Counted from the stretch's first letter, positions 1 through 40,826 are shown. The stretch is 40,826 nt of DNA from Candidatus Brevefilum sp. (GCA_047921135.1 JBLRWR010000001.1:1-40826); one strand, 5' to 3'. Numbers and translations: made by a program. The notes: generated from the letters alone by a model not told the origin.

Positions 1-15
1 ATAAAAAGCCTAGCG

Positions 16-789
16 TCAAACATCAAAATCCTTTGGTTCGATTTCAGCCACGGATTTCTTCACATAGGTTGGAACGTAGGGGAATTTCCCTATATCTTCT
101 TCTGATGTGACTCCGCTCAACACCAAAATTGTCTCCATGCCGCTGGTCACACCAGCTACAATGTCTGTATCCATGCGATCACCGACCATGATTGTGTTTT
201 CAGAGTGAACATTCAGGTAATTGAGCGCCGTTCGCATCATCAATGCATTGGGTTTGCCTACATAGAAGGGTGCCACACCACTGGCCTTCTCGATCAGCGC
301 TGCCATCGCACCACAGGCTGGAACCAAACCGCCTTCGCTGGGCCCAGAGGCGTCTGGATTGGTGGCGATGAAGCGGGCGCCGTGGTCGTGGATCAGGCGG
401 ATGGCCTTTTTGATCATTTCGAAATTATAGGCATGGGTTTCGCCAAGGACGACATAATCCGGGTTGATGTCGGTGATGATATAGCCGATGTCATGAATGG
501 CCTGGGTCAGGCCGCTCTCGCCCAGCACATAGGCTTTACCGTTTGGCCTTTGACGGTCTAAGAAGGCTGCTGTTGCCAATGCCGAGGTGAAAATTTGGGT
601 TTCTTCAATCTGCAGCCCGGTTTCCTGTAACCGGTGGGCTAAATCTCGGGGCGTATAGACCGGGTTGTTGGTCAGCAGGAGAAATTTACGCTTTTGTTTG
701 ATTAATTTGTTGATGAATGTGTCAGCGCCAGGGATTAATGTCTTGCCCTGGATTAAAACCCCATCCATATCGATCAGGAAATTTTTCAT
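16..789 (-). CDS. nagD: HAD-IIA family hydrolase (NagD-like nucleotidase/phosphatase)
   Basis: DMDGVL motif I, LTNN, GKP and GDRMDTDI motifs; 257 aa. Confidence 0.85.
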
Positions 790-920
790 CGGACCCTTTT
801 TGTTCTCATTTTGGTGTGGTTGTGTTCAATTTTACTGCATTATTAGCGCGAAACATACATAAATGACATGTTACCGACTGGGAGAGCCAATTTATCACGC
901 CTTGCTGTTTACACTGGACT

Positions 921-1712
921 TCAAGATATGGCTTCTGGCAATAAACCACCAGCCAAGTATGTGGCCAGCTCAGCTTCTGTTTCAATGCGCACTAAAGCTT
1001 TGAAGGTATCAACATCTCCATCTTTTCGTTCTACCCGAACCTCACATACGCCGCCAGGGCGTAATTGATCAAGCCCGAGGATTGCAAAGGTTTCATTGCC
1101 ATGAAAACTGAGAGCATCGGCATTTTCTCCAGGCATAAATTCTAATGGCAGTATGCCCATGCCCACCAGGTTTGAGCGGTGGATACGCTCAAAAGATTCT
1201 GCAATGATCGCACGCACTTTGAGCAAGTAGGGGCCTTTAGCAGCCCAGTCCCGGCTGGAACCTGTACCATATTCCTTGCCGGCAATAATGATTAGCGGAA
1301 TCTGTTCGCTTTGATATCTTTGGGCTGCTTCAAATATCGTCAATAAGTCACCATCGGCATAATAGCGAGTGTAACCTCCTTCCACACCCGGCACCAGTTT
1401 ATTTTTTAGGCGAATGTTGGCGAATGTTCCCCGCATCATGACCTGGTCATTGCCACGCCTGGCACCATAAGAGTTGAAATCACATTCTGCGACGCCAAGC
1501 GACCTGAGATATTCTCCTGCTGGACTGACGGCAGGAATGGTCCCGGCAGGTGAAATGTGATCCGTCGTGATGGAATCACCCAAGAGCGCCAATAGCCGGG
1601 CACCCTTGATCTCTGGTGGGTGACTGTGTGTTTTTGGCGTTGTGATGGCGCTGAAATAGGGGGGTTCGTTGAAATAAGTCGAGTTTGGGTCCCAGGTGAA
1701 TAGCTCAGCTGA
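921..1712 (-). pseudogene. acnA: Aconitate hydratase A, C-terminal linker and swivel domain only (5'-truncated)
   Basis: GDSITTDHISPAG, FNSYGARRGN, RGTFANIRL, GKEYGTGSSRDWAAKG and ESFERIHRSNL. The frame continues upstream of 1592 through ELFTWDPNSTYFNEPPYF to an in-frame TGA at 1749-1751 with no ATG; the Fe-S domains are absent. Confidence 0.8.
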
Positions 1713-1938
1713 TTGCCTTAGGTCTATCGATAGAGCGCCCGCGCTCGCTCACTACGGCACTGGTTGAAGAACTGGTGACGCCGAAAATGTCGATCAATAC
1801 AGCCACATCAAAACTTTCTCAAATTGAATATTGAAGTGTTTTGGATTGAAATTGCAGTTATAATCTCACAAGTTTGTTGGCTGACTTAATCAAAGATGCT
1901 ATTAACGGGCACACAAACAAGCGAATTTTCTAAAGTGA

Positions 1939-3819
1939 ATGAAGGTGACCATGAAAAGAGACTGGAAACGCTATAATCCGCCTGATGAATTAGCTGCTGT
2001 ACTAAAGCATAATCCCGAAGTGACGATCGTCAGTTCAACGCAAGAACTGTTCGATTTGGCATGTGGCGACGCCAACAGCAAGACCTTTGAGGTTTCGTAC
2101 AACATTCCCGGTTTCAGCAAGGTCATCGATGCGAATGTGGTTCGTGTACGAAATGGGATATCGGCAAATTATCCCTCCCCCTACATGCGCCGCCGGGATC
2201 CGGATGCCATGGTCATTGGTGATGATGAGCCCACAGATCAACCAACCTTCTATTCCGTTTTTGGTTATTCATTTGCGGAATTGCGCCAGCAAACCTTCGA
2301 GTGGCTGACAGAAAACCCGCTCATGATCTACGGCTATATCACGGGTAAGCCAGGCATAGGGAAGGATGCACTGGTGGTCGCGCCAGCGAATGCCGGTTTC
2401 TTTGGGTTTGGCTTGGCTTTGCTGCAGGGGATAATCGCCTATGAAGACATATCTGCCGATTTTCATCCTGAATCTGTGATCTACGTGGCACCCACCTTCC
2501 GCTATACCCACCTCAAAGGAAAACAGATCGTGGTGCATTATCGCAAGCAGGACATGCATGAAGTGTTTTCGTATAGTTTATATCCTGGGCCGAGCGCGAA
2601 GAAAGCGGCCTATAGCATTTTGTTGAACCAGGGCGAAAAAGAAGGCTGGGTGACCGCCCATGCTTCGACGGTGCGCGTGGTGACCCCCTATGATAACGAA
2701 ATAACCATCATGCATGAAGGCGCCAGTGGGGCGGGCAAAAGTGAGATGCTGGAATATCCGCACCGCGAGAACGATGGTCGCTTATTGTATGGCGAGAACC
2801 TGGTCACCGGTGAACAAAGGCTGCATGAGCAACCCCGTACCTGCGTCCTGCATCCAGTGACAGACGACATGGCACTGTGCCATCCATCCTTGCAGAAAAA
2901 CGGAAAATTGGTCGTCACAGATGCCGAGGAGGCCTGGTTTGTTCGCACCAATCACATTAAGCATTATGGAACAGACCTCAACTTAGAGAGGCTGACCGCA
3001 GAGCCTTCTGAACCGCTGCTATTTATCAATATCAATGCCGCGCCAGATGGCATTGCCTTGATCTGGGATCACATCATGGATGAACCCAATAAGCGCTGTC
3101 CCAACCCCAGGGTGGTTGTCCCTCGCAGGATCATGCATAATATCGTCGATGAACCCGTTGAAGTGGATATTCGGTCGTTTGGTATCCGCACCCCGCCCTG
3201 TACAGCTGAAAATCCTACCTATGGGATTGTCGGCTTCTTCCATATTTTGCCGCCAGCCTTAGCCTGGTTATGGCGCCTCGCCTCTCCCCGCGGGTTTGAT
3301 AACCCCAGTATCGTGGATTCTACGGTCCTCTCGACGGAAGGTGTGGGTTCCTATTGGGCCTTTGCCACAGGCAAACGTACCATCCAGGCCAACCTCCTGT
3401 TGAAACAGTTTCAAAGCTGCCCGAACACCTGTTATGTGCTGACGCCGAATCAGCATGTGGGCGCTTGGCGGGTTGGTTTTATGCCCCAATGGCTGATGCG
3501 GGAATACATTGCCAGGCGAGGAAACGCCAGGTTTTCGCCCGAAAAATTGAGGACTGCCCGATGTACCCTGCTGGGTGAATATCCACACCAAATCAACATT
3601 GAAGGACGCCTGTTTTCACGCTGGTTTTTTGCAGTGGACACCCAACCTGAAGTTGGAGAAGACGCATACGACACTGGCGCAGAAATTTTGTACGATTTTT
3701 TCCAAAAATCTCTGATGGTCTACGAGTGGGATGCCCTGACAGACTTAGGAAAACAAATTTTCCAATGTTTTTATGATCGAGGTTCGGTGGATGATTTCAA
3801 GGCATTGATGCCCAGCTAA
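1939..3819 (+). CDS. DUF4914-family protein, PEP-carboxykinase-like P-loop fold
   Basis: YPGPSAKK, HAST, HEGASGAGKSE (P-loop), TDDMALCH and CPNPR motifs; about 620 aa; start may be the ATG at 1951. Confidence 0.75.
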   Translation: MKVTMKRDWKRYNPPDELAAVLKHNPEVTIVSSTQELFDLACGDANSKTFEVSYNIPGFSKVIDANVVRVRNGISANYPSPYMRRRDPDAMVIGDDEPTDQPTFYSVFGYSFAELRQQTFEWLTENPLMIYGYITGKPGIGKDALVVAPANAGFFGFGLALLQGIIAYEDISADFHPESVIYVAPTFRYTHLKGKQIVVHYRKQDMHEVFSYSLYPGPSAKKAAYSILLNQGEKEGWVTAHASTVRVVTPYDNEITIMHEGASGAGKSEMLEYPHRENDGRLLYGENLVTGEQRLHEQPRTCVLHPVTDDMALCHPSLQKNGKLVVTDAEEAWFVRTNHIKHYGTDLNLERLTAEPSEPLLFININAAPDGIALIWDHIMDEPNKRCPNPRVVVPRRIMHNIVDEPVEVDIRSFGIRTPPCTAENPTYGIVGFFHILPPALAWLWRLASPRGFDNPSIVDSTVLSTEGVGSYWAFATGKRTIQANLLLKQFQSCPNTCYVLTPNQHVGAWRVGFMPQWLMREYIARRGNARFSPEKLRTARCTLLGEYPHQINIEGRLFSRWFFAVDTQPEVGEDAYDTGAEILYDFFQKSLMVYEWDALTDLGKQIFQCFYDRGSVDDFKALMPS

Positions 3820-3977
3820 CCACTGGTCTTGAACTAAGGAAAATCATTAAACCGGAATTACATGGCTGGCGACGGGGGACGTCTGTGGGTGAAAATCTAA
3901 CGACAGGAAGAATTATTAAAAGCAAAGACGCTCAGCTATCAAAGCCTGAGCGTCATATTTTTTTAAATCTGAAGAAG

Positions 3978-4574
3978 CTAAAGGCAGATCTTGTTCTCTT
4001 GGCCAGCCAGCAAGCGTTTGATATTGTCCCGATGGGTGAGCCAAATGATCGACCCAAGCAGCACCCCAAAAAGGATAAACGCAACCTGAGCATACTTCAG
4101 CCAGAATGCAACCGGGATCATCAAAGCCACCGCCAGGTTCACCAAACTCATCAGGCGGATTTGCCGGACGACCAGGAACCAGACCACCAGAAAGCCCAAG
4201 ATGGTCGGGATCCCAAAATAGGCGCCCAGCAGCCCAAAGATCGAAGCGACACCCTTCCCGCCCCGGAAGTGCAACCAGACCGGGAAGACATGTCCCAAAA
4301 GGGGCATGATCGAAACCAGCAGGATATAACCTGTCGGGTCAAAGAGGGCAAAGGCGGCCAGAGACGGCAGGAAGCTTTTTAAAAAGTCCAACACCCCCAC
4401 CACAGCCCCCAGCTTCCAGCCCAAAGTCCGGGCGATATTGGTTGCGCCAATATTCCCGCTGCCCACCTCACGGATATTAACGCCCCGAACCTTGGCCGCC
4501 AGATAGCCAAAGGGGATCGAGCCGATCAGGTAGGCCAGGACGCAAGCAAAAATAAGTTCGATTATTGTATTCAT
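3978..4574 (-). CDS. plsY: Glycerol-3-phosphate acyltransferase PlsY
   Basis: YLIGSIPFG, GSGNIGATN, GHVFP..FRGGKGVA and HRDNIKRL; start moved to the ATG at 4574. Confidence 0.92.
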   Translation of the reverse strand: MNTIIELIFACVLAYLIGSIPFGYLAAKVRGVNIREVGSGNIGATNIARTLGWKLGAVVGVLDFLKSFLPSLAAFALFDPTGYILLVSIMPLLGHVFPVWLHFRGGKGVASIFGLLGAYFGIPTILGFLVVWFLVVRQIRLMSLVNLAVALMIPVAFWLKYAQVAFILFGVLLGSIIWLTHRDNIKRLLAGQENKICL

Positions 4575-4647
4575 CCGTGTGTTTAACCTATAAAACACAG
4601 AATAGTTACTGCGACCCGCAGGAAATGCTGACTTTTGCATTCGTAAC

Positions 4648-5028
4648 TCAGGCTTTTATCTCAAGCGCCTTAAGGCAATTATCAAACACCGATAAGTTGA
4701 TTTCTCTCAGCATGTAGGTTGTTTTGTAACTGAAGTTTCCCAGAAAGCGTGATACTGTTTCCGGCTCTTTGATCGAAATATTGAACTCATTGACGAGGGG
4801 ATCGCTTTGCAGAAGCTTCAGTCGCTCCAGTTTATCAATTCCAAGGAAGTTGCCACACAGCATGGTTTTGATGTGGTTCATTTTTATTTTATTAGTGGAT
4901 GCACTATCGAAAACCAGATCACGATCAATCAGGTCAAAAATCCCGTTTTTATTGGTTTGCTCCAGCAAAAGAAACAAACCGGCATTTGAGGTGAGATTTT
5001 TGGCTGAGAATTCGATTTTATTGATCAT
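4648..5028 (-). pseudogene. tnpA: Truncated IS1380-family transposase (first ~115 aa)
   Basis: MINKIEFSAKNLTSNAGLFLLLE...KEPETVSRFLGNF matches the recalled ISEcp1 TnpA N-terminus; similarity stops after INLSVF, before the DDE core. Confidence 0.85.
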
Positions 5029-5283
5029 GGTAACATCCTTATGGCTTATTTTCTTTCACATAAAATTTTAACACGGCGGCTCCATCAAAAATATTTTGAT
5101 TCACCCATTGGGTGAAATGATAAACTCAACGAGAAATCCTAAAATTCATCCAAAGTGGGTGAAAAGCTGTGACTTTGACTTCAAATTGATAAAAAATTGG
5201 CTCAGAAAGTCAAATTTTTCACTAAAAGTGGGGCTTTTTTACAAAGGTCTCTCCTTGACCGATTCGGCGGCGTAGAATCCGGG
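4684..5283 (-). mobile_element. IS1380-family (ISEcp1-like) insertion sequence, left-end fragment
   Basis: Minus strand starts CCCGGATTCTACGC at 5283 (recalled ISEcp1 IRL: CCTAGATTCTACGT); palindrome TTCACCCATTGGGTGAA at 5100-5116; AT-rich; transposase N-terminus follows; no right end seen. Confidence 0.85.
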
Positions 5284-5284
5284 T

Positions 5285-5340
5285 TATACAAAGATTGAAC
5301 AATGAACGATCTCATCCAAAAACTGTACATACATTGTACA
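5285..5340 (+). promoter_or_regulatory. Putative operator: TnnACA hexamers in 11-bp-spaced pairs
   Basis: TATACA 5285 and TGAACA 5296; TGTACA 5324 and TGTACA 5335; upstream of the fasciclin gene. Confidence 0.4.
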
Positions 5341-5425
5341 ATTCCTTGGAAAAATCGGTTCGATCTGAGACAGTTAGGAAAGATGAACGATAAACAAAAT
5401 TAATTAATATAAAAGGAGTAATACA

Positions 5426-6379
5426 ATGTTCAACAAGAAGTCGCTTTATTCAGTCTCTATTTTATTGGTTCTGGCGTTACTGATTGTCGCCTGTGCGCCA
5501 GCAGTAGCCCCGGAACCCGAACCTGCGCCAGTGGAAGACCCTGTTGTGGACGAAGAGCCTGAACCAGAGCTGCAATCCATCGTTGATTTGGCAGTAGCCG
5601 ATGGCCGCTTTAATACCCTGGTGGCAGCAGTGCAGGCCGCTGACCTGGCCGAGACCCTGTCTGGCGAAGGCCCCTTCACAGTCTTTGCTCCCACGGAAGA
5701 TGCATTTGCGAAATTGCCAGAGGGAACGGTTGAAGCATTATTGGAAGATATCCCCACCTTAACCGAGGTCCTGCTCTACCATGTGGTAGCTGGTGAAGTC
5801 TTAGCAGTAGACGTGGTTGAACTTCAATTCGCAGAAACACTGCTGGAAAAAGACATTGAGATCCGGGTTAAAGATGGCATGGTCTACCTTAATGATGCCC
5901 AGGTGATCATCACCGACATCATGGCCGACAATGGCGTCATTCACGTCATCGACACTGTCCTGCTGCCCCCCGACTCTGTGGGCACCATTGTGGACATTGC
6001 TGTGGAAGATGGCCGTTTCACCACCCTGGTGGCTGCCTTGCAGGCTGCTGACCTGGTAGAAGCCCTCTCAGGTCCTGGACGCTTCACGGTCTTTGCCCCC
6101 ACGGATGATGCTTTTGCGCAATTACCGGAAGGTACGGTAGAAGCACTGTTAGAAGATATCCCTACCCTGACAGAGATCCTGCTCTACCATGTGGTGGAAG
6201 GCCGCCTGTGGGCTGAAGATGTGGTCCTGCTGGAAGAAATTGAAACCCTGTTGGGCGAGACGATCACCATCCGGGTGGAAGATGGCAAGGTCTTTATCAA
6301 TGATGCCGAAGTTATCATCACTGATATCTATACCGACAATGGTATGATTCACGTCATCGACAGCGTCTTATTACCATAA
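5426..6379 (+). CDS. Lipoprotein with two fasciclin (FAS1) domains
   Basis: Lipobox LIVAC, Pro/Glu-rich linker, two copies each of FTVFAPT.DAF, LLYHVV and NG.IHVID.VLLP; RBS AAGGAG. Confidence 0.92.
   Translation: MFNKKSLYSVSILLVLALLIVACAPAVAPEPEPAPVEDPVVDEEPEPELQSIVDLAVADGRFNTLVAAVQAADLAETLSGEGPFTVFAPTEDAFAKLPEGTVEALLEDIPTLTEVLLYHVVAGEVLAVDVVELQFAETLLEKDIEIRVKDGMVYLNDAQVIITDIMADNGVIHVIDTVLLPPDSVGTIVDIAVEDGRFTTLVAALQAADLVEALSGPGRFTVFAPTDDAFAQLPEGTVEALLEDIPTLTEILLYHVVEGRLWAEDVVLLEEIETLLGETITIRVEDGKVFINDAEVIITDIYTDNGMIHVIDSVLLP
5576..6376 (+). repeat. Intragenic tandem duplication of the FAS1 domain (unit offset 408 nt)
   Basis: 5576-5968 aligns with 5984-6376; LPEGTVEALLEDIPTLTE is identical in both copies. 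Confidence 0.85.
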
Positions 6380-6422
6380 GCACAACACAACAACCAAACA
6401 GTATCTTTTTCTCTCCTCTCGC

Positions 6423-6455
6423 AAACGGCTGGCTAATGATTTAGCCAGCCGTTTT
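6423..6455. terminator. Bidirectional intrinsic terminator
   Basis: AAACGGCTGGCTAA-tgat-TTAGCCAGCCGTTTT between convergent genes. Confidence 0.85.
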
Positions 6456-6482
6456 ATGGTAAAGAGGACTCTTGCGGTTGAA

Positions 6483-7529
6483 TTAATTCAATAAATACGC
6501 CAGGCACCAGTTTACCGTCGCGACGAGTGCCTCGGTGTGGGTGCGCTCGTAGTTGTGTGAAGCATCGACCCCGGGACCGATCAGCGCTACGGCCACATCA
6601 CCGCCTGCGCGCCAGAAGGCTTCGCCATCTGATCCATAATAGGGGTAGATGTCAATTTTGTGCGGGATATCGTAGGCTTCTGCCAATTCTCGCAAACGCA
6701 GACTCAAACCATGGTGATAGGGACCGCCAGAGTCCTTGACGCACAGAGTGGCGTGGAACTCATCGGATGCCTGGCCATCACCCACTGCGGCCATATCCAC
6801 AGAGATCAGCTCGCCCACCTGGGGCGGAATACCGGCTGCTGCGCCATGGCCAACTTCTTCATAGTTACTGACATGCAGGATGGTGGTTACGGCGGGTTTT
6901 AAACCAGCCTCTGAAATGGCTTTGGCCGCGTAGACCATGCAAGCCACACAAGCTTTGTCATCCAGGTGCCTTGAGCGGATGAAGCCTTGTGTGCCCTCCA
7001 CCCGGGGATCAAAGGCCACAAAATCACCCACTTCGATACCCAGAGCCCGGGTCTCATCGGCGCTGGCCGTGCGCGCATCCAGCCGCACTTCCATGGTGTC
7101 GTCCTCCCGGCTGGTTTTGCCCACATCCTGACCGTGCACATGCGTGGACGCTTTGGTGATCAGCAGGCTGCCGCGCACAGTATCCCCTGGCCGGGTAAAG
7201 ACAGTCACGCCCTCGCCTTCGACGGTGTTCCAGGCAAAGCCGCCCAGTTTTGTCAGCTTTAGCCTGCCGTTGTACTTGATTTCCTTAACCATCGCGCCCA
7301 GGGTGTCCACATGGGCAGTCAACGCCCGCCAGGGGCCGTCGGATTCGCCGGGAATGGTGGCCACCAGGGCGCCTTTACGCGTTCTTTCCAGTGTGACCTC
7401 TGGCAGAGCGGCAAGTTCATCCTCGCACAGCGCGATAGCCCGCTCGGTGAACCCGGTGGGGCTGGGCGTCTCGAGCAAGGCGGTTAAAAAGCTGATCAGG
7501 CCGTTGACGTTAATTTCAGGTAATTTCAT
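6483..7529 (-). CDS. M42-family metallo-aminopeptidase
   Basis: SPTG, AHVDTLG, SRHLDDK, YEEVGHG and SHNYERTH metal-ligand motifs. Confidence 0.9.
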   Translation of the reverse strand: MKLPEINVNGLISFLTALLETPSPTGFTERAIALCEDELAALPEVTLERTRKGALVATIPGESDGPWRALTAHVDTLGAMVKEIKYNGRLKLTKLGGFAWNTVEGEGVTVFTRPGDTVRGSLLITKASTHVHGQDVGKTSREDDTMEVRLDARTASADETRALGIEVGDFVAFDPRVEGTQGFIRSRHLDDKACVACMVYAAKAISEAGLKPAVTTILHVSNYEEVGHGAAAGIPPQVGELISVDMAAVGDGQASDEFHATLCVKDSGGPYHHGLSLRLRELAEAYDIPHKIDIYPYYGSDGEAFWRAGGDVAVALIGPGVDASHNYERTHTEALVATVNWCLAYLLN

Positions 7530-7963
7530 TTTGCTCCCTTGTGTGCTTCAAAACGGGTGAGTTTTTCGCGCCAGTCCGCCGGGATGGGAATGCTCTGGCC
7601 CGCATCGCTATCATACGGGACCATTACCGAAGTGCCGCGCGCCAGGGGGGTGCCCTCCGGTACCGATTCGATCAAAAACTCGAGAGCAATACTCTTGTTG
7701 CCCATGCGTCCCAGGCGCAGTCCCACCTGGACCGCCTGGCCAAAGCGGATCGGCGCCAGGTAGTCAATATCGATATGCGCCACAACCATACCAGTTTGCA
7801 TGCTTGGGTTGGGGCGCCAAATGCCGGCCTGTTCATAGTAACCGAGGCGGGCGCTCTCCAGGTAGGTCAGGTAGACAGCGTTATTAACATGGGCCTGTGC
7901 GTCCAGGTCGGCAAAACGGACGGTGATGGGGTGGTAATAGGTATAAGCTTTGGATGTGGTCAT
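7526..7963 (-). CDS. Acyl-CoA thioesterase (4HBT/YbgC hot-dog fold)
   Basis: VRFADLDAQAHVNNAVYLTYLE; overlaps the M42 gene by ATGA. Confidence 0.88.
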   Translation of the reverse strand: MTTSKAYTYYHPITVRFADLDAQAHVNNAVYLTYLESARLGYYEQAGIWRPNPSMQTGMVVAHIDIDYLAPIRFGQAVQVGLRLGRMGNKSIALEFLIESVPEGTPLARGTSVMVPYDSDAGQSIPIPADWREKLTRFEAHKGAK

Positions 7964-8149
7964 GAGTCCTTCGATACGGGTAGTTAAATGGTTCAGGTGT
8001 ATTATAAGCGATCTTGAGGCCTGATCGGTGCAGATGAGCGAGGTGTTTACTGAATTAGGTAGAAGCGGCGGGATTCCTCAGCTGAAAAATGAGGGCTAAT
8101 ACCTCTGCGTACACTTCCCTTTTAACATGCCATATGCTATACTCATACC

Positions 8150-8273
8150 GCTGTAAAATTGAACTTGCAGCATCAATTCACACGCCTCCGGATTTGTCCT
8201 GCGTGCCCATATGATGGGTGAGGGACAAGCCAGAAGGAGGCGGAGGTTAAAACGCAAAGGAGAATAGTTAACC
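8150..8273 (+). promoter_or_regulatory. rpsB 5' leader (putative S2 autoregulatory RNA) after an extended -10
   Basis: TGcTATACT at 8135-8143; stem GCCTCC...TTGTCC...GGACAA...GGAGGC flanked by CACAC and GGAGG..AAAAC. Confidence 0.55.
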
Positions 8274-9245
8274 ATGTCACCCGTTGTTACCATGAAAGCG
8301 CTCCTCGAGAGCGGCGTCCATTTTGGTCATCGCACCAATAAATGGAACCCCAAGATGCGTTCGTATATCTTTACGGAACGCAATGGGATCCATATCCTCG
8401 ACCTGCAGCAGACCGTGCAATTGCTGGATGAAGCTTATGCTTTTGTCCGCGATCAGGTTGCTGATGGCGGCAACATTCTGTTTGTCGGCACCAAGCGCCA
8501 GGCGCAAGATACGATCCGCGATGAAGCCGAACGCTGCGGTATGCCCTACGTCAACGAACGCTGGCTGGGCGGCACAATCACCAACTGGGTCACCATCCAG
8601 CAGCGCATCTTCGAATTAGAGCGCCTTGAGCGCATGCGCGATAGCGGTGAGCTGGACCTGTTGACCAAAAAGGAAGGCCTGATGATTGAGCGGGATATCG
8701 CCCGCCTTGAAAAGCGGCTCAGCGGTATCCGCAATATGAAGCGGCTGCCTGATATCCTCTTTGTGGTGGATGTGATCCGTGAAGACACAGCCGTCCACGA
8801 GGCCAATTTGAAGGATATCCCTGTGCTTGCCATGGTGGATACCAATTGTGACCCGAAAAACATTGATTACATCATCCCCTCTAACGATGACGCCATCCGC
8901 GCCATCAAGTTGATTGTGGGGAAGATGGCCGATGCGGTCATGGAAGGCAAGGCCATCCGCAGCAAGGACATCGAAGAAGAAGAGCTGCAGGCCGCACCGA
9001 TGCCCGCGGGTGTCAGCCGTTTCATTGAGGACGATGAAGAATTAGAAGATGAGGAATTGCTGGGCGAATCAACCTTGAAGCATCTTGGCACAAAGCGCCC
9101 CGTAGCCAGCGAGCTTGATGAAAAAGAACCGGTGAGCGAGGAAGAATCAGCAGCCGTTGAGGAAGAACCAGCCAAAGAGGTTGAGGAAGCCGCTGCAGCG
9201 GAAGATGTGGCTGAAGACGCCGCCGACGATGTTGAAGAAAACTAA
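8274..9245 (+). CDS. rpsB: 30S ribosomal protein S2 with acidic C-terminal extension
   Basis: GVHFGH..KWNPKM, RWLGG, DTNCDP and NDDAIRAI. Confidence 0.98.
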
Positions 9246-9278
9246 GCGCCAAGCAACGAAAAAACAGGAAAAATAGCG

Positions 9279-9905
9279 ATGGAAATTACAACTGAAATGA
9301 TCAAAGAACTACGGGACGCCACAGGGTGTGGCATCCTTGATTGCCGCGCTGCGCTGCGTGATGCTGATGGCAATTTCGATAAAGCTGCCGACATCTTACG
9401 GGAAAAGGGTTTGGCCAAAGCTGCTAAACGCGCCAACCGGGATGCATCTGAAGGCATTATCGAGACTTACTCGCATGGTGAAGGCCGCATGGCGGTCATG
9501 GTTGAGGTCAACTGTGAGACCGATTTTGTGAGCCGCTCGCCCGATTTTCTTGAGCTGGCCCATGAATTGGCCCTGCAGATCGCGGCAGCCAACCCGCTTT
9601 ACCTGACCGAAGAAGATATCCCCCAGGCAGATCTTGACCACGAAGCCCAGATCGCAGCCGCACGGGCCAAAGAGGAAGGTAAGCCAGAACAGATCATCCC
9701 CAAGATTGTTGAGGGCTTCCTGAAGAAATATAAAGAGCAAACGGTGCTGATGAACCAGGCCTATGTGCGTGATGGCAGCATGACCGTTCAGGACCTGATC
9801 AACCAGCAAGTCATCAAGCTCGGCGAGAAGATCGTCGTCCGGCGGTTTGTTCGCTGGGAACTGGGATCTGAGTCTGGCACTGTTGAAGAGGAAGAACTGG
9901 CATAA
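9279..9905 (+). CDS. tsf: Elongation factor Ts (short form)
   Basis: IKELRDATG.GILDC, LREKG and EVNCETDFV; follows rpsB. Confidence 0.97.
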   Translation: MEITTEMIKELRDATGCGILDCRAALRDADGNFDKAADILREKGLAKAAKRANRDASEGIIETYSHGEGRMAVMVEVNCETDFVSRSPDFLELAHELALQIAAANPLYLTEEDIPQADLDHEAQIAAARAKEEGKPEQIIPKIVEGFLKKYKEQTVLMNQAYVRDGSMTVQDLINQQVIKLGEKIVVRRFVRWELGSESGTVEEEELA

Positions 9906-10706
<801 letters not shown>

Positions 10707-10763
10707 GGGCCTTGCCAGGAAAATTTGCGCGCGCTTGTGCATAAATGAATATTTTTACTTGTC

Positions 10764-10789
10764 AACTGCCCGTTTACCGGGCAGTTTTG
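10764..10789 (+). terminator. Probable intrinsic terminator after pyrH
   Basis: AACTGCCCG-tttac-CGGGCAGTTTT. Confidence 0.6.
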
Positions 10790-10898
10790 ATAATTTAGGA
10801 TTCAAATTGTGTTGCGATTTCATGGGGGGCTTGTCATCTTGTACTAACCGTAATTTTTCGTGGGTTGGGTGGGGCAATAACGGCTGGTCAGGCTCATT

Positions 10899-11217
10899 GA
10901 ACCTCTAGACCACAAGATTCTAGACACTACCCGCGCTCAGGGCTCGTTGATCGTCCCGGCATATTTTCAAATGGCAGTAGCGATGAACCCCTGCCCGTGC
11001 GGGTACTTTGGCGACCCGACCCGGCCGTGCACCTGTTCTTCAACCAAGGCCACGCGCTAGCAGAAGCGCATCTCCGGCCCGCTGATGGACCGCATCGACA
11101 TCCACATACAGATGCCGCGGGTGGATTACCAGGAGTTGTGCAATGGATGAAACCTGCCAGGCGCTGATGAAGACCGCCATGCGCCAATTGCAGTTGACGG
11201 CGCGGGCCTTTAATTGA
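10899..11217 (+). pseudogene. comM: ComM/YifB (Mg-chelatase-like AAA+ ATPase) C-terminal remnant
   Basis: Manual translation: AMNPCPCGYFGDPTRPCTC...R*QKRISGPLMDRIDIHIQMPRVDYQEL, then in a shifted frame MDETCQALMKTAMRQLQLTARAF; TAG at 11058-11060; internal deletion. Confidence 0.85.
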
Positions 11218-11358
11218 GTCCAAACCAACGATGGTGTGCAGCCCGGGAATCTCTCAGGGCTGGTTTCTTGATCTGTGAAATAACCACTCGTGACAGAAAA
11301 TGATCACGACACGGGTGGGCAGGCTGGGACAATGGCCCCATGGATTTAATGTGCAAGG

Positions 11359-11387
11359 TAGACGGGAATATAAATTTGTTGTATGCT
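11359..11387 (+). promoter_or_regulatory. Putative sigma70 promoter for frr-uppS-cdsA
   Basis: TAGACG-17 bp-TATGCT, with AGGAGG RBS downstream. Confidence 0.45.
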
Positions 11388-11425
11388 TAACCAACGAAAA
11401 CGCACTGAACCACAGGAGGTAGAAC

Positions 11426-11983
11426 ATGATCAAAGATATCTTGCGAGAAGCTGCCGAACGAATGCAAGGCGCATTGGATTCATTGGAGGAAGATCTTTCT
11501 GGAATTCGCACCGGGCGTGCCTCACCGGCCTTGATCGAGCGCCTGCCTGTTGAATATTACGGCGCCAATACCCCCCTGATCCAGCTGGCTTCTATCAGCG
11601 TTCCAGAACCGCGCCAGCTGCTTGTCCGTCCCTTTGACCTCTCAACGTTGAAGAACATTGAGCGTGCCATAATGGTCTCTGATCTGGGTTTAACCCCCAA
11701 TAGTGATGGTAAGGTCATCCGCCTGTCACTGCCGCAGCTGACCGAGGAACGCCGGCGTGAACTGGTGCGCGTTGTCAACAACCGGATGGAAGAGGCCCGG
11801 GTGCGCATCCGCAACATCCGGCGGGACCTGATCCGCGACTTACGAGAATTTGAAAAAGAAGGCCTGATCTCTGAAGATGATCAAGAGCGCGGTGAGAAAG
11901 AATTGCAGGAACTGACGGATAAAATAAATAAAAAAGTTGACGAAGTAGGCGAACGCAAAGAAACCGAAATTATGGAAGTGTAA
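11426..11983 (+). CDS. frr: Ribosome recycling factor
   Basis: IRTGRASP, LGLTP.SDG, LTEERRRELV and IRNIRRD; 185 aa. Confidence 0.98.
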   Translation: MIKDILREAAERMQGALDSLEEDLSGIRTGRASPALIERLPVEYYGANTPLIQLASISVPEPRQLLVRPFDLSTLKNIERAIMVSDLGLTPNSDGKVIRLSLPQLTEERRRELVRVVNNRMEEARVRIRNIRRDLIRDLREFEKEGLISEDDQERGEKELQELTDKINKKVDEVGERKETEIMEV

Positions 11984-11990
11984 ATCCTGA

Positions 11991-12716
11991 ATGACATCTG
12001 AAGAAACAAAACCAATCGTATCAAATGTCCCCCGGCATGTGGCTATCATCATGGATGGCAACGGCCGCTGGGCCCAGGAACGCGGCCTTCCCCGCATGGC
12101 CGGTCACCGGGCTGGCACAGAAAATTTACGCACGATCATCCGGGCCAGTGAAGCCCTGGGCATTGAATACCTGACCCTGTATGCCTTTTCAACCGAAAAC
12201 TGGTCCCGCCCTAGGGCGGAGATTACCGGGCTGATGCACATTCTCTCAGAGGTGATTGACCGCGAAATTGGTGAACTGCACGCAGAGGGTGCCCGCCTTA
12301 AGCATATCGGCCACCTGGACGGGCTCTCAAAGATCCTGCAGGAGAAAGTGCGCGGCGCCATCGAGCTGACCAAGGACAACCGCCAGATCACCATCGTGCT
12401 GGCTTTCAATTATGGCGGGCGGGATGAGATCATCACTGCCATCAAGCGCATGCTGGCCGACGGGGTGGACCCGGCCGCGGTCGATGAGGCGTTGGTGAGC
12501 CAGTATCTGTTTACCGGCGATATCCCCGAACCTGACCTGGTGATCCGCACCTCTGGCGAGCAGCGCACGAGCAATTTTCTCACCTGGCAGTCGGTCTACT
12601 CGGAGTGGTATTTTCCCCAAGTCTACTGGCCCGATTTTGATGAAGCGGAATTACGCAAAGCGGTTGACGCGTACGCCAGCCGCGATCGCCGTTTTGGCGG
12701 CTTGAAAGAAGCCTGA
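11991..12716 (+). CDS. uppS: Undecaprenyl diphosphate synthase (cis-prenyltransferase)
   Basis: HVAIIMDGNGRWA, YAFSTENW, NYGGRDEI and IRTSGEQRTSNFL. Confidence 0.97.
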   Translation: MTSEETKPIVSNVPRHVAIIMDGNGRWAQERGLPRMAGHRAGTENLRTIIRASEALGIEYLTLYAFSTENWSRPRAEITGLMHILSEVIDREIGELHAEGARLKHIGHLDGLSKILQEKVRGAIELTKDNRQITIVLAFNYGGRDEIITAIKRMLADGVDPAAVDEALVSQYLFTGDIPEPDLVIRTSGEQRTSNFLTWQSVYSEWYFPQVYWPDFDEAELRKAVDAYASRDRRFGGLKEA

Positions 12717-12735
12717 GGTTGACTCAACACACCTG

Positions 12736-13557
12736 ATGTTATCCCAACGTGTAAAAGCAGCACTGGTCTTTGTGCCCTTGGTGTTAATCCTGATCTACAT
12801 AGGCGGGTGGCTCTTCAACCTGTTCATCCTGGCTATCTTGCTGGCAGGTGCCTACGAGTATGTGCGCTTGTTCAATCTGACTGGCCAGCGGCCTTCCCTG
12901 GTCATTGTGTTGACTGGTGTGGCTTTGATTGTCCTCCAGCGCTGGTTTTTCCCTAATGAAGTCCTGGGGCTCCTGCTGAGCCTGTTGATCTTGGCCACCG
13001 CCATCGCCGCACTGATCGATTATGAGCGGGGTGGCCAGGGTGCTGCCCTCAACTTTGCCCTCAATCTAACCGGCATGCTTTATCTTGGCTGGGTGGGCGG
13101 GGCCTTCATCCCGTTGCGGAGCATGACAGCTGGCCTTGGCTGGGTGCTGACAGCGCTGCCCTCGGTATGGCTGGCTGATTCGGGCGCGTATTTCATCGGC
13201 AAGTGGCTGGGGGTGCGCAAGATGGCACCGCGGCTCAGCCCGGGGAAGTCCTGGGCGGGTTTGGCGGGCGGGGCCCTGGCTGGGACGGTTTTTGGCGCCC
13301 TGCTGGTGCTGTTATGGCGAGCGGTGGGTTTTCTGCCTGGCGAGACGCCCCTGTGGCAGGGTGCCTTGATGGGCCTGGTTCTCTCCCTGCTGACGCCGGT
13401 GGGCGACCTGCTGGTGAGCCTGTTCAAGCGCACCGCGGGGGTCAAAGACACGGGCAACCTGATCCCGGGCCATGGCGGCATCCTGGACCGCATTGACAGC
13501 TGGATTTGGGCCGCGCTGATTGGCTATTACCTGGTCCAGTGGTATTTATTGCTCTAA
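12736..13557 (+). CDS. cdsA: Phosphatidate cytidylyltransferase
   Basis: DSGAYFIG, SPGKSW and FKR..GVKD.G.LIPGHGGILDRID. Confidence 0.95.
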   Translation: MLSQRVKAALVFVPLVLILIYIGGWLFNLFILAILLAGAYEYVRLFNLTGQRPSLVIVLTGVALIVLQRWFFPNEVLGLLLSLLILATAIAALIDYERGGQGAALNFALNLTGMLYLGWVGGAFIPLRSMTAGLGWVLTALPSVWLADSGAYFIGKWLGVRKMAPRLSPGKSWAGLAGGALAGTVFGALLVLLWRAVGFLPGETPLWQGALMGLVLSLLTPVGDLLVSLFKRTAGVKDTGNLIPGHGGILDRIDSWIWAALIGYYLVQWYLLL

Positions 13558-13588
13558 GGACGCACTGCCCACACAGCTTTTTGATTAA

Positions 13589-13618
13589 AGAAAAAAACCG
13601 CCCAAAGGCGGTTTCTTA
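13589..13618. terminator. Bidirectional intrinsic terminator
   Basis: AAAAAAAACCGCC-caaa-GGCGGTTTCTT between convergent genes. Confidence 0.8.
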
Positions 13619-13681
13619 ATATTATTTACCCTTTTCAGGGTTGTCGGCGGTAAGGTTAAAACCGGTGCAAAACGTCCAGGT

Positions 13682-15025
13682 TCACTCCACCACCACGGTG
13701 ATGGGTTTCACCATCCACATAGAGCAGGAAATCTGGTAAGTTCCGGGGGCGGGTGCGGTGAACTCAACGACATTGAGCCCCGGGCTGAGGATGATCACAT
13801 CCGGGTAGAGCCCCCTGGCATAGACGGCATTGGCACAGCCGAGGGAGCCATTGCTGTCAATTTCAAACCTGGTGGGCAGGTGGGCTTTGATGGTGATCAC
13901 CTCGGGATGGTACTCAAACCCCCGGGCTTCCATTTGCATTAGTTGGTAAGGCGTGTCCTCACTCATCAGCTCAGCTGGCGCTGAGAGGCTGGGGGCGTCT
14001 TCCCGGCCCAGGGACGATGGATTGAGCATGGTGATTTGTGAAATCATTGTATAAGCCGCAAAAAAGACGATCAATAACCCCGATAAGACCCTGAACGATC
14101 GGGCAAACCTGGGATTCTGGTGCAATTTGGCGCTGGAAAAGCTGATAAACAGGAGGACAGGTAGTGTTCCTAATGCAAAGGCCAGCAGGATGGTCAGACC
14201 GTCGATAAAATTGCCTGAGCGGAGTGCCCCTGCCTGGGCGATGAGGGTGAACCCGCAGGGGACAAAAAATGTGATCGCCCCCATTAATATTGGCATGAAT
14301 TTTTCCTGCAGGGAGGGTTTGTTGGTCACCCGGCTGACCCATTGGCCGGACATGTTGAGGGGAATTTTCTGGAAAAAGGGCACGCCCAGCATTTGCATCC
14401 CAATGATGAAGATCAACGCAGCGATCAGGATGGTCAGCACGGCTGTGGCCTGCAATGAAAACTGAAATACGCCCCCCAGCAACCCCAGCATCCCGCCTAA
14501 AACGGCAAACGAAACCACCCGGGCACTGTTAAACAGGAAAAAGGGATAAAAACTGCCTTTTTTATGACTGGGTTGGCGGTTTGCCCAGCTTTCTTGCACC
14601 GAGAGCAGCAGGCTGCCAACCAGGGCGGCACAGCTGGAAAAGCCGGCGGCTATACCGAAAAGAAGATAGGCCACGAAATTCGAATCTGAATCGACATAAA
14701 GAAAGTTAAGCAGCGTGGATCGTTCTGCCAGGAAAAACAGAAGGATGATCAGGGCAAAAATCCCGATGACCGCTGCTAAATTCTTGGGTTGTAGTGTTTT
14801 CTTGTGCGGCTGTTCCGTAAATGAGTAGCCATGCTTATTAAAACGTTGATTGAGTTCTTCTAGGGTGGGCAGCGCCCGCTGAGATTTGGCCTGGATTTCA
14901 ACCTGTGAGCCGGCTAAGGACACTTTGGCATCCTCAACCCCTTTAATCTCCCGGAGTGACCGTTCAATAAAGGTTTCACAACCCGAACAATGCATGCCAT
15001 TGATGTAGTAAATTTTCTTTGTCAT
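13682..15025 (-). CDS. Heavy-metal-associated membrane protein (HMA + DsbD/TauE-like TM domain + cupredoxin-like C-terminus)
   Basis: GMHCSGC; SSCAALVG and FVPCGF membrane Cys pair; C-terminal GC...CSMWM. Confidence 0.82.
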   Translation of the reverse strand: MTKKIYYINGMHCSGCETFIERSLREIKGVEDAKVSLAGSQVEIQAKSQRALPTLEELNQRFNKHGYSFTEQPHKKTLQPKNLAAVIGIFALIILLFFLAERSTLLNFLYVDSDSNFVAYLLFGIAAGFSSCAALVGSLLLSVQESWANRQPSHKKGSFYPFFLFNSARVVSFAVLGGMLGLLGGVFQFSLQATAVLTILIAALIFIIGMQMLGVPFFQKIPLNMSGQWVSRVTNKPSLQEKFMPILMGAITFFVPCGFTLIAQAGALRSGNFIDGLTILLAFALGTLPVLLFISFSSAKLHQNPRFARSFRVLSGLLIVFFAAYTMISQITMLNPSSLGREDAPSLSAPAELMSEDTPYQLMQMEARGFEYHPEVITIKAHLPTRFEIDSNGSLGCANAVYARGLYPDVIILSPGLNVVEFTAPAPGTYQISCSMWMVKPITVVVE

Positions 15026-15133
15026 GGAGGCTCTTTCACGAATAATCTATACGGGTAAGCGATTTCCCAATCAGCGATCAGGACTAGCGCGTGATTATAG
15101 CCGATTTTTCAACCAGTGGGCAAGAAATAAACA

Positions 15134-15187
15134 GCCCCATTGTTGAGGTGGTTATCTTCCTCAATGCAATGGGGCCTTTTTCTTTTA
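15134..15187. terminator. Stem-loop, probable terminator downstream of the PQQ dehydrogenase gene
   Basis: GCCCCATTG.TGAGG...CCTCA.TGCAATGGGGC with A-rich and T-rich flanks. Confidence 0.6.
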
Positions 15188-15292
15188 GATCTGTACAACA
15201 CATGAACAACAGCCTATCGTTGGTGGATGGCTGCAAAAATGTACTCAGATGGGTATTTGCTATGTGATGTGTATAAATGCTTTCGTTTGCAA

Positions 15293-16594
15293 TTAGGGCA
15301 GCGTGATTTGATATACCCCGCCGCCGGTCATGTCCGCCACATAGACCTCACCTTGTTCGTCTTCTCCAAAGGTGCTGATCATGAAGTTCGCGTTGGCCAG
15401 GGATCCGCTCTGCCAGGCATTGCCATTGTTGTGCAGGCCCCAGATCCTGCCGCTGCAAAAATCGCCATAGATGTACAACCCATCCAGGGCGGGGTAAGCG
15501 CGCCCGCGGTAAACGAACCCGCCGGTGATCGAGCAATCCGAAGATGAAAAAATCGGGTAAACGTACGCGGGCGAGGTTAAACCTTCTGTCTCGCACATAT
15601 TTGCCCCGTAGCATTCCTCGCCTTCCATGATGTTCCAGCCGTAGTTTTCACCACCCATGCTGTCTGCAGTTTGGAAATTGACCTCTTCCCAGCGGTTCTG
15701 GCCCACATCAGCGATGTACAAGTCGCCGGTTTCCCTGTCAAAGGAAAAGCGCCAGGGGTTGCGCAAGCCTAATGCCCAGATCTCCGGGCGAAACTCTGGG
15801 TCAGCAACAAAGGGATTATCCTCCGGGACCCGGTAGGGGGTGTCGCTGTGGTTTTCTGTGGGCGAAGACCAGATGTAATTCCAGTAAATTTTGCTCAACC
15901 GAAAGGAAGGTTGTGCTTTTAGGGTGTCCATCTCGACATCGATGCGCAGCAACTTGCCGTTGAGCGAGGATGGATCCTGTCCATTCCCCAGTGGATCTCC
16001 GCCGCCGCCGCCATCGCCGGTGCCGATATACAGGTAGCCATCCGGCCCAAAGGCGATTTGACCGCCGTTGTGGTTGCGGTATTGCGGGTGCGGGAAGACC
16101 AGCAGCTGTTGTTCCGAGGCCTGGTCGGCCTGGTTGGGGTCATCAGTGATGGAAAACCGGGAGAGGACGTTATCACCAGTGCGCTGGGTATAGTAGACGT
16201 AAAAATATCCCTTTTTGGCATACCCGGGCGGAAAAGCCACGCTGAGCAGGCCTTCCTCATTGCCCCCGCCGGTGGCTGGGGATTCGACCCGGTCTGAGAT
16301 GTCTAAAAAGGGGCGGGGGCCGAGCTCACCCTCCAAAACCATAATCCGGCCGGCCTGCTCCACGACAAATATTCGGTCGGTGCCATCCCCGGCATGCGTG
16401 ATGTTTATCGGCCGAGACAGGCCGGATGCCACCGGGGCCAGCTCTAAGGCGGGGAGGTCAATGGTGTCCTGTGCAAAAGCCGGCAGGCGGAACAGTGTGG
16501 GTGTGAACACACCCACCACGATTAGAATTTTTACGACCAAGAATGACACAACGTAGGTGAGCCGTTTTTTGGTTAATTTGAATTTCTTTAACAT
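15293..16594 (-). CDS. PQQ-dependent glucose/sorbosone dehydrogenase family protein, exported or membrane-anchored
   Basis: EEGLLSVAF, NHNGGQIAFGPDGYLYIGTGDGG and GLRNPWRFSFD; hydrophobic N-terminus. Confidence 0.88.
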   Translation of the reverse strand: MLKKFKLTKKRLTYVVSFLVVKILIVVGVFTPTLFRLPAFAQDTIDLPALELAPVASGLSRPINITHAGDGTDRIFVVEQAGRIMVLEGELGPRPFLDISDRVESPATGGGNEEGLLSVAFPPGYAKKGYFYVYYTQRTGDNVLSRFSITDDPNQADQASEQQLLVFPHPQYRNHNGGQIAFGPDGYLYIGTGDGGGGGDPLGNGQDPSSLNGKLLRIDVEMDTLKAQPSFRLSKIYWNYIWSSPTENHSDTPYRVPEDNPFVADPEFRPEIWALGLRNPWRFSFDRETGDLYIADVGQNRWEEVNFQTADSMGGENYGWNIMEGEECYGANMCETEGLTSPAYVYPIFSSSDCSITGGFVYRGRAYPALDGLYIYGDFCSGRIWGLHNNGNAWQSGSLANANFMISTFGEDEQGEVYVADMTGGGVYQITLP

Positions 16595-16813
16595 AATTAT
16601 TTCCTTGCATGCTTGTTTTACTTACATATATGATAATGATAGTCTAAATTATCATAATTATCAAATGGTTGTAGAGTTTACGCAGGGGCATACTGTGTAT
16701 CTGCCTAATTAAATGAAAATTTATTTTCTAATTACAAAACAGGCGTGGTTTCAGAAGAAATCTGATAGATTCGGTTTTCCCCCGTTGACAGGCAAACAAA
16801 ATCGAAAGGCAAA

Positions 16814-18874
16814 TTAATTGGATAAGCAGAGCTGTTCGAATGCTGAGCCCGGGCCGGTTTCAACGCCGGTGCCCCGCCAGATGCCGCATATCCGCCCGTC
16901 AACTGCCCCACCGGAAGCCTCACTGACCATTTGACTGATCGAAAGGGCAGTTTCAATATCGCCGGTGCGCAAGAAGCCATCGATGAACACGAAATGTTCG
17001 GTCAGCTCATTGGCTAGGTCGTCACTGGCATAAGCCTGGTAACCGATTTCGGCCACCCGCGCCCAATCTCCCCGCTGGGATGCCAGCTCTGCATCCTGGA
17101 AGTAAATACACCAGTAATCGGTCTCTTCCAGTTCAAATAAATGTTCAGGTAAGGCTGCCCCCGGCGTTTGGTCGGTTTGGATCAGGTCCAGGTTGGAAAG
17201 GGGAATAGCCTCAGACATGGCTTTGGGCAGCATGAGCGGGTTGCGGTCTGGCCGGTTTGGGTCCAGTACGCGCAAGCAGTCTGGGGGTTCTGAATGGACA
17301 ACCAGCAGGTTGTCGGTTGAACTGGAAAAGTGAAAAGAGCGAAAATCTTTCTCAATAGGCCACCCGGCCTCGAGGGTAGGGAACTCTAACCCCAGGCGCA
17401 CGCTGAGGTAAAACACGGCAAAATCAAATTCATTGGTCTTGTTTTCCGTCGCATAGGTCCAGTTGAGCAGTGCGGTCAGGGAATCATCCTGGTAGAGGCT
17501 GAGGGATTGCAGATCGTTGATCAACAAGATCGTCCCGGGCGCCAATCCAGGGGCACGGCGCACCAATTGCTGAAAGTAGCGCTGCAAATCTACCCATTGG
17601 TTGCGGTATAAATTGGCATTCCAAAAATGCCAGCCGATTGAACCACCCACTAAGAACGCGATCAGGCCGGCGGTGATAACCTTTGACCAGGACTTAAACA
17701 CCGGCGCAATCCAGTGAAACACCCCGACCCAAAACAGCGCTGCCCAAGGGATGAAGACCAAAGTAAAACGGCTGTAAAAATGGCCTCCAATGTTCAGCTG
17801 CAGGTTGACCAGCCAAAACGGCCAACCGGCAAAACCAATCCCAGCCAGGGCCATCAGCACTGCAGGGAGGCCAAAATCAGCCTTCTTTTGCTGGAAATGA
17901 TTACGTTCAGATTGTTGCGATTTGCGGTGGAAAAAGCGCAGGAAAAAGAACACCAAGACTGTAGCAAAGATGGTCAGCAGCAAGTATGCCAGCCAGAAGG
18001 TTTGGCTGTAATCCTGGCTGGAAAGGCGCGGGAATGCATAACCCCACACTACGACGAGCGCATCAATAACCTGGGTGAAGACATCCCGCCACCAAGCCAG
18101 GGACACAATGTTTGCGCCCTCACCGCCCAGGAGCTGATAGGTTGGGAACCTGAAAATAAAAACCCGCCAGATCAGGAAGGCTAAAGTCACCAGGCCGTAA
18201 GGTACCATGTGCAGCAGGCTTTTTTGAAGGCGGGATGTGAGGCTGGTGTTTTGGCGGGCGAGGAGTATCCACACCACAACCAGGCGGACGGCCTCCCAGC
18301 CGATATAGTATTCGATGGTGAATTGGCTCAGGCCCGCGGCTAAAACAGCCGGCAGATGCCAGCGCCAGGACTTTGCAATGCCCCCTTCACGCTGTGACAC
18401 TTGCACAGCCTTGACTGTGCCGATTAACGAAAACAGGTACAGCGCCATGGCTGAAAAGTGGTGGTTGTAGATAATGGTCTTGGGTTGGCCCAAAAAACCC
18501 GGGTAGACGGCAAACAGCAGCGCGGCCCACAGGGCCTCGTTTTCATGCTGCGGCCACACCTGGCGCAGGAGGAGCCAAAACAGGAGGGCGCACCCCCAAT
18601 ACAGCAAGAGGCCAAAAATGTGGTACCCGATTGGGTTTGCACCCAACAGCCAGGTCAGCCCCATGAAGACCCAGGCGGAATGCGGACGGTCGGAGGCCAC
18701 AAAGTCCGGGTAACCCGCCGGGCCAAAGCGGTGGTTGACCAGCGCGTAGGGCAGGTCGTCCCAGTAGAGACCCAGGTCGGGGATCAATAAGCCGTAGGCT
18801 AAGATACACACCACCAGCAGGATCAGGGGGACTGACCATGTTGTGGTGGATTTGGCTTTAGTTGCTGTAGACAT
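16814..18874 (-). CDS. Polytopic membrane protein, probable GT-C-fold glycosyltransferase
   Basis: GLYWDD after the first TM helix, RP motif, many TM helices, soluble C-terminal domain. Confidence 0.55.
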   Translation of the reverse strand: MSTATKAKSTTTWSVPLILLVVCILAYGLLIPDLGLYWDDLPYALVNHRFGPAGYPDFVASDRPHSAWVFMGLTWLLGANPIGYHIFGLLLYWGCALLFWLLLRQVWPQHENEALWAALLFAVYPGFLGQPKTIIYNHHFSAMALYLFSLIGTVKAVQVSQREGGIAKSWRWHLPAVLAAGLSQFTIEYYIGWEAVRLVVVWILLARQNTSLTSRLQKSLLHMVPYGLVTLAFLIWRVFIFRFPTYQLLGGEGANIVSLAWWRDVFTQVIDALVVVWGYAFPRLSSQDYSQTFWLAYLLLTIFATVLVFFFLRFFHRKSQQSERNHFQQKKADFGLPAVLMALAGIGFAGWPFWLVNLQLNIGGHFYSRFTLVFIPWAALFWVGVFHWIAPVFKSWSKVITAGLIAFLVGGSIGWHFWNANLYRNQWVDLQRYFQQLVRRAPGLAPGTILLINDLQSLSLYQDDSLTALLNWTYATENKTNEFDFAVFYLSVRLGLEFPTLEAGWPIEKDFRSFHFSSSTDNLLVVHSEPPDCLRVLDPNRPDRNPLMLPKAMSEAIPLSNLDLIQTDQTPGAALPEHLFELEETDYWCIYFQDAELASQRGDWARVAEIGYQAYASDDLANELTEHFVFIDGFLRTGDIETALSISQMVSEASGGAVDGRICGIWRGTGVETGPGSAFEQLCLSN

Positions 18875-19053
18875 AGCGTATCGATTCGATTCAGTTTGTG
18901 TTATGTATGGGCGGGGTGAGGGTTAATGCGGTTTTGTTAAAACAAAACACTGGTCGCCTAAACCTGGTATTGTGTACATGATGGCATCGCATGGGGTTTT
19001 TACAGTGTGTTCATCCCTGGCTAATCGCTGTGGATGAGGTAATAAAGTAAATA

Positions 19054-19126
19054 TACCCTCGGTGCGATTCGAACGCACAACCTACTGCTCCGCAAGCAGT
19101 TGCTCTATCCATTAAGCTACGAGGGC
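19054..19126 (-). tRNA. tRNA-Arg, anticodon GCG (CCA not encoded)
   Basis: GCCCTCG/CGAGGGT acceptor stem, D-loop with GGA (A20), stem ACTGC-TTGCGGA-GCAGT, GTTCGAATC T-loop; 73 nt. Confidence 0.95.
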
Positions 19127-19281
19127 TTGTTTCAGGGGTTAAATTCTATTCCATAAGCCCCAGTCGGTCAAGGGCGCTAACTAAAGCTCCCTGTAAGAAA
19201 TCTGTTAATCCGCCGGGGCAGCACTTGCCATTCATCTGTAAGGGTAATATAATTTTTAGGTCAATAGACAGGAAGTTCCTT

Positions 19282-19578
19282 ATGCCAACCTATACCTACC
19301 AATGTGAAAAATGTGGTGTGCGCTTTGATCAATATCAGAAGTTCACTGAAGAGCCGCTTCATATCTGCCCGGAGTGCAGTGAGCCTGCTTTGCGCAAAGT
19401 CTATCAGCCGGTAGGAATTGTGTTCAAAGGCAAGGGCTTTTATGCCACAGACAACCGCTCGCCGTCTGGCCAATCTTATCATACGGATAAAGACGAATCC
19501 GCTAAGAAAGAAACGACAAGCAAGGCAGACGACAAAACTGAGGCTAAGGCTGAGACAAACAAGACATCCAAAGACTGA
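19282..19578 (+). CDS. FmdB-family zinc-ribbon protein
   Basis: MPTYTYQCEKCG...CPEC...IVFKGKGFYATD with a charged tail; start moved to the ATG at 19282. Confidence 0.9.
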   Translation: MPTYTYQCEKCGVRFDQYQKFTEEPLHICPECSEPALRKVYQPVGIVFKGKGFYATDNRSPSGQSYHTDKDESAKKETTSKADDKTEAKAETNKTSKD

Positions 19579-19598
19579 TTTTCTAAAACGTATGAACG

Positions 19599-19630
19599 AG
19601 GTTGCCACCAAAGGCAACCTTTTTTTATTT
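19599..19630 (+). terminator. Intrinsic terminator
   Basis: AGGTTGCC-accaaa-GGCAACCT followed by a T-run. Confidence 0.85.
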
Positions 19631-19746
19631 AATTTTAGCTATGTTTTAATCAATAGTGCAGGGCCTGGTAAAAATGCAGGGCTGTTTTTTACCGGGTTTG
19701 CGCTATAATCGTAGTAACATACCGAAACATTAAAGAGTGTAATCTT

Positions 19747-21909
19747 ATGAAACAACTTTTACAACACATGAAAACTGGCCAGGCTCAGGTGGCAGAGGTA
19801 CCGATCCCGAACCCTGGCGAAGGGATGGCGCTGATCCAAACGGCGAATTCCCTCGTCTCTGCGGGAACAGAGCGCATGCTGGTGTCCTTTGCCAAACAGG
19901 GTTTGCTCGGCAAGGCTCGCTCCCGCCCTGACCTGGTGCGCCAGGTGCTTAATAAAGCACAGCGTGAAGGTTTGCTCTCCACCATTGAGGCGGCGATGAA
20001 TAAGCTCGATCAGCCCTTTGCTTTGGGTTATTCATCCTCTGGAACGATTATTAAAACGGGGCCGGACTTAAAGGGCTTCCAGGTGGGTGACCGGGTGGCC
20101 TGTGCGGGAGGCGGGTATGCCGTCCACGCTGAATATGCCGTGGTACCGCAGAATTTAATGGTGCCCATCCCTGACGCAGTGGATTTTGAGCAGGCCGCCT
20201 TTGCGACCATCGGTGCGATTGCCCTGCAGGGATTCCGCCTGGCTGAGGTGGGAGTTGGCTCGCGGGTGGGGGTGGTCGGTTTGGGGTTACTGGGCCTGCT
20301 GACCACCGGGATTGCCCGGGCGGCTGGCTGCCAGGTGTTGGGTGTGGACCTTGACCCGACACGCGCTGACCTGGCGCTGCACATGGGCGCCAATAAAGCT
20401 GTGGATCGGGGGCAAGCCCTGGAGGCTGCCGAAGCCTTTACCCAGGGTTACGGCCTGGATGCGGTCATCATCTGTGCGGACACATCTGATAACGACCCGC
20501 TGATCCTGGCGGGCGAAATCGCCCGTGACCGCGCCCAGGTGGTGGTGGTTGGCTCGGTGGGAATGGAGGTGCCCCGTAAACCTTACTACGAAAAAGAATT
20601 GGGGTTGATTGTTTCGCGCTCCTATGGACCCGGGCGCTATGACCCGCGCTACGAAGAGAAAGCTCACGATTACCCCATTGGGTATGTCCGCTGGACTGAA
20701 GCACGCAACATCGAATCCTTTCTGACCCTGCTGGCAGAGGGCAAGCTGGATGTGACCCCGTTAATCACACACCGGGTGCCTATTGAGGAGGGTGTGCGTG
20801 CGTACGAGATTATCACCGGGGACCAGCCTTACCTGGGGGTGCTCCTGGCCTATGCTGAGCAGGACCTGCCGAAGGAACGCCGAGTCCCCAATCCAACTGC
20901 GCCTGCTGTGCGGGTAAAACCCGGGGAAATATTGGCGTTGGGTGTGTTGGGCGCAGGAAATTATGCGCTTTCCACCTTTTTGCCGGTAGTTAAAAAGGTA
21001 GGCGGGATTGCACCGGTGGGTATTGTCTCGGCCTCTGGCGTCAGTGCACACTACGGCGCCCGCCGTTATGGGTTCGGCTACGCCGCCAGCGAGCCTGAAG
21101 ACCTGCTGGATGACCCGGCCATTAACATGATCGCCATCCTCACCCGCCATGACCTTCACAGTCAGCAAATTCTGAGCGCGTTTCAGGCGGGCAAGCATGT
21201 TTACTGTGAAAAACCCCTGGCCATCAACCGGGATCAGCTCGAACAGGTTGAAAGCGCCCTGTTGATGGAGGGCCAGCCCATGCTAACCCTTGGTTTTAAT
21301 CGCCGGTTTGCACCGCTGGCCAAAGAACTGAAAAAATTTATCGACCAGCGCCATGAGCCTTTGTATGCGCATTTCCGCGTGAATGCCAACGTGCTGCCCG
21401 CCGGCCACTGGCTGAATGATCCAGAGGTGGGAGGCGGCCGGATCATCGGAGAGGGCTGTCATTTCATTGATTTTCTGACCTTCTTGGTGGGCGATAATCC
21501 CGTTGAGGTGATCGCCCAGGGGTTGCCTGATAGTGGCAAGTATTGCGAAGACAATGTCGTCATGACCTTCCGCTTCCCCGATCAGTCCCTGGGTGTGGTG
21601 AGCTACCTGGCCAACGGCGACAAATCCTATCCCAAGGAGCATCTTGAAGTGTTTACCGGCGGCCGGGTGGCGGCATTGCACGATTGGCGCAAGCTGGAGC
21701 TGATCTCGAAAGGCCGGCGCAAAGTAAAACGTCACTGGCTGCGGCAGGATAAGGGACATAAGCAAGCCTGGCAGGCTTTCCTGGCGGCTGTGCAGGGCCA
21801 GGGTGATCCGCCCATCCCTTATGATCAGTTACTGGGTGTGAGCCGCGCCAGTTTTGCTGCCTTAGACGCCTTGCGCAGCGGGGAGGCAGTGCGGATTGAG
21901 CCTAAATAA
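19747..21909 (+). CDS. Bi-domain oxidoreductase (MDR/Zn-ADH-like + Gfo/Idh/MocA), polysaccharide-locus type
   Basis: SAGTE, GYSSSG, GLGLLG and SYGPGRYD; then GAGNYA, CEKPLA, GFNRRF and EGCHFID. Confidence 0.88.
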   Translation: MKQLLQHMKTGQAQVAEVPIPNPGEGMALIQTANSLVSAGTERMLVSFAKQGLLGKARSRPDLVRQVLNKAQREGLLSTIEAAMNKLDQPFALGYSSSGTIIKTGPDLKGFQVGDRVACAGGGYAVHAEYAVVPQNLMVPIPDAVDFEQAAFATIGAIALQGFRLAEVGVGSRVGVVGLGLLGLLTTGIARAAGCQVLGVDLDPTRADLALHMGANKAVDRGQALEAAEAFTQGYGLDAVIICADTSDNDPLILAGEIARDRAQVVVVGSVGMEVPRKPYYEKELGLIVSRSYGPGRYDPRYEEKAHDYPIGYVRWTEARNIESFLTLLAEGKLDVTPLITHRVPIEEGVRAYEIITGDQPYLGVLLAYAEQDLPKERRVPNPTAPAVRVKPGEILALGVLGAGNYALSTFLPVVKKVGGIAPVGIVSASGVSAHYGARRYGFGYAASEPEDLLDDPAINMIAILTRHDLHSQQILSAFQAGKHVYCEKPLAINRDQLEQVESALLMEGQPMLTLGFNRRFAPLAKELKKFIDQRHEPLYAHFRVNANVLPAGHWLNDPEVGGGRIIGEGCHFIDFLTFLVGDNPVEVIAQGLPDSGKYCEDNVVMTFRFPDQSLGVVSYLANGDKSYPKEHLEVFTGGRVAALHDWRKLELISKGRRKVKRHWLRQDKGHKQAWQAFLAAVQGQGDPPIPYDQLLGVSRASFAALDALRSGEAVRIEPK

Positions 21910-21989
21910 GATGGTTAATCCACGCATATGATGCGCAGCCTTTTGGTTCCCGACCCTTTGAAGCAGCCCGTAACAGCGATTTTATTAAA

Positions 21990-23894
21990 ATGAAGACCTA
22001 CTTAAAATTCATTTATGCATTGCGCGAGTTGGGATTGAGCAAACTCTGGTACTTTGCGCGCTATCAAATCGGGTTGCGCAGCGGGTATTACCGAAGGGTG
22101 ACGCCCAGCCTCAAGGATGATTACCCTGGTGAGCCCGGGTTACCGCCCCTGGTGCAGGTCCCGCAGGTCAGTCAGGTCACCATCGACCTTACTTTAGCTA
22201 CAGCAGATGAGGTTTGCCGGGGAAAGGTGCGCTTGTTTGGCGGGGAACCGGTCCCCCTAAACCTGGATGCGGGTGCCTCCAATGCGCACTGGACGCATTT
22301 GGAAAGGCGCCCGCCTGAGGAGGATCTCAAGGTCATCTGGGAACCGGCTCGCTTTGGCTGGGCGATCACGCTGGCGCGGGCTTTTGCCTTCAGCCGCGAT
22401 CCGAAATATGCCACAGCATTTTGGGAAAAGACGCAGGAATTTTTGAATGTGCATCCGCCGAATACAGGGCGGCAGTGGCAGTCGGCCCAGGAAGTTGCCA
22501 TCCGGTTGATGGCACTGGTCTTTTGTGACCGGGTGCTGGCTGATGCACCGGCCTCGACCCCCGAAAACCGCCGGATGTTATGGACCGCAATTGCCGAGCA
22601 TGCAGCGCGGATTCCGCCGACCCTGGCTTACGCCCGCGCGCAGAATAACAACCACTTGTTGGCTGAAGCAGCCGGGCTGTATACCGCCGGGATCTACCTG
22701 CCGACCCACCCCCAGGCAGGAAAGTGGCGTCAACTGGGTTGGCGATGGTTAAATTGGGGGTTCCAGCACCAAATTTCTGAAACCGGCACGTATATGCAGC
22801 ACAGCGTCAATTATCATCGCTTGATGCTGCAGTTGGCGCTGTTTACGGATCATCTCCGGCGGGAGGCGGGGGATGCGGACTGGCCGGCTGAAACCCTGAC
22901 GCGGCTCGCGGCGGGAACCCGCTGGTTGTGGGCTTTAGCCGATCCGGACACGGGCGCCGCGCCCAACCTCGGCGCTAATGACGGCGCTTACCTGTTTCCT
23001 TTAACAGCTCAGCCTTATCCGGATTACAGGCCAGTGGTAGATGCCGCCGGGCGTGCTTTTTTAGGTCTGCAGGTTTACCAGCAAGGTGAGCTGCATGAGA
23101 TGGGGGATTGGTTTGACCTTGAATTGCCCGAAGGGTCTGATCATCATCAGCCCCAAGCACCCGATATGCTGCGTGTGGCTTCGGGCGAAGGCCGGGGATT
23201 CTTACGGGCAGCGCAATTTTCTGACCGCCCTTCCCATGCAGATCAATTACATGTGGATTTGTGGTGGCGGGGAGTCAATGTGGCCCTTGACCCCGGCACA
23301 TATCACTACAATGCCCCATCACCCTGGGACAATGCCCTTCAGAGCAGCAAGGTTCATAACACGCTGACGGTTGATGGACAGGAGCAGATGACCCTGGCTG
23401 GACGATTCCTGTGGCTACAGTGGGCACAAGCGGATGTTTTGGGACATACGCTCGGCGAGGATGGCCAGTCAGATTGGGTGAAGGCTGAGCACGACGGTTA
23501 TGCCAAGCTGAGAATGGCTCACCAGCGCAAACTCTCTCGAGTGGAAAACGGCTGGGCGGTGGAGGATGCCGTCAATCCCTATGGCGAACAGGATGCCAGG
23601 TATCACGAGGTTTGCCTGACATGGCTGCTGCCAGACTGGGATTGGGCAGTTGAAGGCAAAGACACGTTGCGTGTTACCGGGCCAGAATTTGGGTTCACAC
23701 TGCATATTGCCGGGGCAGACCACTTTTATCTCTTTAAAGGTGGTGAGACAGTTTTGGGCACCATGCCGGCCAAGCCCGCCTGGGGGTGGTATTCGCCGAC
23801 CTACGGCGTTAAGGTGCCGACGTTGCTGTTGGTTGCCGTCCGGATTGACCGACTGCCGATGTTGTTGACATCCACCTGGCAATTTTTTGACTGA
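21990..23894 (+). CDS. Heparinase II/III-family protein
   Basis: IWEPARF, NNHLLAE, QHSVNYH, HADQLH, DPGTY.Y and HNTLTVDG. Confidence 0.85.
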   Translation: MKTYLKFIYALRELGLSKLWYFARYQIGLRSGYYRRVTPSLKDDYPGEPGLPPLVQVPQVSQVTIDLTLATADEVCRGKVRLFGGEPVPLNLDAGASNAHWTHLERRPPEEDLKVIWEPARFGWAITLARAFAFSRDPKYATAFWEKTQEFLNVHPPNTGRQWQSAQEVAIRLMALVFCDRVLADAPASTPENRRMLWTAIAEHAARIPPTLAYARAQNNNHLLAEAAGLYTAGIYLPTHPQAGKWRQLGWRWLNWGFQHQISETGTYMQHSVNYHRLMLQLALFTDHLRREAGDADWPAETLTRLAAGTRWLWALADPDTGAAPNLGANDGAYLFPLTAQPYPDYRPVVDAAGRAFLGLQVYQQGELHEMGDWFDLELPEGSDHHQPQAPDMLRVASGEGRGFLRAAQFSDRPSHADQLHVDLWWRGVNVALDPGTYHYNAPSPWDNALQSSKVHNTLTVDGQEQMTLAGRFLWLQWAQADVLGHTLGEDGQSDWVKAEHDGYAKLRMAHQRKLSRVENGWAVEDAVNPYGEQDARYHEVCLTWLLPDWDWAVEGKDTLRVTGPEFGFTLHIAGADHFYLFKGGETVLGTMPAKPAWGWYSPTYGVKVPTLLLVAVRIDRLPMLLTSTWQFFD

Positions 23895-23944
23895 CCGATT
23901 TGCAGTGAACCATAGGGGGGGATTTCGAGTAAAATGTTAACAAT

Positions 23945-25150
23945 ATGCATATTTTGCTGATCCATCAGGCCTTTGCTGCGCTGGATGAACCTGGCGGCAC
24001 GCGCCATCACGAGTTAGCAAGACATCTCAGAGGGCGCGGCCATCAGGTCACGATTATTGCCAGCCCGGTTAGCTACCTGACAGGCGCTGATGGCGGCCGC
24101 CGCCAACGCAAGCAGGTCGATGACCTGGGGGTGACCATCATCCGCAGTTACACACTGCCTGCCCTGCATCGCTCGTTTATCTGGCGTGTATTAAGCTTTA
24201 TCAGCTTCATGATATCTGCTTTCATCCAGGGCTTGTTTGTTCGCAAAGTAGACCTGGTCTGGGGAACCACCCCGCCGATCTTCCAGGCACCGACGGCCTG
24301 GCTGCTGGCCCGCTTGAAGGGTGTGCCCTTTCTGCTGGAGGTGCGTGACCTGTGGCCTGCCTTTGCGGTGGCTGTGGGTGTGCTGCGGAACCGGTTTTTA
24401 ATCAGGATTTCTGAAGGGTTAGAGCGGTTCTTGTACCGCCACGCCGACCAGGTGGTGGTGAATTCCCCCGGGTTTATCCAGCATATTTCTGAACGCGGCG
24501 CCCAGAAGGTGTCCCTGGTGCCCAATGGCGCAGACCCGGACATGTTTGACCCCTTTGCGTCGGGTGAAGTTTTCAGGAAGAAATTCGGGTTAGAGGCGTG
24601 CTTTGTGGTGTTGTATGCCGGCGCGCATGGCATGTCGAATGATTTGGATGTGGTGCTCGATGCGGCTGATTTATTGCGGGATGAACCCGGCATCCGGATT
24701 GTCCTGGTCGGTTCAGGCAAAGAAAAGCACCGTCTGCGTCAGAATGCGGATGCGCGAGGTCTGAACAACCTGATGTTCCTACCGCCCGTACCGAAGATAG
24801 AGATGCCTGCCACTTTGGCCGGTGCGGATGCTTGCCTGGCTATTCTAAAACCGATTGAGATGTATAAAACCACTTACCCCAACAAAGTCTTTGATTACAT
24901 GGCAGCCAGCCGGCCGGTGATCCTGGCTATTGACGGCGTGATCCGCACGGTGGTGGAGGATGCCCAGGCGGGTGTATTTGTCCAGCCGGGAGATCCCCAT
25001 GCGCTGGCTGAAACCATTCGCGAAATGGCTAATAACCCCGAAAAATGTCGTAAAATGGGTATGTATGGAAGATCATTAATAGAATCACAATTTTCACGCG
25101 ATGATTTTGCGGAAAAATTTGCCTTAATCCTTGATGAAATGAGGAAATAA
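23945..25150 (+). CDS. GT4-family glycosyltransferase (WbuB-like)
   Basis: EVRDLWP, VPNGAD, YAGAHG and [12 protein letters not shown]. Confidence 0.9.
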
Positions 25151-25154
25151 AACG

Positions 25155-25865
25155 ATGGCTGAAAAAATTTTGGTTGTGGATGATGAAATCTCGCTTCAAG
25201 AGACCCTAACCTATAACCTGAAAAAACAGGGTTACGATGTTGAGACGACCGGAAGCGGGACTGAAGCGATTGAACTGGCCCGCCAGAATCAGCCGGACCT
25301 CATCATCCTGGATGTGATGCTGCCCGGTTTGGATGGGTTTGAGGTGTGCCGCATCCTGCGTCAGGAGATGTCAACACCTGTGCTGATGTTGACGGCCAGG
25401 GATGATGAAATTGATCGTGTGGTGGGTTTGGAGGTTGGGGCTGACGATTACCTGGCCAAGCCCTTCAGCATGCGAGAGCTGATTGCCCGGGTAAAAGCCA
25501 TGCTGCGGCGCATCCGATTGGACCGCGAGGCCGCCTCACAAGCAGAGGCAGCGCGGCCTGAGGCAATGATCATGACCTTTGACAATCTGTGCATCGACAT
25601 GACCCGGCGTGAGATCAAAGTTAACGAGCAGGTGGTGCCGTTTAAACCGAAGGAATACGAGTTATTGACCTTTTTTGCCCAGCACAAGGGACAGGTGCTC
25701 TCGCGTGAATTCATCCTTGAGCGTGTGTGGGGCTGGGATTTCATCGGCGACAGCCGGACGGTGGACGTCCATGTGCGCTGGCTGCGCGAGAAAATCGAAG
25801 CTGATCCGGCCAACCCCGAGCGAATTATCACAGTGCGGGGTGCAGGCTATCGTTTTGAGGGATGA
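25155..25865 (+). CDS. OmpR/PhoB-family response regulator, probable phosphate-regulon activator
   Basis: VVDDE, LDVMLPG, KPF, winged helix [22 protein letters not shown]; sits next to a PhoR-like kinase and phoU. Confidence 0.9.
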
Positions 25866-25868
25866 TGA

Positions 25869-27596
25869 ATGCGGCATCTTTTTGGCTGGCGGCGGGTCGT
25901 CCCCTTTATAATCCTGGTAGCAGTTGCGGTAACCGTCTTTGGGCTGGCCAGCCAGCTTATGCTCCGTCGGGAGCATCAATCCCGGTGGGAAGCTCACTTT
26001 CAAAATATCGCCCGGTTGATTGCATCCGAAGCTGCTGGTTTTTATGGGGGGCCAAATGAGACTGTCAACCTAAATCAAGTTGCAGAACAATATGGAAACA
26101 CTCTGGGGATTGATGTTGTGTTCTTCAGATACGAGGGCGCTGTTTTAGGCGCGTCTTCTGACGCCACTCCCAATCGTCCCCCCACGAGTGTAGTTGAAGC
26201 TATGTTTAGTGAGGGCGCGATGGTCTTCACTGATGGGCAGGGTTTGACGGTCATCACGGGCGTGACGGGCGCTGATGGCCGCCAGGTGGGGTTTGTGCAG
26301 ATACAAGTGCCGTCAGGGATGATTCAGCCGGGACTCACCTCGTTATGGGGGCTGTGGGTCAGTGTGATTTTGATAACGGTCCTCCTGGCGGTGATCCTTT
26401 CGGTCATCATCTATGATAACTCACTCAGGCCGGTAGAGAAGCTGACCATTGCGGCGCAGCAGATGCGCTCGGGAAATTTCAACAATCTTGAATTCCCTGA
26501 AGCACCGCCTGAAATAGCTGACTTAACCCAGGCGATCAGGGAGATGGCCCAGCATTTGGGGGCCCAAATAGACGCCCTGACCAGTGAACGCGCCAAGCTC
26601 TCTGCTGTGCTTAACCAGATGACTGATGGTGTGCTGATTGCCGATATGGAAGGCCGGGTGCAATTGCTGAATCCAGCGGCTGAGCGGCTGTTTGAAATTG
26701 ACGGACATAAAGGCTTGGGGCGCTCAGTTGTTGAGGTGGTACGCTATCACCAGCTGGTTGACCTGTGGCGGATGGCGAGAGCGGGTCAGCGGCAAACCAC
26801 CATGCTGGAAATTGGTCCGCAGCATTTATTCCTCCAGGTGACCGGGATGCCCCTGGAGACCACTGAAAAGGGTAGTACGCTCATCCTTTTTCAGGATCTG
26901 ACCCAACTGCGCCGTTTGGAAACGGTACGGCGTGATTTCATCAGCAATGTCTCTCATGAGCTACGCACCCCCCTGGCCAGCTTGAAAGCGCTCAGTGAAA
27001 CCTTGCAGGAGGGTGCCCTGGAAGACCCGCCTGCGGCCAGACGCTTTCTCCTGCGTATGGAAACAGAAATTGATAACCTTACCCAGCTGGTCAACGAGTT
27101 ATTGGAGCTGTCGCGGATCGAATCCGGCAAGGTGCCTCTTTCGTTTCATCGCATCCAACCCTGCGGCCTGCTGGCGCCAGCCAGAGAGCGCATGGAACTG
27201 CAGGTTGAGCGGGCAGGGCTTGAGCTGGTTCTGGATTGTCCGCCAGGCCTGCCAGCGGTTTTTGCAGACCCGGATCGTATCACGCAGGTGGTGATCAACC
27301 TGATCCACAACGCGACCAAATTCACGCCCCCTGGTGGTCGGATTGCGCTTTCTGCCTATAAAGATGGCGAATTTATTGTTTTCTATGTCAAAGATACAGG
27401 GGTAGGGATCCCCAAGGAAGATCTGGTGCGTGTTTTTGAGCGTTTTTACAAAGCGGATCGCGCCCGCACGGGCGGGGGCACTGGCCTGGGGCTTTCCATC
27501 GCCAGGCATATGGTGGAATCTCATGGGGGCTTCATTTGGGCTGAGAGCGAAGAGGGGGTGGGGAGTACGTTTTATTTCTCTTTGCCGATTGCCTGA
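25869..27596 (+). CDS. phoR: PhoR-like sensor histidine kinase (2 TM, HAMP, PAS, HisKA, HATPase)
   Basis: RRDFISNVSHELRTPL, NLIHNA.KF, FERFYKADRAR and GTGLGLSIARH. Confidence 0.85.
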   Translation: MRHLFGWRRVVPFIILVAVAVTVFGLASQLMLRREHQSRWEAHFQNIARLIASEAAGFYGGPNETVNLNQVAEQYGNTLGIDVVFFRYEGAVLGASSDATPNRPPTSVVEAMFSEGAMVFTDGQGLTVITGVTGADGRQVGFVQIQVPSGMIQPGLTSLWGLWVSVILITVLLAVILSVIIYDNSLRPVEKLTIAAQQMRSGNFNNLEFPEAPPEIADLTQAIREMAQHLGAQIDALTSERAKLSAVLNQMTDGVLIADMEGRVQLLNPAAERLFEIDGHKGLGRSVVEVVRYHQLVDLWRMARAGQRQTTMLEIGPQHLFLQVTGMPLETTEKGSTLILFQDLTQLRRLETVRRDFISNVSHELRTPLASLKALSETLQEGALEDPPAARRFLLRMETEIDNLTQLVNELLELSRIESGKVPLSFHRIQPCGLLAPARERMELQVERAGLELVLDCPPGLPAVFADPDRITQVVINLIHNATKFTPPGGRIALSAYKDGEFIVFYVKDTGVGIPKEDLVRVFERFYKADRARTGGGTGLGLSIARHMVESHGGFIWAESEEGVGSTFYFSLPIA

Positions 27597-27597
27597 T

Positions 27598-27673
27598 GTT
27601 AACCGGACATTTACCCGATTTAAATCATTTTTAACCCCTTTATTGACTGCTGTAAACACATCCATGCTAAGAT
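27598..27673 (+). promoter_or_regulatory. Candidate Pho box array plus extended -10
   Basis: TTAAC/TTTAC/TTAAA/TTAAC/TTGAC/TAAAC at 27599, 27610, 27620, 27631, 27643, 27653 (10-12 bp period), then TGcTAAGAT. Confidence 0.55.
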
Positions 27674-27942
27674 TCTTGTACGGATATGAAATCAGGCCGG
27701 TGATGATTGGTCATTTTTTTGTGGTCCAGGATTACTTGATGGATCTGCTCTGGGCCAGATTCCTCGTTTGATACACCCGCCAAGCCATCTCGCTTATCGC
27801 AGGTAGCGAAACAGGGTGCCAGGGTTCAATTGAGGCTTGCCGGGCCTACCCAGAATCAACCACCTGATGAATTTGTGACTGGTCGTTTCGGGTAGAATAT
27901 TATAAAATATCTAGACAATCAAAATCATTGCCAGGAGCCATT

Positions 27943-28635
27943 ATGCCTCGACAAACTTTAGATCGCGAAATTCATCATTTACAGGATGAAGTGCTTTTGC
28001 TGGGAAGCATGGTAGAACAGGCGATGTTGAACGCCATAGATGCCCTTAAGCGGCGTGATCATGAAGCTGCCAGGCGCGTTTACCATGGTGATGAAACGAT
28101 TAATGAAAAACGCTATGCTATCGAAAACCGGGTTTTGATCTTGTTTGCCACTCAGCAGCCGATTGCGCACGACCTGCGCCTGCTGGCAGCCATCCTCGAG
28201 GTAATCACCGAATTGGAACGCATGGGGGATTATGCCAAAGGCATCGCCAAAATCAGCCTCAAAATCGGCGAAGATGATACCCCCATGCCCGTCCGGGAGA
28301 TCAGCCGCATGGGTGACCTGGCAGTGGGCATGCTCCACCGGGCGCTGGGTGCCTTTATTGCCGAGGATGTCAACGCAGCCAACCGCATTCCCCAGGATGA
28401 TGACCAGGTAGATGAGCTTTATAACCTCATCTACCGCAAGAATGTGGAAGCGATGATTGCCAACCCGGATATCATTGATCATTCGAACTACATTATGTGG
28501 GTTGTGCATAATATCGAACGCATGGCAGACCGGGTGACGAACATCTGCGAACGGACAATTTTCATCGCCACTGGCGAACTGCTGGAGATCGACACCTCGG
28601 ATGACGAATGGGATGATGACGAGGACGAAGAATAA
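27943..28635 (+). CDS. phoU: Phosphate signalling protein PhoU
   Basis: QQPIAHDLR, ELERMGDYA, DDQVD and IERMADRVTNICE; AGGAG RBS before the ATG at 27943. Confidence 0.95.
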   Translation: MPRQTLDREIHHLQDEVLLLGSMVEQAMLNAIDALKRRDHEAARRVYHGDETINEKRYAIENRVLILFATQQPIAHDLRLLAAILEVITELERMGDYAKGIAKISLKIGEDDTPMPVREISRMGDLAVGMLHRALGAFIAEDVNAANRIPQDDDQVDELYNLIYRKNVEAMIANPDIIDHSNYIMWVVHNIERMADRVTNICERTIFIATGELLEIDTSDDEWDDDEDEE

Positions 28636-28665
28636 AATTACCTGATCTGAATACACACGCATATC

Positions 28666-28698
28666 CCACCGGCCGTTATCTGCCGGTGGTTTTTCTTT
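28666..28698 (+). terminator. Intrinsic terminator after phoU
   Basis: CCACCGGC-8 nt-GCCGGTGG followed by TTTTTCTTT. Confidence 0.8.
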
Positions 28699-28779
28699 AT
28701 TCTCTTGTGATAATATCTACGACACAAATCAAGTATAATGTTCATCATCTCCTAAGCATCTCAGCGGGAAAGGGTCATC

Positions 28780-29493
28780 ATGTTGAGAAAAAATGATACG
28801 CCGGGCAAATTGATCATTGTGGAAGGGATTGACGGCAGCGGAAAGTCGACCCAGATCGATCTGCTGTATAAGTGGCTGCGGGCGCAGGGACACTCTGTCT
28901 ATTTCAGTGAATGGAACTCTTCGGGCCTGGTTAAAAGCACCACCAAACGCGCCAAGAAGCGCAAGTCCTTCACCCCTACGACCTTCAGCCTCTTGCAATG
29001 CACCGATTTTGCCGACCGCTGGGAAAACCGGATTTTGCCCTTGCTCAAAGCCGGGGTGATCGTCCTGGCGGACCGTTATGCTTATACCGCCTTTGGGCGG
29101 GATGTGGCCAGGGGTGTGGATCGTGCCTGGGTGCGCAACCTGTACTCTTTTGCCATGCAGCCTGACGTAGCCCTGTTTTTCAGGGTGCCCCTGGATGTGG
29201 CCATCCAGCGCATCACCAGTGCCCGAGCCAATCTGAAATACTATGAAGCAGGTATGGACCTGAAGCTCTCTGAAAGCCGCATTGAAAGTTTTGAGCTCTT
29301 CCAGGCGCGTATCCTGGAGGAATATGATCGGATGGTGGATGAGTTTGGCCTGACTGTGATTGATGGCACGCTGACTGTGCAGGCACAGCAACGCTTGATG
29401 CGCGAAATTGTCAAACAAGAACTCAAGGGCTGGAAGGGATTGCCAATCCCCGAGGGAATCCCTGAAATCCTGATCCAACCAGAGCATGAGTAA
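28780..29493 (+). CDS. Thymidylate-kinase-fold protein with intact P-loop (putative PPK3 catalytic subunit)
   Basis: EGIDGSGKSTQ, basic patch KRAKKRK, TDFADR, ADRY and KYYEAGMD. Confidence 0.8.
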   Translation: MLRKNDTPGKLIIVEGIDGSGKSTQIDLLYKWLRAQGHSVYFSEWNSSGLVKSTTKRAKKRKSFTPTTFSLLQCTDFADRWENRILPLLKAGVIVLADRYAYTAFGRDVARGVDRAWVRNLYSFAMQPDVALFFRVPLDVAIQRITSARANLKYYEAGMDLKLSESRIESFELFQARILEEYDRMVDEFGLTVIDGTLTVQAQQRLMREIVKQELKGWKGLPIPEGIPEILIQPEHE

Positions 29494-29501
29494 GGCGGTA
29501 G

Positions 29502-30227
29502 ATGATGTCTGAAAACCAATTTTATGGTACCGGATTTCCTTATCTGAACATTCAAGACTGCCCCGGAAAGCTGATCGTTCTGGAGGGATCGGATGGTGTT
29601 GGGCGATCTACGCAAACGCAATTGCTGCGTAGATGGTTGGAGGATGAGGGTTATGCGGTTTCTGATACCGGTTTGCGCCGCTCTGACCTGACCCAGGAAG
29701 GGCTGGAAGAGGCTAAGAAGGGACATACCCTCAGCCGCATCACGATGAGCTTGTTTTATGCCACCGATTTTGCGGACAGGCTTGAAAACCAGATCATCCC
29801 GGCTTTGCAGGCTGGATTTGTGGTGCTTTCAGACCGCTACTTTTACTCCATCATGGCGCGCGATATCGTCCGAGGCGCAGATCCGGAATGGGCGCACAAG
29901 CTGTATGGCTTTGCCCTCAAGCCTGATTTGGTACTGTACCTGAAGGCAGATGTCTCAGACCTGTTAAGCAGGCTGATCCATGGGCGCGGGCTGAATTATT
30001 GGGAAGCCGGCATGGACATGCACAGCGCAGACAATCTTTTCGATAGTTTTTTAGATTATCAGTCTAAGCTGATTGGTATGTTTGACCAGATGGCGCAAGC
30101 CTATGGCTTTGTGACGGTTGACGCCGGCCGGCCGATCATGGAGGTTTTTGAAGACCTCCAGGAGCACATTCGCGCCCTGTTAGAAGATCAGCAGATGAAC
30201 CTCGAAGATGAAATGGTCTTATTGTGA
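29502..30227 (+). CDS. Thymidylate-kinase-fold protein with degenerate P-loop (putative PPK3 partner subunit)
   Basis: EGSDGVGRSTQ (Walker A Lys replaced by Arg), TDFADR, SDRY and YWEAGMD; paralogous to the upstream gene. Confidence 0.8.
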   Translation: MMSENQFYGTGFPYLNIQDCPGKLIVLEGSDGVGRSTQTQLLRRWLEDEGYAVSDTGLRRSDLTQEGLEEAKKGHTLSRITMSLFYATDFADRLENQIIPALQAGFVVLSDRYFYSIMARDIVRGADPEWAHKLYGFALKPDLVLYLKADVSDLLSRLIHGRGLNYWEAGMDMHSADNLFDSFLDYQSKLIGMFDQMAQAYGFVTVDAGRPIMEVFEDLQEHIRALLEDQQMNLEDEMVLL

Positions 30228-30277
30228 GGGGTAAGGAAAATTACGCGTTTCTCAATTAATTTAAAAAGGAAGGCGCA

Positions 30278-31360
30278 ATGGGTAAAAATGATCGTAGAGC
30301 CAATTGCCTGTTTGGTGCCCGATATATGCTCACCCAGGTGGAAGCCCTCCGTGTAGAGAGCCAGGGCGCGCTGGTTGGTGAAGATATTGAACATGTGCAC
30401 CAGATGCGGGTCGCCTCGCGCCGCTTGCGGAACGGGCTGAACCTTTTTACCCAATGTTTATCCGAGAAAAACGCCAAAGCCTGGGGCAAAGCGATCCGGG
30501 AGATCACCAAAGCATTGGGCCGCGCCCGAGACCTGGATATCCAGATTGACCTGCTCAACCGCTGTTATGCGGCGGATCTGGAACCTCGTTACAAGCCCGG
30601 CATCAATCGCTTGCTATTGCGCCTTGGGCAGCAGCGCAGCTTGGCCCAGGACAAGGTCACCCAAACGCTGGCCAATTTACAGGAAGCTGGCACCCTGGAT
30701 GGCATGGAAGCAAAATTGACTGCGATGACGGCGGGTTCAGAGAACCTTTACCTCTATACACCCTCGCTTTATCAGCAAGCTTATGAGGCGATTAATCGCA
30801 GCCTGGAGGAATTTCTCAGCTACGAAGGCTATATCCACAACCCGGAAAATGTTCCTGAACTGCACGCGATGCGGATTGCAGGCAAGCATTTGCGCTATAC
30901 CCTGGAAATCTTCGCGCCCATTTATGGCAATACGCTTGACCCCCATATTCGCGCGATGAAAAACCTGCAGGATCTGCTGGGTGATATTCATGATAATGAC
31001 GTGTGGATCGCCTGGTTGCCCGAGTTTATTGAACAGGAGGGGGCACGGGTGATGGATTATTTTGGCCATCGCGGCCCGCTAAAACGCCTTCTGCCGGGTT
31101 TGAACTATTTCAGTGCAGACCGTCAGCGTGTGCGTGATGAAAAATACCAATCCTTTCTTTCGCTCTGGGAGACTTTGATCTATGAAAATGCCTGGGAGGT
31201 AATGGCAGAGATTATCAAAGCACCCATGGATGTGGAAGCTGTTTTGGCGCATTTGGCACCTGAAAATCGAGCTGGCAGCCCACCTGAAAACCCAGCAGAC
31301 AGTGTAACCGAACCCGAAGCGCCCGAACCCCCGCCAGACGATCCCAGTTTTAAACGATAG
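30278..31360 (+). CDS. CHAD-domain protein (polyphosphate-binding family)
   Basis: VHQMRVASRRLR, LGRARDLD, LHAMRIAGKHLRY.LE and LQDLLGDIHD.DV. Confidence 0.93.
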   Translation: MGKNDRRANCLFGARYMLTQVEALRVESQGALVGEDIEHVHQMRVASRRLRNGLNLFTQCLSEKNAKAWGKAIREITKALGRARDLDIQIDLLNRCYAADLEPRYKPGINRLLLRLGQQRSLAQDKVTQTLANLQEAGTLDGMEAKLTAMTAGSENLYLYTPSLYQQAYEAINRSLEEFLSYEGYIHNPENVPELHAMRIAGKHLRYTLEIFAPIYGNTLDPHIRAMKNLQDLLGDIHDNDVWIAWLPEFIEQEGARVMDYFGHRGPLKRLLPGLNYFSADRQRVRDEKYQSFLSLWETLIYENAWEVMAEIIKAPMDVEAVLAHLAPENRAGSPPENPADSVTEPEAPEPPPDDPSFKR

Positions 31361-31369
31361 GGGCTGAGG

Positions 31370-32935
31370 ATGAAAATCACGGTGATCGCCGACGTCCACG
31401 GCAACCTGCCCGCGCTTGAAGCAGTGCTGCGTCACGCCCGTGGGCAGGGGGGAGGGGAGATGATCCTCAACCTGGGTGACCTGACGGGTTACGGTCCCCT
31501 TCCGGAGGCGGTCGTACGGTGGAGCCAGTCACCGGGTGTGATTAGCATTTTGGGGGATTATGATAAAAAAGTCGTCAGTAAAGCGCAAGGCCAGGAGGGC
31601 TGGTCGCGGGTGAAAACCGCGCACAAGCGGGAAATGTTTACCTGGACGTACCGGGCCCTTTCGAAGCGCTCACGTAAATATTTACGATCTTTACCCAAAC
31701 GGCTGGATATCGTTGTTGAGGATGTGAGGATTTCCCTGTCTCATGGCAGCCCTGCCGCACACCAGGAATTTATCGGCCCGGAAACGCCCGAAGTGCGCTT
31801 GGCAGAACTGGCCGCCGAAACGCAAGCAAAGGTGAATCTCAGCGGGCACACCCATCGAGCTTTTTACCGCCAGGTGGGTGATGTGCTGTTTGTCAACCCG
31901 GGCAGTGTTGGACGGCCCGATGATGGCGATCCGCGCGCCAGTTATGCGCTGCTTGAAATTGAGGGCGGGCATGTAGGGGTTCAGCATTTCCGGGTGCCGT
32001 ATGATATCATGGCGGCTGTGTCTGGCTTGCGCATGGCCGGGCTGCCTGAGGTGTTTGCCCAGGTGATCCGCCGGGGGTTGAACTATGATGATGTGGCTGC
32101 CGAACTGGGCATGCCATTGGGTAGTGTGGACCTGGAACCTTCAGGTGTGGTGAGCCTGCTGACCGATTTTAGCCTTGACGATCATTTTGTGGGTGTGATG
32201 AAGGGTGTCATTGCCGGGATTGCCCCACAGGCTATCATGCTTGATATCACCCACCAGGTACGGCCGCAAAATATTGCGGAAGGAGCGCGCTTGCTGGCGG
32301 AAGCCGTGCCGTATTTCCCACAGGGGACGGTGCATGTGGCGGTGGTAGACCCGGGCGTGGGCACCCAGCGGCGTGCCCTGGCGGCGCAAATTGGCGCGCA
32401 TTTCTTTGTGGCCCCGGATAATGGCTTGCTGTCGCGTGTGCTTGAGCAAGCCAAAGATGCGGGTTTGCCGGTCAGATGGGTTGCGCTGACCAACTCTGCT
32501 TTGTGGTTGCCCGAAGCCAGTACGTCCTTCCACGGCCGGGATGTCTTTGCCCCGGTCGGCGCACATCTGGCCAATGGCATGCCGTTGAGGAACCTGGGTG
32601 AAGAGATCAACGACCCGGTCTTGTTGTCTTTTGCACAACCTGTGGGGACATCCGCCGGTTGGCAGGCCGAGGTGGTGCTCATCGACCGGTTCGGCAACCT
32701 GAGCACCAATCTGCCCGGAGCGTATCTCCACGAGGGTAAACAGATCGTTGTCCGGGTTGGTGATGAAACCATCCAGGGGCTGAGCCCAACTTTTGGCGCT
32801 GCCAGCCCGGGGGCGTTAATCGCCTTTATCGACAGCACCGGCCACCTGGCGATCGCTGAGGTCAATGGGGATGCAGCTCGCAGGCTGGACATTAACACCG
32901 GAGCAGTAATTATTGTTGAGATTGAGGAAAAATGA
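31370..32935 (+). CDS. Fusion: calcineurin-like metallophosphoesterase + DUF62 SAM hydroxide adenosyltransferase
   Basis: N-half: DVHGN, GDL, HGSP, GHTH, NPGSVG. C-half from about 32141: LLTDF, VVDPGVG..RR, APDNGLL, SFHGRDVFAP, DRFGN. Confidence 0.88.
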   Translation: MKITVIADVHGNLPALEAVLRHARGQGGGEMILNLGDLTGYGPLPEAVVRWSQSPGVISILGDYDKKVVSKAQGQEGWSRVKTAHKREMFTWTYRALSKRSRKYLRSLPKRLDIVVEDVRISLSHGSPAAHQEFIGPETPEVRLAELAAETQAKVNLSGHTHRAFYRQVGDVLFVNPGSVGRPDDGDPRASYALLEIEGGHVGVQHFRVPYDIMAAVSGLRMAGLPEVFAQVIRRGLNYDDVAAELGMPLGSVDLEPSGVVSLLTDFSLDDHFVGVMKGVIAGIAPQAIMLDITHQVRPQNIAEGARLLAEAVPYFPQGTVHVAVVDPGVGTQRRALAAQIGAHFFVAPDNGLLSRVLEQAKDAGLPVRWVALTNSALWLPEASTSFHGRDVFAPVGAHLANGMPLRNLGEEINDPVLLSFAQPVGTSAGWQAEVVLIDRFGNLSTNLPGAYLHEGKQIVVRVGDETIQGLSPTFGAASPGALIAFIDSTGHLAIAEVNGDAARRLDINTGAVIIVEIEEK

Positions 32936-33031
32936 TTGCATTAACTTACCAATCTTGGGCAGTTGATGCAATGAATTTTCCACTTTCTTAGGTAAACAAA
33001 CTGAGATTGTACCGTCCTATTGGAGGAGTTT

Positions 33032-34822
33032 ATGACGCATTTACTTGTCATTGGCGGTCCGTCCCTCGATCGGCTGCATTTTAACAACCGGGTTGAGCCT
33101 TCAGCTGGCGGGGCTGGCTTGTATACCGCGCTGGCTGCCCATCGCAGCGGCTGCCGGGTCTCCATGTTCAGCCCAAAACCAAACCCCATGCCAGGCGCCT
33201 TGCAGCCCCTGGATAACCGGTTGGAAACCTGGCTCGGCCCAACCGTCACGGGTGAGGACATTCCCCGCTTTGAGATCGCCCACTCTGGCGATCAGGCGAC
33301 CTACCTGTCTTTTTTCTCCGGGGCAGAAGTGCGGCTGGATCCAGCCGGGCTGCCGCAAGACCTTTCTGCCTACGATGCTGTTCATATTACCTCCTTGGGA
33401 CGAGCTCACCAACAGCTCAGGTTTGCAGAAGCCTGCCGGGCGCGTGGCGCTGCAATGCTCTCTTGTGGAAGCCATCTGAGCTTAATCGAAGAAGACCCAG
33501 ACCTGGTAGAGCGTTTATTCGACCTTGCGGACCTGATCTTTCTCAACGAAGCGGAGGCCAGGGCGTATTTCGGTTCACTGGAGCAGGCGGTGACTGCACC
33601 GGGGAAGGTCTTGTGGATCACCCGCGGCCGGGATGGCGCGTTGGTGGTCCAGGGCAATTACACAACTGAGCTTCAGGCTATTGCCGCAGAGGCGCTGGAC
33701 CCAACCGGTGCCGGAGATACGTTCTGTGGGGCGACAGTTTCGCTTGTGCTGCAAGGCGCTCATCCGATCATGGCCGCCCGTCGGGCCATGGCACTGGCAT
33801 CGGAAGCCATTCAACATGTCGGCCCGACTGCATTGTTGTTTGAGCAGGACCCGCCCGCCATTCCATTGGATGAGCGGGTGCGGATCGATGAGGATCAGGT
33901 GGCGCGCCTGGCCGGGGTGATGAAAACCATTCCGGAAGCGGAACCGGTCCCTTTTGTCAGCGATTATTACCCGCCGGTCGGGCACCCGGCCGCAATGAAT
34001 TACTTCTTTGTGCAAACCTTGCAGCAGTTCAGCTTTTGGCACATTGCAGAAGGCCGTTACAGCCATCCACTGGTTGCCACCATTGATGGGCATCAATGCA
34101 AGGGCTCAACTTACCTCTCCTATGCCTACCTGCGCCCGCTGGAAGATGATGCGCACTTTTATTCCCCGCAGCGGCAGGCCCAAACGGACAAAACAGAAAT
34201 GCTGGCTTTGTTCCGCGCAGATGACGGCACCGATCCGATGCCGGCCGTCGACCTGCACCTGGCCATGGCCCAGGCTTACGGGAGGGACATGTCCGCCCTG
34301 GGATTATCGCCCCAGGCGATTTTGGCGCGAGCGAACCAGGCGGAGAAACCCCTCAAGACCTTCCTGTCTATCCTGGATCAGGTTGGCGGTTATAAGGAAG
34401 ATCCTTTTCGTAAGAAATCCAACCTGCTGGCGATGATCCTCAAGGAACGGCCGGAAGGCTTTTTACGCATTTCTGCCGATGAGGCGATCCAGCCGGTGAT
34501 TGATTACCACGTGATGCGGTTTTGCTTGCGGACCGGTTTGGTAGAGGTCATTGATGCAGCCTTGCGAGAGAAAATCGCCCAACGGATATTGGTCTCTGCG
34601 GCGGAGGAATGGGCTATCCGTTTTGCCTGTTACCGTACAATCCAAAAGCTGATTGATGTGTCGGGTTTGAGCATGGGCGCGGTGGATAATATTGCCTTTA
34701 ATTACAACCGCCAGCACTGCCCTGAGATGACTGAGCCCATCTGCGCAGCATGTGCGCTTGACCCGGCCTGTGTACACCGTAAGCACCTGTTCCAGCCGGT
34801 AATTCGGACGACGTTTTATTAA
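33032..34822 (+). CDS. Fusion: PfkB/ribokinase-family kinase + queuosine-salvage (DUF2419/QNG1)-like HhH glycosylase domain with Cys4 motif
   Basis: N-half: GGAG, NEAEA, TRG..G, DPTGAGD. C-half from about 33870: QFSFW, DPFRKK, IDYHV.R, EEWAIR, C-x7-C-x2-C-x5-C, terminal RTTFY. GGAGG RBS before the ATG at 33032. Confidence 0.75.
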   Translation: MTHLLVIGGPSLDRLHFNNRVEPSAGGAGLYTALAAHRSGCRVSMFSPKPNPMPGALQPLDNRLETWLGPTVTGEDIPRFEIAHSGDQATYLSFFSGAEVRLDPAGLPQDLSAYDAVHITSLGRAHQQLRFAEACRARGAAMLSCGSHLSLIEEDPDLVERLFDLADLIFLNEAEARAYFGSLEQAVTAPGKVLWITRGRDGALVVQGNYTTELQAIAAEALDPTGAGDTFCGATVSLVLQGAHPIMAARRAMALASEAIQHVGPTALLFEQDPPAIPLDERVRIDEDQVARLAGVMKTIPEAEPVPFVSDYYPPVGHPAAMNYFFVQTLQQFSFWHIAEGRYSHPLVATIDGHQCKGSTYLSYAYLRPLEDDAHFYSPQRQAQTDKTEMLALFRADDGTDPMPAVDLHLAMAQAYGRDMSALGLSPQAILARANQAEKPLKTFLSILDQVGGYKEDPFRKKSNLLAMILKERPEGFLRISADEAIQPVIDYHVMRFCLRTGLVEVIDAALREKIAQRILVSAAEEWAIRFACYRTIQKLIDVSGLSMGAVDNIAFNYNRQHCPEMTEPICAACALDPACVHRKHLFQPVIRTTFY

Positions 34823-34921
34823 CCAACGGCCTGGCCGGGATGGCGAAGGTGGTGCATGGCTTTCCATGCGCAGCGCTTGGGTGGTAAAATTGCTTGACAA
34901 AAAAATTAATCAATAAAGGAT

Positions 34922-36148
34922 ATGATGGCCATCGACATCCAAAAAATTCGCGCTGATTTCCCGATTTTGGGCACAACAGTTCATGGTAAACCCCTGGTCT
35001 ACCTGGATAATGCCGCCACCACCCAAAAACCGCAATCGGTGATCGACACGATCATCGATTATTACACCCGCTATAACAGCAATATCCATCGCGGCACGCA
35101 TCACCTTTCCAACCTGGCAACTGAAGCCCACGAAGCTGCCCGAAAAACCGTGCAACGCTATGTCAACGCCGAACACTCCCATGAAATCATCTTCACCCGG
35201 GGGACGACGGAAGCGATCAACCTGGTGGCTTTTGCTTTTGGAGAGGCTTTTGTCAGCCCGGGTGATGATGTGATTGTCACCGAGCTGGAACACCACTCCA
35301 ATTTTGTGCCCTGGCAGATGATGTGCGAGAGGCGCGGGGCTAACTTCAAAGTGATCCCCTTTGATGAAAACGGCGAGCTCCGTTTGGATATCTACGAGAA
35401 ACTGCTGAGCGACAAGACCCGCATGGTAGCCTTCAACCACGTTTCCAACTCGCTTGGCACGGTCAACCCGGCCAAGAAGATCATCCAAATGGCACATGAG
35501 GCTGGCGCTGCTGTGCTGGTGGATGCTGCCCAATCGGTTCAACACATCGAGCATGATGTGGTGGCGCTGGATGCGGATTTTTATGCCTTTTCTGGCCACA
35601 AGATCTACGGTCCGACCGGCATCGGGGTGCTCTACGGGAAAGAGCGCTGGTTGGACGCCATCCCGCCTTACCAGGGCGGAGGTGAGATGATCGACCAGGT
35701 GGCGGTGGAAAAAACCACCTATAACAAGCCGCCCTTCAAGTTTGAGGCGGGTACGCCCAACATCGTTGGGCCGATCGGGCTGGCCGCGGCCATTGACTAC
35801 CTGAATGCACTCGATTTCAACGCCATCATGGCTCACGAAGATGAGGTCCTGGCTTATGGGCGGGCACGGCTGCTGGAGATCGAGGGACTGACGCTCTACG
35901 GCAACGCCAAACAACGCACCAGTATACTGGCCTTTAATATTGACGGGGTGCACCATTATGACCTGGGCACCCTGCTGGATACCCGCGGTGTGGCTGTGCG
36001 CACCGGGCACCACTGTACCCAGCCGATTATGACCGCCCTGCACATTGATGGCACGGTCAGGGCTTCACTGGCCCTCTACAACACCCAAGAGGATATCAAC
36101 GCGCTGGTGGAAGCTATTCACAAAGTTCTGAAAATGTTGGGTCGGTAA
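34922..36148 (+). CDS. sufS: Cysteine desulfurase, SufS type
   Basis: YLDNAATTQKP, EHHSN, FSGHKIYGPTG, FEAGTP and RTGHHCTQP. Confidence 0.95.
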   Translation: MMAIDIQKIRADFPILGTTVHGKPLVYLDNAATTQKPQSVIDTIIDYYTRYNSNIHRGTHHLSNLATEAHEAARKTVQRYVNAEHSHEIIFTRGTTEAINLVAFAFGEAFVSPGDDVIVTELEHHSNFVPWQMMCERRGANFKVIPFDENGELRLDIYEKLLSDKTRMVAFNHVSNSLGTVNPAKKIIQMAHEAGAAVLVDAAQSVQHIEHDVVALDADFYAFSGHKIYGPTGIGVLYGKERWLDAIPPYQGGGEMIDQVAVEKTTYNKPPFKFEAGTPNIVGPIGLAAAIDYLNALDFNAIMAHEDEVLAYGRARLLEIEGLTLYGNAKQRTSILAFNIDGVHHYDLGTLLDTRGVAVRTGHHCTQPIMTALHIDGTVRASLALYNTQEDINALVEAIHKVLKMLGR

Positions 36149-36151
36149 CCT

Positions 36152-36577
36152 ATGGCAAGCATACAGGACATCCAGGCCCAGATTGTAGATGATTTCTCCT
36201 TTTTGCCCGAATGGGATGAGCGTTACGCTTACCTGATTGAGCTGGGGCAGAAAAACCCGCCCTTGCCTGAGGCCTACCGCACGGAGGAGAACATCGTACG
36301 CGGCTGCCAATCCCTGGTGTGGCTGCACCGGGAATGCCGCCAGGGTGAGGTTCACCTGCAGGCTGACAGCGATTCGTTGATTGTCAAAGGGCTGGCCGCC
36401 CTATTGCTGCAGGTGTTTTCGGGACAGCCCGCTCAAGCCGTACTCACTGCTGACCTGACCTTTTTTAAAGCGATTGGCCTGGATCAGCATCTTTCATCCC
36501 AACGCGCCAATGGCCTGCTGGCCATGGTCGATCAGATTAAAGCCTTTGCTGCAAAATGTGCGGGCGAGACTTCATAA
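36152..36577 (+). CDS. sufE: Sulfur acceptor SufE
   Basis: VRGCQS.VW, DSDSLIVKG and LSSQRANG. Confidence 0.93.
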   Translation: MASIQDIQAQIVDDFSFLPEWDERYAYLIELGQKNPPLPEAYRTEENIVRGCQSLVWLHRECRQGEVHLQADSDSLIVKGLAALLLQVFSGQPAQAVLTADLTFFKAIGLDQHLSSQRANGLLAMVDQIKAFAAKCAGETS

Positions 36578-36719
36578 AAATTTTTTTATCCGAATAGCTT
36601 GGGCTTATTTCCATTGCCAACACCCACTCACATCGCTTTGCCATGACGGGCGGACATGGCCTGTATGGTTCAATCGTGTGGATGGCTGTTTTGATCATCA
36701 TAGGCTACAATTGATACCC

Positions 36720-37535
36720 ATGAATGATAAAACAACACAAATTCTCCTGACCAACGATGACAGCATCCATTCACCCGGCTTATGGGCCGCCGCTGAAGCC
36801 CTGGACCCCCTGGGGTTCGTGCATGTGGTGGCACCGCTGCACCAGCAGACCAGTAAGGGACACAGCATGCCGGCAGAATCAACCGGAACCATTGAAGCGC
36901 TGACCCTGCACGTCAACGGGCGTGATTGGACCGTGTATGCCGTGGATGGTTCGCCCGGGCAGGCCGTGGTGCACGGCATCCTGGATGTGATTAAGGGCAA
37001 CCCGGCTTTGGTCGTTTCCGGCATCAATTATGGTGAAAATATCGGCGCCGGGCTGACGATCTCCGGTACCGTTGGCGCAGCTCTGGAAGCAGCCTCGGCA
37101 GGCATCCCTGCGATGGCGGTATCGATGCAAACCGGGCAAGAACATCACCTGAACCTCTCAAAAGACATTGATTTCAGCGCAGCAGCCCACTTTACGCAAA
37201 AATTTGCCCGGGTGATGCTCACCCAAGCACTGCCCTTTGATGTGGATGTGCTCAAGATCGATGTACCCCGCGGTGCCACACCAGAGACGCCCTGGGCACT
37301 CACCCGCCATTCCAGAGCCCGGTACTACATACCAGCAACGCCGCGCAGAGAATCGCTTTATGAACGCGGGCCAGTGGGCTATGAAATCCGCTATGATCCC
37401 GCCCAACTGGAGCCTGATGGCGATGTATATGCCCTGGTGGTCGATAAACGGGTCGCCGTCACGCCCATCAGCATCGATATGACCTCGCGGGTTGATTTTG
37501 AGCCTTTACGGAGGACGTTGGCAGGCGAATCTTGA
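36720..37535 (+). CDS. surE: 5'/3'-nucleotidase SurE
   Basis: ILLTNDD, VVAP, VSGINYGEN and SGTVGAALE; homology begins at the ATG at 36720, not at 36474. Confidence 0.9.
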   Translation: MNDKTTQILLTNDDSIHSPGLWAAAEALDPLGFVHVVAPLHQQTSKGHSMPAESTGTIEALTLHVNGRDWTVYAVDGSPGQAVVHGILDVIKGNPALVVSGINYGENIGAGLTISGTVGAALEAASAGIPAMAVSMQTGQEHHLNLSKDIDFSAAAHFTQKFARVMLTQALPFDVDVLKIDVPRGATPETPWALTRHSRARYYIPATPRRESLYERGPVGYEIRYDPAQLEPDGDVYALVVDKRVAVTPISIDMTSRVDFEPLRRTLAGES

Positions 37536-37816
37536 TCCTGAGGAAGGTGTGTAGGAGATTTCTGACCTGGTTCAATTGTGAACAGGAAGGTTGCTCCGAG
37601 AGATGGTGAGTGCAGAACTGGATTTTAATGTTACAATCAGGTGATTTATTTTAATGGAGCGATCTTATTTGTTGATCAGAAAACCTTATTTAACGAGCCC
37701 CCGAAAATTATTGAACAATCCTCATCAAATTGATAAGTTAATGCCTGATCGCACAACTAAAGTGGACCCTGAGTGTTAATTAATTGACAAATTTTATAAA
37801 TAACAGGAGCAGACCC

Positions 37817-39226
37817 GTGGAGAAAAAAGATAAACTTCCTTTGATCACAAATTTGCTGTATGGGATGGGGGATTTTGGCTTCAGCATGAACAATTCCATC
37901 ATCACCGCCTTTTTTGCCGTCTTTATGGTGACGGTGGTTGGCTTACAGCCCGGTTTGGTGGCCATTATTTTATTTATTGGCCGGAGCTGGGATTTTGTCA
38001 ATGACTTATTGGTGGGGTACATCTCGGATCGTACCCGCTCGAAGTATGGCCGCCGCCGTCCATTTTTGTTATTCGGCGCGATTCCCTTTGGGTTATCCTT
38101 TATCCTGCTATGGCTCAGCCCCAATTTTGATCAAACCGGATTGATTATCTATTATTCTCTGGCCTATATCATTTATGAAGCGCTGGCGACTGTTGTTTAT
38201 ATGCCCTATTTCGCCCTCACACCGGAATTGACATCGGATTACGATGAGCGCACAAAGCTGACCAGCTTCAGGATGATGTTCAACATCATTGGCAGCCTCA
38301 CGGCCTATATTTTGCCGTTGCTGATTGTGGGCAATAACTGGAACCTGGCCACTTCACGCAGTGTGATGGTCATGGCAATCGTCGCAGGGGCCATCGCTGC
38401 CGCGCCGATCTTTGGCGTGTTCTGGGGCACGAAGGAAAAGCGCGAGTACCAAACAGAAAATCTACCCAAATTCTGGCCATCACTCAGGGCAGCATTTAAG
38501 AATAAACCCTTCATGTTCGGCGCCCTGATGTACCTGGCCACCTGGATGGCCATTGTGGTGATTGAATCCAACCTGCAATTCTTTATCCTGCATATTATTC
38601 AACGGCAATCTCAAAACATCATCATTATGATCAGCATCTTTGTGACAGCGATTTTTGCATTGCCGATCTGGAATTGGGTCTCGAAGAACTGGAATAAGCG
38701 CTGGGCATATATCATTGGCGTTGGCTTTTGGGCTGTGGTGATGCTGGTGCTGATCATGATGACCCCGCAGACGCCCTTCTGGCTGATCCTGGTCTTATGT
38801 GTGATGGCGGGGATTGGTGTGAGCGCTGGGCAGGTTTTACCCTGGGCGATCATCCCTGATGCCATTGAGTGGGAGGAATGGCATACCGGTGAGCGGAATG
38901 AGGGCATGTTCTACAGCCTGGTCACCTTATTGGGCAAGATTGGCATGGCTATTGCGCAGCCGCTTTCATTGTTGGTACTGCAGATGACTAATTTCCAGAG
39001 CGGTCAGGATGCTGTGCAGCCACCCAGTGCCTTGCTGGGTATCCGGCTGGTGGTTGGCCCAATCCCGGCGTTGCTCCTGGTGACCGGTATTCTGATTGCA
39101 ATTTTTTACCCCCTGGGCCGCAAACAGCATCACCAAATCGTGGAAGAACTGCGCACCCGACGCGCAGCCCGCAGGGCTGAACGCGCCGAGAAGAAACCAT
39201 TGCCTGGCGCAAGTGAGGTGGTCTAA
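37817..39226 (+). CDS. MFS glycoside-pentoside-hexuronide (MelB-like) cation symporter
   Basis: YGMGD, SDRTRSKYGRRRPF, DYDERTKL and GERNEGMFY; AGGAG RBS before the GTG at 37817. Confidence 0.9.
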   Translation: MEKKDKLPLITNLLYGMGDFGFSMNNSIITAFFAVFMVTVVGLQPGLVAIILFIGRSWDFVNDLLVGYISDRTRSKYGRRRPFLLFGAIPFGLSFILLWLSPNFDQTGLIIYYSLAYIIYEALATVVYMPYFALTPELTSDYDERTKLTSFRMMFNIIGSLTAYILPLLIVGNNWNLATSRSVMVMAIVAGAIAAAPIFGVFWGTKEKREYQTENLPKFWPSLRAAFKNKPFMFGALMYLATWMAIVVIESNLQFFILHIIQRQSQNIIIMISIFVTAIFALPIWNWVSKNWNKRWAYIIGVGFWAVVMLVLIMMTPQTPFWLILVLCVMAGIGVSAGQVLPWAIIPDAIEWEEWHTGERNEGMFYSLVTLLGKIGMAIAQPLSLLVLQMTNFQSGQDAVQPPSALLGIRLVVGPIPALLLVTGILIAIFYPLGRKQHHQIVEELRTRRAARRAERAEKKPLPGASEVV

Positions 39227-39327
39227 GATTGCGGCTGGCAAATTCAACATGATGAGAATCCCCTGCAAGAGGATGGATCACTACTGCCACCTGACTTTCC
39301 ACCGATTATTTAAAAACTGCCTGAACC

Positions 39328-39367
39328 AAGACCCTTTGTGGACATTGTCCCAAAGGGTCTTTTTTTG
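39328..39367 (+). terminator. Intrinsic terminator
   Basis: AAGACCCTTTG...CAAAGGGTCTT followed by a T-run. Confidence 0.85.
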
Positions 39368-39455
39368 CTCTTCCTGAGGTTATTTGTGAAATGCATCAGC
39401 TCACGGCCTTAACCTGGATTGGGAATTCATCTATAGAAAGACATACAGAGGCTTT

Positions 39456-40592
39456 ATGGTTCAGGTTGTGATTCAAAAAGTTGAGAACTATTTTCAGCGG
39501 CGGCGCTTTGCGACCTTTCCATGGAAAATTTACCGGCGAGATCCATTATGGGTGCCCCCATTGCTTACCCAGCGAATGAAACAATTAAACCCTCGCCAGG
39601 GCACTTTTTTTAACCACGGCGAGGCGGACTTCTTTATGGCTTTCCGGGATGGGCACTTATCCGGTACCATCATGGCGGCTGTTGATCACTCGTCAAACAA
39701 CTCCCGGGGGTTGCAGGATGGGATGTTTGGCTTTTTTGAATGCATTGATGATCAGGCCGTTGCCGATGAGCTCTTCCGAACTGTTGAAGGCTGGGCAAAG
39801 GCGCGCGGCCTGAACCGTTTGATCGGCCCTTTCAACCAGGATTATGATGCAGGCTACGGTGTTTTAATTGAGGGGCGAGACCGCCCGCCCGCAGTCAGTT
39901 GTGGGCATACGCCTGCTTATTATGAACAACTGGTGGTCAACCACGGCTTTCAACCTTTGCGGCCAGACAACCTGGCCTTTGCCCTGGATATTTCAAAAAA
40001 TACACGTGAATTTAACTTGTTGCATCGCCTGGCAGAAAAGGCGGCTCAGCGTGGGACGGCTGTTATCCGCCAGGGCCGATTTGACGCCTGGGACGAGGAG
40101 GCCGACCGGGTACATTATCTGCTCAATCGAGCACTGGCACACCTGGTTGATTTTGTCGGCTGGGATCGGCGGGCGTTGGATGACACTTTAGCACCTTTCA
40201 AGCAGTACGCTGACCCTGACCTGGTCTTATTCGCCGATGTGGGTGACCAGACTGTGGGCTTTTTCCCCGGTATTCCAAACCTTAATGAAATCCTGTATCA
40301 CCTGAATGGGTTGCGTTATCCCTGGGATTACCTGCGGTACTTGCGGCACCGCCAAACACAGCCAAAGGGGTTGGCAATTAAGAGCGTTCTGGTCCTTCCG
40401 GAATATTGGGGCACAGGGATCAGCCTGATGCTGTTTTCTGAAATGCTCAAGCGCGCCCAAGCCAAAGGATACACCTGGGCAGATCTCTCCCTGACCTCCC
40501 AGGATAACCCCAAAACGCCAGCCCTGGCCGAACGCATGGGGGCAAGCATTTACAAGCGGTACCGGGTGTACCAAAAACCAGTTGAAGATTAA
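39456..40592 (+). CDS. Tandem GNAT-fold protein (YghO-like), substrate unknown
   Basis: FPWKIY..DP.WVPP, FGFFECIDD, VLPEYWGTG and KRYRVY. Confidence 0.7.
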   Translation: MVQVVIQKVENYFQRRRFATFPWKIYRRDPLWVPPLLTQRMKQLNPRQGTFFNHGEADFFMAFRDGHLSGTIMAAVDHSSNNSRGLQDGMFGFFECIDDQAVADELFRTVEGWAKARGLNRLIGPFNQDYDAGYGVLIEGRDRPPAVSCGHTPAYYEQLVVNHGFQPLRPDNLAFALDISKNTREFNLLHRLAEKAAQRGTAVIRQGRFDAWDEEADRVHYLLNRALAHLVDFVGWDRRALDDTLAPFKQYADPDLVLFADVGDQTVGFFPGIPNLNEILYHLNGLRYPWDYLRYLRHRQTQPKGLAIKSVLVLPEYWGTGISLMLFSEMLKRAQAKGYTWADLSLTSQDNPKTPALAERMGASIYKRYRVYQKPVED

Positions 40593-40638
40593 AGTTACTG
40601 TGGGTAATTAATTAATTACTAATAATCAAAAATCCCCC

Positions 40639-40667
40639 TTGCGATTAAGCGTAAAATCTTGTAAAAT
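40639..40667 (+). promoter_or_regulatory. Putative sigma70 promoter of spoVS
   Basis: TTGCGA-17 bp-TAAAAT with AT-rich upstream DNA. Confidence 0.6.
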
Positions 40668-40749
40668 TTAATTAAACATAGAATAGCGCCCCAGAATATT
40701 AAGTAATTCTAAGCTATGAATTAACGGGATGCAAACCAGGGAGCAGATT

Positions 40750-40826
40750 ATGAGCATCATCAAAGTTTCAGCGAACTCCCGCACTGCTGCAGTCGCAGGG
40801 GCAATCGCAGGTGTGATCCGTGAACA
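40750..40826 (+). CDS. spoVS: SpoVS-family protein, 5' part (runs off the window)
   Basis: Manual translation MSIIKVSANSRTAAVAGAIAGVIRE; GGGAG RBS. Confidence 0.88.
   Translation, partial: MSIIKVSANSRTAAVAGAIAGVIRE

Follow-up and report, generated by a model that had tools for sequence, protein, structure and literature searches.

Fusion of a PfkB kinase with a Qng1-like N-glycosylase bearing four cysteines: a candidate enzyme for salvage of guanine-type nucleosides

A 40,826-nucleotide stretch of DNA from Candidatus Brevefilum sp. (the window, that is, the whole stretch analysed) contains a gene in which a PfkB kinase is joined to a domain resembling the nucleotide hydrolase Qng1. This arrangement raises two questions: in what order the two domains act, and which base is released. 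The original prediction regarded the protein as a single-chain salvage enzyme for queuosine or another modified nucleoside. Our analysis suggests that the kinase probably acts first and that the excised base is of the guanine type but is other than queuine.

The gene and its two domains

33032..34822, + strand: whole gene, PfkB kinase plus four-cysteine Qng1-like N-glycosylase, 596 aa (open reading frame, Pfam, model)
33022..33026, + strand: GGAGG, resembling a ribosome-binding site, 5 nt before ATG 33032 (sequence)
33032..33856, + strand: PfkB/ribokinase-family domain, aa 1-275 (Pfam; structure and profile matches)
33869..34819, + strand: Qng1-fold (helix-hairpin-helix) N-glycosylase domain, aa 280-596 (profiles, profile-profile comparison, models)
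34718..34771, + strand: C563-x7-C571-x2-C574-x5-C580, predicted [4Fe-4S] loop of the endonuclease III type (conservation; alignment)

The frame runs uninterrupted from the ATG at 33032 to the TAA ending at 34822, and the structure model of the whole protein reached a pLDDT of 93.2 and a pTM of 0.93. We preferred this start to the TTG at 33020 because of the position of the GGAGG; most homologs are also 595-596 aa long, which matches the ATG start. The GC3 value is equal across the halves of the gene (0.64 and 0.65). The motifs quoted in the original prediction were all found in the single frame (NEAEA at 172-176, DPTGAGD at 223-229, VRID, QFSFW, DPFRKK, DYH at 491-493, EEWAIR and RTTFY), but the C-x7-C-x2-C-x5-C motif had been overlooked. 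Over the window, Rfam matched only a tRNA and no riboswitch or other RNA, and the promoter and terminator matches were at chance level.

In the N-terminal half, Pfam PfkB (PF00294) matched residues 18-267 (E 3e-22). The kinase motifs are intact (D13, G26-G27, N172-x2-E175 and PTGAGD229), and Y31 stands at the position of the ribokinase Asn. At the catalytic GAGD position, 86 of the 91 close-clade sequences have Asp and the other 5 have Glu. The top structural matches were the PfkB nucleoside kinases of Chlorobium (3kd6, Z 32.7), M. jannaschii (2c49, Z 30.6) and Burkholderia (3b1n, Z 30.2), the same three led the profile search, and 3kd6 has a GG-x-x-x-Y motif in common with the domain. That is, the kinase resembles nucleoside kinases most, with ribokinase next in the structural ranking (Z 29.9). 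The identity to these nucleoside kinases is just 20-23%, so that the substrate cannot be transferred from them; 3kd6 owes its name solely to its PDB title, with one passing mention in the literature. No NCBIfam equivalog matched the kinase domain at cut-off.

The ribokinases trail the nucleoside kinases by only 1-3 Z, and this closeness would suit a different role, in which the C-terminal domain acts as a hydrolase on some purine nucleoside or nucleotide, common or modified, and the freed ribose is phosphorylated by the PfkB domain, perhaps acting second, for use as carbon and phosphate. Loss of queC and queE would then mark a scavenging lifestyle. In some carriers the fusion adjoins a gene for a 5'-nucleotidase, a nucleoside phosphorylase, a purine permease or an adenosine deaminase, many relatives have no kinase, and the preference of S. 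thermophilus Qng1 (StQng1) for the monophosphate is just 1.7-fold in the available text of PMC9881137, all of which speak for such general catabolism. However, nucleoside kinases topped both searches, the source genome holds six more PfkB-like genes, to phosphorylate ordinary nucleosides and then destroy them would be wasteful, and Qng1 leaves AMP, UMP, CMP and GMP uncleaved according to the same available text. We therefore regard general catabolism as distinctly unlikely.

The C-terminal domain gave a Pfam Q_salvage (PF10343) match at residues 319-420 with E 4.5e-4; the PF10343 scores of 20.3 (this match) and 22.3 bits lie under the gathering cut-off of 25, which several homologs exceed. A single-sequence PDB search with this domain gave no Qng1 match. 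Family profiles matched human QNG1 (E 3e-6 and 2.4e-9), and profile-profile comparison with 25 canonical Qng1 sequences aligned the entire domain with a probability of 98.8-99.0%, at an identity of about 20%. The model of the domain (pLDDT 91.9) gave TM values of 0.72-0.77 to Qng1 chains (structures 7u07 and 7u91 of S. thermophilus and 7ugk of human) and 0.40-0.50 to MutY/endonuclease III. The VIA-align Z values were 28.9 for human Qng1, 27.7 for Sphaerobacter Qng1, 14.1 for AGOG (the archaeal 8-oxoguanine glycosylase, PF09171) and 13.8 for endonuclease III, with endonuclease III/MutY at 11-14 as a group. AGOG, the third structural match, acts on DNA and is a far weaker match than Qng1. Thus, judged from the models, the domain has the Qng1-type helix-hairpin-helix fold over its whole length, and the earlier assignment to the Qng1 side rather than to ordinary DNA glycosylases was borne out (Z 28-29 against at most 14.1 for any DNA glycosylase).

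The available text of PMC9881137 describes five structural features that shut the DNA cleft of Qng1. When secondary structure and alignments of the models, rather than coordinates, were compared, four of these appeared to be matched (the first beta-hairpin region, the two-strand sheet, the extra helix and the C-terminal tail), and the fifth, the hairpin within the HhH motif, appeared shrunk to a loop. An open DNA-binding cleft of the endonuclease III/MutY type was accordingly not seen in the models, which keep the insertions and the tail.

The four-cysteine motif is invariant in the close clade (91/91) and occurs at identical spacing in 44 of 51 standalone relatives; it is present in none of the 25 canonical Qng1 sequences, which have at most one Cys within the last 60 aa. 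The four cysteines, DYH and R-x-x-C all line up with endonuclease III, the cysteines with those that hold its cluster, in an alignment whose E value (2.6) is non-significant. Endonuclease III and MutY also have a helix-hairpin-helix fold and a catalytic Asp within D-x-H, and in them, too, R-x-x-C leads into four cysteines. Because of these correspondences we predict a structural [4Fe-4S] cluster, and by analogy with endonuclease III the four cysteines are likely to bind it. The first spacing is x7 in this gene and x6 in endonuclease III. Whatever its substrate, a Qng1-fold family with an endonuclease III-type cysteine loop links DNA repair glycosylases and metabolite hydrolases in a concrete way.

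These features can also be read as those of a glycosylase that acts on DNA or RNA polymers, in repair or in the removal of modified bases, with the kinase handling a by-product. The cysteine loop, the DYH and R-x-x-C motifs, the reduced hairpin of the model and the repair genes near the fusion in two groups of carriers would agree with this. Nevertheless, the structural scores lie with Qng1, the terminal Tyr is invariant, the remaining insertions that block the cleft are still there, and the fusion partners are small-molecule enzymes, so that action on polymers seems to us highly improbable.

Active site and base pocket in comparison with Qng1

StQng1 numbering was mapped onto the 91 close-clade sequences via a canonical homolog aligned to 7u07, and the following positions correspond.

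34412..34417, + strand: K461-K462, K461 corresponding to StQng1 K199 (91/91)
34502..34510, + strand: D491-Y492-H493, D491 corresponding to the catalytic StQng1 D231 and DYH resembling the DTH of endonuclease III (91/91)
34685..34699, + strand: D552...F556, corresponding to StQng1 D298 and W302 (D 90/91, F 90/91)
34817..34819, + strand: C-terminal Y596, corresponding to StQng1 Y323 (final residue in 91/91)

According to the available text of PMC9881137, K199 of StQng1 positions the ribose, D298 recognises the guanine face, and the free carboxylate of Y323 belongs to the active site. The catalytic and ribose-binding set is retained without exception, 91/91 each, for K461, D491, Y492 (Y232), F335 (F75) and the terminal Tyr, and E526 occupies the position of E267. 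The guanine-face and stacking set is also kept, namely D552, F556 and L465 (I203). In contrast, the residues around the queuine side chain are replaced. The amine network is changed from D69 to T329, from N72 to Q332 and from D207 to I469. The cyclopentenediol pocket is changed from P46 to F/V306, from W48 to F308 and from H53 to L/F/Y313, in a stretch (46-53) that aligns loosely, and further from Y93 to S/A359 and from W94 to D/F360. Its sole mostly retained residue is W299, which is W in 79 of 91 sequences and N in this gene.

Because the side-chain residues are replaced, we do not regard the gene product as a member of Qng1 proper. It also differs from Qng1 in lying below the Pfam cut-off, in the cysteine loop, in the fused kinase and in never being found beside tgt. 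From the sequences, Thr, Gln and Ile in place of Asp, Asn and Asp would fit a 7-substituent that is neutral or small, for instance the nitrile of preQ0, and the invariant K357, H493 and R560 could bind a 5'-phosphate. The change of Y93 to Ser or Ala could widen rather than narrow the pocket.

Such room at the Y93 position might favour true queuosine salvage, in which queuosine would be converted to its 5'-monophosphate and then to queuine. Qng1 is the nearest solved fold, carriers are without de novo synthesis, and the kinase that makes the Qng1 substrate is stated to be unidentified in the available text of PMC9881137. Against it stand the seven replacements at D69, N72, D207, W48, H53, Y93 and W94, and the TGT proteins of the carriers also argue for a different base. 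The motif GG[LI][AS]VG is present in all of the 30 best-scoring carrier TGTs and in six more, and its valine is tied to preQ1 use and queuine exclusion in the available text of PMC11570991. Moreover, three genomes (G034, G136 and G187) have, in addition to the fusion, a canonical Qng1 adjacent to a queuine-type tgt (GGSLGK). We therefore regard queuosine as a very unlikely substrate; the reservation in the original prediction, that the base might not be queuine, was the better reading.

Distribution, other fusions and gene neighbourhood

The fusion was found in records of Chloroflexota, Gammaproteobacteria, Marinimicrobia, Spirochaetota, Coprothermobacterota, Bacteroidota and Caldithrix, among the best 80 of 530 relatives, which may include kinase-only matches. 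Its nearest named relatives are Anaerolineaceae proteins of 87% and 69% identity. The PfkB-type N-terminal half is in frame in 91 of the 92 close-clade open frames from the genomes and the window (84 by motif search and 7 by reading the 8 exceptions; some genomes are counted twice), and matches to the C-terminal domain were found in 892 proteins, 327-1043 aa long. An assembly artefact was rejected on these grounds, and the fusion is widespread rather than unique to this assembly. No viral copy of the fusion was confirmed.

The distribution is patchy: in the 201 genomes of the window's class, the close clade occurs in 12 (one kinase-less, some partial), a distant cysteine-rich standalone form in 12, and PF10343 at E 1e-10 or better in 30. 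The standalone form (L095-L105, L111, L112) is about 335 aa long and carries 6-9 cysteines in its last 62 residues. Among 1.84 billion representatives there were 412 matches, many of them standalone proteins of about 320 aa. The 23 long matches (at least 389 aa) carried a PfkB domain in 20, and a degenerate kinase, nothing and GTP cyclohydrolase II in one each. One distant standalone relative weakly matches both PF10343 and AGOG (PF09171), and one Atlas cluster mixes these two families.

In a quick tree, the cysteine-bearing proteins lay on one side and canonical Qng1 on the opposite side. Independent origins of the fusion were not supported, since the kinase subclades mirror the glycosylase subclades in quick trees. 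This match suggests a single ancient fusion followed by losses. Many relatives have a degenerate kinase or none at all, and some lineages can dispense with it. Among 17 non-fused metagenome matches no separate kinase gene lay beside a kinase-less member, one broken fusion excepted. In three fusions (P0275, P0280, P0242) the kinase has lost the catalytic aspartate of GAGD or even the entire motif, and a DUF6884-like gene lies directly 5' of one kinase-less member (L208:5625-6014).

In another fusion (P0321, 6 cluster members; a second version at 63% identity) GTP cyclohydrolase II takes the place of the kinase in front of the four-cysteine Qng1-like domain. Only these two distinct versions were found, on a separate branch, and they have most pocket residues in common with the kinase fusions. 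The product of GTP cyclohydrolase II is a guanine-derived 5'-monophosphate (available text of PMC7109123). A GNAT gene follows both fusions, and the longer locus continues with methyltransferase, glycosyltransferase and PIG-L deacetylase genes. The cluster headed by P0321 lies on one strand (L143:7001-14546 and L144:426-2834) and comprises two GNAT genes, a TrmB-like methyltransferase fusion, a GT2 glycosyltransferase and a PIG-L deacetylase; it is possibly a pathway for a GTP-derived natural product.

These cyclohydrolase fusions raise the alternative that the family cleans up damaged or methylated guanosine. That is, 8-oxo-, Fapy- or 7-methyl-guanosine from RNA turnover would be trapped as the monophosphate, the base stripped and ribose-5-phosphate recovered, and in the cyclohydrolase fusions the reactive ring-opened product would be destroyed or processed. 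A RibA-fused damage-control N-glycosidase is reportedly a precedent. Clean-up would agree with the retained guanine-face Asp, with the position of AGOG and endonuclease III as the next structural kin after Qng1, with the shared pocket residues of the cyclohydrolase fusions and with the lack of clustering with tgt. It would also agree with two kinds of repair neighbour, a gene resembling an alkyltransferase immediately upstream at 13 of 188 loci and a gene related to AlkZ in the vicinity at 6 of 80, but each of these is restricted to one group of related genomes. Furthermore, the losses of queC and queE described below would stay unexplained, and the two cyclohydrolase fusions apparently belong to a biosynthetic cluster. 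We consider guanosine clean-up unlikely, although as a rival it is to be taken seriously.

A conserved operon was not found among 188 loci, the commonest neighbour occurring in 13. The neighbours speak partly for nucleoside metabolism, which would also suit a salvage enzyme, and in two groups of related genomes for alkylation repair. The tgt gene was present in 0 of 206 loci of the four-cysteine family (flanks of 1.5-8 kb, many short) versus 15 of 28 canonical qng1 loci. The neighbours in the window (a metallophosphoesterase/SAM hydrolase fusion, sufS, sufE and surE) recur in only 4-5 close relatives, surE excepted (10/80). The first of these (31370-32935), directly upstream, joins a metallophosphoesterase to an (R)-SAM hydrolase of the DUF62 type and is found in 4 close relatives. 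The sufS and sufE genes (34922-36577) follow directly downstream on the same strand, which suits an Fe-S client protein, and are kept in only 5 close loci. Further upstream, a two-component pair is followed by a row of genes at 27928-31360 (phoU, two thymidylate-kinase-like genes and a CHAD-domain gene) that resembles a phosphate/polyphosphate module. A 686-aa open reading frame at 16814-18874 has no Pfam match at E 1e-5.

Queuosine genes in the carriers and the proposed reaction

Gene content was surveyed in 50 of the 80 carrier records, picked for contig size and spread (two are probably one genome). A TGT match was present in 45, queA in 45, queF in 17 and queC in 4. In the family of G216 (Woeseiaceae), queC is present in 102 of 121 genomes overall, and in 1 of 5 full carriers versus 101 of 115 non-carriers (Fisher p 0.0017, uncorrected; without the unpublished queC-positive genome G276 the latter ratio is 100/114). 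One fragment carrier is also without queC. In the order of G239 (Marinimicrobia), 18 genomes have the domain and 4 of them queC (fused 4/13, kinase-less 0/4, fragment 0/1), versus queC in 87 of 133 without the domain (p 0.0006, uncorrected); this is a plain comparison of counts, irrespective of kinship and, in the genomes without the domain, of tgt.

The queE gene was absent from all eight queC-less carriers tested and present in two carriers with queC. In six carriers (G218, G224, G225, G229, G236, G349), queC-queE is cleanly gone between conserved flanks. In G226 (L388:2005-2199) a deletion scar is left, in which the beginning of queC runs directly into a small fragment of queE. Synteny was judged on the true flanking genes, cpoB having proved uninformative as a marker; the comparison covered queC-less carriers, among which G221 gave no clear picture. 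Because of the six clean gaps and the scar we regard the losses as real. Carriers with this loss still keep tgt, queA or queF.

We then examined the influence of kinship with a tree of 108 TGT rows, 102 from the 121 genomes of the Woeseiaceae family and 6 from other carriers; one long row lay outside the pair test. The carriers were scattered over several places on the tree, and the corrected test gave three supported independent pairs and none contrary (p 0.5). With only three such pairs, the link between the fusion and queC-queE loss is suggestive only. Thus the co-occurrence with tgt and with loss of queuosine synthesis that the original prediction proposed to survey was seen in part: carriers usually have tgt and are without queC, but the association did not withstand correction for kinship.

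Individual genomes point in both directions. The fusion occurs together with a preQ1-type tgt and queA in the complete genome G103 (99%), where queC, queF, QPTR and QueT had no match; since no known synthesis or uptake gene was matched, it needs some other source of preQ1, and the fusion is a candidate for how such genomes obtain it. On the other hand, queC is retained in eight carriers (G216, G228, G235, G240; G376, G404, G445, G489). G034, G136 and G187 have no queA or queF and, given their queuine-type tgt and Qng1, would have little use for preQ0 or preQ1. All five Anaerolineales without the fusion have queA and no queC, so that this genotype is the background in Anaerolineae and is uninformative there; the complete same-genus genome G185 is without the fusion.

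Taken comprehensively, we think it probable, if with some reserve, that a kinase step comes first and that the base then cut off is of the guanine type but is not queuine. The kinase-first order is the likeliest because Qng1 prefers the 5'-monophosphate, in the available text on it, and the cyclohydrolase fusion implies a nucleotide substrate. Pseudouridine kinase, a PfkB enzyme, and pseudouridine-monophosphate glycosidase act in this order and yield the base and ribose-5-phosphate; the kinase structure (PUKI) ranks 11th among the structural matches of the N-terminal domain, whereas the glycosidase has an unrelated fold and a C-glycoside substrate.

Within this scheme we tentatively favour salvage of a preQ0/preQ1-type nucleoside, because the queC-queE losses add to the kept guanine face and the altered side-chain pocket. 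A modified ribonucleoside of the guanine type would receive a 5'-phosphate from the kinase domain, and the glycosylase domain, by analogy with Qng1, would cut the N-glycosidic bond of the free 5'-nucleotide. D491 may serve as a nucleophile or stabilise an oxocarbenium ion and the terminal carboxylate may cap the ribose 3'-OH, both as in Qng1, with a putative structural [4Fe-4S] cluster as in endonuclease III. The products would be a preQ0/preQ1-type precursor base, possibly from archaeosine, and ribose-5-phosphate, and, to judge from gene content, the freed 7-deazaguanine might feed a preQ1-type TGT. In the available text of PMC11130926, the finding of a preQ0/preQ1 transporter next to a qng1 gene is called unexpected, so that there could be Qng1-like enzymes that act on preQ substrates, and QueK and Qng1 are given as the only characterised hydrolases for queuosine precursors. 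The lack of tgt beside the family, the queC-keeping carriers, the gene content of the source genome given below, the loss of the kinase and the fact that GTP cyclohydrolase II products are not 7-deazapurines count against preQ-type salvage.

If preQ-type salvage is true, the fusion represents an unrecognised salvage route, and the presence of both activities on one polypeptide offers a direct handle on the kinase step. We speculate further, in a proposal that is more doubtful as a whole, that an iron-sulfur nucleotide glycosylase family bridging endonuclease III and Qng1 supplies, with its kinase, a route so far missing, through which bacteria of sediments and the sea that are deleted for queC-queE harvest preQ0, preQ1 or archaeosine nucleosides from their community for queuosine synthesis, and that this kinase would be the first 7-deazaguanosine 5'-kinase. 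In a literature search outside subscription papers, neither the fusion nor a Qng1 relative with such cysteines was the subject of any paper found; members could figure in the family alignments and neighbourhood tables that supplement PMC9881137 and PMC11130926. New here are the usual combination in carriers of preQ1-type tgt and queA without queC, and the two relatives fused to GTP cyclohydrolase II instead.

In the source genome, whose assembly is 77.6% complete, queA and QPTR were found and queC and queF were not matched; none of its 17 radical-SAM-like motifs resembled, on reading, a queuine lyase. A possible mutual exclusion between the fusion and the QPTR transporter was considered; QPTR is present in 58 of 80 genomes and is common with or without the fusion. 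The usual tgt was not matched in the source genome beyond a divergent paralog fragment on contig C8 (L081:1486-1953), which is 33% identical to the usual tgt and ends at the contig edge. A second TGT-like match was also seen in about 9 of the 50 carrier genomes, and in G201 and G203 it lies about 6 kb from the QPTR gene.
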